From: an uncultured Holophagales bacterium
Lineage (GTDB): Bacteria > Acidobacteriota > Thermoanaerobaculia > Multivoradales > UBA5704
Reading direction: 5' to 3'
Length of the DNA stretch: 64,000 nucleotides
Assembly: GCA_963842525.1 (NCBI GenBank)
Contig: CAWJGT010000003.1
Span: 1,216,001-1,280,000, forward strand
Shown here: in pieces, positions 1-64,000 of the stretch
Numbering within the stretch: position 1 is the stretch's first letter
How the letters are laid out: each line of letters begins with the position of its first letter
Notes under the pieces: generated by a model
What the model saw: the letters and a program-made list of their open reading frames with translations, nothing else
Told to the model about the DNA's origin: nothing
Databases searched by the model: none
Made by a program: the position numbers and the translations under genes

Positions 1-933
1 TCCCGGCTCGAGGCTCGCGTCGTCCGTGCCGAAGCTCATGTTGATGACCTTGGCGCCCAGGTCCACTGCCATTTTCATGGCCATGTCAAGGTCGCTGATG
101 GCGCCGATGCCGACGGCGTTCGTCTTGCCGGGGAAGCGCGCCGCGCCGAGCCCGCGCAACGGCAGGATGCAGGCCTCGCCGGCCAGGCCGGGCGGCATCG
201 CCACGCCGAGCGCGCCGATGATGCCGGCGCAGCCCATGCCATGGCCGACGAAACGGTCCACCGGGCTCGCATCCGCCCGCGACGAGTCGCCCAGGAGCTC
301 GAGCCCGAGCGCCACGTCCGAGCGGCCGAGCTGCACGGTGTCGTAGCCGGCGCGCAGCCGCCCCGCCAGCTCGGGATGGTCCGGCGCCACACCGCTGTCC
401 ACCACCGCAACGATCACCGCGGGATCGCCCTGCTCGTAGGCGAGCGCCTCCGCCGCGTGCACCTGCTGCCAGGGCGCCCATTCCAGCTCGTTCTCGGCGC
501 CGGCCGACAGCTCGAAGGGGGTGACGCAGCAATAGTTGGGCGAAGCGGCCTCCACGATGGCGACCTGGCTGAGCGAGTCCACCAGCGGCTCGATCGCGGT
601 GCCCGCGGGCACGTCGATGCGGAAGGTGCGGGCGAGGCCGAAGATCTGCTCGCGGTCGTCGAAGCCCTGATGCCGCTCGCCGGGCCGGCCGAGGCTCGCG
701 GCTGCCGCGTGCACCCGCGCCACCCGCAGGCCGCCGGCGAAGTGGCGCACGATGCGGTCCACCACGCCGCCGTCCAGCTTTTCTCTGGCGGGCAGGTACC
801 CGGGGCGCACGTCCAGGGCCGTCGGGATCGCTTCGGGAGCCTCGCCCAGCGCGAGCTTCAGCACCACGCTGCCCGGCAGGCAGTAGGCGCGTCCGTGGGT
901 GGCCCAGGGCATGGCGAGCGCGCTGGATTTCAT
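1..933 (-). CDS. S8 family subtilisin-like serine peptidase (3' end runs off window)
   Basis: Manual translation from ATG 933 (MKSSALAMPW...) gives VAVVDSG, GHGMGCAGII and VINMSFG subtilase motifs. ATGA overlap with the upstream stop. Absent from the ORF track because it has no stop in the window. Confidence 0.9.
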   Translation of the reverse strand, partial: MKSSALAMPWATHGRAYCLPGSVVLKLALGEAPEAIPTALDVRPGYLPAREKLDGGVVDRIVRHFAGGLRVARVHAAAASLGRPGERHQGFDDREQIFGLARTFRIDVPAGTAIEPLVDSLSQVAIVEAASPNYCCVTPFELSAGAENELEWAPWQQVHAAEALAYEQGDPAVIVAVVDSGVAPDHPELAGRLRAGYDTVQLGRSDVALGLELLGDSSRADASPVDRFVGHGMGCAGIIGALGVAMPPGLAGEACILPLRGLGAARFPGKTNAVGIGAISDLDMAMKMAVDLGAKVINMSFGTDDASLEPG

Positions 934-1691
934 AACGCACCTCCTGGGTCGCCCGACCCTCTGGTGCCATTGCCGCCGTTGCCGCCGCGCCAGAAAGGGC
1001 GCAGATCGAAGGCCATGGCGGCGGCCCGCTGCGGTGCGGGCTCGACGACGAGCTCGCCGGCCATCTGGTGCGCCAGCGGCGCGATCACCAGCTCGCGCTC
1101 GTCGGCGCGCACCACGCTCACGGGCTCTCCTCCCACCGTGACGCGCGGCAGGCCCTCCTTCATCAGGTTCCGGCCGCGGATGCGCACCAGGTTGGGCAGG
1201 CCCGCGGCCTCCTCGTGCGACGGCGGCACCGGCAGCACGTGCTCCACCAGCGGCGCCGAGGCGCGCTCCAGGGCGTTGCGCAGGCGGTCCACCGGCAGGT
1301 TGGTGACGCGCCCCACGGTGCGCGAATCCCCCCGCTCTTCGATCTCGCGCAGCTTCGACACGGTGCGCACGCCCACCCATTCGAGCCGGCGCCGCTCGTC
1401 CTCTGAGAGGTCGTCCTTGAGCTCGTCGATCGATCTCTCCTGGGGGTCTTCCGAGAAGGCGATGGCGTTCTCCTCGATCATCGGCCGCGTGATGGCGGCG
1501 AATTCGAGATGGAAGACGCTCGCTTCCTTGTCGCTGGCGCTCGCCGGCCGGATGCGGATCTCCGAGCGGGCAAACTCCACGTGGGCGCGCAGGTCGAGCT
1601 TGATGTCACGGATGGCGAAAGTGAGCGGAAGGTCGAGGTTGCGCGCCTTGACCGCCATCGCCGTCTGGGCGTTGTCGAGCTGGCTCTGCAC
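930..1691 (-). CDS. Hypothetical protein: N-terminal helix+strand module, HhH/SAM-like middle, C-terminal IPT/TIG-like domain; true start probably ~1737
   Basis: 253-aa ORF. C-terminus LVRIRGRNL...RVTVGGEPVSVVRADERELVIAP resembles IPT/TIG. The frame stays open upstream to the TGA at 1734-1736. Confidence 0.7.
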   Translation of the reverse strand: MQSQLDNAQTAMAVKARNLDLPLTFAIRDIKLDLRAHVEFARSEIRIRPASASDKEASVFHLEFAAITRPMIEENAIAFSEDPQERSIDELKDDLSEDERRRLEWVGVRTVSKLREIEERGDSRTVGRVTNLPVDRLRNALERASAPLVEHVLPVPPSHEEAAGLPNLVRIRGRNLMKEGLPRVTVGGEPVSVVRADERELVIAPLAHQMAGELVVEPAPQRAAAMAFDLRPFWRGGNGGNGTRGSGDPGGAL

Positions 1692-1733
1692 CGCCTGGAT
1701 GAAGTGCTCCAGAGGCAGGGTGGAGTCAGAAGC

Positions 1734-1982
1734 TCACGAGGCCTCCCTTTTCGCCCAGACGACGTGCAGGCGAGCCGGCGGCGTGTCGAAGACGGTGCGG
1801 GTGATGGTGCGCGGCACGTCGCCGAGCAGCTCGATCTCGTCCCCCGCGCGATGCCACGCGACCTCGATGGGAAGGTCGACCTCAATGGCCTGCACCAGGA
1901 GGCCCGGCGCCGCGGCCAGGGCGTCCAACGTGCCCGCGGCCACCTCGGCGAGCATGTTGGCGAGGGTGCGGCGAGCGGTCAT
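1734..1982 (-). CDS. Small hypothetical protein (82 aa, MTARRTLANMLAEV...)
   Basis: ATG at 1982 overlaps the TGA of the upstream gene (ATGA); operon context. Confidence 0.75.
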   Translation of the reverse strand: MTARRTLANMLAEVAAGTLDALAAAPGLLVQAIEVDLPIEVAWHRAGDEIELLGDVPRTITRTVFDTPPARLHVVWAKREAS

Positions 1983-3043
1983 CGCGTGCCTCCGGCGGGC
2001 GGTGCGGCAGGTGCCGGCGGGGTGGCAGGCGCCGTTTCGGGTGCTGCCGGCGGTGCTGCCGGTCGTGGTGCGGTGATACTGGCCGCGGCCCGCGCGTGCC
2101 GTTCCAGCAGGGTGCGCTTGGCTTCGTCGACGAAGCGGTCGAGGGGGACCGTCTCGCTGGCGAAGTTGATCTTCACCTCGCCGAAGAGCTCGGCCTTGAG
2201 CTCGCTGTCGGTCTGTGCGTTGACGCCCACCGTGGACACCTTGGTGGAGGGCAGCGAAAACGTGCGGCTGCCGCGCCGGCCCCACTCGCTGCCGCTACCG
2301 CCCGGATCGTCCGACACCGCATAGTCCACCTTGGCGTGGTCGGCCGCCGCGGCGCGAAAGCGCAGCCGTGCGCCGATGCTGCCGTCCTTCACCACGACGC
2401 GGTGCATGCCGAGCAGGACCATGGTCGACAGGGTCTGCAGCCGGTTGCGCGCCACGCGCTCGCGTGCCCGCGGCACGAGCTGCTCTTCGACGAGCTCGGG
2501 CGTCAGCTCCTCGCCGGCGAGCCCGAAGTCGGCCAGCCATTCGGGCGGCGGGGGAGCTTCTTCGTCTTCGGCGGCCTGCTTGCGAGGCAGGACGCGCGGG
2601 GACTCCGCGTCCCGCAGCAGGACGAGGTCGTGCGGATATTGCTCCACCAGCCAATCGCGAGCCTGGTTGAGCGAAACGTTTTCCTGGGTAAACTGATCGA
2701 TCGGCTTGGCGACCGCCGCCACGAGGTCGGCAAAGCTTTCCATCTGGCGGATGGCGGAATCGACGATCGCGTCGAAAGTACCGTGCACCAGCGAGGCGAC
2801 GAACTCGGGAAAATCCAATTCATCAGACAGCGCCCCCGCGCGCCGGCCGATCGTCTCGGTCGCCGCCTCCCGCTTGGAGCCCGAACCGTTCCCGTCAAAG
2901 GTTGGCTCCGGTGAGGCCGGCTCGGGCTCGTCGATCTCCCGCCCGAAGGCATCGCGCGCCAGCGACTGCGCAACAGGCGCCGCCTCGGCCCGGCGCACGG
3001 CCGGCGGCGGCGGAGGCAGTCTCTTGTCGTTCCCGTGGGCCAC
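1979..3043 (-). CDS. Conserved hypothetical, mostly helical protein (DFPEFVASLVHGTFDAIVDSAIRQM motif) with beta-rich C-terminus
   Basis: 354-aa ORF with GGAG RBS upstream; coupled to the next gene. Confidence 0.8.
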   Translation of the reverse strand: MAHGNDKRLPPPPPAVRRAEAAPVAQSLARDAFGREIDEPEPASPEPTFDGNGSGSKREAATETIGRRAGALSDELDFPEFVASLVHGTFDAIVDSAIRQMESFADLVAAVAKPIDQFTQENVSLNQARDWLVEQYPHDLVLLRDAESPRVLPRKQAAEDEEAPPPPEWLADFGLAGEELTPELVEEQLVPRARERVARNRLQTLSTMVLLGMHRVVVKDGSIGARLRFRAAAADHAKVDYAVSDDPGGSGSEWGRRGSRTFSLPSTKVSTVGVNAQTDSELKAELFGEVKINFASETVPLDRFVDEAKRTLLERHARAAASITAPRPAAPPAAPETAPATPPAPAAPPAGGTR

Positions 3044-3064
3044 GTTCGGCTCCGTTCCTTCGGA

Positions 3065-6000
3065 TCAGTGAACCAACGCCGTCTGCCACCTGCTGCGGCG
3101 CTCGAGCTGTCCATCACCGTAAAGGGTCAATTCGGTAATTCCCAACGGCGTAGAGCCGTCCGGCGCCGTGAAGCGGTACTCGATCTGCACCTTCAGCGTC
3201 GAGATCCCCGCACCGTTCGTGCCCGGCGGCACGGGCTCGTCCAGGATGCGGGCGTGCACGTCGAGCGTGACGCTGTTGGCATTGCGAGCCTCGCCCGCGG
3301 CGATGCGGATGTTGCCGACGCCGCCCGATTCGAACTCCCAATCGACCGTCAGCGGCAGGCTGGCGGGACCGTCGCTTCCTTCCACATAGGGCCAGTCGCT
3401 CAGCCGCACCGTTGGCGTAATGCAGGACGCTGCGCCCGGCGCCACTCCCGGCGGCCGTTTGAAGCCGCGCAACTGGTCGAGCTGCCAGCGGATGTTGCCG
3501 GCCGCTCCCTCCACGCGCTCGATCGCAGCGCCTGGGAACAGGGGAGGTACGATGGCGCCGGTCGCCTCGTCGAGAGCGACGGCGCGGCGTATCTGCTGGT
3601 GGAGAGGCGCCCCGTTGCTCGGCGCCGGCGCGGCCTGCGCGAGCGCCAGCGACTGAGCGGCGGTTGCCTGCACGGCTTCGAAGACCTGGATCGGCAACAC
3701 GCCGAGCCCCACGCCCAGGCCGAAGGTGACGCCCTGGAAGCGCCACGAGGTATCGAACAACGCCTGGGCGCTGACCGAAACGCCCAGATCCACTTCCACC
3801 CCGGTCGCCCAACTGATGCCGGAGAAGCTCTCGATGCCGCCGGAGACAATGGTGAACTGGAGCTCCACCGACGCGCTTGCGAGGATGAGGCCGGTGCGAA
3901 TGTCGAACTGGCCGTAGAAGCCGATCTCGTCGTCGGGCGCGAAGATGATGCCCGCGCCCCCTCCGCCGCCGACCAGGATGAAGCCGACGTTCGCCGTCGG
4001 GCCGATGGCGATGCTCACGTTGTAGCGGTTCGCCGCCGCGCGCACCATCGCGACCAGCGCCGACGCGGGGAACAGCGCGGCGAGCGCTACCTCCCTTTCC
4101 CACCACGACGCCTCGTCCGTCGGCGGAAAGCGAGCCGGACGGCGCTCGGTCCCCAGGGCGCGCACTACGCCCCGGCCTTGTGGCAGTGTCGGCGCGGCGC
4201 TCGCGGCGCTGGCCAGCGGCGCCGAAGGACCGAGAAATGCCTGGAGGTCCTCGGCAGGCACCCCCTGAGAGAGCAGGCGGGTTACGAGCTCCACTAGGCT
4301 GGGGCCGATCTCGCCGGCCCGGGCGATGACCTGCTCGGCGCTCGCCGCGCTGAAGGCGCGAGCGCTCTGGACCACCTGCACCGCGGGGAGGCTGGCCGCC
4401 ATAGCATAACCGCGTGGCGTGGTCTGACGGTTGGGCGTGTAGCGACGGGCGTACGGGATACCATTCTCATCGCTGCCGGCGTGCGAAATCTGCACATTCA
4501 CCGCCCCTGTGGGCGAAACGGTCACGCGGTCCTCGTACTCGCGCACGAAGCTCTCCCACGTCAGGATGTAGCGGCTGCCCCTATTGTGGGTTCCCAGATT
4601 GGGACCGAGCGTACCGATCGTAGGAGCCGGACCAAAATCCCAGGGATCGGCGATGCGCACAAAGGTGTCGGAGCCGTCCGGCGCGCCGTCGCTGTACATG
4701 CCGGTGACGACGATGGCATGGCCGTTACCGGATCGCGCTATGCCGATCCACAGCGGGCCGCACGTTTCCAGCAGATTGCGAAAGGCGTCGAGGGAGTAGG
4801 ACTGGGGCTCTTCATACGCGAGCCCGATATCGATTGCAAACTGCTGCCGCTCGCTGGCATAGAAATTGGTTGTGGTGGTACGACCCTGGCTCACGGCAAC
4901 GTATTCGGGCGTCACCGTTCGATGATCCCGCCAGCCCAGAACCATGGCCGCCGCGGTAGCCCAGCAGGAATTGCCGGTCGGCTGGTTAATGAGATTCACA
5001 TCCCAGTTGATCGAGAAGGACTCGTTTGCCAGCGGACGCGCGACGCTGCGGCTGGCTGCCATGGCATAACCGGCTGGTGCGGTCTGACGGTTTGGCACAT
5101 GGCTGCCGATGCCGCCCGCGTGCAGGATCTGCACATTCACCGCGCCCGTGGGCGAAACGCTGGAGCGGTTCTGGTACTCGCGCACGAAAGTGTCCCATGT
5201 CAGGATGTAGCGGCTACCCGTGTTGTGTGTCCTAAGATTGGGGCCGAGGGTGCCAACCGGAGCCGGACCGAAGTCCCAGGGATCGGTGATGCGGACGTAA
5301 GTGTCGGAACCGTCAGGCGCGCCGTCGCTGTACATGCCGGTGACGACGACGACATGGCCGCCGCGGCCTCGCTGTACGCTCACCCAGAGCGGCCCGCACC
5401 TTTCGAGCATGTCGCGAAAGCCCTCGATGCTATAGGACTTGGGCGCCTCGTAGATGAGCCCGACCTCCTCGGCGAACAGCCTCCGATCGTCGCGATCCAG
5501 CCCATTCTGCAGTGTGCGGCCGGCTACTTGACCAATGTATTGGGGGTCGACCGACGCATCGTCTCGCCAACCGAGCACCATCGCTGCGGCGGTGGCCCAG
5601 CAAGACATATCGGTCGGCTGGTTGATGGGCTGCACGCCGTCCCAGTTGATCGAGAAAGACTCATTCGCCAGCGCCATGGGCGCCGGCGTGCTCGCGGAAA
5701 CTGGCGGCGGAGGAGGCGCCAGCGGACCGAAGCCGTCGTCGTAAGCCGGCGCGGCGGCCGGCGCGTGGCCATTACCGCCGGGGGCCGCGGGCGCCGGTCT
5801 CATGGCGCCTGCCGCAGGCTCCTGACCGGGAGCAGCGGCGTCGCCGGCCCACTCCAGCGCGCTCTTGCCATCGGCACCGTAGCCTGCCGCGCGCTGCTGG
5901 CGGCTCGGCACCACCCTCACCCGTTTGAGGCTCCGTCCGGTCAAACCCTGGAGCGAGATGTACGGGCTTCCCTCGCTCGGCATCACCGCCACCTGCGGCG

Positions 6001-6319
6001 CCGTGCCGTTGCGCTCCGGCATGGTGGCGAGGCCGAAATAGAGGCGGCCCTGGCCGATGAAGCGTGCCAGCACCTCGGGCGGTACGACATAGATCGCCTC
6101 GCCGCGCGGCACCAGCAGCGGCCCGCCGGCGCGGCTGGAATAGAAGTTGCCGCCGGTGCGCTCCGCCTTCTTGTCAGGGCGGAACAAGGAAGGGTCCGTC
6201 GCGACCGCCACCTCGGCGCGCTGGGGCGATCCGTCCGTACGGATCGTGAAACCGAGCATCGGAAACCGGTCGCTGACCTCGAGCCGGTTGGGACGAATCT
6301 GAGCGGCCATGACCATCAC
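3065..6319 (-). CDS. Large modular protein with two tandem papain-like (peptidase C70/AvrRpt2-like) domains
   Basis: QPTDMSCWATAAAMV...GHVVVVTG...ITDPW and QPTGNSCWATAAAMV...GHAIVVTG...IADPW give two Cys-His-Asp triads. Start overlaps the upstream stop. Confidence 0.85.
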   Translation of the reverse strand: MMVMAAQIRPNRLEVSDRFPMLGFTIRTDGSPQRAEVAVATDPSLFRPDKKAERTGGNFYSSRAGGPLLVPRGEAIYVVPPEVLARFIGQGRLYFGLATMPERNGTAPQVAVMPSEGSPYISLQGLTGRSLKRVRVVPSRQQRAAGYGADGKSALEWAGDAAAPGQEPAAGAMRPAPAAPGGNGHAPAAAPAYDDGFGPLAPPPPPVSASTPAPMALANESFSINWDGVQPINQPTDMSCWATAAAMVLGWRDDASVDPQYIGQVAGRTLQNGLDRDDRRLFAEEVGLIYEAPKSYSIEGFRDMLERCGPLWVSVQRGRGGHVVVVTGMYSDGAPDGSDTYVRITDPWDFGPAPVGTLGPNLRTHNTGSRYILTWDTFVREYQNRSSVSPTGAVNVQILHAGGIGSHVPNRQTAPAGYAMAASRSVARPLANESFSINWDVNLINQPTGNSCWATAAAMVLGWRDHRTVTPEYVAVSQGRTTTTNFYASERQQFAIDIGLAYEEPQSYSLDAFRNLLETCGPLWIGIARSGNGHAIVVTGMYSDGAPDGSDTFVRIADPWDFGPAPTIGTLGPNLGTHNRGSRYILTWESFVREYEDRVTVSPTGAVNVQISHAGSDENGIPYARRYTPNRQTTPRGYAMAASLPAVQVVQSARAFSAASAEQVIARAGEIGPSLVELVTRLLSQGVPAEDLQAFLGPSAPLASAASAAPTLPQGRGVVRALGTERRPARFPPTDEASWWEREVALAALFPASALVAMVRAAANRYNVSIAIGPTANVGFILVGGGGGAGIIFAPDDEIGFYGQFDIRTGLILASASVELQFTIVSGGIESFSGISWATGVEVDLGVSVSAQALFDTSWRFQGVTFGLGVGLGVLPIQVFEAVQATAAQSLALAQAAPAPSNGAPLHQQIRRAVALDEATGAIVPPLFPGAAIERVEGAAGNIRWQLDQLRGFKRPPGVAPGAASCITPTVRLSDWPYVEGSDGPASLPLTVDWEFESGGVGNIRIAAGEARNANSVTLDVHARILDEPVPPGTNGAGISTLKVQIEYRFTAPDGSTPLGITELTLYGDGQLERRSRWQTALVH
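4400..5675 (-). repeat. Intragenic tandem duplication (~630 bp x2) encoding the two protease domains
   Basis: Near-identical stretches, e.g. ccgtcgctgtacatgccggtgacgacga at ~4686 and ~5322; both copies run ANESFSINWD...GYAMAAS. Confidence 0.9.
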
Positions 6320-6696
6320 CTCTTCCGGGTTGAGAGTTGGACGGGCACCATGGAAAGATCGCTCGCGTCATCGCGGCGGACGTCCACGGCCCGGCGTTCG
6401 AAATCGGGCAGCGAGCGCAGGACCGTCGCGAGCGGATCCGGCGCGTCCGCGACGTCAGTGATCAGTCCGTTGTCGGTCTCGTACTGGCCTACCGCGTTGT
6501 GCAGCATCGTGGCGAACAGCTTGGCGTGGGTCGGCCCCATCGCAATGCGGGTGTGCAGCATGACGTTCGACACCTCCGGCTGGAGCTGGCCGAAATCGAT
6601 CAGGAATTCGTAGGGGTTGTGCCCCACCTCGAAATAGTTGGTATAGCGGGCCAGCGGCGCGCGCGCGGAGCGGGTGGATGGACGTTTGATCGGCAT
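6316..6696 (-). CDS. DUF3467-like small protein
   Basis: ATG 6696 with GAGG RBS; YTNYFEVGHNPYEFLIDFGQ...RIAMGPTHAK pattern typical of DUF3467. Confidence 0.7.
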   Translation of the reverse strand: MPIKRPSTRSARAPLARYTNYFEVGHNPYEFLIDFGQLQPEVSNVMLHTRIAMGPTHAKLFATMLHNAVGQYETDNGLITDVADAPDPLATVLRSLPDFERRAVDVRRDDASDLSMVPVQLSTRKR

Positions 6697-6728
6697 GCTC
6701 GGCTCGTGTCCTCGCCGCCTCCAGAGGG

Positions 6729-6744
6729 GCAAGCCGCATGCCAG
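6729..6744 (-). promoter_or_regulatory. sigma54 (-24/-12) promoter
   Basis: Minus strand CTGGCATGCGGCTTGC matches TGGCA-N6-TTGC with GG-N10-GC spacing, 33 bp upstream of ATG 6696. Confidence 0.85.
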
Positions 6745-6799
6745 CCGGGCGGCCGACGCCAACCGCTTGTTGCAATTGAGTTTCCGGCGCGCGGGGCGG

Positions 6800-6868
6800 C
6801 ACGCGGCGTCACGCGGCGTCACGCGAAGGTGTCGCACAGGGACGAGCAGAGGGTTACAGGTGTGACAC
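6800..6868. promoter_or_regulatory. Candidate upstream activator sequences for the adjacent bEBP
   Basis: Inverted repeat GTGTCGCAC (6829-6837) / GTGTGACAC (6860-6868) and a 10-bp tandem cacgcggcgt x2.5 (6800-6825), 55-125 bp upstream of -24. Confidence 0.45.
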
Positions 6869-7797
6869 TACGCCGACCGATCGATATGGTATTTCGCCAG
6901 CTTGCGGTAGAGGGTCATCCGCGACCAGTTCAAGCTCTTGGCCGCCTCCGCCTTGTTCCATTTCGTCTGTTCGAGCGCTCCCAGGAGCTGGTCCCGTTCA
7001 CTCGGCGCGCTGGCCCGATAGCGCAGGAACATGTTTTGGAATACCGGCGGCAGGTCGGCAAGGCCGATGCCTCCGCTGGGCGGATCGATGAAGATCGCTT
7101 CCACCAGGTTGCGCAGCTCGCGCACGTTGCCCGGCCAATCATGGGCCAGCAGGCAGCGGATCAGCTCGCCGTCGGGTGCGCCGACCGCGCGGCGGTCGCG
7201 GAGGTTCAATTCCTCGGTGGCATGGCGGAACAGCAGCGGGATGTCTTCCGGGCGTTCTTTCAGCGCCGGCAGATCCAGCCGCGCCACGTTGAGCCGGTAA
7301 AAGAGGTCGGTCCGAAAGCCACCGCTCTGCATCAGGGATTCGAGCGGCAGGTTGGTGGCGGCGATCACGCGCAGGTCCACGGCAACGGTCCGTCCCGCGC
7401 CCACCGGCGTGACCTCGTGGGTCTCCAGCACGCGCAGCAGCTTCGGCTGGGCGTGCAGTCTCATCTCGCCGATCTCGTCGAGGAAGAGCGTTCCGCCGTC
7501 CGCCTGGACCACATGCCCCTTGCAGGCGCTCACCGCTCCTGTGAACGCGCCGCGTTCATGGCCGAAGAGCTCCGACTCGATCAGGCTGTCCGGCAACGCC
7601 GCGCAGTTGACGGCGACGAATGGGCGGCGGGCGCGCGGGCCCAATGCATGGAGCGTCCGCGCGACCCGTTCCTTACCCGTCCCGGTGGCACCCGTGATCA
7701 GAACGGTCGCCGGCGAGCGGGCGACCTTCGGCAGATAGGCCCGCAGCGCGGCCATTGCCGGACTGATTCCCACGACCATCTCCACAAGATCGGCCAT
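6868..7797 (-). CDS. sigma54-dependent transcriptional activator (AAA+ plus Fis HTH, no sensory domain)
   Basis: GATGTGKE Walker A, ESELFGHERGAFTGA, LFLDEIGE, WPGNVREL, C-terminal HTH. Confidence 0.95.
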   Translation of the reverse strand: MADLVEMVVGISPAMAALRAYLPKVARSPATVLITGATGTGKERVARTLHALGPRARRPFVAVNCAALPDSLIESELFGHERGAFTGAVSACKGHVVQADGGTLFLDEIGEMRLHAQPKLLRVLETHEVTPVGAGRTVAVDLRVIAATNLPLESLMQSGGFRTDLFYRLNVARLDLPALKERPEDIPLLFRHATEELNLRDRRAVGAPDGELIRCLLAHDWPGNVRELRNLVEAIFIDPPSGGIGLADLPPVFQNMFLRYRASAPSERDQLLGALEQTKWNKAEAAKSLNWSRMTLYRKLAKYHIDRSA

Positions 7798-7924
7798 GTT
7801 GGGTGCTTTCCGTGCGACAACCTAGGACATTTTCGAACCTGCGTCAATCCGCGTAATCCATGCAAGCCGCCTGAACGCGGCGACTCCTTGGGTTTCGCCA
7901 GGACCCGCCGGATTCTGACCGGTT

Positions 7925-7990
7925 CCCCCCTCTCCCGTTCGGGGCGGGGGGGTGCGGGACGCACGGGAGAGGGGGGTTAGGGGGTGAGGG
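7925..7990. repeat. REP-like palindromic element (CCCCTCTCCC...GGGAGAGGGG / GGGGGTGAGG family)
   Basis: Same motif recurs at ~32376, 32461, 35350, 63347 and 63500. Confidence 0.75.
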
Positions 7991-7992
7991 GC

Positions 7993-8727
7993 CTACCGGC
8001 TCCAGTAGGTCCGGACTCCGTAGACGAGGACCGCCACGGAGAAGGCGCCGCAGACGAATCCCCAGAACCAGTAGGGCAGGAAGAGGACCTGCTGCATCTG
8101 CATGACATCCGATGGATAGATGCCGGCCGCCCGTGCGAAGAGGTAGTCGGCCCGCGAGAAGACGCTCAGGGCGAGTTGGACCCCCACGAAGACAACCAGC
8201 CACTGCGCGTGCTCCGGCGTGCTCCGGGCTACGGTGAACAAGCAGATCGCGGCGAGCAGGCCGACGAAGCCGAAGCCGAAGACGTTGCGCACCACCAGGA
8301 CCTCGGCGGCGACGAGCAGGAGGCCCAGACCCACGAGACAGGCGCGGGCTCCGTGCCCGGTCTTCCCCAGGGAAAAACAGACCGCCGCCGCCACCGCAGG
8401 CCCCACCAGTCCTCCCGCCATCGTCAACGCCTGCCGGATGCGGCCGAAGCCGTCGACGCTGAGGTGCGCTACGCCGGCTCCATTCAGCCACATTTCGAGG
8501 CGGTCGAACCTGCCGCCGAGGAGCAGGGTCGTGATCCCATGCCCCATCTCGTGCGCCAGGGTCGAGAGCAGGAGGAGCGGGCGGGCGAGGACCCGGCCGT
8601 ACGGAATCAGATACAACACCAGGGTGGCGGCGGCGCTCGCGAGGAGGACCGTCCGCGGGCTGACGGCCGACTGCGCCGCGACCGCCTGGTCGAGCAGAGA
8701 GGGCGAAGGGTTTTCTTGCGGGATCAT
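7993..8727 (-). CDS. M50 family (M50B-like) membrane metallopeptidase
   Basis: HEMGH motif, MAGGLVGP, PSD motif, multiple TM helices. Confidence 0.85.
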   Translation of the reverse strand: MIPQENPSPSLLDQAVAAQSAVSPRTVLLASAAATLVLYLIPYGRVLARPLLLLSTLAHEMGHGITTLLLGGRFDRLEMWLNGAGVAHLSVDGFGRIRQALTMAGGLVGPAVAAAVCFSLGKTGHGARACLVGLGLLLVAAEVLVVRNVFGFGFVGLLAAICLFTVARSTPEHAQWLVVFVGVQLALSVFSRADYLFARAAGIYPSDVMQMQQVLFLPYWFWGFVCGAFSVAVLVYGVRTYWSR

Positions 8728-8751
8728 GGAATGCTCCCTGGAGAGTCCGGC

Positions 8752-9480
8752 CTAGTCGGTCCGCGCGTAGACCGGGGCCAGGAAGGCCGCCTCGAAGTCC
8801 GGGCCGATCGTGGGAATCCGGAAGGCGACCTGCCAGTAGACGGCCTCGTCGCGGCCGAGGTCCGTCCCCGGCAGGTCGGGCGGGATCTCGAAGGCCAGAC
8901 GCACCTCCTTCAGCCGGTCCTCGGGCACCGGGATCTCGGTCATCTGCCGGTAGATCGCCACCGGCTCCAGGGAGACATGCTCGCCGCCTTCTCCCGTGCC
9001 GGCGACCCGCTCGTCGCGGACACAGCGCAGGATCACCTGGACCGACCCGATGGGCTCCAGGGCCGGCCGGGTGACCAGCACCCCTTCCAGCCGGCCGCCG
9101 ACGAAGACGGGGAATGTCGTCCATTGCATGCGCGGCCGGATGCGGCGGGACGCCTGCCACAGCTTGAGGAGGATGTCGAAGACGATCACGACCCCGAGAA
9201 CGTCGAGGAGCACGATGACATTCTCCAGGAGGACGCTGGACGAGACGAGGCCGAGGTTGGCGAGCGCGATCAGGCCCAGCAGGCCCAGCCGTGCGAGGAA
9301 TGGGTGGCCGGTGTCCAGCGCGTAGTCCGGCTCCTGCCCCGCGGGCTGCCAGGAGTAGTCCGTAGCCCAGGGGCCGTCGCCGCCCGGGCCAGAGGCGGAC
9401 CGCTTCCCGGCCGGCCGGACCGCCAACCGGGACGGGACATACAACCGCTGAGGCTCGCGCAGCTCCTGGATCGGCTCCAT
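8752..9480 (-). CDS. Hypothetical membrane protein
   Basis: ATG 9480 with AAGGAG RBS; two TM helices followed by a beta-rich domain. Confidence 0.7.
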   Translation of the reverse strand: MEPIQELREPQRLYVPSRLAVRPAGKRSASGPGGDGPWATDYSWQPAGQEPDYALDTGHPFLARLGLLGLIALANLGLVSSSVLLENVIVLLDVLGVVIVFDILLKLWQASRRIRPRMQWTTFPVFVGGRLEGVLVTRPALEPIGSVQVILRCVRDERVAGTGEGGEHVSLEPVAIYRQMTEIPVPEDRLKEVRLAFEIPPDLPGTDLGRDEAVYWQVAFRIPTIGPDFEAAFLAPVYARTD

Positions 9481-9568
9481 GCTCTCCTTGGGACGCCGCC
9501 GAGGCGCCTCCGCGGCGGCAATCCTACAGGAGTCGGCCGAGTGCGGTAGGCTCTGGCTCAGGAGGGCT

Positions 9569-10000
9569 ATGGACATCGAGACCGGGAACATCCAAGGCGT
9601 CGGCCCCGAGGACCGCGTGGTGCTGTTCGACGGGGTCTGCAACCTCTGCAACGGCTGGGTGCGGTTCCTGATCAAGCGGGATCGGAAGGCCCGGTTGCGC
9701 CTGGCGTCGGTGCAGTCGGACGCCGGCAAGGCGATCCTCGCGGCATGCGGGCTGCCCACCGATCAATATGACACCATGGTGTTCGTCGAGAAGGGCCGGG
9801 CGTACGTCAAGTCCACGGCCTTCCTGCGTGTGGTCCGCTACTTTCCCTGGCCGTGGCCGTTGCTGTCCGCGGGCCGCATCGTGCCGCGACCGGTCCGGGA
9901 TTGGCTGTATGACCGGGTCGCCTTGAACCGCTATGCCCTGTTCGGCCGCACGGAAGCCTGCATGGTGCCCACGGCGGACATCCGGCGCCGGTTCCTCTGA
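9569..10000 (+). CDS. DCC family thiol-disulfide oxidoreductase (YuxK-like)
   Basis: VLFDGVCNLCNGWV DxxCxxC motif, RDWLYDRVALNRY; GGAGG RBS. Confidence 0.9.
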   Translation: MDIETGNIQGVGPEDRVVLFDGVCNLCNGWVRFLIKRDRKARLRLASVQSDAGKAILAACGLPTDQYDTMVFVEKGRAYVKSTAFLRVVRYFPWPWPLLSAGRIVPRPVRDWLYDRVALNRYALFGRTEACMVPTADIRRRFL

Positions 10001-10018
10001 TCGCGATAGTCTCTGACC

Positions 10019-10949
10019 GTGCCGACCTCACGAACCGATTCCCCTCTGTCCCCGTGTGTCCTGGTCGTCAAGACGCCGGTCGCCTCCCGCAAGCGGGTGG
10101 TGGACCGGCTCGCGAGCACCGGCCGGAGGCTCGCCGGCCAGGTAGCGGACGCGGCGAGCGAGCAGGAGCTCGACGATCGCCGCCTTGCAGGAGGCCCTCG
10201 CCCGTCTGGGGGTCACGCCTGTCACGGTCTCCGTCGATGCGCTCGACGCCAAGGCGCGCCGTGCTCTCGCCGGCGCCCGCCTCGTCATCTCGGCCGGCGG
10301 CGACGGGACCCTTCTCGCCGCCTCGCACTGGGTGACCGGGGGCACCCTGCTCGGCGTCAACTCCGCGCCGCGTTCGAGCGTGGGCTACATGTCGATCGCC
10401 CGGCGCGCCAACCTGGCCCGCGTCCTGGCGCGGATCGTGAGCGGAGCGCTGCAGCCGCAGCAGGTCGCCCGCATCGAGGTCGAGCTCGAGGGAGAGCTCC
10501 TGCCGCCGGCGCTCAACGACGTTCTCATCGCGCACGAGCAGCCGGCGGCGACCAGCCGCTACCGGCTGCACCTCGGCCGCCGCGCGGAGGAACACCGCAG
10601 CTCCGGGTTGTGGGTCGCGACGGCCGTGGGCTCGACGGCGGGAATCCGTTCCGCGGGCGGCCAGGCGATGGCGCTCGGCGACCGCCGGCTCCAGTTCCGC
10701 GCCCGCGAGCTCTACCGCGCGCACGGCCGCGGCGCGATCCTGGAATCCGGCTTCGTGGAGCCGGACCAGAAGCTGGTCGTCGAGTCCGCCATGGAGGCGG
10801 GCTGGCTCTTCATCGACGGTGCGCGGATGGCAATCCGCTTTCCCTTCGGCGCCCGCGCGACCTTCCGCGTCGCCGAGCAGCCGCTCTTCCTTTTCGCGGA
10901 CCCGGCGCGCTGGGCGCCTGGTGAGGGTCTTCAGCAGCCTCGCGAATAG
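10019..10949 (+). CDS. NAD(+) kinase (frameshift near 10170, probably a sequencing error)
   Basis: GGDGTLL, ALNDVLI and SSGLWVATAVGSTA motifs in ORF 10185-10949; N-terminus in ORF 10019. Confidence 0.8.
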
Positions 10950-11822
10950 AACCAGGCTGTGGGCTTGCCGTCTTGGTCCCACGCGGGGATCCAGCCGCTC
11001 GCGACGACCGGCGGGGTGCCTCCTTCACAGGGGCTCTGCTCCAGCACCTCGACCTTGAACCAGAGCATGTCGCCGTCCCGGCGGGCCTCCAGCACCTTGG
11101 CAGGGACCTCCCGGCCCGCCTCGCGGGGCACCGGCGCCTCGACGGCCGGAGCCTTCAGGTCCGGAGCTTCCCGGAGCCGGGTATCCCAGGCGTCGGTGAG
11201 CCAGTTGAGCCGGTTCATCACCAGCTCTTCCAGCGGGAAATAGCGGCCCGCGGCCCCGAGGTCCATCCAGGCGCGGCCCCCTTCGCGCAGACCCACCAGG
11301 TACCAGGTGCCCTGCTGGCCATAGACGGTGACCGACTCCTCCTCGTAGGCATGCTCCCGGGTTTCGAACCGGGAGAGCGATTCCGGCGGCACGGTCACGA
11401 GGCCCAGGAGCGCATTCGAGGTCCCTGGGGCCGGGAAGCTCGGGCGGAACCGGTTGCGTGTCCTGGACGGGGGTCGGAGCCGGAGCAGGACCAGGAGCAG
11501 GAGCGCCATCGGCAACCTCGATGTCGTGCCGTTCGACCCGCTGCACGCCGACGAACCAGATCGACGCGGCTCCCGCCAGCAGCGCAACCAAAGCGGCGGG
11601 GAGGAGGGTGGACGGCGCCAGACGGAGCGCCAGCAGGATCCCGGCGGCAAGCCCGGCAAAGGCGCCGCCGAAACCGAGCAGCGCGACCGTCGCACCGCCG
11701 GCCATGCCCGCATCCGGGGGGACGAAAAACCGCGCAGCCAGGATGCCGCCCAGCATGAAGCCGAGCATCGTGAGGCCCAACGTCAAAAGAGTCCCGAAGA
11801 GGAGGCGTTTCATGGGATTCAT
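10931..11822 (-). CDS. Hypothetical membrane-anchored protein with SH3-like C-terminal part (frameshift ~11425)
   Basis: N-terminal TM helices (ORF from 11822) join the C-terminal soluble part of ORF 10931-11713. Confidence 0.55.
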
Positions 11823-11942
11823 AATACCTCCTCGTGGAAGCGGAGGAGTCCTACGACGGGGCCTGCGGGCTGCTTTGGCTGCACTGCCGGCGAGGGGATA
11901 AAGGGCCGCCGGGCCCGCGGAGCAGACCCGGCGGTCGATGAC

Positions 11943-12908
11943 CTACTGGCAGGTATGAATGCAGCTCGTCCAGTCGGTCCCGTAGTCGGCGGGATCGAGG
12001 CAGCGGGTGCTTCCCGATACGGCCGCGCCACTGCAGCAAGAAGTCTGGGAGAGGGTGTCGTCGACCCCTCCGGACGGTGCGCAACTGCCCGTGGGCACGG
12101 AGCCGCAGATGTGGAAGCAGCTTGCCCAGGTCGTCCCGTAGTCCGCCGGATTGGTGCAGTAGGTGCTGCCGTTCACGGCTACGCCGCTGCAGCAGCTCGT
12201 GTTCGAGAGGGTGTCGTCCACGCCGCCGTCCGGGATGCAGGACGTGGTTGGCGGGTACCGGTTCTGCGAGCACTGGAGAGCGGAGCGGTCGTCGGTCTCC
12301 AGCGACCGCGCCCCTGACCCGAAGTAGGTGGCGGACATGGTGGGGGCGGGCGCCGAGGACACCTCTGTGTGATGGATGCCCAGGGCGTGGCCGAACTCAT
12401 GGGCGGCGACGGACCAGGTGTCATAGTTGCTGCCGTTGGTCGTCCACGTCACGGCGTTGTTGAAAGTGATATCCGACTCCACGAGCACCTGCCCGGGCTG
12501 CTGCAGGACCAGCGCTGTGAGGGCAAGGCAACTGCCGGAGCAGCCCACGCCCGTGCCCCAGGACGCTGTGTTGACCCCGTCGAGGGAGAACCCGGCCGCG
12601 GTCCTCCCCCGGTAGGTCGGAGAGTGATTGGCGTTGAGCACGAAGGTCCACACGTTCATGGCGTTATACAGGGCTGCATCCTTGCCGGAGCCCTGGTTCG
12701 CGACGTTGTGGTACCAGTTGGTATTGGCGGCATTCCAGTGGACGAACCCGTTGGCATCGTTGCACGTCACCAGGAATCCGCTGGTCTGCCACCCGCTGTT
12801 GAAGTTCTGGATGAGCCGGTACGCGTGGGAAGGTGCGGCCGAGCCAAGCAGCGCTGCCAGCACGGCACAGGTCGTGAGCCGGGTCGATGTCTTCGCGAGC
12901 TTCATCAC
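11943..12908 (-). CDS. Secreted M10/matrixin-family metalloprotease with two C-terminal Cys-rich repeats
   Basis: Signal peptide, HEFGHALGIHH, Met-turn PTM, repeats CxPxGGVDDTLSxTSCCSG. Confidence 0.88.
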   Translation of the reverse strand: MMKLAKTSTRLTTCAVLAALLGSAAPSHAYRLIQNFNSGWQTSGFLVTCNDANGFVHWNAANTNWYHNVANQGSGKDAALYNAMNVWTFVLNANHSPTYRGRTAAGFSLDGVNTASWGTGVGCSGSCLALTALVLQQPGQVLVESDITFNNAVTWTTNGSNYDTWSVAAHEFGHALGIHHTEVSSAPAPTMSATYFGSGARSLETDDRSALQCSQNRYPPTTSCIPDGGVDDTLSNTSCCSGVAVNGSTYCTNPADYGTTWASCFHICGSVPTGSCAPSGGVDDTLSQTSCCSGAAVSGSTRCLDPADYGTDWTSCIHTCQ

Positions 12909-13501
12909 TGTGCCTCCTTGCGGGCGTCCTGGCGGTCCGCGATCGACCGGATCGACCGGATCATGGCGTCGAGCAGAAGCCCCTTGGCCCCGCCCGGAGG
13001 ATCGACGAACCCGAGAGCGTCCGGATGGAGCGGATGCCGGTTCGCCTGGCTGATGGCCCGCAGGCCGTCACGGGCTTTCACCACCTCGAAAACGCCCTGT
13101 GAGTGATCGACCACCGTGCGGGCTCCGGGGGCTCCCGGCAGGTCGCCCTCGTCCAGGAACAGCAGGTAGGGCTTGCCCGGGACCAGCTCGGCCCCGGCGA
13201 CGATCAGGGCTGTGAGGTCGCCGACGGACCCGCCCATGAGGGTCACCGTGAAGACGGTGTCCCTGGGGTCGCCCTTGAGGACATCGGTGGCCTTGACGCG
13301 GACGTCTGTGAGGATGAAGGTCTCTGTCTCATTCCAGTACGAATGGGCGTCGAGGACCTCGCCTACGACGACGGTCGCGTTGCTCGCGACCAGGCCGTCC
13401 AGGCTCTGGCGGATCAGCGTGGATGCGCTCGACGGTGCGACAGCGCCCGCGGTCATCGCCAGGACCAGGGCACCTCGCAGCACTCTGCTTCTCAACTGCA
13501 T
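12905..13501 (-). CDS. Secreted hypothetical protein, partner of the matrixin gene
   Basis: Signal peptide, AGGAGG RBS, stop overlaps the protease start. Confidence 0.75.
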   Translation of the reverse strand: MQLRSRVLRGALVLAMTAGAVAPSSASTLIRQSLDGLVASNATVVVGEVLDAHSYWNETETFILTDVRVKATDVLKGDPRDTVFTVTLMGGSVGDLTALIVAGAELVPGKPYLLFLDEGDLPGAPGARTVVDHSQGVFEVVKARDGLRAISQANRHPLHPDALGFVDPPGGAKGLLLDAMIRSIRSIADRQDARKEAQ

Positions 13502-13699
13502 GACACCTCCTTAGGGCAGATCAGCCCTACGGTTAAACGGCAACCAAGAATTTGCGTTGCCCTTCTAATAGCGAGGTGCCTATGGAAGTGAAAAGCGGGA
13601 CAAGGGCTCCGTAGCCCGCCACGGAGGTTCTCAACGGAGAGTACGCCGAGGATCCGGGGGAGCCGCAATGCCTGCGAGGAGCGACGGCGGCAGCCAGCC

Positions 13700-13990
13700 G
13701 GCTGCGACGACGCGCTGCCGCTCGGCGTCGACCAGCCGGCGGATCCTCTCGACCCGGCGAGCATCGGGTCGAGGAGGAGCCAATTCGCATCGCGATAGCC
13801 GAGGTCGATGGCGGTATCGAGGGCGCGGAGCGCTGCGTCCTCGCGTCCGAAACCCGCTTCGAGGAGCGCCTCGTCGAGTGCGCCGTCGGGCCACTCGTCG
13901 CCTTGGGCGGGCACCATCTGGTAACCCCGGCCCCTGGCCCGGGCCGGAAACGTGCAAGAGCGTGAGCCTCTCCGAAGCATGAAGCTCTGT
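13700..13990 (-). pseudogene. Remnant of a TPR-type C-terminal domain
   Basis: GREDAALRALDTAIDLGYRDANWLLLDPML resembles the C-terminus of TPR/kinase proteins; no intact upstream gene. Confidence 0.45.
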
Positions 13991-14138
13991 TTTACGCCCG
14001 CGGGACAGGCTGTTGGTCACGGCTGCTCGCGCCTTGGATCGGCCTGGGCCGCCGCTGCTTCGGCTACTACCTGGTCACGGCACAGAAACGCTGAAGCCGG
14101 CAGAGCCCCGGCCGAGGCCGGGGCTTGGCCGCCTCACG

Positions 14139-15455
14139 TCAGGCTTTGAGCCGGGACGAGTTGCTCAGGACGGCCGACATCGCATCCAGCTCATTGGTCC
14201 GGCAGAGGAACGTCCATGCTTCGACTGAATCGATGTTGGGTGCGAACAAACACTCAGAGCACCCGTTCGACTCACAGGTCAAAAGGAAAGGATCACCAAA
14301 GCCGGGCAGCGACTGGCCAGGCTCGATTCCCCACAACGCCTCCCAAATCGCTACCGCGGCTCGGCGATCCGTGCAGCCAACCCAGTCTGGATTCAACTGG
14401 CTGGCTTGATTGGCATTCCATGCTGCTTCGGCAGTCTTCTCGAAGGGTTCGTCATAGGTGGCTCCGACGACATTGCGGTACCGCGACAGGAAGCGGAGCA
14501 ACCCACCCCGCCCTGTGGATTCGTCGCTCGTGAAGTCTCCGAGGGGGCTCTTGCCGAACTGGAAGCTGAAGGGGGGTTCCTGGACGACCTCCGAGGGTCC
14601 GGGAAAGAATGGATTCTGAACCGCGCCGACGACGTTGTGCAACAGTGTCTCCGGCTCGATAGTCACACCGGAGAATGAAACATTCGGCCGCAGCGCGACG
14701 AGCTCTGCAAGGCCGGCGATGAGCAGGCCTTGCTCCTGGGTGATGACACACTGCAGGTACGGATTCTTGCCGTCCAGGGGAGTCGCGGTGTCCCGCACGA
14801 GCCACACGGTCTGACTCGGATGGGCCAGGTTGTTGGCCAGCGGCAGGTAGTTTCCCTGATTGCTTGCCGGCGGTGTGATCCACTCGGACCACCAGCGATA
14901 GGAATCCTCTGCGGCCTTCGCGCAAATCGAGGGGTCAGCCTGGGGCACCACCCGAGACAACTCGGTGCCCATGCGGGCGAGGCGGGCCGACAGAGCCAGG
15001 TACAGCCCGTTCACCACCGTGTTCTGCACCGGGTTCTGGCCCGCGAGGTCGGTGTTGTAGCAGCCCCCCGCCGGCAGGCCCTGGACCGGAGGGAAGGCCG
15101 CCCAGGCTCTGCTCTGCAAACGGCGCCAGACCTCCCACGCAGAGGACAGGTAGCAAGGCTCCTGATAGCGTTGGTAGGCCTGAATCAGGGCCAGCCCCCA
15201 CCAGCCGTGGTCGTCGAACCAGTTGGCGGCGGAGTTGAAGCCTTTGGGGAAGACTTTCTCAAAGCCGTCGTTGACCATACCCTTGAGCGGCTCCAGGAGC
15301 TGCGGGTCGCCGCCCACCGCCGACCAGTGCTCTGCGAAGGTCAGCGCTGCGCCCAGGGCATTCCCCACCCACCAGTATTTTGGGTCCTCTTCGGTTCCTA
15401 CATAGGTTTTCCAGGCATCGTCGAAACGATCGAAGACCTCTCTCACATCGCACAT
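14139..15455 (-). CDS. Glycoside hydrolase family 76-like protein
   Basis: WFDDHGWWGLA (catalytic DD), NTVVNGLYLALSARLA; ATG 15455 with AAGGAGG RBS. Confidence 0.75.
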   Translation of the reverse strand: MCDVREVFDRFDDAWKTYVGTEEDPKYWWVGNALGAALTFAEHWSAVGGDPQLLEPLKGMVNDGFEKVFPKGFNSAANWFDDHGWWGLALIQAYQRYQEPCYLSSAWEVWRRLQSRAWAAFPPVQGLPAGGCYNTDLAGQNPVQNTVVNGLYLALSARLARMGTELSRVVPQADPSICAKAAEDSYRWWSEWITPPASNQGNYLPLANNLAHPSQTVWLVRDTATPLDGKNPYLQCVITQEQGLLIAGLAELVALRPNVSFSGVTIEPETLLHNVVGAVQNPFFPGPSEVVQEPPFSFQFGKSPLGDFTSDESTGRGGLLRFLSRYRNVVGATYDEPFEKTAEAAWNANQASQLNPDWVGCTDRRAAVAIWEALWGIEPGQSLPGFGDPFLLTCESNGCSECLFAPNIDSVEAWTFLCRTNELDAMSAVLSNSSRLKA

Positions 15456-15589
15456 GTCGACCTCCTTTCGGGTCCTGGAGAGGACGCGCAGACCGCGCGT
15501 CAATCCAGTCATCCGCGTCTTCCAGTGGCAGGTGGCCGCGCGTTGGTACCTGTTCGCCATCGGCTATATGGCCGCGATCCACTCTTTGG

Positions 15590-15680
15590 CGATAACCTCT
15601 TCCTCATCCCGTTGGCTCTTGTGATTTCGACGCCTGTCCAGGCAGGAGAGGAAATCGGCTGGCGCGGTTATGCGCATCGA
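15590..15680 (+). pseudogene. Fragment of a CPBP/CAAX intramembrane protease gene
   Basis: LFLIPLALVISTPVQAGEEIGWRGYA contains the EExxWRG motif with no surrounding gene. Confidence 0.55.
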
Positions 15681-15872
15681 CCTGATCGTGATCGCTCCCC
15701 TGATGATGCTGGTCACCATCTGGGGCCTGGTCGCGGGCTTCAGGAGGCGTCAAGCGTCTGAAGCCGGATGAGCCGCGGGCTCGGGCTGTGGGGGATGGCG
15801 CACCTTGTCTCTTGGACGCCTCGAACGTGCGAGGCGGGCTCAGTTGAACCACACAGTCCAAGGGAGGGTTGC

Positions 15873-16115
15873 ATGAAGAGGCAGAGACGTCTTTGGGTGG
15901 CGTTGTTCATTCTCGCGCTGGCGCTGGGCATCACGGGCTTCCCGGACCGGAGCGCCGACGCGGTGTACTGCCAGAGCTACAGCTCCTGCGAGCACACCTG
16001 CATGCCCCGGGAGGAGGCCTGCCTGGCGGGATTGACGCACCCGGAGTGCGGCGGGGATCCGACCTGCTGCTACGCCAAAGTCAGCCTGTGCTATCAGTGC
16101 TGCATCTGGTATTAG
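15873..16115 (+). CDS. Small secreted Cys-rich protein (80 aa, 10 Cys)
   Basis: GGGAGG RBS, signal peptide ending in ADA, mature part VYCQSYSSC...CYQCCIWY. Confidence 0.75.
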   Translation: MKRQRRLWVALFILALALGITGFPDRSADAVYCQSYSSCEHTCMPREEACLAGLTHPECGGDPTCCYAKVSLCYQCCIWY

Positions 16116-16161
16116 GAGCAGCACACCGCCGGCGCGCCATGGTCGGGTATACTGCCCGGCC

Positions 16162-18451
16162 GTGCGCGCCACGGTCCGACCGATTCTCTTCCTCACCTTC
16201 GCGGCCACCGGCTTTTCCGCCCTGACGCTCCAGGTCGTCTGGCAACGCGTGCTGTCGCTGCATGCCGGCATCGACCTGCTGGCGGCGACCACGGTCGTCA
16301 CGGCGTTCATGGCCGGCCTCGGCCTCGGCAGCCTCGCCGGCGGAGCCATCGCGGACCGCCTGGGGGCGAAGCGTTCGTTGCTGGTCTTCGCGCTGTTCGA
16401 ACGCGGCCATCGGCGTGTTCGCCTGGTTCAGCCTCTGGCTCTTCTACGACGTCTACCGCCGGTTCGTGGCGGAGCTCGATTCGGCCGTCGCGATGTTCGC
16501 CTTCCACTTCCTGCTGCTCGTCATCCCGACGACGCTGATGGGCCTGTCGCTGCCGCTGCTCGCGCGCGGTGCCGTTGCCGCCTCCCGCGAGATCGCGCCT
16601 CTGGTCGGCCGGCTGTACGCCGTCAACACGCTCGGTGCCGCGGTCGGCGCGGCAGTGGCCGGTTGGTGGCTGCTCGGGCAGTTTGGATTCATCGCCACCG
16701 TGCGGATCGCCGCTACGCTGAACCTTACCGCCGCGGCAGTGGTCCTGCTGCTGTGGAGAGCCGCTGGAGCGGGCTCGCCGGACACCTCTCGCTCCGAGAG
16801 CTCAGCAGGGTCGACCGACGGGGTCGTCGGGACCCGGGAGCGGTTGTGGCCGTGGTTCCTCATGTACGGCCTCACCGGTGCGGTCGCGATCGGGCTCGAG
16901 GTCGTCTACTTCCGCGTGATCGATGCCATCTGGCGCAACAACTCCTACACGTTTGCGACCGTGCTGGCCATCTACCTGCTGCTGTTCGGTCTGGGCGCGA
17001 GCCTGGGAGCGCGGCGGGCGGGGAGGGTGGAGCGGCCGGATCGGTGGTTCCTGTTGCTCCAGCTCGGGGTCGGCGCGAGCTCGCTGCTGGGCATGCTCGT
17101 TCTCCTGCATCCGCCGCGCGTCCTGGGCATCGAAGAATTCGTCACCCGCTACTACACGAGCGGCGGCTTCATGCACGGTGAGTACGCGATCCGGAGCGCG
17201 GACGACGCCTGGCGGCTGATCTATGCGCACGTCGTCGCGCCGCTGCTGGTGATGGGCGCGCCGGTCCTGCTCATGGGTGCTTCCTTTCCGTTCATCCAGG
17301 CTCTGGTGGCGCGGCGGCTCGACTCGCTCGGCCGGCGCACGGGCACGCTCCTCTTCTCGAATATCTGCGGCAATGTCCTCGGCGGTGCGCTGACCGGTTT
17401 CGTGCTCCTCGACCGGCTCGGCACCGCGGGCACGCTGCAGCTCCTGGCGGGCGTCCTGATCCTGCCCGGCCTGGCGGCGGCCGCGCGGCTCTCGACGCCT
17501 CGCCGGCGCATCGCGGGTGCGCTCGGCGTCGTCGGCCTGATGGGCGCCTGCATGCTCGCTTTTCCATCAAACGAGCGCTTCTGGTCGTTCTTTCACAGCG
17601 TTCCCCACGAGCGATTCGACCTCGCGGAGGACCGTGCCTGTGTGACCAGCCTCGTGGACCAGGGCGAGGAAACCTCCCTTTACATCAACGGCATGTGGCA
17701 GAACGGTCATCCCTACGACTTCTTCCATATCCTGATCGGTGTCCTGCCGTCGCTCATGCACGAGCGCCCGGAGCGCGGATTGGCCGTAGGCCTGGGGATC
17801 GGCTCGACCGCGTATTCGATGGCGCAGGACCCGCGGATCGGGCGCGTCGACTGCGTCGAGATCTGCGGCGGCGAGCAGCGCCTCATCGGGACGTTGGCCG
17901 GCCGCGGATCGATCACGAGCCAGCGTCTGCTGACAGATCCGCGGATTCACCTCGTCACCGCGGACGGCCGCCGCTGGCTCCTCGCGCGGCCGGAGCCGTA
18001 CGACGTGATCGTCGTCGACGTGGTCCGGCCGACCACGGCCTACTCCGGCAATCTCTACTCCCTGGAGTTCTACGAGCTCGTCGCGAGCCGCCTTTCCGAA
18101 GGCGGCCTGTTCGTCCAATGGGTCGCCACCGAGCGCGTCCTCAACAGCATCCGCCGGGTGTTCCCCTACGTCGCGATCGGCAACGTACCCGACTACTTCG
18201 CCTCCCGCTTCATCGTCGCCAGCAACCAGCCCATGCTCCTGGACGGCCCCACGCTGCGAGGGCGGCTCGCGGGCGTAGACTTGGCGTCCTCGTTCAATCC
18301 GCAGCAGGCGCGGCGGCTGGTCGAGTTCTTCGAGAACGAGAAACCCCTCCGGCGCCTGCGGGAGCGGGGCAGGGTGGCTGCGCTGCCGGAAGAGCGCTTC
18401 AACCACGACCTCCACCCGCGGGACGAATACTTTCTCAACAACGCCTGGTAG
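16162..18451 (+). CDS. Fused multi-TM / spermidine synthase-like SAM methyltransferase (frameshift ~16398)
   Basis: GRLYAVNTLGAAVG repeats, AVGLGIGSTA, VDCVEI, DGRRWL, YDVIVVD, NLYSLEFY. Confidence 0.85.
18237..18332 (+). repeat. Direct repeat copy 1 (3' part of the spermidine synthase-like gene)
   Basis: 96 bp with about 15 mismatches to 21904-21999. Confidence 0.85.
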
Positions 18452-18662
18452 CGTTCCCCTGTGAGACCTTGAAGACCCATAGGCCGTGCGCGCGCTCGCG
18501 TTCCTCATGGCTGGCCACGTGAGCCATCACCTGGCCATCCTGGGCGAGAGGTATGGATTGGGGAGTTGAGCGCCGCGCCGACGAGGGGAGGAGATCATCA
18601 CTTGCGAGACCGCTGGTGATATAATCCGTCCTGGGCAAGCAGTATACAGGTGGGGATAAACC

Positions 18663-21197
18663 ATGCGGACCTTCCAAAAAGCCAGCCCTGCCCGGTCGAA
18701 GACGGAATCTGCGCCAGCTCATCACACACATGCCCCTCTGTGCTTGCCGAGTGCTGAAAAACGCGAAGTGGGTTCGTCCGGCGCGGCAGGATCTCGCTTC
18801 GCTCACGATTTCAGCCGGATCCCTCTGCATCATCCTCCCGCACGCGCGACTCAGAAGAAACCAGCCTTCAACAGGGCGGAGGAGGAAGATGAGCAGAAAG
18901 CCGAGGCGCCGGAAGAGGTGGAAGAAACCAGCTCCGACCCCGAGGTGGACGATGCGGCCGACGAGGTGATGCTGATGGCTGAGCCGGTGCCCGGCGGCTC
19001 TGGCTCGATGCCTGAGGTCGCCGATGGCGACGAAGCCCACGAGATCGAGGCTGATCGCGCCGCCGACGAGGTGGTGCGGCGCCTGGACGATCCACGATCC
19101 CGCGCAGACACCCGTGTCCGGCACACGGCGCAGGCCCCTGCTTCGGGCATGTCCGGGCTGAGCGTCGGACGACCCATGTCGTCCGATCTCCGTGGGGGCT
19201 TCGAGCGAGCATTCGGCTGGGACTTCTCAGGAGTGCGGTTGCACACCGGGCCGGCGTCCGCCAACGTCGCCGCTCGCCTCGGTGCCCGCGCGTTCACCCG
19301 CGGCCGTGACGTCGTCTTCGGCAGCAAGGTCTCCGATCCCGAGGCAAGTGGCCACCGCCGGCTCCTGGCGCACGAGCTGACGCACGTTGTCCAGCAGGAG
19401 ATGGGTACGCGTTCGGTCGCATCGCTCCTCTCCTCGGCCCTGTCGCCGGTCTCGTCCCCACGAGCTCAGGCGGCGCCTCTCGTCACCAACGTGGTGACCT
19501 CGGCGGCCGAGCTGGGCGTCGGCGGCGATGCCATCAACGCGACCGCGACCGTCGGCGGCGCCGGCACCCGTCTGACGTGGACCATCAACCCGGGCGGCGC
19601 CGCTCCTGCCGGCGTGACGGTCATCGGCAGTGGCCGTCGCGTGCGCATCCGCGCGGCGCAGCCGGGTGGCGGCGCCGTCGTCGGTGGAACCCCCATTACG
19701 GTCCGCTCCGAGGTAACCGGTACCCCGGGGGATTTTTTCGACGCGCCGCCGGTCACCCTGGTGCAGGTGGTGAGCGCCAACTACACTGCTGCGCCTGCGC
19801 TCGCTGGCGTGCCGTCGCTCGCCCCCGGCGCCCCGCCGCTCAACAGCGCCGAGCCCAACCGCGACGGCATCGCTGGCAACACAGCAGTCGTCGCCGCCGT
19901 CACTGCACCCGCGGGCCGACCCATCACCGTCGCGTTCCGCCGTTCGCTCGGAGCGAGGCTCGCCGGCACGACGATCACCCCCGGCAGGCAAACCGGCGAC
20001 ATCGGCCTGCGCATCATCGACACCGCTACCCGTGCCCGGCTCGACGAAACGCAGCCGGCGACCGCAGGGCCCGCGGCGCTGATGGCGGACCTGACAGTCA
20101 ACGCCGTCCCGACGCGGGTGAGGTCGCTGACCGGCGGCGGCGCCGTCGGTCCTTACGGGGTGCTGAATACGATCAATTTTGCCGCGTCGGACAACTTGCA
20201 CCTGCCGCTTACGCGCATCGTCGGCGAGCTCATCACCGGCGTGCGCGATGACTTCAACATCGCGCCGCCCAATGGCGCCTTCAATCCTGCCTTCCTTCTC
20301 GCGCTCGCGGTTCCCGCAAACACGTGGAATGACCAGCTCGGCACGCCTTCGGGGATCCTCAACACCGCCGATGGCCTCCCAGCCATCGACGTCAACCGTT
20401 TCGTCGGACCAGGCGTCCCGCGCCTGCCGCGGCGGTTGACCTACCGGCAGCGCTTCCAGTACGCCTCGTGGCAGGGCGCCGGCGCCGTGGTCAGCAGAAC
20501 GATCGCCGACGGTCAGCACATCCGCTCGCTGATCGGGTCGCCGGCCGCCTTCCGGTTCAGGACCGAGCATCGCTTCGGCGGTGTCGCCGCGCCGCCGCGC
20601 AACGAGCCCTACGTCGGACCACCGCTCATCGTCCTCTCCAACGTCGTGGCCACCCCGACCGCTGCTGGCGCGACCGGCCTCGCTGCCGACGGCGTCGCCA
20701 CCGCCAACCTCGCGGTGACCTCGGGCGTGGCGGGCCGCACCGTAAACTGGAGCATCCTCAACGGGGACACGTCGATCACCGCTGGCAACCCCGCGGCGCT
20801 GCCGGCGACCGCGACGCTGCAGGCGGGCATCCGCACCGGCAGCTTCCGCGTACGCGCCGCCGACTCGATCTTCCCCAACCGCCGCGTCGACGGGCGCATT
20901 CGGGTCGTGCCGGTACGTCTGCGCAACCTGCGCGCGGCACCGGACCGCGTGCCAGTCGGCACGCTCTCCACCAACGTGACCGTCGATGCCGAGCCGGGTG
21001 GCCGCACTCTGAGCTGGACGGTAGATGCGGTGGCCGCGGCCGCTGGCGTGACCGTCTCACCCGCTGTGACCGGTCCGGGGAACGCGATGAACGTGACGGT
21101 CACCCGCCCGCCGGCGTTCACTGGCCGCGCCACCGTCACCGCGGCCGACTCGGTATTGGCTGCGCGCACGGGAACGGTGCGGATCCGGTTCCTATGA
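18663..21197 (+). CDS. DUF4157 (eCIS core) domain protein with long beta-rich Ig-like C-terminus
   Basis: FAHDFSRIP, EADRAADEV, DFSGVRLHT, ARAFTRGRDVVF, LLAHELTHVVQQ. Confidence 0.9.
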   Translation: MRTFQKASPARSKTESAPAHHTHAPLCLPSAEKREVGSSGAAGSRFAHDFSRIPLHHPPARATQKKPAFNRAEEEDEQKAEAPEEVEETSSDPEVDDAADEVMLMAEPVPGGSGSMPEVADGDEAHEIEADRAADEVVRRLDDPRSRADTRVRHTAQAPASGMSGLSVGRPMSSDLRGGFERAFGWDFSGVRLHTGPASANVAARLGARAFTRGRDVVFGSKVSDPEASGHRRLLAHELTHVVQQEMGTRSVASLLSSALSPVSSPRAQAAPLVTNVVTSAAELGVGGDAINATATVGGAGTRLTWTINPGGAAPAGVTVIGSGRRVRIRAAQPGGGAVVGGTPITVRSEVTGTPGDFFDAPPVTLVQVVSANYTAAPALAGVPSLAPGAPPLNSAEPNRDGIAGNTAVVAAVTAPAGRPITVAFRRSLGARLAGTTITPGRQTGDIGLRIIDTATRARLDETQPATAGPAALMADLTVNAVPTRVRSLTGGGAVGPYGVLNTINFAASDNLHLPLTRIVGELITGVRDDFNIAPPNGAFNPAFLLALAVPANTWNDQLGTPSGILNTADGLPAIDVNRFVGPGVPRLPRRLTYRQRFQYASWQGAGAVVSRTIADGQHIRSLIGSPAAFRFRTEHRFGGVAAPPRNEPYVGPPLIVLSNVVATPTAAGATGLAADGVATANLAVTSGVAGRTVNWSILNGDTSITAGNPAALPATATLQAGIRTGSFRVRAADSIFPNRRVDGRIRVVPVRLRNLRAAPDRVPVGTLSTNVTVDAEPGGRTLSWTVDAVAAAAGVTVSPAVTGPGNAMNVTVTRPPAFTGRATVTAADSVLAARTGTVRIRFL

Positions 21198-21895
21198 ATG
21201 TCCGCCCGCCCGAGCTGCATGAAGGGGCTGTGGACCTGGCCGCGGATGATCTCCGCGTGAGCGCCGGTTTTCGAGTCGTCACCGGTGAGCTGCTCGCCGG
21301 TGGGCCGGTCGAGCTGGAGTTTTTCGTCAAGAGTCTCGGGTTGCGCCCGCTTCAACTCGCGGTGAGCGGCGACCGCATGCGCCAGAGGCCTGGGCAATTC
21401 AGCTTCGCGGCAATGTTCGAGGGCTCATCCCTCGCAGACCCGATGGCCGCCTCGCCATACATGGGCGGCCCGTTGGGGGTCGTGCAGGTATCGACCGACA
21501 GGCCCTGGCACCAACCGCTGGTGTTGAACCAGTTCATCCGCCTCGAAGACACACCGGGGCGTCTTGTGCAGGGAGCCGCCGGCCGGCTTGATCTGGCGTG
21601 CCGCCGGCCGCTTTCTCTCGCTGCCACGGACGCTGCCGCGCTGGCGCAGGATGGGGCGCAGGTCGTGGCTGTTGACCTCGCCTTGGATCTGCGTCGCGAC
21701 GACACGGCCTTGGCGGCGTTGGTGGCCCGCCTCTTTGACGAGGTCATGCACGGTCCGCTGGCCTTGCGCGAGCGGCCTCTCGCCTTGCTACTCTCCATGC
21801 GGACGGCAGCGCACGCCCAGATTGATGCCCTGACCCGCCACCCGGATCCGTCCGTGGCAAATCGCGCGCGCCAGGTTTTCGCGATATCCACGTAG
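21194..21895 (+). CDS. Hypothetical protein (233 aa) with HEAT-like C-terminus, coupled to the DUF4157 gene
   Basis: ATGA overlap at 21194; ends LTRHPDPSVANRARQV. Confidence 0.7.
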   Translation: MNVRPPELHEGAVDLAADDLRVSAGFRVVTGELLAGGPVELEFFVKSLGLRPLQLAVSGDRMRQRPGQFSFAAMFEGSSLADPMAASPYMGGPLGVVQVSTDRPWHQPLVLNQFIRLEDTPGRLVQGAAGRLDLACRRPLSLAATDAAALAQDGAQVVAVDLALDLRRDDTALAALVARLFDEVMHGPLALRERPLALLLSMRTAAHAQIDALTRHPDPSVANRARQVFAIST

Positions 21896-21903
21896 TGCGC
21901 CAA

Positions 21904-21999
21904 TCCTGGATGGCCCCACGCTGCAAGAGCGGCTCGCGGGCATGGACCTGGAGGCCTCGTTCAACCTGCAGCAGGCGCGGCGGCTGGTGAGCTACTTCG
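21904..21999 (+). repeat. Direct repeat copy 2: orphan 3' fragment of a spermidine synthase-like gene
   Basis: Translates LDGPTLQERLAGMDLEASFNLQQARRLVSYF versus LDGPTLRGRLAGVDLASSFNPQQARRLVEFF. Confidence 0.85.
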
Positions 22000-22059
22000 C
22001 CGGCCCGCTTTGAGCGCGGAGCGCGCGAAGATCATTCTCTGGGCTGCTGAGGCATCCTC

Positions 22060-22536
22060 TTACGGTTCGGACGTGTCGACGGGGCCGCGCCGCAGGAACC
22101 GCGCGAGCCGAAGCAAGAGGCCCTTCTGGTCGTCCCCGTTCTCCGTGCAGACGAGGACCGTATTCTCCCCTGCGATCGTGCCCACCACCTCGGGCCAATG
22201 CAACAGGTCGATGGCCATGGCCACGATCCGGGCCGTCCCGGACCGCGTCCTGACCAGGGTCTGGTAGGGCCCCGCGGTCTTGAACGCCTCGACGAAGTCG
22301 GTGAACCGCCCCAGGTCCCACTCCTCCGACACCCCGGGCTCGAGGACATAGCGGCCATTGGAGCGGTGGACCCCCAGCTCCCGCAGGTCGCGGCTGATAC
22401 TCGGCTGCGTCGCCTGGACCGACTGCTCCCGCAGCTTCCTCACCAGGTCCGCCTGGCTCCGGATCGGCTTCTTCTCCCGCAGGAGCTGAAGGATCGCCTT
22501 CCGGCGCAGCGCGCGAACCTCTGGATTGCTTGGCAT
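22060..22536 (-). CDS. argR: Arginine repressor (ArgR-like)
   Basis: RSQADLV...QATQPSISRDLRELG wHTH and VVGTIAGENTVLV C-terminal motif. Confidence 0.85.
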   Translation of the reverse strand: MPSNPEVRALRRKAILQLLREKKPIRSQADLVRKLREQSVQATQPSISRDLRELGVHRSNGRYVLEPGVSEEWDLGRFTDFVEAFKTAGPYQTLVRTRSGTARIVAMAIDLLHWPEVVGTIAGENTVLVCTENGDDQKGLLLRLARFLRRGPVDTSEP

Positions 22537-22597
22537 GATGATGCTCCTTGTAATGCGAATACTGTAGAATAGAGAACCAAAAACTTCAATCCCCCCC

Positions 22598-22632
22598 TTG
22601 ACAAGCCCCTCCCGGACATGAATACTAATTCA
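22598..22632 (+). promoter_or_regulatory. sigma70 promoter overlapped by an ARG-box-like palindrome
   Basis: TTGACA (22598-22603), 17 bp, AATACT (22621-22626); TGAATACTAATTCA (22619-22632) fits TGAAT-N4-ATTCA. Confidence 0.7.
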
Positions 22633-22714
22633 CGTTGGATTCAGTGGCAACACCCCGGAGCCGATCCAGGCGCCGGATATTCGAGCCCGGCAAGGGCTCC
22701 TGAGAGGAGAAGCG

Positions 22715-23113
22715 ATGTCGAAGGAAACCACGTACGCGGGGCTGTTGGGGGACTGGCGGCGGATCCTGACCGCCATTATTGCCAACCTCGGCCAGCTTCC
22801 GGACCTGCAGGGATTCGTCAACCGGCTCGAGGCGCTGCTGAACCGGGGGTACGATCTCACCCGGCAGCAGGCGGCGTACACCGCCGGCAAGCAGGAGACC
22901 TCCAAGCAGCTCAAAGAGGTGATGAAGGAGGGCGACCGGCTGGCGACCGTGCTGCGGAAGTCGTTGCAGTCGCACTACGGTCCCGACGCGGAGAAGCTCG
23001 CCGAGTTCGGCCTGCAGCCGTTCCGCGGCCGCAAGCCGAAGGAGGAGCCGAAGCCCGCGAATCCGCCCGCGCCTGAGGCCACCGCGCCGCCTGCCAACGA
23101 AGCCACCCGCTAA
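22715..23113 (+). CDS. Small helical hypothetical protein (132 aa; YGPDAEKLAEFGLQPFRGRK motif)
   Basis: GAGGAG RBS, amphipathic helices, Pro/Ala tail. Confidence 0.8.
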   Translation: MSKETTYAGLLGDWRRILTAIIANLGQLPDLQGFVNRLEALLNRGYDLTRQQAAYTAGKQETSKQLKEVMKEGDRLATVLRKSLQSHYGPDAEKLAEFGLQPFRGRKPKEEPKPANPPAPEATAPPANEATR

Positions 23114-23190
23114 CCACCACACCCCGGGGGGACGTGCCCGCGCACGTCCCCCCGCCCTTTCCTCCGCCCCGCCCTCCCTGAAGCGCGTTC

Positions 23191-23616
23191 CACGGAGTTT
23201 TCCAACCGCGTGAGGAGTTTGCCAACGGCTCGCCGCGTTTTCCGACGGGCTGCCGGAAACTCCGGCTCGCCGTCGGAAAAAAGAAACGCGCTGCCGCCTT
23301 TTCCGACAGTCTGCCGCGTTTTCCGGCGCGCCGCCGGAAAATTAAAACGGCCTGCCGCGTTTTCCAACGCTCTGCCGGAAACTCCGGCGCGCCGTCGGAA
23401 AAGAGAAACGCGCCGTCGCGTTTTCCGACGCTTTGCCGCGTTCTCCAACAGCCTGCCGGAAACTCCGGCGGGTCGTCGGAAAACAAAAACGCGCCGCCGC
23501 GATTTCCAACGGCCCGCCGCTTTTTCCGGCGCGCCGTCGGAGATTCCGGCAGGCCGTCGGAAAATCAAAACGGGCTGCCGCGTTTTCCAACGGGCCGCCG
23601 GAAATTCCAACGGGCC
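23191..23616. repeat. Non-coding array of ~21 degenerate 20/21-bp units forming repeated hairpins
   Basis: Units such as GCCGCGTTTTCCGACGGGCT, GCCGGAAACTCCGGCTCGCC, GTCGGAAAAAAGAAACGCGCT in recurring order. Confidence 0.9.
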
Positions 23617-23990
23617 GTCTTCGCGAGAGCCACCCGCGACAGCGGGACCCGCCCCCCTCTGAAAGGCCCGGCAACTTGGCTCCGCAAGCTCCGGGGGAGG
23701 AGCGTTCTGAGCCCATCGACAACCTGTAGCCTTAGGGGGTGTCTCGAAAGTTCTGCTGCCGGCGTCGCCGGGAAACCTCACCCCCGGTCACTCCCCCTTC
23801 AACACCGCTGGCGCCGTGAGGGCAGTGTCCGGAGCGCTCTCAGCCCTCGGGCTCAGTCATCCCGCTCCAGGCCCGACCCACGCCGAAGCGTGCCGTCTGG
23901 GGAGCCGGCTCTTCTCGCCGTAGAAGAGAATTTGCGCCCATCGGTGACCTCGGGCTAGCTCGAAGCACCCAGAAGGAGTAGAATGGGCGC

Positions 23991-24476
23991 ATGCGCCCGA
24001 CGGTCTACATCGAGACAAGCATCATAAGCTACTTGGCGGCGTATCCAAGTCGGGATCTTATTACCGCTGCACACCAGCAGATTGCGCATACATGGTGGCA
24101 GGTACGCCGTCCGGAGTTTTCGATCTTTGTGTCGCAGGTTGTGCTGGACGAGTCAGCGGCAGGTGATCCCCAGATGGCGAGCAAGCGCATCGAGATCTTG
24201 ACCAATGTACCTCTGTTGGAGGTTACTCCAGAGGTGGCCGAATTGGCAGCAACGCTCATCATGAGGCTACCCCTACCTCCGCGTGCGGGAGCCGACGCGG
24301 CGCATATCGCCGTGGCAGCGTACCACGGCATGAACTTTTTGCTGACTTGGAACTGCACGCATATCGCGAATGCGGTTCTACGGCCAAAAATTGAGAAAAT
24401 CTGTAGAGAGCAAGGATACTCAGCTCCGGTGCTGTGCACACCGGAAGAACTTGTAGGAGATGCAGACAATGGCTAA
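23991..24476 (+). CDS. PIN-domain (VapC-like) toxin
   Basis: VYIETSIISYL, DAAHIAVA, LLTWNCTHIAN. Confidence 0.88.
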   Translation: MRPTVYIETSIISYLAAYPSRDLITAAHQQIAHTWWQVRRPEFSIFVSQVVLDESAAGDPQMASKRIEILTNVPLLEVTPEVAELAATLIMRLPLPPRAGADAAHIAVAAYHGMNFLLTWNCTHIANAVLRPKIEKICREQGYSAPVLCTPEELVGDADNG

Positions 24477-24678
24477 AGACCATTCTCCTGTTGAGGTATG
24501 GCACGATCCGATCGTGGCCGGGGTGCGGCAGGCCCGAGAGGCGCTTTTTGCCGCCGCAAACTACGACATTCACGAATTTTGCCGGCGTCTCTCAGACAGG
24601 CAATCGACCTCCGGCCATGCTGTCGTGAAGCGTGGCAGCACTTCCATTGAAAACTCTTTGGGGGAGACGCTCGGCTAA
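24469..24678 (+). CDS. Putative antitoxin partner (DPIVAGVRQARE motif)
   Basis: Overlaps the PIN gene stop; its stop lies inside the attC R'' box. Confidence 0.65.
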   Translation: MAKDHSPVEVWHDPIVAGVRQAREALFAAANYDIHEFCRRLSDRQSTSGHAVVKRGSTSIENSLGETLG

Positions 24679-24734
24679 CACGGCTGTTGCAGCGGATGGC
24701 TTCGCCACCGCTGAACAGCAAATCCGTGTTAGGG
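24673..24734 (+). mobile_element. Integron attC recombination site
   Basis: GGCTAAC...GTTAGGG ends; internal CTGTT(G)CAGCGG(A)TGGC-TTC-GCCACCGCTGAACAG hairpin with extrahelical bases. Confidence 0.8.
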
Positions 24735-25086
24735 CCCCTATCCCGATTAGGCGGCGGCCGATGACGATTAGACCGACTCTCGCCCTGACATAGGTGCACT
24801 AAAGAAATGTTACCCTTTCTTACGAGATTCAAGGTAGCACGGCTCACCGCGGCGCTTAAGAGTTCGCGTCAGGAGAATCACAAGAACTTCGGTTCAGAGG
24901 AGACAAACGAGAGGAACAACACGGCACGTCCCTGATACGTCTATATCGAAGATTCTGGTGCGTGAGAACCGTGATAGTTGCGTCGACAGTCGTGCCGATT
25001 TTGCACCAGGCTCTATCGCTTTGGTGTTGATAGACATGAGCGTAGTATCCCAGAAAGCTTCGATACATCGGAGATGCGGACAGGCC

Positions 25087-27153
25087 ATGGCTAGAGAGAA
25101 ACAAAACCCACGGTATGATGATCTTATCTCTAAGATAAAAAATAATCGTGCCGTTGCATTGCTCTTGGTTGTGGGACTAGCCATAAGCTCGCTGGCGTTG
25201 TTCATCGAAGCTTCTGCCAAGATATACAATCTGGTCGACAAGCTAATTCAGGTGCGTCCGGGCACGCCTCCCCTTACCTTGGTCATCGACGATAGCGCGC
25301 CAACTGGCATAACTGGCATTGATTGGTCAATCATCAATACTTCGGACAAGAACCTTGAACTGACATCTATAGTAGCTATTCAGCTTGTCAATGTAGACCT
25401 ATGCCGGGGCTGCCTTTTGAAGGACAGGATAAAGCTAGCCCTCAGGTTGGGTAGCCGCGTCAAAGGGGGACAATCGGTCGAAGGCAAGATGGAGTGGGGT
25501 CCTACGCGTATTTTTGGGGATGTTGGTGTGTATTATCTTACTCCTGGGGAGAGCGCCCCTTTCTCTCTCCAAATAGCTGCGCCAGGTAACGTCGGAAGCG
25601 TGTTTCACCTGAAGCTCTTAGCTAATGATCTTAAGCGCGGCGATCGAATAACTGTGATACCTCCTTATCTTTTTTATTATGTTGGACCTCCAGACTATCC
25701 CTCCGCATCCCTCCGAGCAATAACCTTCACTTCCTGGTTAACCGAGAGTGACTCCTATCTACGCTTAAACGCGGCTAGAGGCCTCGGCGTCCTTAAGGAT
25801 ACGAGAGGAGAAGAAGCTCTTATTAAAGCTTTACAGCGGGATACCGTTTCAAGTGTTCGGGCTGCTGCAGCTCAAAGCCTTTCTCGCTTTAAAAGCGAGA
25901 GGTCTTTTTCGGCTTTACTCAATACTCTATTGCGATTTCACGCTGCCCCTGGCTTCAATGAGTACCAGGAAGCGGAGGTAAGGCGGGCGGCAGCAGCGGC
26001 ACTCGGTGATCGACAAGACCGAAGAGCAGTGCCGTATCTCTTGGAGGCATGGAGAAGCGACCCTGGATTACTGGTTGCAAATACGGCGGTAGAATCAGTC
26101 GTAAAGCTTGATCCTCCTGGAGCCTATGAGACTCTTACGACAATCCTAGCAAATTATGACTCTCGAGCGCCCGAAGAACACCATAGCCGTGGATTCATAG
26201 TTTCCGCGATTGGACACTTATCCGATGATAGAGCTGCCGATGTTCTGATAGATCAATTGTTTTGCAGCGATCGCTCTTCGCAATCTGCCGCAGCTGACGC
26301 TTTGGGCAGTGAAAGTGTTAAGTGTGTTGAGGCACTTATGGCAGTGGCGAAACGAGGGCTCGATCCATGGTCTCGACAGAAGGCGATTCGTGCGCTGGGA
26401 GAGTTGCAGGCTGAACGTGCTCTCAACCTCCTTAGGATGATATCTTCTTCCGATACTGACGAAGACCTGCGGCGCACAGCTAAAGAGGCTATTCAAGACA
26501 TAAATGATGGCGTCGCCTCAAACGTTAAAAGAGATGACAATACTGGCTGTGGAGAGCACATTGAGCAAGTGGTGAGGGAAAGTCAACGTTTCCAAATCCG
26601 TTCTCAAATTGGTATACCAAAGTTGTCCCTCCGTCATACTTGCGACGATCCCGATCTAATGGAGACAGTCCAAATAATTGAAGCGCTTGGAGTTAGGGTT
26701 CAGCCAACGCAAGTCGCAACGGAAGAAGCCGCTATGTTTCCGGAAACTAATGGTGAGTTTACCTATCCGGAGCCACTGAGAGGAGAGGCCGAGAAGGTCC
26801 TTGCAGCAGTCCAAGGGAAATTTCGCGTGCCGATTCGCCTAGTTGAGTGGAGTGTCAGCACTATGAGGCTAACTTGGCACTGTAAGCCTGGCATTATAAT
26901 GTTCGCTAAACAGAAATCAGACCAATTAGACAAAGTAGTAGAGCACTTAAGAGATCGATCCTGGGCAATTTCATTGAGCTATAGCGAGAATTGGGGTGAC
27001 GAGCCCTTTATTCTTTCACAGAAGGATGACTTGTCTGCCAAGTTAGCCAGAGATCTTGAGCGATTCGGACGAGTTGAGGTGAGGCTCGCACCTAAGGGTT
27101 TGCTGCAAGCAGGCAACGTCCCGGTGCTTTACTGGGTGGACCGAACCAAATAG
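25087..27153 (+). CDS. Membrane-anchored HEAT-repeat protein (low GC, cassette-like)
   Basis: N-terminal TM helix; repeats VRAAAAQSL, VRRAAAAALG, RQKAIRALGEL; visibly AT-richer than the flanks. Confidence 0.8.
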   Translation: MAREKQNPRYDDLISKIKNNRAVALLLVVGLAISSLALFIEASAKIYNLVDKLIQVRPGTPPLTLVIDDSAPTGITGIDWSIINTSDKNLELTSIVAIQLVNVDLCRGCLLKDRIKLALRLGSRVKGGQSVEGKMEWGPTRIFGDVGVYYLTPGESAPFSLQIAAPGNVGSVFHLKLLANDLKRGDRITVIPPYLFYYVGPPDYPSASLRAITFTSWLTESDSYLRLNAARGLGVLKDTRGEEALIKALQRDTVSSVRAAAAQSLSRFKSERSFSALLNTLLRFHAAPGFNEYQEAEVRRAAAAALGDRQDRRAVPYLLEAWRSDPGLLVANTAVESVVKLDPPGAYETLTTILANYDSRAPEEHHSRGFIVSAIGHLSDDRAADVLIDQLFCSDRSSQSAAADALGSESVKCVEALMAVAKRGLDPWSRQKAIRALGELQAERALNLLRMISSSDTDEDLRRTAKEAIQDINDGVASNVKRDDNTGCGEHIEQVVRESQRFQIRSQIGIPKLSLRHTCDDPDLMETVQIIEALGVRVQPTQVATEEAAMFPETNGEFTYPEPLRGEAEKVLAAVQGKFRVPIRLVEWSVSTMRLTWHCKPGIIMFAKQKSDQLDKVVEHLRDRSWAISLSYSENWGDEPFILSQKDDLSAKLARDLERFGRVEVRLAPKGLLQAGNVPVLYWVDRTK

Positions 27154-27335
27154 GGTTCAGCCTAACTAATTAGCCGAGTGGCCGGGAGCCTCGTTGAGCC
27201 AGGCTGAGGCCCCAGGTGGCCAGAGGAGCCGATCGTGGTCCCGGAGGTTTCCTGCCAACCGGTAGATCCGTTGTAGAATAAAGAAAGGCGCGCAGTGGAA
27301 CCATAGCTATATACGCGAGCAGGAAACCTTGGTTC

Positions 27336-27397
27336 GGCCAACCAAGCGGCTCCAGCGGACGGCTGGCGCCGCGCGCTGAGCCGCCACAGCGTTGCTG
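27336..27397 (+). mobile_element. Degenerate attC site
   Basis: GGCCAAC-CAAGCGGCTCCAGCGGACGG...CGCTGAGCCGC...GTTGCTG, typical attC arm pattern. Confidence 0.6.
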
Positions 27398-27448
27398 CCG
27401 GCAGAAGGTGCGAATCGCGGTACACGTTGCTACTTGGTGGAGGACAGA

Positions 27449-27600
27449 ATGGCAGAGCGTAAGATTTTAAGCCATTTGGAGATTGCCTACTCCTCGATCC
27501 GTGTCTTTGCCGAGGATGGCAGGTCCCGCAATCCAAAGTAAGCGGGGAGGTCTGGAGACGAATCCAAGAAATAAGAAGATTGCACCACATTGAGGCCTAG
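27449..27600 (+). pseudogene. Degraded small cassette ORF
   Basis: GGAGG RBS plus MAERKILSHLEIAYSSIRVFAEDG, then a frame break to VWRRIQEIRRLHHIEA*; lies directly after the attC. Confidence 0.35.
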
Positions 27601-27752
27601 GTCACACTGGCTTCTCCCCGAGCGTCACGACTATTGCGCCGTGATCGATCTCTCGGGACCGGGGCCGTCATGGCGATCGGCAAGGAAGGTCCTGGCTGCG
27701 GAACTGCTGCGGAGGTAGGGGCGGCAGTAAACCCGTGCCCTGCCAAATCTGC

Positions 27753-27842
27753 TGTCGCCCCTACCGGGGCTTGGAAATACTTTGTCTCCTTTTACCCGCG
27801 GTAAAGGCCCCGGAGGGGCCCACGGCATGTAGCCCGGGGTCA
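27753..27842. repeat. REP-like element (GTCGCCCCT..GGGGCT / GCCCCGGAGGGGC..TAGCCCGGGG family)
   Basis: Related hairpins at 58054-58176. Confidence 0.55.
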
Positions 27843-27907
27843 GACGCGACGAAGGAGCGGCGCCGTCTCTCTGGATCGCACTCGCGGTGAAATCCCGCCG
27901 TGAGTGC

Positions 27908-28879
27908 TCAACAGTACCCGATCCTCCGGTACCAATCCACCGCATCCCGCAGCGTCTCGCCGAGCGGCCGCGGCGCCGCGCCGAGCGCCGTCTGTAGCGG
28001 ATTCGGCGTCATCGGATAGCTCTCGTTGACCAGCAGCAGGCTCAGGGTAGGCCAGGGGGAGGGCCGGCCTGTCAGGGCACAGAAGGCTTCGGTCCACCAG
28101 GAGGCGGCGAGGCCGAGGCCGACGGGGGTGTGCAGGCGGGGTGGAGGCACGCCGCCGATCGCACAGAGGCGGGCTGTCAGCTCGTCGACGGTCAGGTTGT
28201 GGCCGCAGAGCGGAATGCGCTCGGCGAAACGCTCCTTTTCGACCGCGGAGACTAAGCCGGCCGCCACGTCTCGGACATCGACGGCGTTGAGGATGTGGCG
28301 GACCAGGGCGGCGACCTCGCCGGCGAGGAGCTGGGGGACCAGGCAGAGGTTGCGCGGTTTCAGGTCCCAGGGACCGAAGCAGGTGGTGGGGTTGACGACG
28401 ACCGCCGGCAGGCCCTGACGCGCGGCGGCCAGGACGAGGTTTTCGATCCTTTCCTTGACGGCGAAGTAGGGGTGGCGCCGTGCGAGGCCGGCCGCGATCG
28501 GGTCTCCTCCGGTCCGCGGGCGCGGCAGGGTGACGAACGAGCTCACGTAGGCGAGGCGGGCGTTGTGGTCCGCGACGGCGTCGAGAAGCTGGCGGGTGCG
28601 CTTCTCGGCGCGCTCCAGGAGGGTTGCGGGCGGCTCTTGGAAGAGGTGGAGGGGGTAGGGCGCGGCGGCGTCGACGACGAGGTCGTGTCCCGGGAGCCAG
28701 GCCCGGAGCTGCCCGGGCCGGTCGGCGTCGCCGCGGGCCGGGCGCACGGCGAGCCCTTCGAGGTTGGCCGGGGCCGCGGCGCGGCGGGTGACCGCGGTGA
28801 CCTCGTGGCCGCGGGCGAGGAGCTCCCGCACGACGGCGTTGCCCACGTGTCCGGTCGCACCCAGGACCAGGGCTCGCAT
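27908..28879 (-). CDS. NAD-dependent epimerase/dehydratase (extended SDR)
   Basis: LVLGATGHVG, YFAVK (YxxxK), VVVNPTTCFGP. Confidence 0.9.
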   Translation of the reverse strand: MRALVLGATGHVGNAVVRELLARGHEVTAVTRRAAAPANLEGLAVRPARGDADRPGQLRAWLPGHDLVVDAAAPYPLHLFQEPPATLLERAEKRTRQLLDAVADHNARLAYVSSFVTLPRPRTGGDPIAAGLARRHPYFAVKERIENLVLAAARQGLPAVVVNPTTCFGPWDLKPRNLCLVPQLLAGEVAALVRHILNAVDVRDVAAGLVSAVEKERFAERIPLCGHNLTVDELTARLCAIGGVPPPRLHTPVGLGLAASWWTEAFCALTGRPSPWPTLSLLLVNESYPMTPNPLQTALGAAPRPLGETLRDAVDWYRRIGYC

Positions 28880-28901
28880 CGGAGGTCTCGCGGGGGTGGG
28901 T

Positions 28902-31900
28902 CTACCGGCGCGCGAGCCCCGCGGCCTTGCGTCCGGTTTTGGGCGGCGACAGCTCGGCGAGCAGGGCGCGGGCGTCGCGCAGGTCGCGGACGTCGAGGTC
29001 GGCGAAGCGGCCGGCGGCTTCGGCGAGGAGCATGCGCGCTTCCGCGCCCTGTCCCTGGGCCTGGAGCAGCCGGCCGAGGCTGACCTCGGCGCGCAGCTCC
29101 AGGAGGCGCATGCCGCGGCGGCCGGCGATCTCGACCGCGCGGCGGAAGCAGGCTTCGGCCGCGGCCCCCTGGTGGCGGCGCGCCAGGGTCTCGCCCTTGA
29201 GCCGCAGGAGCTCGGCTTCGTAGAAGCTGTCCACGTTTTCCGCCGCCAGGGCGAGCGCCTCCTCGGCGGTCTCCTGCGCTTCGTCGAGCCGTCCGGCGGC
29301 CAGGAGCGCCTCGACCAGGTAGCCGAGCCAGTAGGTCAGCGGCAGTTTCTGCTCGATGGCGTGGAAGAAGGCAACGCCTTCGCGGATCTTCGCGATCCCC
29401 TCGTGCGGTTTGCCCTGGAGCGTCCGCACCCAGCCGTGGCCGATCTTGCCGAGAGCCAGCCAGAAGGGGAACCGGTACTCGCTCGACAGCGCCATGGCGC
29501 GCTCGGCCAGCTCGCCGGCCTTCTCGACGTCCCGCAGCTCGTGCTGGTGCATCATCGAGAAGACGAAGCAGCGGGCGAGCGACATCGGATCGGCGAGCTG
29601 CTCGGCGAGGTCGAGCGCCTTCTGTTCCCTCTCCACGGCCTCGTCGATGCGGCCCGAAAGGACGTGCAGCCACTCGACCTGGACGTTCGAGAAGATGCCG
29701 ACGTCGTCGCTGAAGCTCTGGATGAGGAGCTGGTGCTGGCCGGGATCGTAGCGCTCGAAGACGCGGTCGAAGTGGTCCCGCGAAGCCCGGAAGTCGCCCA
29801 GGTAGAAGGTCGTGATGCCGGCCGCGAAGTGGGCGGCGATCTCGAGGATCGGGTTGCCGGAGCTCTGGGCGTAGGCCAGGAGCTGGTCGGCGAATTCCAC
29901 GGTCGGCCCGCGGTAGCTGCGGGCGAGGTTGAACACCCAGAGCCCGTAGAGGACGGGGAAGAGCTCCGGCGGGTTGCCGAGGAGCGCACAGAGCTCGCGC
30001 GCTCGTGCGTACGCCTGTTCCACCTCCTCCGCGGCATAGCCCCTGGTGCCGATCAGGACGGCGCCCAGGGCCGAGCGCAGCGCCACCTCGCGGCGGATGC
30101 GGTCCTCGTGCTCGGGCAGGGTGAGGAGCAGCTCGATCGCCTTGCGGAAGTACTGGATTGCCTCCAGGTAGGCTGAGCGCTCGGTGGCGCGCTGGCCGGC
30201 GAGCTGGAGGTAGTGGACCGCCCGGTCCGGCATCCCGGCTTCCTCGAAATGGTAGGCCAGAAGCTCCGGCGCGATGTCGAGGGAGTCGAGGACGCGCTCC
30301 TCGACGAGCCGGGCGATCTGGAGATGGATGCGCCGGCGCTGGCTGCGGAGCAGCGACTGGTAGGCGGCGTCCTGGATGAGGGCGTGCTTGAACACGTAGA
30401 ACGGCGGATCGCCCCGGCGGTAAACCAGCTCGGCGGTCTCCAGGCGGCCGAGCTCGCGCTGCAGGGAGGTCTGGTCGAGCGGCGAGAGGGCGGCGAGGAT
30501 CTGGAAGGAGAAGCGCCGGCCCACGGTCGCGGCGAGCTGGGCGACCTCCTTGGCCGTCCCCAGGCGGTCGAGCCGGGCGGCGAGCGAGTCACGCAGGGTG
30601 GCCGGGATGCTCAACGGGCGCAGCGGCTCGGCGAGCTCCCAGCGGTCCCCTTGGTCGACGAGCACCCCCGATTCGAGGATGCTCTTGGTCATCTCTTCGA
30701 CGTACAGCGGGACACCGTCGGTCTTCTCGACGAGATGGCTCAGCACCTCGTCGGGCAGCGGCCTTCCGCCGGTCAGCCCGGCGACCATCTGCTCGATCTG
30801 CGGGGTCTCGAAGCGCTGCAGGGTCAGCCGGGTGAGGTGCGGGCGCTCCTTCCAGGGCAGGTCGAAGCTCGGGCCGGGTGGTGAGCAGCGCGAGGACCGG
30901 CGCCGACTCGACACGCTCGAGCGCGAGGTCCAGGAACTGGCGGGTCGAGGGATCGATCCAGTGGAGGTCCTCGATCACCAGGACGGCCGGTTTCTCCTGT
31001 CCCATCCGCACCAGGATGTCGCACAGGGCCTCGAGCGTCCTCTCCTTCTGGAGCTGCGGGGTGAGCTGCAGCGGCGGATACCGGCCGTCCAGGGGGAGCG
31101 AGAGGAAGGGCGCCAGCAGCGGCATGGTCTCGGCCAGGGGAAATTCGAGCCCGGCGAGGCCCGCCTCCAGCTTCTCCAGCCTCTGGTCAACAGAGTCCTC
31201 GCGCTGGAACCGCAGCCACTTCTGCGTCCCCTCGATCAGGGGATGGAGCGCGCTGTTCTGGGTGAAAGGCGAGCAGCGGCAGACCCACCAGGCGCCGGCC
31301 TCGGGGCTGACCATCTCGCGCAGGGTATGGACGAGCCGCGACTTGCCGATCCCCGCCTCGCCCGAGACGAGCACGACCTGGCCGCGCCATTGCGCGCAGG
31401 CTGCGAACCGCTCGAGCAGGGTGCCGAGCGGGCGCCTGCGGCCGACGAGCGGGCTCAAGCCCTGCCGGACGGCGTGCTCGAAGCGTCCCTGGATGCCGCT
31501 TTCGCCGAGCACGCGGTAGACCTCGACCGGCTGTGAAACCTCCTTGAGGCTCTGCGGCCCCAGAGGCTCCAGGGAGAAGAGGCCCTGCACCAGCTCGTGC
31601 GTGGCGGCGCTCATGACCACGTTGCCGGGCGCCGCGACCTCCTGCAGGCGCGCCGCCAGGTTGGGCGTCTGGCCGAGAGCCAGTTGCTCGCGCCGGCTCG
31701 TGCTGCCGATGATTCCGGTCACCACCGGGCCGGTGTGGATGCCCACGCGCACCGCCAGGCCGGTCCCGATCCGGCCGGCGACCCGGTCGGACAGCTCACC
31801 GAGGGCACCGACGATCTCCAGGCCCGCATGGACGGCCCGGCGAGCATCGTCCTCGTGTGCGGTGGGGTAGCCGAAGTAGACCAGGATGCCGTCGCCGAGG

Positions 31901-32265
31901 TATTGGGCGATGTGCCCGTCGTAGCGCTCGATCACCGCGCCCGCCGCGGCCTGGTAGTCGCGGATGACCTCGCGCAGCTCCTCCGGATCGAGGTTCCCCG
32001 CGAGGGCGGTCGAGCCGACCAGGTCGCAGAAGAGGACGGTCAGGTGGCGGCGCTCCGCCGTGTCGTCGCCGGACCACGCCGTCCGCGGCGGCGCCGGAGC
32101 CGGGCTCGCGTCGCCCAGCGCAGCGCCGCACTGGCCGCAGAAACGGAAACCCGGCGGGCTCTGGGCTCCGCACCGGGGACAGAGGAGCGGCAGCGGTTGG
32201 CCGCAGCCGCCGCAAAACCGGTTCTCGTCCGGATTTGTGCAGTTACAAGCAGGACATCGCATCAC
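28902..32265 (-). CDS. Double zinc ribbon + class III nucleotide cyclase + AAA ATPase + TPR protein (frameshift ~30872)
   Basis: CPACNC..FCGGCG, TVLFCDLVGST, YLGDG, GEAGIGKS, IEDLHWID, GVPLYVEE, FKHALIQDAAY. Confidence 0.9.
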
Positions 32266-32375
32266 GAGCTGTGACTCTTCGATGCCCCGATCCTAGCGCA
32301 ACGGAGGGCCGGGTGTCACCCCGTCACCGGGCCTTGAGGGTGTTTGGAAAACTCTGCTGGGGGCGTCGCGTTGTT

Positions 32376-32517
32376 CCCTCACCCCCGCCCCTCTCTCATC
32401 CGCCCTTCCTTCCCCCGGGAGAGAGGAGAAAAGCATGATCAGGAAGCTCCTGGGAGGGGGCTCCCCTCTCCCGGGCGGGTGTGAGTGCGGCTGGGAGAGG
32501 GGCCGGGGGTGAGGGGC
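32376..32517. repeat. Two inverted REP-like palindromic elements
   Basis: CCCTCACCCCCGCCCCTCTCTC...GAGAGG and CCCCTCTCCC...GGGAGAGGGGCCGGGGGTGAGGG. Confidence 0.75.
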
Positions 32518-32549
32518 CAGGGCTCGCGCAGGAATTTCCAGACACCCTC

Positions 32550-33410
32550 TTAGAACGTGTCGCAGCGTTCGGTGTCGCCCGTCTCGTAGCCGGTGCGGAA
32601 CCACTGGGCGCGCTGCTGCGAGGAGCCGTGCGTCCAGGTCTCTTGGTTGGTCGTCCCCGTCGCCTGGCCCTGGATGCGGTCATCGCCCACGGCTGCCGCG
32701 GCGTTGAGGCCTTCGTCGATGTCCCCCGGCTCGAGCTCGATGTCGATGCCACCCTGCAGGTTGTTGCCCTGGGTGCGGTTCGCCCAGACCCCGGCGAAGC
32801 AGTCGGCCTGGAGCTCGAGCTTCACGGACAGCTCGTTGGCTTGGCCGGGGTCCGCTCCCTGCGCGCGGCGGACCTGGTTGCTGATCCCCAGCAGGTTCTG
32901 CACGTGATGGCCGAGCTCGTGGCCGATCACGTAGGCCTGCGCGAAGTCGCCCGATGCGCCAAAGCGGCTTTGGAGCTCGTCGTAGAAGCCGAGGTCGATG
33001 TAGACCTTCTGGTCGGCGGGGCAGTAGAAGGGCCCCATGGCGGCCTGGCCCATGCCGCAGCCGGATGGGGTCGAATCCCGGAAGATAACCAGCTTGGCCG
33101 GCTGGTAGGCCTGCCCCGAGTCGCGGAAGAGCTGGGTCCAGGTGGCCTGGGCGTCGTCGAGGACGTCCGAGACCATTTCGACCTGCTTCTCCTCCGCGGG
33201 GGAGGACTGGACGGGCGCTCCGCTGTCGGACAGGGGAGCCGATCCGCCGCCGCCCAGGAGGGCGAAGAAGTCGGTCTTGAAGACAAAGCTCAGGATGAGC
33301 AGGAGGAGGAAGCCGCCGATCCCCAGCTTGGGGAGCCCGCCCATCCTCCCGGTTCTCATCCCCCGGCGATCCTCGAGATTGCCGCTACGGCCGCCTGGTG
33401 TCCAGCGCAT
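32550..33410 (-). CDS. ypfJ: Neutral zinc metallopeptidase, YpfJ family
   Basis: NLEDRRG, GPFYCPADQKVYIDL, HELGHHVQ, ELQADCFAG, THGSSQQR. Confidence 0.92.
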   Translation of the reverse strand: MRWTPGGRSGNLEDRRGMRTGRMGGLPKLGIGGFLLLLILSFVFKTDFFALLGGGGSAPLSDSGAPVQSSPAEEKQVEMVSDVLDDAQATWTQLFRDSGQAYQPAKLVIFRDSTPSGCGMGQAAMGPFYCPADQKVYIDLGFYDELQSRFGASGDFAQAYVIGHELGHHVQNLLGISNQVRRAQGADPGQANELSVKLELQADCFAGVWANRTQGNNLQGGIDIELEPGDIDEGLNAAAAVGDDRIQGQATGTTNQETWTHGSSQQRAQWFRTGYETGDTERCDTF

Positions 33411-33560
33411 GGTTCTGTTCCTCCTCGCGGGCCCGGTCCTCCCAGGCCCGTCATGTTCCCTAGCCTATGCCAGTGTGATGCCAGCAGGGGCCCGCCTGCG
33501 GTAGAGTGGGGCGTCTTTGGACCGCGCAACCCGGATTCTCGGCAGAAAGGAGGTGATCCC

Positions 33561-33614
33561 ATGAAGATCAGAAGCAATCTGAAGGCTGGAAACTTCGTCA
33601 ACCCGAATGTTTGA
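33561..33614 (+). CDS. 17-aa peptide MKIRSNLKAGNFVNPNV
   Basis: Preceded by a very strong SD, AGAAAGGAGGTGAT. Confidence 0.65.
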   Translation: MKIRSNLKAGNFVNPNV

Positions 33615-33629
33615 GCGTTTCGCAGGTTG

Positions 33630-33825
33630 GAAGGCAGACCCGCGTTGACCGCGTATGCTTGCTCGTGTCGTCCCGTGCGGCTATGCTGCGTGCGGCGCAG
33701 CAGGGCGCCGCCGTGTCCGCGGGAAGGACTGCGTCCCCCTGAGCTGGTTGATTCCATCTCGTCGCTTCGACGAGCTCTTTTCTGCCCGAGCGAGCGGACA
33801 CCGGGCGCAACGGAAAGGAGCTCCA
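33630..33825 (+). promoter_or_regulatory. Candidate structured leader/attenuator upstream of the ankyrin gene
   Basis: Hairpins TGCTGCG/CGCAGCA, CTCGTCG-CTT-CGACGAG followed by CTCTTTTT, and GCCCG/CGGGC before the RBS. Confidence 0.4.
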
Positions 33826-33827
33826 TC

Positions 33828-35345
33828 GTGACCCCCAGAATCCTGCCTACTCGTACGCTCCGCGCACGGCCGGACCTCGATCAGCTCAAGCGGCAGGCGA
33901 AAGAGCTGCTGGCGGCATTCGTCGCCGGCGACGCCGATGCCGCCGCGGAGGTGAGCACACACTACCGCGGCGCGGATGCTGCGACCTTCGCGCTGCACGA
34001 CGCGCAGCTCGTGCTGGCGCGAAGCTACGGCTTCGACAGTTGGCCGAAGCTCAAAGCCTATGTGGACGGCGTGACGGCCGGCCGCCTTTGCGATGCGGTG
34101 GAGCGCGGCGACATCACGGCGGTGCGCGACATGCTGCGGCGGCGGCCGGAGATCGTCAACCTGGAGCGGCCAGGCCATGGCGAGGAGCGGGCGCTGCACC
34201 TGGCGGTGCTGCGCCGCGACGCGGCCATGGTGCGGCTGCTCATGGAGCACGGGGCTGACGCCCGGCTGGGAATCTGGCCCAACCGCGACGCCACCAGTGC
34301 ATTCACGCTGGCCAGCGAACGCGGCGATGACGAGATCGTCGAAATCATCCGTGCAGGGGAGCAGCGCCAGGCGGACCCTGGATCGCAGGCCGCCGTGCAG
34401 GAAGCACCGGACGAGCCGCTCCTGCTTGCGGTGGAGAGCGCCCGCCCGGAGGTTGTGACGCAGCTCCTGGACCGCGGCCTCGACCCGGACGAACCATGGC
34501 GCGTCGAGGGTACGGACGAAGTGGTGATCTCGCGCGGCGGACCGCTCTACCACTGCGCCAGGACCGGCAAGCTCGCGATGGCGGAGCTGCTGCTCCAGCG
34601 TGGAGCCGACCCGAACGCGCAGGTGCATGCATGCGGCTCGCCGACCTATGTCGCCCATCACCGGAACGACCGGGCGATGATCGAGCTGCTCGAACGTCAC
34701 GGCGGCGTGCTGGACGCGGCCTCGGTGGGGTATCTCCGCCAGACGGAGCTGGCGCGAAAGATGCTCGCGGGCGAGGTCGACCCCCAGTTGCAGAGAGGGA
34801 TGTTCTCGGGGGAGACGGTGGCCGAGCAGCTCCTGTGGAGCGGAGCGAGCGGCGGCGATCCCGAGATCGTGCGGATGGCGCTCGAGCGCATCGACTGGCC
34901 GCGCGACGATCGGCGGTGGTTCTGGATGTTGTGGCGGCCGCTGCCCGGACATGCGCCGCGCCCGGAGCCGGACCGCAAGGAGTATCTCGCGTGCTTTCGC
35001 CTGATCCTGGAGAGTTGCGATCCCAACGTCCGCGCCGAGCCGCACGGCCAGACGATGCTGCACGAGGTCGTGGCGCGAGACCACCAGGAGGGCGTGGGGC
35101 TCGCAACGGCGCTCCTCGATGCGGGCGCGAGGGTGGATGTGCGCGACGATCTGCTCAAGAGCACGCCGCTCGGGTGGGCATGCCGGTGGGGCCGCATCGA
35201 GCTGGTGCGCCTGCTGCTGGAGCGGGGCGCCGACCCGGTGGAGGCGGACGCCGAGCCGTGGGCGACACCGCAGGCATGGGCGGAAAAGAAACGGCACGAC
35301 GAGGTGCTCGCGGTGCTGCGCGAGCATGGGAAAATTGTTGGTTGA
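33828..35345 (+). CDS. Ankyrin repeat protein with N-terminal RPDLDQLKRQAKEL domain
   Basis: GTG with AAGGAG RBS; ALHLAV, GADPNA and STPLGWAC repeats. Confidence 0.9.
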   Translation: MTPRILPTRTLRARPDLDQLKRQAKELLAAFVAGDADAAAEVSTHYRGADAATFALHDAQLVLARSYGFDSWPKLKAYVDGVTAGRLCDAVERGDITAVRDMLRRRPEIVNLERPGHGEERALHLAVLRRDAAMVRLLMEHGADARLGIWPNRDATSAFTLASERGDDEIVEIIRAGEQRQADPGSQAAVQEAPDEPLLLAVESARPEVVTQLLDRGLDPDEPWRVEGTDEVVISRGGPLYHCARTGKLAMAELLLQRGADPNAQVHACGSPTYVAHHRNDRAMIELLERHGGVLDAASVGYLRQTELARKMLAGEVDPQLQRGMFSGETVAEQLLWSGASGGDPEIVRMALERIDWPRDDRRWFWMLWRPLPGHAPRPEPDRKEYLACFRLILESCDPNVRAEPHGQTMLHEVVARDHQEGVGLATALLDAGARVDVRDDLLKSTPLGWACRWGRIELVRLLLERGADPVEADAEPWATPQAWAEKKRHDEVLAVLREHGKIVG

Positions 35346-35349
35346 TTTT

Positions 35350-35407
35350 TCCCCCTCTCCCGGGGACGGGTGGAAGGGAGATGGGAGAGGGGGTCAGGGG
35401 GTGAGGA
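35350..35407. repeat. REP-like palindromic element between convergent genes
   Basis: CCCCCTCTCCC...GGGAGAGGGGGTCAGGGGGTGAGG. Confidence 0.75.
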
Positions 35408-36644
35408 CCTTCTCCTCCCAAATCTTGCACAGCTCGACGATCACCTCGACCGCCTTCTCCATGTCCTGCGCCGAGACCCATTCGAGGCGGGAGTGGAAGT
35501 TCTGCTCGCCGGCGAAGACGTTGGGCGTTGGCAGCCCCATGAAGCTGAGCTTCGAGCCGTCGGTGCCGCCGCGGATGGCCTTCGAGATCGGCTCGATGCC
35601 GGCGCGGCGGATCGCCTCACGGGCGTTCTCGATCACGTCGGGATGGTGGTCGAGGATCTCGCGCATGTTGCGGTAGCTCTCTTCGACCTTGACCTCGAAC
35701 GAGGAGCCGGGCCAGTCCGCCACGGTCTCGCGGGCGAGCCGCTCCAGGATGTCCTCTTTCTCCTTGAGGCCCGGCGTGTTGAAGTCGCGGATCAGCAGCT
35801 TGACCGAGGTCTTCTCGACGCTCGCATGGACCACATAGGGATGGACGTACCCTTCGTAGTCGTCTGTCGTCTCCGGCGACAGGCTGTCCTCGGGAAGACG
35901 GGTGATGAAGTCGGCGGCGATCTTGATCGAATTGATCAGCTTTCCCTTGCCGAAGCCCGGGTGAGTGTTGAACCCCTGAAACGTGATCGTCATGGCGTCC
36001 GCCGAGAAGCTCTCGTATTCGATCTCGCCTCGTGCGCCGCCATCCATGGTGTAGGCGTACTTGGCGCCGAACTTCGCCACGTCGAAGTATTTGGTACCGG
36101 CGCCCACCTCCTCGTCGGGAGTGAAGCCGATGCGGATCGTCCCGTGCGGGATCTCGGGATGAGCCATCAGGTATTCGGCGGCAGCCACGATCGACGCCAC
36201 GCCGGACTTGTTATCGGCGCCGAGGAGTGTCGTGCCCGAGGCGGTGATGATGTCATCGCCGATCCGCTCGCCCAGGTAGGGATTATCGGCCGCGCGCAGG
36301 ACCGCCGTGGGGTCGTCCGGCAGCACGAGGTCCTGGCCCTGGTAGTTGCGATGGACGATCGGCTTGACGCCGGTGCCACTCATCTCGGGCGAGGTGTCGA
36401 CGTGGGCGATGAAACCGATGACCGGCACGCCGGCCTTCGTTGTCGTGGCCGGGATGGTCGCCATCACATAGCCGTGCTCGTCGATGTCCGCAGAGAGCCC
36501 GAGGGAGCGCAGCTCGTCGACCAGGTGGCGCAGCAGGTCGAGCTGCTTGGCCGTGCTGGGATAGGTCTGCGATGTCTCGGTCGACTGGGTGTCGAAGGTC
36601 ACATAGCGCAGGAAGCGCTTGACGCAGGAGGCGGGCTCGGTCAT
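35394..36644 (-). CDS. pepT: Peptidase T (M20B tripeptidase)
   Basis: RFLRYVTFDTQS, IAHVDTS, LGADNKSG, FTPDEEVG, IRGGTDG, NFHSRLEW. Confidence 0.95.
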   Translation of the reverse strand: MTEPASCVKRFLRYVTFDTQSTETSQTYPSTAKQLDLLRHLVDELRSLGLSADIDEHGYVMATIPATTTKAGVPVIGFIAHVDTSPEMSGTGVKPIVHRNYQGQDLVLPDDPTAVLRAADNPYLGERIGDDIITASGTTLLGADNKSGVASIVAAAEYLMAHPEIPHGTIRIGFTPDEEVGAGTKYFDVAKFGAKYAYTMDGGARGEIEYESFSADAMTITFQGFNTHPGFGKGKLINSIKIAADFITRLPEDSLSPETTDDYEGYVHPYVVHASVEKTSVKLLIRDFNTPGLKEKEDILERLARETVADWPGSSFEVKVEESYRNMREILDHHPDVIENAREAIRRAGIEPISKAIRGGTDGSKLSFMGLPTPNVFAGEQNFHSRLEWVSAQDMEKAVEVIVELCKIWEEKVLTP

Positions 36645-36833
36645 GGCCTCTCCTCACGCGAGAGCCGGGGCACAGACGAAGACGCTGGCAAGCAGTGCCG
36701 GGGAAAGGGGCTGGAGCGGTCGCATCGCGCGGACCTTAACATGCATGGCTCCCGGCTGGAGCCGGCGGGCACCCTTTATTGTGTGAGGACGCTTCATGGT
36801 GAAGTCCTCAACTTCCTGAAGGGAGGAAAACCT

Positions 36834-37172
36834 ATGTCGAAAACGAGAATCGGATTGCTCCTGGCGGTGGCCCTGCTGGCGGCTCTGAGCGCGATGCCGG
36901 CCTCCGCCGAGGACGTGACGGCTCCGCAGGAAACCGTCCCGGCCGTGGCCGCGGCCCTGCCGCCCGCGACGGCGGGATGTGAGCCGAGCCTCGACTTCCT
37001 CGCCGACACTACCCACGGAGAGGTGTGCCCGGCCGCCCCGGCTCCCGCCAACTCGGCTCCGGAGTTTCTGGCCATCCGGCGGACCTGCCGCTGCAGTTGC
37101 GGATTTCCCTGTCAGACCAACGCCGACTGCGGCCCCGGTGGGATCTGCTCTCCCGGCATCACCTGTTGCTGA
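36834..37172 (+). CDS. Small secreted protein with C-terminal 8-Cys knottin-like domain
   Basis: GGAGG RBS, signal peptide, RRTCRCSCGFPCQTNADCGPGGICSPGITCC. Confidence 0.75.
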   Translation: MSKTRIGLLLAVALLAALSAMPASAEDVTAPQETVPAVAAALPPATAGCEPSLDFLADTTHGEVCPAAPAPANSAPEFLAIRRTCRCSCGFPCQTNADCGPGGICSPGITCC

Positions 37173-37205
37173 GGCCCGGACGGGGCCGGCCAATCCCGGC
37201 CCCGC

Positions 37206-38756
37206 TCACTCCGCGCCGATCCCCAGGTAGGTCCGCAGCTTCTCGTCCTCGAACTTGGCCGCGGCCCCCTGCTCCCGGCCGAGCAGCGAGACCACGAAGG
37301 CGACCAGGAACGCGGCGGTCATCGAGACGATCGCCGGGTTCTTGAGCGGGAAGGGCGCCGTCTCGTTGCCCAGCACGTCGACCCACACCGTCGGGCTGAT
37401 CACGATCAGGAAAACCGATAGGAAGGCTCCGGTCAGGATTGACCACACCGCGCCGGCGGTGGTGAAGCGCTTCCAGACGATGGACAGCAGGAGGGCCGGG
37501 AAGTTGGCGCTACAGGCCACGGCGAAGGCGAGGCCCACCATGAACGCTACGTTCTGTCCCCTGAAGAGCATGCCCAGAAGCACGGCCAGGATGCCGAAGG
37601 CCACAGTCGAGGCCCGGGCCACCCGCACCTGCTCCTGCTCGGTCGCCTGCCCGCGCTTGACTACGCTCACATAGATGTCGTGCGACAGCGCCGACGCGCC
37701 GGCCAGGGTGAGCCCGGCGACTACGGCGAGAATAGTGGCGAAGGCCACGGCCGCGATGAAACCCAGGAAGAGAGTACCGCCCAGCGATTCGGCGAGCAGG
37801 GGAGCCGCCATGTTGCCGCCCTTGTCGATGGCGCTGATCAGATCGCGCCCGACGAGCACCGAGGCGCCGAAGCCGACGATGGGGATGATGATGTAGAAGT
37901 AGCCGATGAAACCCGTGGCGTAGAGCACCGACTTGCGCGCCGCCCGGGCGTCCGGCACTGTGTAGAAGCGCATCAGGATGTGCGGCAGCCCGAGCAGACC
38001 GAGCATCAGGGCGAGCCCCAGCGAGATCGCATCGACCGGGTTGGTCACCAGACCGCCGGGCTCCAGCGCCTCCTGCCCGAGCTGGACGGCGACCGCATCG
38101 TAGAGGTTGCCCGGGCTCCAGCCGAACTGTGCAAGCACGATGAGCGTCAGGATCGTGACGCCCACCAGCAACAGGATCGCTTTGATGATCTGTACCCAGG
38201 TCGTCGCGATCATGCCGCCGAAGAGGACATAGGCCAGCATCACCGCGCCGACGAGGATCTCGGCCGCCTCGTAGGGAATGCCGAACATCAGTTTGATCAG
38301 GTTTCCCGCGCCCACCATCTGCGCGATGGTGTACAGGAGGACGGTCAGGATGCCGCCGATCGCCGAGGCGATGCGCACCGGCGTCTGTCTCAGACGGAAG
38401 GCCACGACGTCCGCGAAGGTGTACTTGCCGAGGTTGCGCAGCGGCTCGGCGATCAGGAACATCAGCGCCGGCCAGCCGACGAGCCAGCCCGTGGCATAGA
38501 TCATCCCGTCATAGCCTTTGAGCGCGACGAGGCCGGCGATGCCCAGAAACGAGGCGGCGCTCATGTAATCGCCGGCGAGGGCGAGGCCGTTCTGGAACGC
38601 GCTGACGCTGCGGCCGGCGGCATAGAACTCCCGGGTCGAGCGCGTCTTTTTGGCGGCCCAATACGTGATCGCCAGCGTCATGGCCACGATCAGGAGGAAG
38701 AAGGCGATGGCCGAGGCGGTGGGGGTGCCCAGCGTCGTCTGCGTTGTCTGCATCAT
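37206..38756 (-). CDS. actP: Cation/acetate symporter ActP (SSS family)
   Basis: NGLALAGDYMSAASFLG, GLPHILMRFYTVPD. Confidence 0.92.
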   Translation of the reverse strand: MMQTTQTTLGTPTASAIAFFLLIVAMTLAITYWAAKKTRSTREFYAAGRSVSAFQNGLALAGDYMSAASFLGIAGLVALKGYDGMIYATGWLVGWPALMFLIAEPLRNLGKYTFADVVAFRLRQTPVRIASAIGGILTVLLYTIAQMVGAGNLIKLMFGIPYEAAEILVGAVMLAYVLFGGMIATTWVQIIKAILLLVGVTILTLIVLAQFGWSPGNLYDAVAVQLGQEALEPGGLVTNPVDAISLGLALMLGLLGLPHILMRFYTVPDARAARKSVLYATGFIGYFYIIIPIVGFGASVLVGRDLISAIDKGGNMAAPLLAESLGGTLFLGFIAAVAFATILAVVAGLTLAGASALSHDIYVSVVKRGQATEQEQVRVARASTVAFGILAVLLGMLFRGQNVAFMVGLAFAVACSANFPALLLSIVWKRFTTAGAVWSILTGAFLSVFLIVISPTVWVDVLGNETAPFPLKNPAIVSMTAAFLVAFVVSLLGREQGAAAKFEDEKLRTYLGIGAE

Positions 38757-38769
38757 TGGGCGTCCGCCG

Positions 38770-39069
38770 CTATTTCCGGACCTGGTCCTTCAGCTTTTCG
38801 ATCGACGAGTCGTAGGAACGGTTGGCCCACAGCACATAGACCGCGGTCAGCGCCCAGGAGAGGACGATCACCCCGGCGCCGAGAGGGATGCCGAGCGTCG
38901 TGTGCTCGCCGATCTTGCGGGCGAGGAATTCCTTGTCAACCGCGATGAGCAGGATATAGCCGTAGTACAGCGCGAACAGGCAGGCCGTCAGCACCACCGA
39001 GACGATCCACTTCCTGCGGACGAGGCCTCTGAATTCCTTCGACTCCAGCATCTCGCGGACGCTCTGCAT
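38770..39069 (-). CDS. DUF485 membrane protein (YjcH-like)
   Basis: Two TM helices, YVLWAN motif, upstream of actP. Confidence 0.88.
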   Translation of the reverse strand: MQSVREMLESKEFRGLVRRKWIVSVVLTACLFALYYGYILLIAVDKEFLARKIGEHTTLGIPLGAGVIVLSWALTAVYVLWANRSYDSSIEKLKDQVRK

Positions 39070-39214
39070 CTCTGTCTCCTCATCAAGCTTTGCGCGGCTC
39101 CAGGGGGAACCCCGCGTCCTGCAAAGCCTGCCAGCCGCCGGTCAGCGCAACCGCCCGCGGCCACCCTGACTTCCTGAGCTCGAGCGCAACCCGTGCGCTC
39201 GTCGCCTCTTCCTT

Positions 39215-40675
39215 TCAGGCACAGAAGGCGACCAGCCAGGCCTCCCTGGGGAGCTGGAGCCTCGCCGCCTCCTGGACCGGACGCTCGGGGTCCACGCGGA
39301 CCGCTCCCTGGGCGGTGTGGTTGCTGTCCGCCAACGCGCGTTCGGTCCGCACGTCCAGGATGACGACCGGCTCGCCGGCCTCCTGGAGGCGGAGCATCTC
39401 GGCGACGCCGATCTTTTCCGGGACGTGGTGTTCTCCGGCCGCTCCGGCCGGAGCTGAGGTCGCGGAGGTCGGCTCCACCATGTCCTCTCTCCGGCACTTG
39501 GGGAGGAACATCACCGAGCCCCCGTGCAGCAGCACCGAGAGCAGGACGACCAGGCTGCATACCGCGAACAGCCGCTCGCTGCCCGGCATGCCGGCGAAGA
39601 CCGTCAAGAGCACCAGCAGCAGCGAGCTGAGGCCGCGCGGGCCGAACCAGGAGATGAGCAGCAGGCTGCGCCGGTCCAGGCGCGCCGGCCAGAGCGATAC
39701 CATGAACACGATCGGCCGTACGAGCAGCGCGACGAGTGCGAACAGCAGCTCGGGAACCCCGGCGACCCCGAAGCCTGTCCAGATGAGCGAGCTGCCGAGC
39801 AGCACGAAGGTGAACAGGAGAGTCAGCTCCGCCGTGGTCTCGCCGTATTCCCGGAAGCAATCGCAGAGCTCCATGTCGAGCACCGAGATTGTGAGGCCCG
39901 CGGCGAACGCGGCGAGGAAGCCGCTGCTGTGAAAGGACTCGGCGGCGGCGAAGGCCGCGAAGGCCAGTCCCAGCGAGTAGAGCGATTCGTAGTCGCGGCG
40001 CACCCCGATGCGGCGCCGCACGAGGTCGAGCGTCGCCACCCCCAGGAACCCGATCGCGACTCCGGCCCCAGGCCCGAGCAGGAACAGCTCCAGGCCCATC
40101 TGGGACCAGGCCGCCGGGCCGTCCAGTGGGCGCATCCCCCGGAGCGCCATGGCCACGATCACGATCGGCAGCAGGACCGCGTCGTTGAGGCCGCTCTCCA
40201 ATCGCAGCGCCAGCCGGGCGGGACCCGGCAGGTCGGGCCGGCGCAGCAGGCCGCGCAGCAGCACAGGGTCGGTCGAGGCCAGCGCGGCGCCGAGCACGGC
40301 CGCCTCCGGCCAGGACAGATCGAGAAGCAGGCGCGCCGCTATGGTGACCAGCACCGCCGAGAGCAGAGTTCCCGGCCCCATCACGAGCAGGGTCAGCCGG
40401 AGATGGCGGCGGATCTCGGCCAGGTTGAGCCCGAGCGCGTCGGTGAACAGCACCAGGGTGAGGCTGAGGGTCGACACCGCCCGCAGGACCGGCGAATCCA
40501 ATTGGGGATCGATCAGGCCCAACCCATAGGGCCCGATGACGGCGCCGAGCGCGAGCAGCACCCCTACCTGGGGCACGCCGCTGCGCTCGATCAGACCCGA
40601 GAGCAGGGCGGCGACCGCGATGACGGCCCCTACGAGAGCGAGTGTGGATAGGAAGAGGTCGGCTGTCAGGGGCAT
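39215..40675 (-). CDS. Cation:proton antiporter (CPA1) with C-terminal rhodanese-like domain
   Basis: ASTDPV, ESGLND, WFGPRG; C-terminal VILDVR...LVAFCA. Confidence 0.88.
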   Translation of the reverse strand: MPLTADLFLSTLALVGAVIAVAALLSGLIERSGVPQVGVLLALGAVIGPYGLGLIDPQLDSPVLRAVSTLSLTLVLFTDALGLNLAEIRRHLRLTLLVMGPGTLLSAVLVTIAARLLLDLSWPEAAVLGAALASTDPVLLRGLLRRPDLPGPARLALRLESGLNDAVLLPIVIVAMALRGMRPLDGPAAWSQMGLELFLLGPGAGVAIGFLGVATLDLVRRRIGVRRDYESLYSLGLAFAAFAAAESFHSSGFLAAFAAGLTISVLDMELCDCFREYGETTAELTLLFTFVLLGSSLIWTGFGVAGVPELLFALVALLVRPIVFMVSLWPARLDRRSLLLISWFGPRGLSSLLLVLLTVFAGMPGSERLFAVCSLVVLLSVLLHGGSVMFLPKCRREDMVEPTSATSAPAGAAGEHHVPEKIGVAEMLRLQEAGEPVVILDVRTERALADSNHTAQGAVRVDPERPVQEAARLQLPREAWLVAFCA

Positions 40676-40835
40676 GTTCGAGCTCGGATCATTCTCTCTC
40701 CACGAAAATCCGCGGGAGGGCCAAGCCTAGCCCGGGAGCGGGAGCCCCGGCAAGCCGGCTTCAGAGCAGCTCACGGATATCAACACGACGTTCTCTGGAT
40801 ATCAACCTGGCCGCATCCATGATATCCTCGACACC

Positions 40836-41051
40836 ATGAGCATTCGGAAGACCAGCGTCGAAATCAATGAGCAGCTCCTGACAGCCGTCCAGCGGATCCT
40901 CTCAACGACGACCATCAAGGACACCATCGAGGAAGCCTTCCGCGAAGTGCTGCGGGCCGAGGCGCGGCGTGAGGAGATCGAGGCTCTGTCTACGATGCGC
41001 GGCATGGACCTGGCTGATCCGGACGTCATGTCCGGCGCGTGGCGCTCGTGA
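40836..41051 (+). CDS. VapB-like antitoxin
   Basis: RKTSVEINEQLL RHH-like start; GTGA overlap with vapC. Confidence 0.8.
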   Translation: MSIRKTSVEINEQLLTAVQRILSTTTIKDTIEEAFREVLRAEARREEIEALSTMRGMDLADPDVMSGAWRS

Positions 41052-41347
41052 AGGCGCGCTACCTCATCGACAAGAGCGCTCTGGCGCGGATGCCACTCGA
41101 ACCGGTTCGTAGTCGGCTCGCGCCGATCCTCGAGGAGGGAGGGGCCGCAACTTGCGCCATCATCGACTTGGAGGTGCTGTACAGCGCTCGCAACCGGGAG
41201 GACTACGACCGGATACGCCAGCGCCGGGCTCTCGCATACCACTCCGTCCCGATCACCGAGAAGATCCTTCAGCGGGCCCTCTCCATCCAAGCCGAGCTTG
41301 CCCGAACAGGCCGCCACCGCGTCCCTGCGGCATGGACCAGGAATTGA
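41048..41347 (+). pseudogene. Truncated VapC PIN toxin
   Basis: YLIDKSAL and DLEVLYSAR present, but it ends after GRHRVP without the C-terminal acidic PIN residues. Confidence 0.7.
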
Positions 41348-41556
41348 TCGCTTATTTTGATGAGCGCTTCCGCGAGATGCGCGATGAGACTGCCCGCCAG
41401 TTCGAGCAGATGGGGAGCAGGCTCGACCGGGTCGAGGAAGAAGTCCGCCACACCCAAGTCATGGTCGAAGGGCTGCGGAGCGACAATCGCCAGCTTGCCG
41501 AAGGGATCATCGGCTTCGGGCAGCGTATGGAAGATCTCCGGGGCGAAGAGCAATAA
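41332..41556 (+). CDS. Small coiled-coil hypothetical protein (MDQELIAYFDERF...)
   Basis: 74-aa ORF, helical composition. Confidence 0.5.
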   Translation: MDQELIAYFDERFREMRDETARQFEQMGSRLDRVEEEVRHTQVMVEGLRSDNRQLAEGIIGFGQRMEDLRGEEQ

Positions 41557-41626
41557 AGGTTTCTGGTTACAGCCGGCTTCCGGGCCTCTGCAGGCGAGGG
41601 GCGCCTTGGGATAGACTTTTCGGACT

Positions 41627-42694
41627 ATGCCACGCCTCCGTTCCCTTCGCGCCGTCCTGGCTCTCGCGGCAGCGCTGTTCCTGGCGGCCGCCTGCCGCTC
41701 CGGATCTCCGCCCGCTGCGACCTCCAGCACACCGGCGAGCCCGGCCGCCCAGGCCGCCTCATCCCCCTCCGCGCCGGTCGAGATGCCGGCTCAGTACGAC
41801 GAGGACCGATGGTACGTGGCCCCGGTCACGGCCCAGGGCGAGACGCTGCTCTTCTACACCGACTCGGGCGGTGGGATGAACATGCTGCTTGCGCCGGTGG
41901 CGGACCGCCTGGGCCTGCCGCGGGAGACGGTCGAGCCTCGAGGGGCAGAAGGGGGATTTCGTCGCCTGGCCCGAGCTGAGACCGGAGGCCTCGATCCCTC
42001 TGCCTTCGCCCGACGCACCTGCGGGTGGCCGGCTGGTCGTGGTCCCGTACGAGGGGAGCTCCGGCAGATGTTCCAGGCGACCGAATCCGGGCAGCCCCGC
42101 GAAGCCGGGTTCCTGGGCCGCTGGTGGTTCGCGGACCGTGTCTGGACCTTCGACTACCCAGGGCACCGCCTCCTGCTCCGTGCCGCGGGCGACGTGCCGT
42201 CGCAGGCGCCCGAGCACCGTGTCGCGCTCGGCTTCCAGACCGGCCCGGACGGCCGGCGCACCACCCACTTCCCGCGCATCCCGGTCCGCATCGACGGCGA
42301 GACCCTCGACCTCCTCTTCGACACCGGGGCGACCACCATCCTCACCGCGGAGGCCCTCGCGACGATCGGTGACGGCCGTCCGGCTGCCCGCGGAGCGAGC
42401 TTCATCGCCGCCTCCGTCTTCGAGCGTTGGCACCAGCGGCATCCCGACTGGCGGGTGATCGAGAAGGCCGAGCAGGGATCGGGCGAGGCCCTGATCGAGG
42501 TCCCCTCCGTCGAGATCGGCGGCTACACCGTCGGCCCGGTCTGGTTCACCCGCCGGAAGGACTCCAACTTCCACCAGTGGATGTCCCAGTGGATGGACCG
42601 CCGGATCGAAGGTGCCCTGGGAGGCTCGGCGCTCCGCTATCTGCGGGTGACGGTCGACTACCCGAACGCCGTGGCCGTCTTCGAAAAGCCCTGA
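41627..42694 (+). CDS. Lipoprotein with two retropepsin-like aspartyl protease motifs (probable compensating frameshifts 41940-42050)
   Basis: Lipobox-like LAAAC, FYTDSGGG, LLFDTGAT, GALGG. Confidence 0.7.
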   Translation: MPRLRSLRAVLALAAALFLAAACRSGSPPAATSSTPASPAAQAASSPSAPVEMPAQYDEDRWYVAPVTAQGETLLFYTDSGGGMNMLLAPVADRLGLPRETVEPRGAEGGFRRLARAETGGLDPSAFARRTCGWPAGRGPVRGELRQMFQATESGQPREAGFLGRWWFADRVWTFDYPGHRLLLRAAGDVPSQAPEHRVALGFQTGPDGRRTTHFPRIPVRIDGETLDLLFDTGATTILTAEALATIGDGRPAARGASFIAASVFERWHQRHPDWRVIEKAEQGSGEALIEVPSVEIGGYTVGPVWFTRRKDSNFHQWMSQWMDRRIEGALGGSALRYLRVTVDYPNAVAVFEKP

Positions 42695-42774
42695 GCAGCA
42701 AATCTGTCCGTGCGTCCGTCCAAAAGAGGGAGCCGTCCTCATGGCCGGCCGGAATGTCCCCGAAGGGAATAGAG

Positions 42775-45700
42775 ATGCCGACATTTGCCGATGCGGTGCA
42801 GAAAGCCGACGAGACCGGGGCACCGGCCGTCGAAGGGTTCGCCATTCAGCTCAAGGCCGGCGCGGATGCGGAGGCCTTGACGGCCTGGCTCGAGGCCCGG
42901 CTTCCGGGAACCGGGTGGACGGCCGGGGAGATGCCGGACGGATGGTGGGTGTATCGTGCCGCCGCCGCAGCGCCCCTGCCGCCGCTCGGCGCGGGAGGCC
43001 GTCCGCGAGCTCAAGAAGATCCAGGACGTTCAGAACGCCGAGCCGCTGCTCGTCACCCGCCTGCCGGTGACGAACGGCACCGAGGCTCAGAAGGCCTTCC
43101 AGCTCTGGGGCAGGGTGAACGAAGAGCGCCTGGCCCAGATCAAGGCGGCGAGCAGCGAGCAGCGCCGGCACTGGTCGCTGGAGCAGATGCGCGTCACCGA
43201 CGTGAACGGCGAGGAGGGCGCCTGGACGATTTGGAAGAAGAAGCACGGAAACAAGCCGCCGGGCGAAGGGATCCTGGTAGCCCATCCGGACACCGGGTAC
43301 ACGCGGCATGCGCGCCTCCTCCCGCACCTGCAGCCGCATCCGGACAACCCCGCGCTGTTCGGCAAGAACTTCGTCGAGCGGACGGCGTCCGACGGCTTCG
43401 ATCCCATGCGGGACCGGTCGATCGGCAGCAACCCCGGTCACGGCACGAGCACGGCCAGCGTGATTGCCGCCGATCGCGGACCGGCCGGCCAGCCCTGGGG
43501 AGTGGCGCCCGGCGCGAAGATCCTCCCGCTGCGGGTGTCGTCCTCCGTCATCCACCTGAGCTTCGTGAATGTCGGCGATGCCTTCAACGAGGCGATGCGC
43601 CGTGGCGCGCACGTCCTCTCGATGTCGCTCGGCGGGCCGCTCGGCTCCGAGCTGCTGAGCACCCTGGTCCGCCGCGCGCTCGACCAGGGCATCATCATCG
43701 TCTCCGCGGCGGGCAACAACGCCCCGACGGTGGTTTTCCCGGCCCTCCTCCCCGGTGTTATCGCCTGCGCTGCCAGTAATGCGCTGAGCGCGCCGTGGCG
43801 TTTCTCCGGCCTGGGCGCCGAGGTGGCGATCACCGCGCCGGGCGAGTTGGTCTGGCACGACTGGGCGCGGACCGGCGCAAACGGGCAGCCGGTCGACGAT
43901 CAGGAGAGTGGCAGCGGCACGTCGTACGCGACGGCCAATGTCGCCGGCCTCGCCGCGCTGTGGCTGTCCTATCACGGCCGAAAGAATCTGATCGATAAAC
44001 CTTGCGGCGGCAGGGCAGAGCTGTTGCCGTTCTTGTTCCGCTACTGCCTGCAGAAGTCGGCCGACGGGAAGCCCAAGTTCATCCGCGGCGGCAGCGGTGG
44101 CTTCGGTACAGGGATCGCCCGGGCGGACAAGCTGCTGACGCAGGCTTTCCCCAAAGTCGCGGACCTGGCGAAGATGCGCGAAAAAATTCTCGCTGGTAAG
44201 CCGGACGGCATCGTCAGCTTCCCGGTGAGCTCCTGGTGGATCATCGCGACCCTGCCGACGCTGGCCGCAGGAGAGCCGCGGCTTCCGACGGCCGCCGAGA
44301 ATACGGAGCGCCGAGAAACGCCTCCTGGCGTTCCTGGGCCAGATCGCCGGGCCGGACTGCGACGCCGTGGACCGCGCCGAGATCGGAGCCCTGGCCGCGG
44401 CGGACATGCTCCTCTCCAATGCCTTGTCGAAGGCTGCGCAGGGCGGTCGCGGCACCGTCTCCGCCTCCGCTGTGCGGCGCTATCTCCTGAGCCAGGAAAC
44501 TACCGCTCTCGGACGGCCTGCGTCAGAAGCTGATCGAGGCGCGGAAGGCCGATCAGGAGGAATGGCGGAAGGAACACCCGGAGGTGTACAACGAAAAACC
44601 CTACGATCTGCCCTCCGCGGAGGACGAAGAGAAGAAGGCGGCCTATTCGATCTCCTCGCCGCCGACGCGCCGGCTCCGGGCCTTCGCCTTTGATCCGAGC
44701 CTCGCCACCAGCAGTGCCGCTGCCGCGGTCAACGAGGTCGCCATTCCGGTCGTCTTCGAGCGCAAGCTGGAGCCGGGGCCGGTCGGCGACTACCTCGAGG
44801 TCGTGGACGTGGACCCTGCCTCGGACTGCGCCTACGCCCCGGTGGACCTCAACCATCCGTTCCTGCTGGCTCAGGACGGCCTGCCGCGCTCCGAAGGCAA
44901 CCCCCAGTTCCACCAGCAGATGGTCTACGCCGTTGCGATGAAGACGATCGGCCATTTCGAGGAAGCCCTGGGCCGCCCGATCTTCTGGTCGCCGCTGCGG
45001 CCGTGGGACTGGCGCAGCGGCGACGAGGACCGCGCCGACGAGCTGTTCAAGATGGACGAGAAAACCGGGCAGCCCGTGCCGGACGATTCCGATCAGTTCG
45101 TCCGCCGCCTGCGCCTCTATCCTCATGCCTTGCGGGAACAGAACGCCTATTACTCGCCGCAGAAGCGGGCCATCCTCTTCGGCTATTTCCCGGCGGGCGA
45201 CAGCGATCCTGGCGCGGAGTTTCCCGGCGGCGTGGTCTTCACGTGCCTGGCGCACGACATCATCGCGCACGAGACGACCCATGCCGTCCTCGACGGGATG
45301 CACGCCCACTTCATCGAGTCGACCAATCCGGACGTGTTTGCCTTCCACGAAGCATTCGCCGACATCGTGGCCCTCTTCCAGCGGTTCGCCTATCCCGAGC
45401 TGCTGCGCGATCAGATCGCCCGGGTCCGCGGACGCCTGGACTCCGGGACCCTGATGACGCAGCCTCGCCCTGCAGTTCGGTGGTGCCACCGGGCGGCACC
45501 AGGCGTTGCGCGATGCCCTGGGGCACGTCGTGGACCAGGCCCGCCGGAAAGGTGAGCTGGACTGGCGCGACCGCCGCGAGGAGCACGAGATGGACGGCGG
45601 CGGTGAGCCGCAGGCCACTCTGGCCGACGCCGCGCGCGATCTGAGCGATGAGGAGACGCGCCGTCTGTGGAAACGATACCGCGCCGATCCGTGGCTGCTG

Positions 45701-46888
45701 GCCAAGGTCGAAGAGCCGCACGACCGGGGCTCCATCCTCGTCGCCGCCGTCTTCGACGCCTACCTGAGCATCTATGAGAACCGCGTCATTGACCTGAAGC
45801 GCATCGCCACCGGAGGGACGGGCGTTTTGCCCGACGGCGATCTGCATCCCGATCTCGTCAACCGCATGGCGAACGAGGCGTCCAAGTCGGCCCATCACGT
45901 CCTCCGGATGTGCCTCCGGGCGATGGATTATGTGCCGCCCATGGACATCACCTTCGGCGAGTTCCTCCGCGCGCTGATCACGGCGGATGCCGACCTCGTG
46001 CCGGACGACGACCGCCGCTACCGCGTCGCTTTCATCGAAGCCTTCCGCAAGTGGGGGATCTATCCTCGCGACGTGCGCACCCTTTCGGAAGAGTCCTTGC
46101 GCTGGTCGCCGCCCGACCCGAGGAAAAAGACCTGCCTCCTGCCGGCCGATCTCGCGAAGGTCCCACCAGAGGTTGTGGAGGGCCTCGGCAAGGTGCGCCA
46201 GGCTCTGGCCTCGATGGCAGCCCGGCAAGGCCCGCGAAAAGGTTTTCGCGCAGCTCAAGACGGCCCAGAAGGCGCTCTGGCAATATTTCCGGAGCGATAT
46301 GCTCGATAAGCTCGACCCGGACCTCAAACGGAAGCTTCTCGGCGGGATCGACACGCGGCGAAGCTTCCAACTGACCAACCTGCGTCCGGCCCGCCGGATC
46401 GGCCCCAAGGGGGAATTCCTGACCGAAATGGTCGTCGAGATCCTCCAGAACAAAAACGCGCTACCACTCGACCCGAAAGAAAAAGCCGAGGAGAAGAAGC
46501 GGCGGGAGAAGGAAAGGCTGGCGCGCCGGGAGCGCGGCGAGGCGGAAGAGACCGGACCGTTTCCCCTTCCGCGGCGGCGTCACGCTGATCGTCAGCCTGG
46601 ACGACTACAGCGTGCGCTATGCGATCTACAAGCGGATCGACAGCGTCTCCCGTGAAGACCGGCAGCGCGCGTTCCGCGCCGCGGGAGGGCGGCGGCGAGG
46701 CCGCCGAGTATTCCTCCGACGGCCTGGCCGCCGGCTGGTTCAAACCAGGATGACGCGCAGGACGCCTGGCGCAAAGATCGCACGAGCGACTGCGAGGCCA
46801 TGCGGGCGTCCTCCTGCTTCTGCCGCCGCACAAAGAAGCTCAAGAAGGCGACAAGAAAGAACCCTTCGCCCTGTTGCACCGGAGCTGA
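42775..46888 (+). CDS. S8 peptidase fused to an M4-like gluzincin metallopeptidase (multiple frameshifts)
   Basis: S8: HPDTG, HGTSTASV, SAAGN, GTSYA. Gluzincin: FHQQMVYAV, NAYY, HETTH...HEAFAD. Ends EPFALLHRS*. Fusion inferred across frameshifts at ~42990, 44320, 44510, 45465, 46210, 46565 and later. Confidence 0.7.
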
Positions 46889-46908
46889 GGCTCGAAAGGA
46901 CGCTCGAT

Positions 46909-48533
46909 ATGGCTGGCACCACGAACGGCAGGCTCCTTCCCCAAGCGAGGGAGAAATCAAGATGCGCCTCTACGGGCAGGGCCTCGGCGACTGCTTCCTG
47001 CTCGCCTTCCCGCGCAAGGGCGATACGAACAACGAAAACCCCTGCTATCTGGTGATCGACTGCGGGGTCGCGATGAGCACGCCCGAGAAGGACGTTCGCA
47101 TCAAGAAGGTCGTCGAGGACATCGACGCCGCCACCGGCGGTCATATCGACGTCCTGGCCATCACCCACCAGCATTTCGATCACATCAGCGGCTTTCAGGA
47201 CGCCTGGCAGGAATGGAAGAAGATCACGGTAGATGCCCTCTATCTGCCCTGGACGGAGAGCACGGCGCCGACGGGAGAGCACAAGACCACCAAATCCTTC
47301 CGCGAGGTCCTCGAAGAGGCATCGCGAAAAAGGCGCTGGAGAAGGCGGCGAAGGAGGACCTCGAGACGCATCCGGGTTTCAAGGCCCAGGCGGACTTCCT
47401 CGGCGTATCCCTCGGCGTCGGCGGGAGCGGCACGGTCAAGCGCCCGCCCAACATGGACGCCACGATGGATTTCATCCGCGACCTCTGCCCTACCGAAAAC
47501 ATCCGCTATTTCGAGCCCGGCGACGTCTTCCACCTGCCCAGGACGGACAGTCACGGCTATGTCCTCGGCCCTCCGCTGCCGAGCCAGACGGATGAGAAAG
47601 GGAAGGAAGTACATCGAGCTCCTGGCGGACGAAAAGGAGATGTATTCCTACGGGCCTCTCGGCCTGAAAGTGGACAAGGGCAAGCCCGGCGGCAACAACT
47701 CCTTCGCCATGAGCGACGACCGCAGCATGCCTGCGCTCGCTTCTGCGCTGCTCGCCGCCGGCACGCTCGACCGCGACGGCGACGAAGGCTTCAGCCCCTT
47801 CGCCCCGGACATCCGCCTCGACTGGGACAGCGCCATGGCGTCCCCCTTCTTCGAGGAGCACTATGGAGAATCCTCGCCGCGAGGCGAAGGCGGCTCCTGG
47901 CGGCGGGTGGACTCCGACTGGCTCGCCGGGCTGGCCAACCTGGCCCTGCGCGCGGGGGACTACACGAACAACGTGAGCCTCGTGCTGGCGTTCAACCTCC
48001 CGGGCTCCGACAAAATGATGCTGTTCCCCGGCGATGCACAGGTGGGCCACTGGCTCTCCTGGCACAAGATCGAAAAGTGGCACTACCGCGATGCCTCCAT
48101 CCCCGCGAAGCCGCCCGAGGCCAACGGCGAGCAGACCCTGATGCAGAACCTGCTGAGCCGGGTCGCCTTCTACAAGGTGGGGCACCACGGCAGCCACAAC
48201 GCCACGGTCTCGGACAAGGGACTGGAGGCGATGAATCACAAGGATCTGGTGGCGTTTGTCCCTGTCAGCGTCCCGGTGGCGCAGGACATGATGGGCTATT
48301 GCCCCATGCCGTTCTACCCGGTCCTCCGCGCCCTCCAGCGGAAAACGAACGGGCGCGTGTTCCTGCCCAACGGCAAGGCCCTCACGCCTCCGCTGCTCGA
48401 CGACCCGCAGCACGCGGCTCTGCTGGCTGCGTCCGGCATCCGCTGCGCCGCCGAAAAGCTGCCCGCCAAGAAGAAAGATGGCAAGGTCGTGGAAGGAGAG
48501 GTCCCTCTGTATCTCGAGGTGACCATCGCGTAG
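46909..48533 (+). CDS. MBL-fold metallo-hydrolase (ComEC/Rec2-like; frameshifts ~46945, 47325, 47600)
   Basis: GLGDCFLL, VIDCG, THQHFDHISG, NNVSLV, FPGDAQ, KVGHHGSHNAT. Confidence 0.85.
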
Positions 48534-48560
48534 GCAGGAAGGACATCGGATCGCAGTAGA

Positions 48561-49670
48561 ATGGTTGTCATGATCGACGATCCAGTCAACGTCTTCGATT
48601 TCGAAGCGATCGCCCGTGAGACGCTCTCCCGGGAGGCCTACGACTACTACGCGAGCGGCGCTCAGGACGAGGTCACGCTGCGCGAAAACCGCGCCGCCTA
48701 TGAGCGCCTCTCCCTGGCCTATCGGGTTCTCGTGGATGTCTCCCGCCGCGACCTGACGACGACGATCCTCGGCCAGCCGGTCGCGATGCCTGTCCTGGTC
48801 GCTCCCACGGCGTTCCACCGTCTCGCCACGGATCAAGGTGAGCTCGCCACCGCCCGTGCCGCCGGAGCGGCGGGGACGATCATGATCCTTTCCACCCTCT
48901 CCACAACGGCTGTCGAGGCGGTGGTGTCCGCCGCCTCCGGCCCGGTGTGGTTCCAGCTCTACGTCTACCGCGATCGCGAGGCCACGGAAGGGCTGGTGCG
49001 GCGGGCCGAGGCGGCCGGCTGCCGGGCGCTCGTGCTGACCGTGGACGCTCCTCTCCTCGGGCGACGGGAACGGGACGTCCGCAACCGCTTCCGCCTGCCG
49101 CCGGGCCTCGCGGTGGCCAACCTGCTGCCGGAGGGATACGGCGAGGTGCTGCCGGCCGCCGCTGATTCGGGCCTCGCCGCCTATGTCTCCTCCTTCCTGG
49201 ACCCGGCGCTGACGTGGCGGGACGTGGCATGGCTCCAGTCGATCACCGAGCTGCCGGTCCTGGTCAAAGGGATTGTCCGGCCCGACGACGCCTTGCGCGC
49301 CGCTGAGGCGGGCGCCGCCGGGATCGTGGTGTCGAACCACGGCGGGCGCCAGCTCGACACCGCGCCGGCCACCATCGACGTCCTGCCGGAGATCGCCGAT
49401 GCCCTGGCCGCCCACGGTCACTCGATCGAGGTGCTGGTGGACGGCGGCATACGGCGCGGCACGGATATCGTGAAGGCCCTCGCTCTCGGCGCACGAGCGG
49501 TCCTCGTCGGCCGGCCGGTCCTCTGGGGACTCGCCGCCGATGGAGAGGCCGGCGCGGCGCGAGTGCTGCGGCTCCTGCGCGACGAGCTCGACCTGGCCAT
49601 GGCCCTCGCCGGCACCCCCACGATCGCCGACATCACCCGGGACCTGGTGCGGAGGCCGGCGAGCGGGTGA
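48561..49670 (+). CDS. FMN-dependent alpha-hydroxy acid oxidase/dehydrogenase
   Basis: WFQLY, TVDAP, VSNHGGRQLD, DGGIRRGTD. Confidence 0.95.
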   Translation: MVVMIDDPVNVFDFEAIARETLSREAYDYYASGAQDEVTLRENRAAYERLSLAYRVLVDVSRRDLTTTILGQPVAMPVLVAPTAFHRLATDQGELATARAAGAAGTIMILSTLSTTAVEAVVSAASGPVWFQLYVYRDREATEGLVRRAEAAGCRALVLTVDAPLLGRRERDVRNRFRLPPGLAVANLLPEGYGEVLPAAADSGLAAYVSSFLDPALTWRDVAWLQSITELPVLVKGIVRPDDALRAAEAGAAGIVVSNHGGRQLDTAPATIDVLPEIADALAAHGHSIEVLVDGGIRRGTDIVKALALGARAVLVGRPVLWGLAADGEAGAARVLRLLRDELDLAMALAGTPTIADITRDLVRRPASG

Positions 49671-49673
49671 AGC

Positions 49674-50513
49674 TCAGGGCGGCGGTGGGGCGGCTACAAA
49701 GCAGTCCTGGAGGCGCCGCAGCAGCTCCAGGTTGTAGGTGAGCCGCTGGCCGTCCTCGTAACCGTTGCGCCCGGTGGAGCTGCGGCCGGAGCCGGAGTCG
49801 GGCTGGAAGGAGTTGTTGACCAGGGTGCCGCAGTCGTTGGGAAAGCTCCGGTTGCGCGCCCGCTCCACACCGGCCGCGAATCCCTGCAGGTAGTCGGCGT
49901 CGGAACGGATCCGGTCGGTGATGCGGGTGGCCTCGTCGATGGCCTGGTCCATACGGGCCTGGACGGCGGCGTTGAGCTGGGTCGCCTTCCAGGACTCATA
50001 GGCGGCGAGGGTCCGTTCGTAGTCTTTGGGGAAAGGCTCCCGTCGCCGCCGGTTCCAGGCCGGCGAGCGCTCGGCGGCGTTCCGGCTCTCGTAAAGCTCC
50101 AAGAGAGAGGCGAGCGTCTGGTCGACCGCCGCTTGCTGCGCACGGTCCGGAATCGGGAATTTGAGCTGGATCTTGCAGGACAGCGGGTCGTAGAGGGTGA
50201 AGGGACCATCGCGGCGCTCGGCGAGCACGTCCTCCGCGAAGTCGAGGAAGACGTCCACGCGGTTGCGCTTGGCGGCGATCCGCTCGACCCGGGCGAGCTC
50301 GCCGTCCGCGAAGCGCCGCCGCGCGGTGCTCTCTACCCGGGTGCCCCGGACCTCGTTGTCGTTGTAGAACTCATCGCAGCTCGAAGAGATGGGCGCGCGG
50401 ACCACCACCCATTCGCCACGCCAGCGGGCATTCAGGGAGTCCTCCAATCCGGCGCCAAAGACCACGGCCGGGAGGACCGTCAGCAGGACGAGGACGAAGC
50501 GGACGGAGCGCAT
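49674..50513 (-). CDS. Secreted hypothetical protein
   Basis: Signal peptide, 279-aa ORF. Confidence 0.7.
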   Translation of the reverse strand: MRSVRFVLVLLTVLPAVVFGAGLEDSLNARWRGEWVVVRAPISSSCDEFYNDNEVRGTRVESTARRRFADGELARVERIAAKRNRVDVFLDFAEDVLAERRDGPFTLYDPLSCKIQLKFPIPDRAQQAAVDQTLASLLELYESRNAAERSPAWNRRRREPFPKDYERTLAAYESWKATQLNAAVQARMDQAIDEATRITDRIRSDADYLQGFAAGVERARNRSFPNDCGTLVNNSFQPDSGSGRSSTGRNGYEDGQRLTYNLELLRRLQDCFVAAPPPP

Positions 50514-50579
50514 GGGGCGGAGCTTAGCGCAAAGGTCCGGCCCGGTGTGCTATACCGTCCCCCCGGAGGCACGACACGT

Positions 50580-51353
50580 ATGCAGACGGATCTGTTCGAC
50601 CTGTCGAATCGGGTGGCGATCGTCACAGGCTCGGGGCGCGGTCTGGGGCAGAAGCTCGCCGAGGGATTGGCCCAGCACGGCGCGCGCGTGGTGGTCTGCG
50701 ACCTGAACACGGAGAGGGCGAAGGCGACGGCGGACAGCATCTCAGCCGCGGGCGGCGAAGCGGTCTCCACTTACGTGGACGTCGCCGACCGGGAGAGCTG
50801 CGAGGCCCTGGTGCGCTTCGCCGTAGAGAAATACGGTCGCGTGGACGTGCTCGTGAACAATGCCGGTATCGACATCGTCGAGCCGATCGGGGAGATAACG
50901 GCCGAGGCGTGGGCGCGGGTGCTCGGCGTCGACCTGGCCGGCGTGCTCCACGCCTCGCAGAGCGTCGTCCGGCAGATGCTCCACCAGGGAGGCGGCGGCT
51001 CGATCATCAGCATCTCCTCGATCGCGGCCCTGGCCGCCATCCCGGGCCTGGGGGCCTACAGCGCTGCCAAGAGCGGAGTGATCCAGCTCACCCGTGTGAT
51101 GGCTCTGGAGCTCGCGCCCAAGGGCATCCGCGTCAATGCCATCGCGCCCGGCTACCTGGAGAACATCATGGAGGGCATGGGGCCCGAGCACGCCAAGCCC
51201 GAGACCGAGGAGCGGATCAGGACCCGCACCCCCATGGGCCGGCGCGCCAGGCTGTCGGAGCTGGTCGGCCCGGTGGTGTTCCTCGCCTCGGACGCCGCCT
51301 CCTATGTGACGGGCACAGTGCTGTCCGTCGACGGCGGATACACGGCCGCGTAG
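50580..51353 (+). CDS. SDR family oxidoreductase
   Basis: TGSGRGLG, NNAG, YSAAK, VDGG. Confidence 0.93.
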   Translation: MQTDLFDLSNRVAIVTGSGRGLGQKLAEGLAQHGARVVVCDLNTERAKATADSISAAGGEAVSTYVDVADRESCEALVRFAVEKYGRVDVLVNNAGIDIVEPIGEITAEAWARVLGVDLAGVLHASQSVVRQMLHQGGGGSIISISSIAALAAIPGLGAYSAAKSGVIQLTRVMALELAPKGIRVNAIAPGYLENIMEGMGPEHAKPETEERIRTRTPMGRRARLSELVGPVVFLASDAASYVTGTVLSVDGGYTAA

Positions 51354-51361
51354 TCCTTCGG

Positions 51362-52000
51362 CTACATCCTGCGAAGCAGATGCTCGCGCCAGGACTGTGG
51401 TAGCGCCTCGACCTGCGTGGCACGTTCCAGGAGGTCGCGGCCGATCGAGCCGTCGCGGTCGAGATAGAGGCTGACCACGTCGACCACAGTGACGCGGTGC
51501 GGGTCTTCGGCAATCCGCTCCATGGCATCGCCGGCGGCGACGGCCCCTTCCTGGAGGACGCGAAGGTAGAAGCCTGGACGGCCGCTCTCCAGGAAGCGGG
51601 GGATGACGTCGTCGCGGCCGAAGCGGATCCCCAGCTTGAAGCAGGGCATCCGCGGCTGGGTGACCACCACTTCGGCCGTGCCGATGCGGAATTGGTCGCC
51701 GATGTGGACCTCGTCCTCCCACCATCCCTCGCTGGTGAGGTTCTCGCCGAAGGCTCCCCAGGCGAGCTCGTGGCCGGGCAGCTCGCTGCGCCAGAAAGGG
51801 TAGTGCTCGGACGGGTAGACGTAGATCGCCTTGTCCGGTCCGCCGTGGACCGAGAGGTCGGCCTGGCGGTCTCCGTCCAGGTTGAGGCGCCGCATCTGGA
51901 CGCGTCCGGACACCGGTTCCTTGAAGATCCCGGTCATCACCCGGCGGCCGTTCCATTCCACCGGCCGCGGCTTGCCCACGTTCACGGAGATCACTTGCAC
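51362..52000 (-). CDS. MOSC domain protein (YiiM-like)
   Basis: HGGPDKA, FGENL, QPRMPCFKL, GFYLRV. Confidence 0.9.
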   Translation of the reverse strand: MQVISVNVGKPRPVEWNGRRVMTGIFKEPVSGRVQMRRLNLDGDRQADLSVHGGPDKAIYVYPSEHYPFWRSELPGHELAWGAFGENLTSEGWWEDEVHIGDQFRIGTAEVVVTQPRMPCFKLGIRFGRDDVIPRFLESGRPGFYLRVLQEGAVAAGDAMERIAEDPHRVTVVDVVSLYLDRDGSIGRDLLERATQVEALPQSWREHLLRRM

Positions 52001-52043
52001 GATCGTCCCTCCTCGCAGAAAGAGCGTATCAGCCCCAGATCTT

Positions 52044-52112
52044 CCCTCACGACATGAGGGGGCTTTACAGCCGCACTTCTCCCTTGTACTCTTCCCCTCA
52101 CGACGTGAGGGG
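52044..52112. promoter_or_regulatory. Two palindromic operators, probable PadR sites
   Basis: CCCTCACGACATGAGGG (52044-52060) and CCCCTCACGACGTGAGGGG (52094-52112) between divergent genes. Confidence 0.7.
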
Positions 52113-52118
52113 ATATCC

Positions 52119-52457
52119 ATGGCGAAGACTTCACTGGAGCTCATGCACGGGACCGTCGCGGTCCTGATCCTCAAGACCCTCTCCTGGGGGCCGATGCACG
52201 GCTACGACATCTCGCGGTCGATCCGCCAACGGAGCGATGGCGCCCTGGGGCTGGAGGACGCCGCTCTCTACCAGGCCCTCCATCGGCTGGAGCGCAAGGG
52301 GTGGATCGCGGCGGAATGGGGCCTGTCGGAGAACAACCGGCGGGCCAAGTTCTACCGGCTGACCGAGGAGGGACGGCGCCAGCTCCAGGCCGAGCTGTCG
52401 AGCTGGCAGGAGTACGTCCAGGCCGTGTCCAAGGTCCTGGACCTGGAGATGGCTTGA
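52119..52457 (+). CDS. PadR family regulator (acidobacterial type)
   Basis: [33 protein letters not shown]. Confidence 0.93.
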
Positions 52458-55135
52458 ACGTCCCACGCCGCAGACCGGGCCGGCGCCTCTTCCGGTTTCC
52501 CTGGCGAACGGCCGCCCAGGTGGCGGCGGACGTGGACGAGGAGCTGCAGCTCCATCTCGACCTCGTCGCCCAGGAGCTGGTGGAGGAGGGCTGGCTTCCC
52601 GAGGCTGCGCGGGTCGAAGCGCACCGCCGGTTCGGGGATCTCGACGGAACACGGAAGTACTGCTGCGCTCTCGACAGGAGCAAGGAGAGACAGATGAGGT
52701 GGAAGCAGATGCTCGAGGCGTTCGGACAGGATTTCCGGTTCGCCGGCCGGCAGCTCGCCAAGAGCCCCGGCTTTACCCTGATCGTCGTCCTGACGCTCGC
52801 TCTCGCGGTGGGGGCCACGACGTCGATCTTCAGCGTGGTCCATGGGGTGCTGCTCCAGCCGCTCCCCTTCGCGGAGCCTGACCGCCTGGCCCGCGTCTTT
52901 CCGGTCGAGGAAGGGGAGAAAGGCTCGTTTTCCGCGCCGAACTTCCTGGACTGGAGCAAGGCGAGCCGGACGGTTTCGGCAGCCGCGGCATACACCTCCT
53001 CCAGCCTCAATCTTTCCGGCGACAGCGGAGAGCCGGAGCGGCTGGAGGCCATGCAGGTGGGCTCCCGCTTCTTCTCGATCCTCGGAGTCCGCCCGGTCGC
53101 GGGCCGCTGGTTCTCGGCAAATGAGGATCAAGAGGGCGCCGCGAAAGTGGCGGTGATCTCGGAGGAGCTTTGGCGGCGGCGTTTCGGAGGGGACGCCGGG
53201 GTCATCGGAAAGTCCATCAACCTGGACAATGAGCCGTACACGGTGGTGGGCATCGTGGCGCGCGAAGACCAGTACCTCGCCGGTGCGGACGTCTGGATCC
53301 CGCTCGTTTTCCCGGAGTGGGCGCTCTCGAGCCGCGGTGGCGTCTGGCTCTCCGCCATCGCGCGGCTCGCACCGGGAGTGACGCTGGAGCAGGCGCAGTT
53401 GGAGGCGAAGACCATTGCGGCGCGGCTGGAGAAGCAGTACCCCGATTCGAACACGGGCCAGAGCATGAGCTTGTCGCCGCTTCAGGAGCAGATGGTGGGT
53501 GACGTACGCACGCCTCTCCTGGTCCTGATGGGCGCCGTGGCCTCCGTCCTTCTGATCGCCTGCGTCAACGTGGCGAACCTGCTGCTCGTCCGCGCCTCCT
53601 CACGCGAGGGAGAGGTCGCCATCCGCACAGCGCTGGGCGCGGGACGCGGGCGGATCGTCCGCCAGCTTCTGACCGAAAGCCTCGTGCTCGCCTTGGTCGG
53701 CGGCGCGGCCGGTGTAGGGCTGGCCGTCTGGCTGACGCGAGGGCTCGTGTCCCTGGCGCCGCAGGAGACCCCCAGGCTCGAGGAGGTGGGGCTCGACGCT
53801 TCAGTGCTCTTCTTCGCCCTGGGGATCACCCTGGTTACCGGGCTCCTGTTCGGGCTCGCGCCGGCTTTTCAGGCGTCCCGGCCGGACCTGACGGTGGCGC
53901 TCAAGGAAGTGGCGCGCGGCTCGCGCGGCCATGCCGCCACCCGGGCGCGCAACGTGCTGGTCGTCGCGGAGATCGCGCTGGCGGTGGTGCTCCTGGCCGG
54001 CGCGGGGCTCCTCCTGCGCAGCTTCGCCCGATTGCAGGAGGTGGAGCTCGGCTTCCAGCCGGACAAGGTCGTCACCTTCAACCTGTCCCTCCCTTCATCC
54101 CAGTTTGGCGAGGACGACGGCCCGCGGCTGCGTGCCTTCGCCGTCTCCTTGCAAGAGAGGATGCGGCAACTGCCCGGGGTGACCTCGGCGGGAGTCGCTG
54201 CCTACGCCATGCCGCTTGGCGACATGACTTTCAGTCTCTCGTTCGACGTCGAAGGGCGTTCGCCCAAGCCGCCCGGTGAGAAGGATTCCATGCGGATCGG
54301 CTTTGTCGCGCCGGACTTCCTGCGGACCCTGGGAGTTCCGGTCCTCCGCGGACGCGGCCTGACGGAGCACGACCGTGAGGGAGCTCCGCAGGTGGTGCTC
54401 CTCAACGAGACGGCGGCGCGCCGCTTCTTCCCCGGCGAGGATCCGCTGGGGAAGCGGATCCTCCTCGGCTGGAGCGAGGATGGCGTGCCCAAGGGCGGCG
54501 AGGTCGTCGGCATCGTGGGTGATTTCAAGCAGCGCGCGCTGGATCGCGAAGTGGATCCCGAGCTGTTCCTGCCCTTTCTTCAGAACCCCATGGACACCCT
54601 GGCCATCGTGATGCGCACGACCGCCGATCCGGCTGCCGTGGCCGGCGCAGCGCGGGCCGCCGTCCGGCAGATCGACCCCACCCTCCCTCTGTACGATCTC
54701 CAAACCCTTGAGGACGTGGTCGCGGCCTCGGCCTCCCAGCCGAAGTTCTACCTGCTCCTGCTCGGCGGATTCGCGGCCATCGCGTTGGTACTGGCCGCCG
54801 TCGGCATCTACGGTGTCATCGCCTATAGTGTCCGCCAGAGGACGCAGGAGATCGGCATCCGCATGGCTCTCGGCGCCACGCGCCGCCGGGTGTTGCAGAT
54901 GGTGGTCCGGCAGGGCCTGGTCCTGGCGCTCGTCGGCGCCGTAGCGGGCCTCGCAGGAGCCCTCTTCGCCACGCGCGGAATGCGCAGCCTCCTCTACCAG
55001 GTGAGCGCCAGCGATCCGCCGGTCTATGGCGCTGTGGCCGTCGTGCTCGTCCTGGTGGCCGCCCTCGCCTCCTACCTGCCGGCGCGCCGGGCCGCCCGGA
55101 CCGAGCCGCAGCTTGCGTTGCGGGGGGAGGTGTAG
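52454..55135 (+). CDS. ADOP-type duplicated ABC permease (MacB-PCD/FtsX x2)
   Basis: TTGA overlap; [32 protein letters not shown]. Confidence 0.93.
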
Positions 55136-55197
55136 CCGGCAAGGCCCTGAAACACGAACACCTGTAAAATCGTAGTCTCTCCCGAAAGGAGACTGCG

Positions 55198-55506
55198 ATG
55201 TCCGAGCCGATCTACCCTCAGTTGCCTCCTCCTCTGATGCCGCCGCAGCCGCAGCTCCAGGACGCGAGTGGCAAGAAGATCGCAGCCGGAATCTGTGGCA
55301 TCCTGCTGGGCGGTTTCGGAGTCCACAAGTTCATCCTGGGGATGGCCACGCCGGGCGTCATCATGCTGCTGGTCACGGTCCTCTCCTGCGGCATCGCCTA
55401 TCCGGTGATGCACGTCATTGGCCTCATCGAGGGCATCCTCTACCTGACGAAGAACGACGTGGAGTTCTACCAGGCCTACATCGTCGGTCAGAAGGAGTGG
55501 TTCTGA
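55198..55506 (+). CDS. TM2 domain membrane protein
   Basis: KKIAAGICGILLGGFGVHKFILG. Confidence 0.88.
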   Translation: MSEPIYPQLPPPLMPPQPQLQDASGKKIAAGICGILLGGFGVHKFILGMATPGVIMLLVTVLSCGIAYPVMHVIGLIEGILYLTKNDVEFYQAYIVGQKEWF

Positions 55507-55516
55507 GGAGCGCCGC

Positions 55517-55969
55517 TCAATCCCGTTTCCAGATCTGATTGCGCCGCTCGGGGTTGGAAAGGACTTCGTGGACGAAGAGCCCGAAGTCCCGGTCCTCCTC
55601 GCCGGTGAAGAGGACCACGTCCGACGGGACGTAGGGCGGCAGCTCGCTCTCCGGGTAGGAGATCGCCAGGACGGCCTCGCCGCTGCGCAGGAGCGTCAGC
55701 GTGCGCCGGCCGTCCCGCGCGACGTGGCGCGAGCCGACGTCCTCCGTCACGTCGATCAGGCGGTTTCCGGTGCGCAGGTAGAGGATGCCCTCGCGCCGGA
55801 AGAACAGGACGAGCTCGCCGCCGAGCTCCTCGAACAGGCCCGAGAGCCAGCGAAAGGTCGAGTCGACCGGGTGCTCGGCCCTTGTCGTGCGGACGGGCTC
55901 GGCGTCCTCTGAATCCAGGAGGATCAGCTCGGCGGACTGGGAGTGGTGCTGAAGGATGAGGGGGGACAT
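55517..55969 (-). CDS. Hypothetical protein
   Basis: 150-aa ORF with plausible composition, convergent with the TM2 gene. Confidence 0.6.
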   Translation of the reverse strand: MSPLILQHHSQSAELILLDSEDAEPVRTTRAEHPVDSTFRWLSGLFEELGGELVLFFRREGILYLRTGNRLIDVTEDVGSRHVARDGRRTLTLLRSGEAVLAISYPESELPPYVPSDVVLFTGEEDRDFGLFVHEVLSNPERRNQIWKRD

Positions 55970-56025
55970 GGCTCTATTTTATCCGGTCTCCGCGAGCCCC
56001 TCGAGATGTCCGCGAATGCGGCCGA

Positions 56026-56296
56026 TTCATGAAGAACGAGGGCCGATTCACGGGAAACGGCTTCGCGGTCACGGCGAATCGGGCCCGTTCACGGCGAATC
56101 GGGCCGAGATCATGACGAACCGCGGCCGGATCACCGCGATGAGGGGCGGTTCACCGTGAATCGGCCCGCGTTCACGGCAAACCAGGGCCAGTTCACCATG
56201 AATCGGCCCGCGTTCACGGCAAACCAGGGCCAGTTCACCATGAATCGCCCCGCGTTCGTGGCAAACCAGAGCCGGTTCACCGTGAATCGGAGCCGG
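56026..56296. repeat. Array of 13 degenerate 20/21-bp units with a TTCAC-N3/4-GAA core
   Basis: e.g. TTCACCATGAATCGGCCCGCG and TTCACGGCAAACCAGGGCCAG alternating. Confidence 0.9.
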
Positions 56297-58021
56297 TCAG
56301 GACCCCGCCTCCGCCGGAGCCTCCTTCTTCTCGGCCCGCACCTGGCCCCGGATGGCGTCGAGGTCGAGGTCGACGATCGGCTCGCCGGCCAGGGCGGCGG
56401 CGAGCTTGGTGTCGTGGCCGTAGACGTCGCGGCGGAGCTGAACGGTGCCGTCCTCGTCCACCCAGGCGGTGAAGTAGAGGATGTGGACCGGCAGCGGCTT
56501 CGGCAGGGTGATGCTCCGGGTCTCCCCGGAGGCGATGGCCTCCTGGATCTTCTCCGGCGTCCAGTCCTTATCCCCCTGCAAGAGATAGCGCGCCAGGTCG
56601 AGCGGCCTCTCCAGGCGGATGCAACCGTGGCTGAAGTCGCGCTCCTCCTGCTTGAAGAGGTGGTCCGCCGGCGTGTCGTGCAGGTAGATGTCGAACTCGT
56701 TGGGGAACATGAACTTCACCTGGCCCAGAGGGTTGTCCGGTCCCGGGCGCTGCCGCAGCCGTGTAGTGCCGTCCGCCTCGACCACCTCCATGTTGTGACG
56801 GGCCAGGTAGCCCGGATCGCTGGCGAGCTTCGGCGTGATCTCCTCGGCTGCGATCCCCGCCGGGATGTTCCAGGCCGGGTTGAGCTCGACGTAAGTCATC
56901 TTGTCGCTGAAGACCGGCGTGCGGCTCTGCTGCGCCTTGCCCACGACCACCCGCATCTCCAGGGCCGTCCGGCCCTGATCCACGACCTGCATCGCGAACT
57001 CGGGGATGTTGACCTGGATATGGCGGTCGCCCAGGGTGGCCGGCATCCAGCGCCTGCGTTCCAGGTTGACCGCGATCTGGCGGATGCGGTGCTCGACCGG
57101 CACGTTGAGCTCGGCCAGGGTGTCGGCCTCCACGCTGCCGGTGGGATCTAGGCCGTGCCGCTTCTGGAAGCGGGCCAGGGCGGCAGCCAGGGCCTGGTCG
57201 AAGACCATCTCCTGGGGTGACTGTCCATTTGCGCCATTGGGGGTCGCCGTGCCTGGCAGGTCGCCCTCGGCCCGCAGCCGGACGCGCAGGACCCGGACCG
57301 CCTCCCCTTTCGAGCCCTTCTTCAGCTTGGCTTCCGGTACGGCCGGCCAGCCGCCTTTCGCGGCGATCTGCCGGTAGCGGTCCAGGGCATCACGCAGCCG
57401 CGCATAGTCCTCCCCTGACGGTACGTAGCTGTGCAGCACCTCGCTGACCGTCCCTTTCTCGGACAGGGCCTTTTCGAGCCGCATGTCGAGGTCGACGCTG
57501 CGCGGCTTGGTGTACCAGTCGATGCGCAGAGTCTCAGGCTGCTGGCGGCCGGTGGCCAGGTGAACGCCCATGGTGAGGAAGGTGTAGGTCAGGCTCATGT
57601 CGGCGTGGGCCAGGTAGCGCTGGGCCGCCGGATCCTCGAAGGAAGGGTTTTCGCCGATCTGGAGCACCATGCCCGCGAGCTTGTCCTTGCGGTAGCGCCG
57701 CGGATCGAGCCCCTCCCGGGCCATCCCGTCGATGGCGGCGAGAAGCTCTTCGGCCTGCGGCTTGGGGCCTTTGGCCGTGAACCAGGCGGGCTGGAACTGC
57801 CGCTTCTGATAGAAGCGGCGCATCTCCTCCCAGGCGCGGACCCGCTCCTTCTGCTCCTTCAGGGAGGCAGGGAGGGTCTTCACCTCCACGGTGGACTGGA
57901 TCATCTGGGCGACTTCCGGGGGGATCTCCCGCTCGCGGCAGCCCGCGGCGAGGAGGAACGCCGCAGCGCAAAGCGCAGGGGCGATATGGATCGACAGGGA
58001 TCGGACGATTCTCGGTCTCAT
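56297..58021 (-). CDS. L,D-transpeptidase (YcbB/LdtD-like) lipoprotein with PG-binding domain
   Basis: LAAGC lipobox, FQKRHGL, IYLHDTP, SHGCIRL. Confidence 0.92.
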   Translation of the reverse strand: MRPRIVRSLSIHIAPALCAAAFLLAAGCREREIPPEVAQMIQSTVEVKTLPASLKEQKERVRAWEEMRRFYQKRQFQPAWFTAKGPKPQAEELLAAIDGMAREGLDPRRYRKDKLAGMVLQIGENPSFEDPAAQRYLAHADMSLTYTFLTMGVHLATGRQQPETLRIDWYTKPRSVDLDMRLEKALSEKGTVSEVLHSYVPSGEDYARLRDALDRYRQIAAKGGWPAVPEAKLKKGSKGEAVRVLRVRLRAEGDLPGTATPNGANGQSPQEMVFDQALAAALARFQKRHGLDPTGSVEADTLAELNVPVEHRIRQIAVNLERRRWMPATLGDRHIQVNIPEFAMQVVDQGRTALEMRVVVGKAQQSRTPVFSDKMTYVELNPAWNIPAGIAAEEITPKLASDPGYLARHNMEVVEADGTTRLRQRPGPDNPLGQVKFMFPNEFDIYLHDTPADHLFKQEERDFSHGCIRLERPLDLARYLLQGDKDWTPEKIQEAIASGETRSITLPKPLPVHILYFTAWVDEDGTVQLRRDVYGHDTKLAAALAGEPIVDLDLDAIRGQVRAEKKEAPAEAGS

Positions 58022-58053
58022 GCCGGACGGGTAATGCGAAGGTTGGGCCAGGG

Positions 58054-58176
58054 TAAGCCCTTACCCAGGGTTCACACCCTGGGCTACCGAATGTCGCCCC
58101 TCCGGGCTCTGGAAAAGCCGAGGATTTGAGAGCCCGGAGGGCGGAACTGGGTAGCCCCGGGTGTCAACCCGGGTGA
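58054..58176. repeat. REP-like hairpin cluster
   Basis: CCCAGGG-TTCACA-CCCTGGG, GTCGCCCCTCCGGGCT...AGCCCGGAGGGCG, CCCGGG-TGTCAA-CCCGGG. Confidence 0.65.
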
Positions 58177-58191
58177 GCGGGGCGGTGAGCG

Positions 58192-60454
58192 CTATTTCAT
58201 CCCCACGGCCTTCTTCATGGCCGCGGTGATGGACTGGCGGACCTGGTAGAACCGCTCCCAGGGGTCGGCGTCCAGGTTTTCCAGGCGCTCGGGGAGATTC
58301 TGGACGGTGTAGGTGTCGGCGCGGACGTCGGTGTCGAGCTCTTCCCAGAAGAGTGGGGTCGAGACCGGAGCGTTGGCGCGGGCGCGGGTGGAGTAGGCGC
58401 AGATCGAGGTGGCGCCGCGGCCGTTGCGCAGGTAGTCGATGTAGATCTTTCCCTTGCGGCTGGCCTTGGGGAGCTTCGCCGTATAGCGCGCCGGGTCCAG
58501 GGTGACCATGGCCTCGGACACCGCCTTGGTGAAGGCTTTGACCTCGTCCCACCCGGCGCGGCGCACGAGCGGCAGGCAGACGTGGAGCCCCTTGCCGCCG
58601 GTGGTCTTGAGGAAGCTCTGCAGCCCCAGCTCTTCGAGGAGCCGGCGCATGAGCTTGGCACCTTCGACGACCCGCTCCCAGGCGAGACCCTCGTCCGGGT
58701 CGAGGTCGAAGACCACGTAGTCGGGCTTTTCGACGTTGTCGCGGCGCGAGCCCCAGATGTGGATCTCGAGCGCGCTGTTCTGCACCAGGGAGAGGAGCCC
58801 CTCGATCGAATTGACCGCGCCGTAGGGGACCGTCTTGTCCTCCTCGTCGACCTGTACCCGCAGGACGGTCTTCGGGAACTGCTCGGTCACGTGCTTTTGA
58901 TAGAAGCACTGCTTCTGCCGGCCCTCGGGGCAGCGGACCAGGGTCAGCGGCCGGTCCTTCACATGCGGGAGCATCCACTCGGCGATGCGCTCGTAGTAGA
59001 TCATCAGGTCGCGCTTGGTGAGGCCCTGCTCCGGGTAGAGGACCCTCTCCGGACTGGTCAGCTTGACCCCCGAGAATTCGGTCGCCTTGGCCGCATCCTT
59101 GGAAACCTTTTTCACGGTCTTTGCCTCGCGTGGGGGTTCCTGGGGCTCCTCGCGGACCACGTCTGCCGCCGGCTTGTCCTCGAATTCCTGCCGCTTCGGG
59201 CATTTGATCTTGAGCCAGTCCTTGTTGCGGCCGGAGTGGTAGGGACGGTCGGACCGCTTCGCGATCACCCCTTCCAGCGCGAGGTTGCAGGCCTGGCGGT
59301 AGAAGCCCTCCCCCTGCCCCTGGACGTGATCGCTGATGCGGACCGCCGCCGAGGAGGAGGCGGCGAGGAGCCGCGACAGAGCCTCCTTGCGGTCGAGGAG
59401 CTGCGCCGGCCGGAGGTCGTATCCGTCGAGGTAGAGGAGGTCGAAGGCGAAGTAGACCAGGTCGCGGTCGCGGTTGACCGTGAGGGCGTTCTGGAGCGCC
59501 TGGAAGCTGGTCCTGCCGTCCGGCTCCAGGACCACGACCTCGCCGTCGAGCAGGGCCTCCTTGACTGGCAGCGCGGCCACGGCTTCGGCGATCGGGGAGA
59601 ACCGGTCGGTCCAGTCCTTGCCGTTGCGGGTCCAGATCTTTGTCTTGCCGTCGCGCACCGCGCAGAGCACGCGATAGCCGTCGAGCTTGAGCTCGTGGAT
59701 CCACTCGTCGCCCTGCGGCGGCTCGTCGACCAGGGTCGCGAGCTGCGGCTCGACGGCACCCGGGAGCTTCGCCTTGCGGGCGCCCGGGATCTCCTTCGGG
59801 TCGACGGCGGAGGCCGTGGTTTTCGCGGCCTTTTTCAGGGGTGGCCCCCTTCTTTTCTTTTCGATCCGACTCCCACACGCGGTCGGGGTCGGCGGCGATC
59901 TCTTCGAGGGTGCGGCCGGTGGCCACGCTCTCGGGGTACTCCTGGACGACGGCGTCGCCGCTGCCGGGGACGGCGGCTTCGTCGTTCTCCTTGATGAGGA
60001 GCCAGTTCTCCTTGTCATCTCCCCCGTTGCGGCCGTGCAGCCGCACCAGGTTCCAGCCGCCGTGGAGCTTGTCGCCTTCGAGATGGAACTTGAGGTGGCC
60101 CTTGCGGTAGCCCGCCTTCGGGTCGCCTTCGGGGGTCCAGGTGCCGCGGTCCCAGAGGAGGACCGTGCCGCCGCCGTACTGCCCCTTGGGGATGATCCCT
60201 TCGAAGTCGCCGTAGTCGAAGGGGTGGTCCTCGACGTGGACCGCCAGCCGCTTCTCGCCGGGGTCGAGGCTGGGCCCCTTGGGGACCGCCCAGCTCAGCA
60301 GCACGCCTTCCAGCTCCAGGCGGAAGTCGTAGTGCAGCCGGGTGGCGGCGTGCTTCTGGATGACGTACGAGCTCCCGCTCCGTTTTTTGACCCTGCCCGC
60401 GGGCTCGGGAGTCTTACGGAAGTCGCGCTTGCGCTTGTATTCCTGGAGGCCCAT
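58192..60454 (-). CDS. ligD: DNA ligase D (PE-ligase-polymerase); frameshift ~59860; ligase OB domain apparently missing
   Basis: QKHAATRLHYDFRLE (PE), ELKLDGYR (ligase), FDLDP and KTTGGKGLH (Pol). Confidence 0.9.
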
Positions 60455-60463
60455 GGCACCGGA

Positions 60464-61390
60464 TCAGGCGGTCTTCCGTTTGCGCGCGGTGCTCTTCTTG
60501 GCCGCGCTCTTCTTGGCGGCGGTCTTCCGCGTGGCTTGATGCGCCGTCTTCTTGGCCGCCGGCTTTTTGCCGTGCTTCGTCCCCGAGCGGCGTCCGCCGT
60601 CTTCGACGCTCTGCTTGAGGAGCGCCATGAGGTCCACCACGTTGCTGCGGGCGGCCGGCCGCTTCTCCTCTTCGGGCGGCTCGGGCGACTCTTCGAGCTG
60701 GCCGGCCTTGACGCGCTCCTTGATCATGCCCCGGAGGTCTTTGTCGTAGGTGTCCTTGTAGCGCTCGGGGTCCCAGCCGGTGACCATCCCCTCGACGAGC
60801 CGCTCCGCCATCTGGATCTCCCTGTCGCTCACCCCCTGCATGCCCCGGGGGACACTCAGGTCCTTGGCGTCGCGCAGCTCGTGGGGATAGCGCAGGATCT
60901 CCAGCACGATCACGTCGTCCCGGGCCATCACCGCGGCAAGGCGCTCCTTGGTGCGGATCACCACCTTGGCGATCCCCACCTTGCGGGCGCGGCGCAGGGT
61001 CTCCCGCAGCAGAGCATAGCCCTTCTCGCCCCGTTTGTCAGGGGCCAGGTAGTACGGCTTCTCGTAGAAGACGGGGTCGATCTCGTCGAGCTCGACGAAG
61101 TCCTGGATGTCCACGGTCTGGGTCTTCTCGGGGCTGGCGCGCTTCAGGTCTTCGTCGGAGAGGACCACGTACTGGCCCTCCTTGAATTCGTAGCCGCGGA
61201 CGGTGTCGTCCCAGGGGACCTCGCGGTTGGTCTGCTCGTTGACCCGCTTGTAGCGGACGCGGGCCATGTTGCGCTTGTCGAGCAGGTGGAACGAGATCTC
61301 CTCCGTGCTGCCCTTCTCGGCCGCGTAGAGGCCGACCGGGATGTTGACGAGGCCGAATGTGATGCTTCCTTTCCAGATTGCGCGCGCCAT
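60464..61390 (-). CDS. ku: Non-homologous end-joining protein Ku
   Basis: MARAIWKGSITFGLVNIPV, EKPYYLAP, NVVDLMALLKQS, basic tail. Confidence 0.95.
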   Translation of the reverse strand: MARAIWKGSITFGLVNIPVGLYAAEKGSTEEISFHLLDKRNMARVRYKRVNEQTNREVPWDDTVRGYEFKEGQYVVLSDEDLKRASPEKTQTVDIQDFVELDEIDPVFYEKPYYLAPDKRGEKGYALLRETLRRARKVGIAKVVIRTKERLAAVMARDDVIVLEILRYPHELRDAKDLSVPRGMQGVSDREIQMAERLVEGMVTGWDPERYKDTYDKDLRGMIKERVKAGQLEESPEPPEEEKRPAARSNVVDLMALLKQSVEDGGRRSGTKHGKKPAAKKTAHQATRKTAAKKSAAKKSTARKRKTA

Positions 61391-61468
61391 GAGGGGACTC
61401 CTCCCGTTGCACAGGACGACGGCAACGCAAAATACATGCCTCCTCACCTCCCGATGTAGGATCAGGAC

Positions 61469-62392
61469 ATGCCGATTTCCGCCAAGCCCAGCGCAACCCC
61501 GGCCCGCCTCTGGCGGGTGGAGGGGGAGGGCGTGGAGGAACGGGACGACCAACTCGCCACGGAAGAGCCCCTGGAGATCCGCCTGCGCTGGGGCGACGAG
61601 CGGCAGACCGTGGCGGTCACCATGCGCACCCCGGGAGCGGATTTCGAGCTGGCCGCCGGCTTCCTCTTCACAGAGGGCGTGATCGAGGAGCCGGAGCGCA
61701 TCCGCCGGATCGCCCATGTCTTCGGGCCGGAGGAGCCCTTCACACCGGACGGCTCCAATGTGGTGGAGGTCGAGCTGGAGGACGGCCCCGCGCCGCAGCT
61801 CCAGACGCTCGACCGGCACTTCTTCACCACCAGCGCGTGCGGCGTCTGTGGCAAGGCGGGCCTGGAAGCGCTCCGGATACGGGTCCCGGCGACGGTGCCC
61901 GAGGGTCCGTTCGTGCCTGTGGAGGTGATCCGCGCGCTGCCGGCGCGGCTGGGGGAGGCCCAGGGCCTGTTCGCCACGACCGGCGGGCTCCATGCGGCGG
62001 GGCTGTTCGACCCCACCGGCGCGCTCCTCGCCGTGCGCGAGGACGTCGGGCGCCACAATGCCCTCGACAAGCTGATCGGCTGGGCCCTGCACGCGGGCGA
62101 GCTGCCGCTGCACGACCGCCTGGTCCTGGTCAGCGGCCGGTCGAGCTACGAGATCCTCCAGAAGTGCCTGGTGGCAGGCGTGCCGTTCCTCTGCGCCGTG
62201 TCCGCGCCGAGCAGCCTGGCGGTGGAGCTGGCCGAGCGCTACGGGCTCACCCTGATCGGCTTCCTGAGGCAGAACCGTTTCAACGTCTACAGCGGCCTGG
62301 AGCGCATTGCGGGGGTGGAGAGCCTGGTGGCCGGCGAGGGCCTCCGGCCGCCCCGCCGGCGTGGCGACCGGCTCTTCCCCACGGTCCTGTAA
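61469..62392 (+). CDS. fdhD: Formate dehydrogenase accessory sulfurtransferase FdhD
   Basis: TMRTPG, SACGVCG, TGGLHAA, REDVGRHNALDK, SAPSSLA. Confidence 0.95.
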   Translation: MPISAKPSATPARLWRVEGEGVEERDDQLATEEPLEIRLRWGDERQTVAVTMRTPGADFELAAGFLFTEGVIEEPERIRRIAHVFGPEEPFTPDGSNVVEVELEDGPAPQLQTLDRHFFTTSACGVCGKAGLEALRIRVPATVPEGPFVPVEVIRALPARLGEAQGLFATTGGLHAAGLFDPTGALLAVREDVGRHNALDKLIGWALHAGELPLHDRLVLVSGRSSYEILQKCLVAGVPFLCAVSAPSSLAVELAERYGLTLIGFLRQNRFNVYSGLERIAGVESLVAGEGLRPPRRRGDRLFPTVL

Positions 62393-62804
62393 TCCTTACA
62401 GGCCTCTGCGGGCGCTCTCCCTCGACAAACCCCTTGCCGGCCTGTCTGGCACAGAAGCTGCACAACCTTCTGCCGCGTGCCTGACAAGCCCGCTCCGAGG
62501 CGGCCTCGGGGTCAAGGTGAACCCAGGTTCGACAAGGTGGAAAACAGGCCTTTCGTGGCCCTCCCTGAGGGGGAGGGGATCTGATGCACCGATCCACTTC
62601 CCCGCCTTTTTCTCCAGGTGGAGCCACAGGACGCCGGTGAAGTGAACAGACTCATGTCGGGGGCGGAGGTCACTTCGCCACCTGATCCGCGAGGCCTCGC
62701 AAGGGGCTTTCGCGGCCCCTCCCTGCAGGGAGACGTTCTGGCCGAAAGCTCGGGCGTCTCCCTCTTTTTTCAGAGGGGTCCGCACAACGCGAAGGAGAGA
62801 CGCC

Positions 62805-63344
62805 ATGAAGACGAGAGGATTCCATCTGGTGACGGCCCTGTGGCTGGCCGCCGCAGGGATTGCGCTCGCCGGCTGCCAACGCGACGGACAGCCTGCGGTC
62901 GAGGCCCAGCACGATAACGAAGGCGCCCGGATCGAGGTCCATGGCAAGGAGGTGGAGGAGAACCTCCAGCAGGCCGGTGAGGAGCTGAAAGCGGGAGCGG
63001 AGCAGGTCAGGGAAGGGGCCCAGGAAGTCGGCGCCGCGCTGGAGCGTGGGGCCGAACGGGTCGGAGCCGAGGTCGGGCCCATCGTCCAGGACGTCCTGGA
63101 CGACGCCCAGATCACGGCCCAGATCAAGGCCAAGCTGGTGGCTGATCCCGAGGTCAACGCCTTCCACATCGACGTCGATACGGTCGACGGACAGGTCACG
63201 CTGAACGGCAAGGTGGCCCGGGCGGATCAGAAGGCCGAGGCGGAGAGGCTTGCCCGGCACACCAGCGGAGTCAGGGCGGTCCACAATCTGATCCAGGTTG
63301 CGGGCCAGGCGAACACTCCCGCGCCGCCGCAGCCGGGCACCTGA
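62805..63344 (+). CDS. BON domain lipoprotein (OsmY-like)
   Basis: LAGC lipobox, DAQITAQIKAKL, IDVDTVDGQVTLNG. Confidence 0.9.
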   Translation: MKTRGFHLVTALWLAAAGIALAGCQRDGQPAVEAQHDNEGARIEVHGKEVEENLQQAGEELKAGAEQVREGAQEVGAALERGAERVGAEVGPIVQDVLDDAQITAQIKAKLVADPEVNAFHIDVDTVDGQVTLNGKVARADQKAEAERLARHTSGVRAVHNLIQVAGQANTPAPPQPGT

Positions 63345-63346
63345 TA

Positions 63347-63553
63347 CCTCACCCCCTGTCCCCCTCTCCCATCGCCCCCCCTTCCGCCGGGAGAGGGGGG
63401 ACGTGGTTGGTGCTCTGAGGGGATAGATTGCAGTTTCTTTTCAGAGACTCTTTCTCATCAAGAATGCCTTGACCTCGCCTTCCAAGCTCCAGCGGCGTCC
63501 CCCCTCTCCCGGTCGGTGGGGGGGGCGATGGGAGAGGGGGACAGGGGGTGAGG
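63347..63553. repeat. Two inverted REP-like palindromic elements
   Basis: CCTCACCCCCTGTCCCCCTCTCCC...GGGAGAGGGGG and its inverted copy at ~63500-63553. Confidence 0.75.
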
Positions 63554-63569
63554 TATCCTTGCCTCCCCC

Positions 63570-64000
63570 ATGGACGCCTACATCGGGAGCTTCCTGCCGC
63601 TCTTCGTTGCCATCAACGTGCCGGGCATCCTGCCCGTCTATCTGGCGGTCACCGAACGGATGACCGCGGGGGAACGCCGGAGGCTGACCCTGCAGGCGTT
63701 GGCCACCGCCTCGCTGCTCTCCGTCCTGATCCTGTTCGCGGGCCAGCTCATCTTCTCCCTGCTCGGCATCACCGTGAACGACCTGCGGGTCGGCGGCGGG
63801 CTCATCCTGCTGGTGCTCAGCATCTCGAACCTGATCTTCGGGGACTTCCGGCGGCGCGACCCGCGACAGGGAGAGGCGGAGGAAGGGGAGGATCCGGCCT
63901 CGGTGGGCGTCGTGCCGCTCGGCATCCCGCTGATCATCGGCCCCGCCGCGATCACGTCGATCCTGGTCTCGCGAGAAGCATTCGGCTACCTGCCGACCCT
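63570..64000 (+). CDS. MarC family membrane protein (runs off window)
   Basis: Manual translation MDAYIGSFLPLFVAINVPG...RVGGGLILL...VVPLGIPLIIGPAAI. Confidence 0.88.
   Translation, partial: MDAYIGSFLPLFVAINVPGILPVYLAVTERMTAGERRRLTLQALATASLLSVLILFAGQLIFSLLGITVNDLRVGGGLILLVLSISNLIFGDFRRRDPRQGEAEEGEDPASVGVVPLGIPLIIGPAAITSILVSREAFGYLPT

Follow-up and report, generated by a model that had tools for sequence, protein, structure and literature searches.

INTRODUCTION

In bacterial gasdermin-protease operons, a pore former is licensed by an adjacent protease, and some of these pore formers are lipidated. Phage-type lysis cassettes and lysis-dependent protein release rely on a holin, an endolysin and a spanin. 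At the transcriptional level, PspF- and HrpS-type proteins are sensor-less sigma-54 activators, and the operon activated by PspF begins with the gene for a small protein, PspA.

Here we describe a locus of an uncultured Holophagales bacterium that resembles these systems in part. It lies at one end of a 64-kb stretch of DNA (the window, meaning the whole stretch that was analyzed). The original prediction was of a self-contained sigma-54-driven operon that could not be matched to a named system, and indeed Pfam, NCBIfam, PADLOC, PHROGs, PDB and literature searches yielded no such system. The locus is undescribed in the literature searched. The genes first flagged in the window are the regulatory head and the first half of a conserved cassette.

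RESULTS

The operon continues beyond the window

The activator gene, a consensus promoter and six co-oriented genes were all found on the minus strand of the window, as proposed, but only half of the operon had been seen. Six further co-oriented genes follow the S8 subtilase gene past the window edge, and the operon extends ~8.8 kb beyond that edge, to about C3:1207849. They encode, in order, a family B protein of 573 aa (B573), a prenyltransferase of 348 aa, two family A proteins of 435 and 406 aa (A435 and A406), a second family B protein of ~312 aa (B312) and a family A protein of ~440 aa (A440). The cassette comprises 13 genes in ~16.6 kb, that is, one activator gene and 12 co-oriented genes, which include four family A and two family B (helical) paralogs. 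The stop/start overlaps reported earlier were confirmed from the coordinates at three junctions, with 4 bases each (DUF3467/1084 aa, 354/82 aa and 253 aa/S8). Across 13.5 kb, the coding strand shows no terminator-like site.

Eight of the 12 structural genes belong to families that match nothing over threshold in Pfam, NCBIfam, PADLOC or PHROGs and resemble no solved structure in sequence. The other four encode DUF3467, the giant hydrolase, the S8 subtilase and the prenyltransferase, the last being recognizable by fold only. Hydropathy analyses agreed with the reported lack of obvious signal peptides, as no product has an N-terminal hydrophobic segment. Transmembrane-like segments that no folded domain explains occur only in the hydrolase; the other products, most of them acidic, are devoid of N-terminal signal-like and of clear membrane-spanning segments. 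A small share of the stretch (0.13) is contained in one DNA run from a soil metagenome, and no RNA run is listed for it.

Eleven genes occur in a fixed order in at least six phyla

We searched contigs of one genome per species, in which 122 of 132 candidate stretches encode a relative of A435, and kept 80 loci, against which 15 local proteins were run by tblastn. Eleven genes, from the giant hydrolase to the last paralog, are found in a fixed order on one strand in these 80 loci, which represent at least six phyla, including Pseudomonadota, Acidobacteriota, Cyanobacteriota, Chloroflexota and Thermodesulfobacteriota. The prenyltransferase and A435 were detected in all 80 loci, B573 in 78, A406 in 75, the subtilase and B312 in 72 each, A440 in 70, the 253-aa protein in 66, the 354-aa family A protein (A354) in 63, the hydrolase in 56 and the 82-aa protein in 31; missing genes lie mostly at contig or flank ends. 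The conserved gene order that the original prediction had suggested looking for is thus present, and because homologues co-occur in this way in 80 loci, the counterargument that they might not do so in other genomes falls away. The genes for a MaoC-type hydratase and a TPR protein that lie downstream were considered as additional members and placed outside the cassette because they occur in 0 of the 80 loci.

The cassette was found in none of 150 other genomes of the host's order. Class labels placed on the tree need 15 changes, against a minimum of 7. By these sequence comparisons, the cassette is horizontally spread, with a patchy distribution. A search of plasmids returned a single record, pBPJTT of B. 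pyrrocinia.

A sigma-54 activator and its promoter head the cassette

The first gene (6868..7797, minus strand) codes for a 309-aa sigma-54 activator (bEBP) with an AAA+ domain (Sigma54_activat, PF00158, E 5.3e-64), a lid (AAA_lid_14) and a Fis-type helix-turn-helix (HTH_8), and with no sensor or receiver domain in Pfam. The GAFTGA loop mentioned in the original prediction is present in the translation, within 'ERGAFTGA'. No NCBIfam equivalog scored over its cut-off. In 10 of 24 upstream regions examined, orthologues with 55-73% identity occupy the equivalent position; B. pyrrocinia has an annotated one.

The -24/-12 promoter, TGGCATGCGGCTTGC (6729..6743, minus strand), is the sole match to TGGCAY-N5-TTGC in the window, where 0.2 are expected; 18 of 100 shuffles held at least one. 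The arrangement is more than chance, since the motif recurs at the matching place in 7 of the 10 other genomes with an orthologous activator (exact motif in loci L086, L087, L088, L091, L092, L095 and L096). It also precedes DUF3467 in L038. The host genome encodes RpoN (PF04552, 221 bits, contig 34). With activator, promoter and rpoN all present, the cassette is, as far as sequence can tell, a sigma-54-gated operon with its own bEBP.

The promoter is followed by the gene for a DUF3467 protein (6316..6696, minus strand; PF11950, E 3.6e-13) of 126 aa from an inner ATG. Among the loci examined, DUF3467 occurs only with the orthologous activator (11 loci with both, 0 with DUF3467 alone), a co-occurrence that may reflect a single inherited event because all such loci belong to one of two major clades. 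Regulation is modular: one clade has the sigma-54 activator with DUF3467, and the other has SARP- or LuxR-type regulators.

The 1084-aa protein is one form of a polymorphic hydrolase

The next gene (3065..6319, minus strand) encodes a 1084-aa protein composed of a conserved N-terminal domain (~1-215), two C70 modules (~216-420 and ~430-640; Pfam Peptidase_C70, E 2.9e-56), a glycine-rich hydrophobic stretch (743-883), which contains the transmembrane-like segments, and a conserved C-terminal domain. Both repeats carry SCWATAAAM, GH(A/V)(I/V)VVTG and DPWD in the translation, which supply the Cys, His and Asp of a C70 peptidase. The protease assignments made at the outset hold for both peptidases of the operon, whose catalytic residues are intact. 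A review groups C70 with true proteinases near C39, not with murein amidases (PMC10318531).

In 44 orthologues, the modules between the same conserved ends are C70 in 36, Amidase_2 in 17, trypsin in 13, C92 in 8, CHAP in 2 and SLT in 1. The N-terminal domain is single copy in 20 of 20 genomes tested, and PGAP labels the B. pyrrocinia orthologue an N-acetylmuramoyl-L-alanine amidase. Judging from this module content, the giant hydrolase is polymorphic and the 1084-aa protein represents one of its alleles; the host's own allele has its two C70 modules and no recognized murein hydrolase. We take the cell envelope, not cytoplasmic substrates, to be the target of the hydrolase because of the range of modules in its orthologues and its glycine-rich hydrophobic stretch. 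A cytoplasmic proteolytic cascade, as first put forward, sits poorly with this stretch and with the Amidase_2, CHAP, SLT and C92 modules and is less likely than an envelope-breaching reading. The evidence is compatible with an effector-packaging system, which was mentioned earlier as an alternative.

The S8 subtilase and the predicted prenyltransferase

The window holds the first 311 of the 477 codons of the subtilase gene (1..933, minus strand; whole gene G000:C3:1215500-1216933). Its product is a Peptidase S8 (PF00082, E 8.7e-38) with the triad motifs VVDSG, GHGMG and GTSFAAP and an N-terminal extension of ~165 residues. The best NCBIfam model, the T7SS mycosin TIGR03921, gave 150.5 bits, under its cut-off of 278.75. 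Neither Pfam nor NCBIfam revealed an ESX core family among the cassette proteins.

The structure of the 348-aa protein was predicted with high scores (pLDDT 91.8, pTM 0.89) as a PT barrel of five alpha-alpha-beta-beta units. Foldseek returned 123 matches at E <= 0.001, among them CymD (E 1e-12 to 5e-12, TM 0.67-0.73) as well as DMATS1, PriB, IptA, TleC and FgaPT2; CymD, DMATS1, PriB and IptA match at E 1e-12 to 1e-8 with TM about 0.7. By sequence, no Pfam family exceeded its gathering score for the host's copy, and Trp_DMAT matched 31 of 49 members weakly (best E, 2e-4). We are confident of the fold of this model, that of a DMATS-type (ABBA) aromatic prenyltransferase. Twelve strand residues (E59, R71, K145, Y147, Y148, E149, R187, Q192, R193, R313, Y325 and R327) are conserved in 41-49 of the 49 members, and these candidates for the diphosphate-binding basic and Tyr residues and the catalytic Glu suggest that the enzyme may be catalytically competent.

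Family A, family B and the smaller proteins

The original prediction had also expected the operon to supply its own scaffold or polymer components, and proteins resembling structural ones are present. A354 (1979..3043, minus strand), referred to as a hairpin protein, has no Pfam match and is 33% identical to A435. The family A paralogs share 33-45% identity with one another, their orthologues are 45-88% identical across classes, and a C-terminal block of 37 residues is near-invariant. In the family A model (pLDDT 75.9), helices precede three beta stretches, each of 28-35 residues. Searched as a whole, it had no match at E <= 0.001 in the PDB (Foldseek) or in a viral library, and the best Z in a wide VIA search was 5.3 over 45 residues; being searches with the whole model, they do not establish a new fold. 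The weak Foldseek rows contain only ring and pore formers with long hairpins. No fold match was significant, and it is strand length that makes family A proteins candidate pore formers. Gasdermin was absent from the Foldseek and VIA rows obtained with the whole model. Complex prediction for A435 with A406 gave a score of 0.06, against a mark of 0.32, which speaks neither for nor against a complex.

The family B proteins B573 and B312 match each other at E 1e-23, and a protein atlas search with B573 gave no usable match. Sequence profile searches of the PDB with family A, family B, the prenyltransferase and the 253-aa family produced chance-level rows only. A protein atlas lead (score 0.75) to DUF2589 as a relative of family A was rejected after comparison with five DUF2589 proteins (hhalign probability 0.8%, E 0.066, 10 columns), and DUF2589 was likewise dropped for the 253-aa family (probability 0.3%). 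An invariant loop Trp of family A as prenyl acceptor was also rejected, the column being W in 44, Y in 27 and F in 9 of 105 sequences.

In a 28-member alignment of the 82-aa protein (1734..1982, minus strand), one Pro is invariant, and Arg, Leu, Pro, Phe and Asp residues are nearly so. In the 253-aa protein (930..1691, minus strand), a conserved N-terminal part precedes weak HhH-like and IPT signals; the HhH/IPT description given earlier survives to the extent of weak matches to DUF4332 in 8 and to TIG in 5 of 45 members, and nothing stronger was obtained.

DISCUSSION

We infer, with slightly less than even confidence, that the cassette may be a tightly gated envelope-breaching or lysis machine. 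It would be silent until switched on by its activator. The family A and B proteins would assemble into a membrane-active structure, which the subtilase would mature by cleavage and the prenyltransferase by lipid addition to an aromatic residue. This structure would give access to the cell envelope to the giant hydrolase, held via its conserved terminal domains and glycine-rich hydrophobic stretch. At the envelope, interchangeable peptidase and peptidoglycan-hydrolase modules would cut protein and murein, the enzyme load in the host genome being two C70 peptidases only. The outcome would be regulated self-lysis or release, or attack on neighboring bacteria. Against this reading, the cassette offers no evident route across the inner membrane for a cytoplasmic protein of 1000-1850 aa, as neither an ATPase, a holin, a spanin or a secretin nor a signal peptide was detected within it. 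A more specific version, which we hold to be rather unlikely, is an ATPase-less apparatus in which the four hairpin and two helical paralogs form a hetero-oligomer that, matured by the subtilase and by prenylation of protein Trp or Tyr, opens the membrane for the modular hydrolase, for regulated lysis or neighbor killing. To our knowledge, aromatic protein prenylation is not known for bacterial protein machines.

The patchy, horizontally spread distribution is typical of conflict systems, and the protease adjoins candidate pore formers. The cassette might serve abortive infection or programmed death, an idea close to the original one, with the activator responding to a stress or phage signal by turning on proteases and hairpin proteins that kill the producer from inside, and the hydrolase only finishing lysis; we regard this as unlikely. 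The subtilase weakly matches anti-phage S8 models (IetS/IteS, E 1e-7 and 4e-5; PADLOC 'subtilase', 1e-14), but none of the unknown proteins is matched by a PADLOC system model, and the core lacks a sensor of the STAND, TIR, nuclease or cyclase kinds. Many defense systems are made constitutively and triggered after translation, whereas this one is controlled through a dedicated transcription activator, and 13 genes with four plus two paralogs are heavy for suicide.

It is improbable that the cassette makes a prenylated peptide or protein in the manner of RiPP clusters, with the 82-aa protein or family A as substrate, S8 and the C70/C39-like modules as leader peptidases and the ABBA enzyme for tailoring. 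The DMATS-type fold would suit such a pathway, as would the SAM methyltransferase carried by 3 of 15 long relatives of family A and the additional match of the C70 modules to Peptidase_C39_2 (Pfam), yet the pathway has no place for murein hydrolase modules, and we saw neither a transporter nor a cyclodehydratase, nor any variability of a core peptide. The subtilase does match the cyanobactin PatA/PatG model TIGR03895 (E 5e-25), but at 88.3 bits it is far below the cut-off of 421, and family A proteins, with 350-440 aa and 45-88% identity across classes, are unlike precursors. Equally improbable is an intracellular structure or developmental module in which families A and B form a scaffold or particle in the cytoplasm and the cell's own wall is remodeled by the hydrolase during differentiation. 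In its favor, the products (the hydrolase apart) are mostly acidic and without signal-like or clear membrane segments, and the very high conservation of family A with its C-terminal block suits a multi-contact structural protein, but, by organism titles, carriers share no known developmental trait, the polymorphic, shuffled enzyme load resembles that of weapons and not housekeeping remodeling, and the cassette is absent from the host's close relatives.

Should the cassette prove to be a machine that breaches envelopes or kills bacteria, it would represent a new class of systems for lysis or delivery, supply modular lytic enzymes and possibly be the first case of aromatic protein prenylation within such a machine. 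Eight of its 12 structural genes belong to unmatched families, yet the core gene order is kept across the five phyla named above. One activator without a sensor domain (in the sister clade, a SARP regulator) should turn on the entire cassette, and cultured non-model carriers exist, which makes the proposal easily testable.

Among known systems, the cassette recalls gasdermin operons in that a protease gene adjoins proteins predicted to have very long beta hairpins, in its predicted lipid-adding enzyme and in its patchy, mobile distribution. It differs from them by having four family A and two helical paralogs instead of one gasdermin, with no gasdermin among the whole-model Foldseek and VIA rows for family A, by a lipid step that would be aromatic prenylation by an ABBA enzyme, and by its giant hydrolase and sigma-54 transcriptional control. 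As in phage-type lysis, a murein hydrolase without a signal peptide must cross the inner membrane under tight gating; in contrast, no holin, spanin or phage family match was found in the cassette, PHROGs giving nothing for its unknown proteins, and its hydrolase of 1000-1850 aa has several enzyme modules and is accompanied by ten more conserved genes. A conserved N-terminal domain with swappable modules, amidase and CHAP included, is shared with polymorphic effectors of type VI and VII secretion, and the mycosin of ESX systems is the best, albeit below cut-off, NCBIfam model for the subtilase, whereas Pfam and NCBIfam assign none of the cassette proteins to a sheath, tube, VgrG, EccC-type ATPase or membrane core family.

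The activator consists of AAA+ and HTH parts only, as in PspF and HrpS, and a small protein comes first in the activated operon, DUF3467 being in the place of PspA. However, the activator scores 228 bits on the NCBIfam pspF model against a cut-off of 443.55, and Pfam reveals no relationship of DUF3467 to PspA or HrpV. Finally, the predicted prenyltransferase has the PT-barrel fold in common with CymD, DMATS1, PriB, IptA, TleC and FgaPT2 (TM 0.64-0.74), and a Glu, several Arg/Lys and Tyr on its strands are conserved among its members as candidate site residues. Its sequence similarity to these enzymes is marginal, and it belongs to a fixed 11-gene core of proteins rather than to an alkaloid or NRPS cluster; its acceptor may be a protein.

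The operon within and beyond the window

The original prediction, made from the sequence alone, placed a sigma-54-driven operon at positions 1 to 7797. Its gene-by-gene description was correct, as determined with ORFs, Pfam and a promoter scan of the window. All the genes lie on the minus strand. The first one codes for a 309-aa sigma-54 activator (6868 to 7797) with a sigma-54 interaction domain (E = 5e-64), an AAA lid and a Fis-type HTH. Its translation contains the GAFTGA motif, and no sensor domain was detected with Pfam. It is followed by genes for a DUF3467 protein (6316 to 6696; E = 3.6e-13), a protein of 1084 aa in which two stretches match Peptidase_C70, hereafter the giant hydrolase (3065 to 6319), a 354-aa protein (A354; 1979 to 3043), an 82-aa protein (1734 to 1982), a 253-aa protein (930 to 1691) and an S8 subtilase that runs off the window edge (1 to 933). 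Three of the gene junctions are four-base overlaps, and hydropathy analyses revealed no N-terminal hydrophobic segment in any product of this part of the cassette.

The operon is twice as long as predicted, as the same strand carries on into the 16 kb directly before the window (L002). The whole S8 gene codes for 477 aa (Peptidase_S8, E = 8.7e-38), and past it come genes for proteins of 573, 348, 435, 406, about 312 and about 440 aa, with no terminator-like site on the coding strand over 13.5 kb. The 354-, 435-, 406- and 440-aa proteins are paralogs sharing 33 to 45% identity (family A), and so are the 573- and 312-aa proteins (E = 1e-23; family B). Neither family, nor the 82- and 253-aa proteins, gave a match over threshold in Pfam, NCBIfam, PADLOC or PHROGs.

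At L002:7168-9174 (contig positions 1,207,168 to 1,209,174, outside the window), the last family A gene runs into a MaoC/RipB-type enoyl-CoA hydratase in a 668-aa frame, which harbors 5.6 copies of an 18-base tandem repeat (L002 7847 to 7947). In another frame, the gene has the family-typical Pro/Thr/Ala-rich tail and then a stop codon. The arrangement points to a frameshift, an assembly error or a fusion by chance.

Conservation of the gene order

There are more than 1784 relatives of the 435-aa protein, of which the best 120 share 62 to 88% identity with it; the named ones among the matches listed are all annotated as hypothetical. With a profile of family A, we retrieved 2178 clusters (50% identity) from 1.84 billion representatives. 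A search of contigs from one genome per species gave 122 stretches coding for a relative of the 435-aa protein, and we took 80 of these loci for tblastn analyses with the 15 local proteins. They represent Alpha-, Beta- and Gammaproteobacteria, a Desulfobulbus MAG, a cyanobacterium, Acidobacteriota and a Chloroflexia MAG. All 80 have a single gene order on a single strand: giant hydrolase, A354, 82 aa, 253 aa, S8, B573, 348 aa, A435, A406, B312 and A440. Each gene was found in 31 (82-aa protein) to 80 of the loci, the misses being mostly at the ends of contigs or flanks. The genes for a MaoC hydratase and a TPR protein that lie downstream in the host were present in none of the 80. The carriers of the cassette include cultured non-pathogenic bacteria, such as Lysobacter sp. 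Root916, Andreprevotia chitinilytica DSM 18519, Sphingorhabdus buctiana and Croceibacterium soli.

A full annotated copy is carried by pBPJTT, an 880-kb replicon of Burkholderia pyrrocinia, in which PGAP annotates a sigma-54 regulator, DUF3467, a 1254-aa "N-acetylmuramoyl-L-alanine amidase," an S8 peptidase and nine hypothetical proteins. Directly 3' of that copy are genes for a 1151-aa adenylate/guanylate cyclase domain protein and a patatin-like phospholipase (L090:19403-24000).

Of 150 other genomes from the order of the host, none yielded the cassette, and the class labels on a tree of 81 A435 proteins require 15 changes versus a minimum of 7. Part of this apparent horizontal spread may reflect mis-binned MAG contigs. 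Two loci, labeled as Chitinophaga pinensis (L055) and Hydrogenophaga (L066) MAGs, are nested within a Lysobacteraceae group, where their end branches measure 0.008 and 0.064, respectively; both are likely mis-binned.

Regulation of the cassette

A -24/-12 sigma-54 promoter, TGGCATGCGGCTTGC, is located between the activator and DUF3467 genes (6729 to 6743, minus strand). It is the sole match to TGGCAY-N5-TTGC in the 64 kb of the window (0.2 expected), and rpoN is present in the host genome. Two tandem copies of GCGTGACGCC form a direct repeat between the activator stop codon and the -24 element (about 6795 to 6830, minus strand), which makes a candidate upstream activator site.

We compared the regulatory head in 24 loci extended upstream. 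The activator (55 to 73% identity over the whole length) and DUF3467 precede the giant hydrolase in 10 of them. In 7 of the 10, the stretch between activator and DUF3467 contains an exact copy of the promoter motif; one further locus has TGGCAC-N5-CTGC in its place. Among the remaining 14, six have a SARP-type regulator with Trans_reg_C and BTAD domains (L089:9734-10624, L098:1249-2187, L103:2636-3712, L108:3430-4404, L109:1240-2160 and L110:1618-2880), one, a cyanobacterial copy, encodes a LuxR-type response regulator (L099:1491-2192), two contain a sensor-less activator that is more distantly related, and no regulator was recognised upstream in five. In SARP-type loci, a protein of about 95 aa without a Pfam match stands in for DUF3467 directly before the giant hydrolase (58 to 71% identity in three loci: L102:700-1161, L104:642-977 and L108:4598-4972).

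The A435 tree consists of two clades, both with an SH-aLRT support of 100%. Every locus with the sigma-54 activator and DUF3467 sits in the window's own clade (37 rows), and every SARP locus sits in the other. Because all the loci of the first type fall in one clade, a single ancestral event may explain why DUF3467 and the activator go together, and their co-occurrence is not independent evidence for a partnership.

Composition of the giant hydrolase

The N-terminal 216 residues of the giant hydrolase occur once per genome in 20 of 20 genomes, in open frames of 1005 to 1855 aa. We counted Pfam modules in 44 orthologues, most of them incomplete at the 5' end: C70 was found in 36, Amidase_2 in 17, Trypsin_2 in 13, C92 in 8, DUF3238 in 7, CHAP in 2 and SLT in 1, and three short frames had no Pfam module. 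The order of the modules varies between genomes. In the window allele, both C70 modules keep their Cys, His and Asp residues, and residues 743 to 883 form a glycine-rich hydrophobic stretch. Since a review classes C70 with the true proteinases, near C39 (PMC10318531), the initial description of this protein as a double protease is right for the window allele. Judging from its modules, the family overall is predicted to be a polymorphic protein- and murein-cutting enzyme.

Possible function of the cassette

The family A model (pLDDT 75.9) shows helices at the N terminus, two long helices and three beta stretches, each 28 to 35 residues in length, and the final 37 residues of the A435 core hardly vary among 22 orthologues. 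A C-terminal SAM-dependent methyltransferase domain is present in three (P0134, P0141 and P0146) of 15 family A relatives of unusual length; these fusions are putative.

The families A and B might assemble into a membrane-active structure, matured by the protease and the prenyltransferase, that would let the giant hydrolase reach the envelope, and the outcome might be self-lysis or attack on neighbours. Proteins that form rings or pores and have long hairpins make up the weak PDB Foldseek rows for family A. Three points weaken this reading: the family A model had no significant match in PDB or viral libraries that would point to a pore, no ATPase or known translocator was found in the cassette, and no murein module was recognised in the window allele of the giant hydrolase. 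The rival explanations are a death module for abortive infection, a RiPP-like pathway, and an intracellular or developmental structure.

The cassette was not found described in full-text literature, subscription journals and supplements aside. It is a conserved, mobile and transcriptionally gated set of genes that combines a modular hydrolase, a subtilase, an aromatic prenyltransferase and two paralog families without an assigned fold. The prenyltransferase is the 348-aa protein, whose confident model (pLDDT 91.8, pTM 0.89) has five alpha-alpha-beta-beta units, and Trp_DMAT was matched weakly in 31 of 49 family members. On the strands, one Glu, five Arg/Lys and three Tyr residues are retained in 41 to 49 of the 49, compatible with putative diphosphate binding. 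Foldseek groups the model with DMATS-type prenyltransferases, with CymD (E of about 1e-12, TM up to 0.73) and also DMATS1, PriB, IptA, TleC and FgaPT2 among its matches.

Follow-up and report, generated by a model that had tools for sequence, protein, structure and literature searches.

Background

Arrays of repeats beside the gene for their binding protein include plasmid iterons, sopC (behind sopB) and parC of ParR. In these iteron and centromere arrays, tandem repeats of approx. two helical turns vary in sequence between systems, while their geometry is constant. REP/BIME elements are imperfect palindromes of 20-40 bp with neighbours in opposite orientation, which are extragenic, close-set, located mostly downstream of genes and variably present among relatives, and which come with a cognate RAYT. 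ArgR/AhrC repressors combine two domains, an N-terminal winged helix and a C-terminal hexamerisation domain, with a palindromic, promoter-overlapping operator of the ARG-box type; ArgR hexamers bind paired 18-bp boxes approx. 21 bp apart, and the Asp-Asp of the ArgR motif GTIAGDDT binds arginine.

Across bacterial phyla, tandem repeats are on record whose unit length is fixed and whose sequence is free, with neither a function nor an associated gene assigned to them. Such non-coding "constant size, variable sequence" repeats were described by Subirana and Messeguer (PMC8161180), who, in the sections of that paper considered here, report a unit of 20-21 nt (i.e., two helical turns) and many families per genome, and assign these repeats no function. 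The array reported here is one member of this genome-wide class, already described in other bacteria, which is very abundant in the lineage studied; it was found in a window (i.e., the whole stretch of DNA analyzed) of 64,000 nucleotides from the genome of a soil bacterium of the Acidobacteriota.

Array structure and pairing

Table 1. Features of the locus, with positions in the window
Feature	Position	Strand	Basis
ArgR-like putative repressor paralogue, 158 aa	22060-22536	-	Pfam domains, NCBIfam score, motif comparison
Divergent promoter pair with palindrome CATGAATACTAATTCACG	22598-22650 (palindrome 22618-22635)	.	Promoter scan, genome motif search
p132, small helical protein of a multi-copy family limited to Acidobacteriota	22715-23113	+	ORF matches, AlphaFold2, conservation
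Terminator-like hairpin, perfect 13-bp GC-rich stem and 4-nt loop, then CCCTTTCC	23125-23154	+	Inverted-repeat list, fold
Repeat array, ~22 units of 20/21 bp, types A, B and C	23187-23633	.	Tandem Repeats Finder, phasing, pairing, folding

The array comprises approx. 450 bases and starts 74 bp past the stop codon of the gene for a 132-aa protein (here p132). Tandem Repeats Finder detected periods of 20, 61, 81 and 122 (top score 348), and phasing yielded 22 units, 16 with 20 bp and 6 with 21 bp, in the order AAABCAACABCAABCAABCAB followed by a degenerate final unit; from position 23228 on, G(C/T)CG, as read off the unit list, occurs at a constant phase in the units. B units represent 15-bp palindromes, A and C units represent inverted 9-bp arms, and each super-unit contains the motif in both orientations. 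The motif GCCGYSGGAAAA, with at most one mismatch, was found 9 times in the window, including 7 times inside the array, as compared to 1.8 expected. The array proposed in an earlier reading made from the letters alone (the sequence-only reading), with phased 20/21-bp units, inverted A and C arms and palindromic B units, was confirmed, and the gap of "~80 bp" and the "~21 units" given there agree with the 74 bp and ~22 units observed here.

As the array is intergenic and its mix of 20- and 21-bp units disrupts the reading frame, it is non-coding, as had also been claimed; long ORFs that span it on both strands are open solely because the sequence is GC-rich. The earlier statement that unique spacers and cas genes are absent held as well: the units directly abut, with no CRISPR-type spacers in the array, and no Cas families were found among the neighbour genes scanned, i.e., the ArgR-like gene and those for an eCIS-core protein, a PIN-domain protein and a HEAT-repeat protein.

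Pairing between A and C arms (five pairs) and within B palindromes (five) covers 75 positions, among which 68 are Watson-Crick, 2 are G.T and 5 are A.C; in one A/C arm pair both sides differ, with GGC/GCC in place of GAC/GTC, and pairing is kept. Both strands fold strongly (z-scores of -6.95 for the plus strand and -7.70 for the minus strand, with energies of -227 and -256 kcal/mol for the two strands), and none of 100 shuffles folded equally well. In an Rfam scan of the array no family reached its gathering score, and there were only sub-threshold, microRNA-like matches. The contigs from four soil-metagenome DNA runs were short, and none of them spanned the array.

Genome-wide distribution of 20-21-bp arrays

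In the 9.95-Mb genome, 203 arrays with a 20-21-bp unit reach a length of 100 bp or more, a count in which a minority of 21-, 42- and 63-bp arrays represents in-frame coding repeats. These arrays fall into 63 sequence families, and the mean unit of every family measures between 19.75 and 21.25 bp. A whole-genome Tandem Repeats Finder run (771 rows) gave a period of 21 in 112 rows, 42 in 86 and 63 in 52, and 271 of 390 merged tandem-repeat loci showed periods that are multiples of ~20.5.

The array at 23187-23633 belongs to a family with three loci. Its units recur 41 bp behind rpsT (Pfam S20, 3.5e-31) and at a third locus, and the small gene and the ArgR gene are absent from both. Among 19 relatives in which rpsT was matched, none carries an array behind this gene; a different palindromic repeat occupies the rpsT flank in 3 of them. 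The sequence-only reading, which knew of no described system like this, was wrong as far as the array is concerned, as the constant-size class had already been published (PMC8161180, in the sections considered). That reading had also said that its proposal would fall if the array proved to be a generic dispersed repeat; with the 203 arrays, the 63 families and its own units behind rpsT, the array is such a repeat.

Arrays are rarer between divergent genes (25 of 165, as compared to 642 of 2731 intergenic gaps). We also considered that arrays might mark hotspots of foreign DNA: low-GC flanks were approx. 1.9-fold enriched near arrays as compared to random positions, a control unmatched for intergenic location, and no array units were found on the far side of the islet. 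Arrays of another sequence family have an IS1-like transposase as neighbour.

Gene families preceding arrays

The p132 gene has a GC3 of 0.91. A total of 220 homologues were found at E ≤ 0.001, and the genome itself shows 45 ORF matches representing approx. 39 loci; p132 is absent from eight sister families of the taxonomic family studied. Pfam and NCBIfam scans assigned p132 to no family, and an Atlas search returned unnamed Acidobacteriota clusters only. The AlphaFold2 model (pLDDT 77.8) predicts helices at residues 7-23, 29-88 and 93-98, with the tail disordered. Residues G89, E93, F98, P102, F103, R104 and G105 are invariant, and an invariant basic FRGR motif precedes a Lys/Pro-rich tail. 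A Foldseek search of the PDB gave no match at E ≤ 0.001 (the top rows, Rop-like helical hairpins, had E > 2), a profile search against PDB sequences gave no match below E 0.03, and a search for longer, fused forms of p132 found none. PADLOC assigned no defence family to p132, the ArgR-like protein or one member of the TPR family described below. Binding of the array by the small protein, as earlier proposed, was not supported, as the predicted structure of p132, a helical hairpin whose tail is disordered, contains no recognisable nucleic-acid-binding fold. We also considered p132 as an H-NS/Lsr2-type protein and rejected this assignment; Histone_HNS_N was found in 1 of 40 members, where it just passed, and the C-terminus is predicted to be disordered.

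Arrays are found within 450 bp downstream of 15 of the 39 p132 paralogues in the genome, as compared to 187 of 7322 genes overall (2.6%; odds ratio 24; gene calls for these genome counts came from a crude GC3-based caller built for this analysis). Only one p132 locus shows an array upstream. A relative (G010) shows arrays downstream at 11 and upstream at 2 of 22 p132 loci (examined among 34 matches), and arrays were also present at 5 of 10 p132 loci from ten other relatives (one locus each) and at 3 of 3 p132 loci in a Thermoanaerobaculia MAG. The co-occurrence of homologues of the 132-aa protein with downstream arrays, which the sequence-only reading had put forward as a test, thus proved positive, and the link between p132 and arrays in this lineage is strong, directional and repeated across genomes. 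As the paralogues are related to each other, Fisher p-values for the association overstate independence. Array families are common only to pairs of p132 paralogues with 87-89% protein identity, which indicates that joint duplication explains some of the association.

A second, large family comprises TPR proteins whose N-termini carry a zinc finger or an HTH; arrays lie downstream of 14 of 75 members and upstream of 2 (odds ratio 8.8). This set includes first-pass phmmer matches only, because an iterated HMM grew from 114 to 280 matches and drifted into generic TPR proteins. Among all 187 genes that precede an array, 144 are unrelated singletons. Overall, arrays strongly prefer the 3' flank of the p132 family, just past its terminator-like hairpin, and have recurred there in evolution, and the same applies to the 3' flanks of TPR-family genes; both are new observations.

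The hairpin between gene and array

At 12 of 15 paralogous loci, hairpins comparable to that at 23125-23154 follow the stop codon and separate p132 from the array. The terminator scan, whose rule requires a longer T-run, did not list the hairpin shown in Table 1, and read-through is therefore possible. The promoter scan found no promoter-like sites between this hairpin and the array. The better-folding strand is the sense strand in 6 of 15 p132-linked and in 11 of 17 TPR-linked arrays (P = 0.36 and P = 0.75, respectively; Wilcoxon test). The presence of hairpins at 12 of 15 loci together with folding that lacks a strand bias argues against a co-transcribed RNA, which the sequence-only reading had proposed for the array; here, gene and array are set apart by a strong terminator-like hairpin, and neither strand is favoured in folding with respect to the gene. 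Arrays behind TPR-family genes, on the other hand, begin 7-100 bp past the stop codon with no intervening hairpin and probably form part of a transcribed 3' UTR.

The ArgR-like gene and its putative operator

The ArgR-like protein contains both Pfam ArgR domains (PF01316, 2.8e-12; PF02863, 1.1e-15), and its NCBIfam score lies under the equivalog cut-off (TIGR01529, 86.2 vs. 130.45 bits). It carries GTIAGENT where ArgRs with solved structures (1b4a, 1f9n, 3ere) have GTI(A/C)GDDT, and seven tblastn matches were found in the genome. Two promoter-type sites were detected between this gene and p132, as compared to 0.1 in shuffles, i.e., TTGACA-17-AATACT (plus strand) and TTGCCA-17-TAGTAT (minus strand). 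Each has a -10 box that overlaps the palindrome at 22618-22635, which is unique genome-wide at up to 3 mismatches, which we take to resemble ARG boxes, and which is likely the operator of the ArgR-like protein. As this single site overlaps both -10 boxes, the ArgR-like protein would shut off its own gene as well as p132. Binding of the ArgR-like protein to the array was considered and rejected, as the operator palindrome is single-copy in the genome and missing from the array.

The sequence-only reading had expected divergent argR paralogues and p132 to co-occur. The arrangement does recur, as ArgR-like gene, p132 and array stand together again at another locus of the same genome (C19) and at one in G010 (L038), but it is rare: an ArgR-like gene lies beside p132 at 3 of 39 loci in the genome and at 2 of 39 loci examined elsewhere. 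The ArgR-like gene would appear to encode a dedicated local repressor, which would repress itself and p132, and not a general component of the array system.

Discussion

Overall, the interpretation given in the sequence-only reading stands in one part, i.e., the 132-aa gene and the array are linked, but the array is not unique, co-transcription as RNA is disfavoured and the ArgR-like gene is a rare partner. The reading that we tentatively prefer, as a good possibility short of an even one, is that the array, a member of the genome-wide constant-size class, which favours the 3' flanks of p132 and TPR-family genes, acts as double-stranded DNA and not within the mRNA of the small gene, and that the ArgR-like protein serves as a local repressor. 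The class, the counts, the geometry and the association with genes are observed here; action as DNA, binding of proteins and repression by the ArgR-like protein are inferred. Short palindromes and inverted motifs repeat on one face of the helix, an arrangement that would suit side-by-side binding of a dimeric or oligomeric protein, or hairpin extrusion. Arrays may be gained and lost in intergenic DNA in the manner of REP/BIME elements.

It seems rather unlikely to us that the array is instead a purely selfish, mobile REP/BIME-type intergenic repeat with no host function, spread by a RAYT-like Y1 transposase, another transposase or recombination, and that its adjacency to p132 has no cause other than insertion or expansion in dispensable DNA just past terminator hairpins. 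The presence of the unit family at three unrelated loci, its absence behind rpsT in 19 of 19 relatives and the depletion of arrays between divergent genes, a bias shared by REPs according to the sections of PMC3733652 used here, are consistent with such a repeat, as are a gene behind the array at C19 with a best match to the NCBIfam "REP-associated tyrosine transposase" (E 3.6e-10; 39.9 bits, cut-off 80), 22 Y1_Tnp matches in the genome and the IS1-like transposase next to arrays of another family. However, only 5 of 21 Y1 genes are located within 2.5 kb of an array as compared to 2.7 expected (P ~0.12, not significant), GTAG is absent, and CGTC occurs solely inside the paired arm CCGTCGG, so that there is no unpaired tag. 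This explanation also leaves unaccounted for the constant 20-21-bp unit in 63 unrelated families and the p132-flank arrays of several genomes, with their downstream bias of 15:1 and 11:2. Somewhat less likely still is a structured RNA, in which transcription of either strand would yield successive 60-80-nt hairpins that serve as regulatory RNA, protein sponge or mRNA-stabilising 3' element. While the very strong folding of both strands, the two-sided, pairing-preserving change in one arm pair and the probable co-transcription of TPR-linked arrays, which abut the stop codon without a hairpin, agree with this, the terminator-like hairpin that precedes this array and is seen at 12 of 15 loci, the inconsistent strand advantage in both gene families, the lack of a promoter-like site from hairpin to array and the lack of an Rfam family match do not. 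Moreover, the seven mismatches (5 A.C and 2 G.T, plus strand) carry no wobble signature, and an RNA gives no reason for a unit of two helical turns common to unrelated sequences. Transcription has been reported for 52-nt repeats in Bacillus coagulans (PMC8625621; PMC8161180, in the sections considered), which favours an RNA.

The three-part system of the sequence-only reading, in which p132 binds its own array as RNA or DNA and an ArgR paralogue controls the module, appears very improbable. The strong, directional p132-array linkage and the two further trios, at C19 and L038, speak for it, the FRGR motif and Lys/Pro-rich tail of p132 could touch nucleic acid, and the ~21-bp spacing of ArgR boxes may also be counted in its favour. 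On the other hand, arrays are missing at 24 of 39 p132 loci, approx. 90% of arrays have no adjacent p132, the unit family of this array is found without p132, the ArgR-like gene accompanies p132 at just 3/39 and 2/39 loci, the ArgR-type operator is single in the genome and missing from the array, and p132 has no known binding fold.

The p132-family proteins might be the protein partners of constant-length repeats, with a coiled-coil carrying the invariant EKLAEFGLQPFRGR and a basic tail assembled on the phased array behind its own gene; we consider this improbable, if a shade less so than the three-part system. If true, approx. forty gene-plus-array pairs per genome would mark or insulate chromosomal sites, with protein levels set by local repressors, the ArgR paralogue among them. 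If nothing binds the arrays, they would represent a clean bacterial case of satellite-like DNA whose length is constrained by the helical repeat. The association with p132 and TPR proteins, two unannotated multi-copy families, provides an experimental handle on the function of these repeats.

Comparison with described systems

The ArgR-like gene resembles ArgR/AhrC in both domains and in its palindromic, promoter-overlapping putative operator, but differs in the GTIAGENT motif, the sub-cut-off score, its status as one of seven paralogues and the lack of adjacent arginine genes. H-NS/Lsr2-type proteins combine coiled-coil oligomerisation with a folded C-terminal DNA-binding domain, whereas p132 is predicted to form a helical hairpin without a folded C-terminus. 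Like iteron and centromere arrays, the array has repeats of approx. two helical turns next to a small gene; unlike those systems, it has no Rep, ParA or ParM among the neighbours scanned, approx. 200 such arrays are chromosomal, and the model of p132 shows neither a ribbon-helix-helix nor a winged-helix fold.

REP/BIME elements are matched by the B palindromes and A/C arms, by the extragenic, close-set and mostly downstream placement of arrays and by their variable presence between relatives; a RAYT-like gene, below cut-off, lies beside one paralogous array (C19). REPs carry an unpaired GTAG or CGTC end tag (PMC3733652, in the sections used), which the array lacks. Arrays here also differ in being strict head-to-tail tandems in a fixed 20-21-bp register, with dozens of sequence families at few loci each and with no significant proximity of Y1 transposases.

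The constant-size repeats of Subirana and Messeguer, as far as the sections of their paper considered here extend, share with the array the 20-21-nt unit (here 16 x 20 and 6 x 21 bp), the occurrence within one genome of families of equal length and different sequence (here 63), the non-coding nature and a short motif kept in every unit (here G(C/T)CG from 23228 on). Unlike the repeats described there, the array is found in Acidobacteriota and its units consist of inverted and palindromic sub-motifs; and where those sections of PMC8161180, from which its supplementary tables may differ, give no gene-family association, the arrays reported here favour the 3' flanks of p132 and TPR-family genes.

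Structure of the array and its surroundings

Domain searches, Tandem Repeats Finder and phasing bore out what the sequence-only reading had observed, i.e., an ArgR-like gene, a gene encoding a 132-aa protein (p132) and a 20/21-bp array. The array is real and well described. Phasing by hand and by script resolved 22 units, of which 16 measure 20 bp and 6 measure 21 bp, in the order AAABCAACABCAABCAABCAB, followed by a degenerate end unit, and Tandem Repeats Finder reported periods of 20, 61, 81 and 122. The A and C arms form five pairs, and B contributes five palindromes; of their 75 paired positions, 68 are Watson-Crick, 2 are G.T and 5 are A.C, and one A/C arm pair shows a change on both sides. 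Each strand folds much more stably than shuffled sequences (z-scores of -6.95 and -7.70), with the antisense strand relative to p132 folding better. For the unit motif, 9 occurrences were counted in the window as compared to 1.8 expected (7 of the 9 inside the array), and an Rfam search with the array found no family at threshold.

Features of the ArgR-like/p132/array locus and two members of the TPR family at other fetched loci
Feature	Position	Strand	Remark
ArgR-like gene, 158 aa	22060-22536	minus	both ArgR domains
p132 gene, 132 aa	22715-23113	plus	
GC-rich hairpin	23125-23154		perfect 13-bp stem; 12 bases past p132 stop codon
20/21-bp array	23187-23633		Tandem Repeats Finder and phasing
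TPR-family member	L010:729-2144		
TPR-family member	L009:1392-2774		

A low-GC islet (window 23991-27600; 48-58% GC vs 68% for the genome), which starts 350 bp past the array and looks like acquired DNA, encodes a PIN-domain protein, an overlapping 72-aa ORF and a 731-aa HEAT-repeat protein (PADLOC match to HEAT-ARM_XIII, 1.5e-13); no array units were found on its far side. Upstream of the ArgR-like gene, window positions 18663-21197 encode an 844-aa protein with an eCIS-core (DUF4157) domain (6.6e-28).

Dispersal of arrays in the source genome

Loci homologous to this one assign the source genome to the Holophagales/Thermoanaerobaculia group of the Acidobacteriota. Among 771 Tandem Repeats Finder rows from the source genome (9.95 Mb, 34 contigs, 67.8% GC), 112 had a period of 21, 86 of 42 and 52 of 63, and periods of 20, 41, 61 and 62 were likewise frequent; multiples of ~20.5 bp represented the period of 271/390 merged loci. 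When 120/123/126-bp protein repeats were left out, the number of arrays ≥100 bp long was 203, some of the 21-bp-multiple arrays being true in-frame coding repeats. Mean unit length was 19.75-21.25 bp in each of the 203 arrays, which, grouped by common 11-mers, formed 63 sequence families (24 with at least two loci; the largest with 30, 26 and 18 loci). Arrays were depleted between divergent genes. A second array in the window (56020-56297; 21/42 bp, with units such as GTTCACCGTGAATCGGCCCGC) belongs to a different family and directly adjoins an L,D-transpeptidase gene (56297-58021, minus strand) at its stop codon; 8 genomic loci carry this array family, at least one of them next to an IS1-like transposase gene (L016).

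The unit family of the array at 23187-23633 occurs at two further loci, both without p132 or ArgR, which argues against the proposal that the array is tied to a module with these genes. One of the two lies 41 bp behind rpsT. Among 19 relatives with an rpsT match, none carried an array behind this gene and three (L056, L057, L059) carried a different palindromic repeat at its 3' flank; the unit family thus comes and goes like dispersed elements. The palindromic repeat of these relatives (CCCTCACCCCC...CCCCTCTCCC...GGGAGAGGGG) could be a REP-type element of the classical kind in this genus, and short motifs resembling it are present in the window (~63347-63548 and 32493-32522) and elsewhere in the source genome. 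Overall, the array at 23187-23633 is a generic dispersed element in its own genome and a member of a known but unexplained class.

Preference of arrays for the 3' flanks of gene families

By iterated HMM search, the source genome has 45 p132-family ORFs, merging to ~39 loci. The odds ratio for a downstream array at these loci was 24 (P = 3e-14; Fisher's exact test), a P value that overstates the case because paralogues are not independent. The TPR family (114 phmmer hits), whose members carry TPR repeats behind an N-terminal zinc-finger (anti-sigma-like) or HTH region, showed an odds ratio of 8.8, and a third family of ~180 aa had a downstream array in 5/17 members; singletons represent 144 of the 187 genes with a downstream array. 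The preference of arrays for the 3' flank of p132 and TPR-family genes is strong, directional and found across genomes. A 670-aa TPR protein is also encoded inside the window (28902-30914).

Genes with an array located within 450 bp downstream or upstream
Genes	Downstream array	Upstream array	Remark
p132 loci, own genome	15/39	1/39	
All called genes, own genome	187/7322	163/7322	
p132 loci, another Holophagales MAG (G010)	11/22	2/22	22 fetched out of 34 p132 matches
p132, ten other relatives	5/10	2/10	one locus each; downstream array weak in one relative
p132 loci, Thermoanaerobaculia MAG	3/3		19-bp arrays
TPR family, own genome	14/75	2/75	

The arrays linked to p132 are unlike one another in sequence; an array family was common only to p132 pairs of 87-89% identity, and pairs at ≤66% had unrelated arrays. 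In all 12 genomes sampled from the same taxonomic family, p132 genes were multi-copy; 8 genomes of sister families yielded none.

The p132 and ArgR-like proteins

No Pfam or NCBIfam family was found for p132, a PDB sequence-profile search gave nothing meaningful, no fused forms were found, and 1/40 family members reached Histone_HNS_N. In an alignment of 40 homologues, seven residues of a C-terminal motif (..HYG..SEKLAEFGLQPFRGR..) are invariant, and the motif is followed by a variable Pro/Lys/Glu-rich tail. The AlphaFold2 model (pLDDT 77.8) predicts a helical hairpin (helices 7-23, 29-88 and 93-98) with a disordered tail, and Foldseek found no match to it at E ≤ 0.001. This predicted fold is neutral on nucleic-acid binding, neither supporting nor excluding it; the basic FRGR motif offers no more than a lead. 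Several p132 paralogues (window 22660-22714; source-genome loci on contigs C19 and C32) are preceded by a conserved 5' leader, in which GGCGCCGGATRTTCGAGCCC and GGGCTC enclose a loop ahead of the ribosome-binding site and which may be a small regulatory hairpin.

The ArgR-like protein scored 86.2 bits, below the NCBIfam ArgR cut-off of 130.45, and has GTIAGENT where three solved ArgRs have GTI(A/C)GDDT, a motif whose two Asp hold arginine. Its intergenic region with p132 contains two promoter-like sites, both -10 boxes of which overlap a palindrome (CATGAATACTAATTCACG, 22618-22635) that is unique in the genome at ≤3 mismatches and absent from the array. The protein would thus be a dedicated local repressor of its own gene and p132. 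At one G010 locus (L038; C3:4258623-4261970), a TPR-family gene, a 740-bp array (63-bp period), a convergent p132 gene and a divergent ArgR-like gene occur together, i.e., all three array-neighboring gene types in one locus of another genome. The sequence-only reading had asked whether p132 homologues co-occur with 20/21-bp arrays and divergent ArgR paralogues; the former recur, and divergent ArgR-like genes recur as well, but at just 3/39 loci here and 2/39 fetched loci elsewhere (L027 and L038), with 0/8 among the first loci examined. Given these frequencies and the L038 layout, the trio is a recurrent minor variant, not the rule. Of the four readings, the dedicated module with three parts put forward in the sequence-only reading has the lowest probability.

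Action at the DNA or RNA level

On the best reading, the array would act at the DNA level, as a helically phased protein-binding or structural repeat. That it is a structured RNA is a live rival. Arrays of the TPR family begin 7-100 bp past the stop codon without an intervening hairpin and are probably transcribed as 3' UTR, so that the RNA reading may still apply within the class as a whole. A dedicated p132-RNA module, on the other hand, is disfavored by a strong GC-rich hairpin and T-rich stretch predicted between stop codon and array in 12/15 p132 loci (the window hairpin has a short T-run and was unlisted by the terminator rule of the scan) and by folding energies, which showed no preference for the gene-sense strand: this strand folded better in 6/15 p132-linked and 11/17 TPR-linked arrays (P = 0.36 and P = 0.75, respectively; Wilcoxon test).

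Comparison with known repeats

The array as a selfish REP-like element is likewise a live rival. It resembles REP/BIME elements in its alternating palindromes, in the location of arrays behind genes and their depletion between divergent genes, and in gain and loss between relatives. A RAYT-like gene lies behind one array; this 317-aa gene, just past the array of a paralogous ArgR-p132-array locus (L011:618-1571 = source-genome C19:421117-422070), has "REP-associated tyrosine transposase" as best NCBIfam match (3.6e-10, below cut-off); a homologue lies near the p132 locus at C3:732063. However, REP/BIME membership is opposed by three points: the array has neither GTAG nor CGTC as the unpaired tag that defines these elements, Y1 transposase genes show no significant proximity to arrays, and REPs are without fixed helical register.

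The array had also been taken for an undescribed kind, but its class is already in print: Subirana and Messeguer (PMC8161180) describe non-coding repeats of constant size (20-21 or 52 nt) and variable sequence, in several species-specific families per genome, with a short motif conserved across all units (further passages on such repeats are in PMC6749651 and PMC8625621). The authors remark that 20-21 nt equals two helix turns and propose, for repeats with no known function, either small RNAs or a protein that polymerises on the DNA. The passages on these repeats in the three papers report no gene-family link; the new element is the preference for the 3' flanks of p132 and TPR-family genes.
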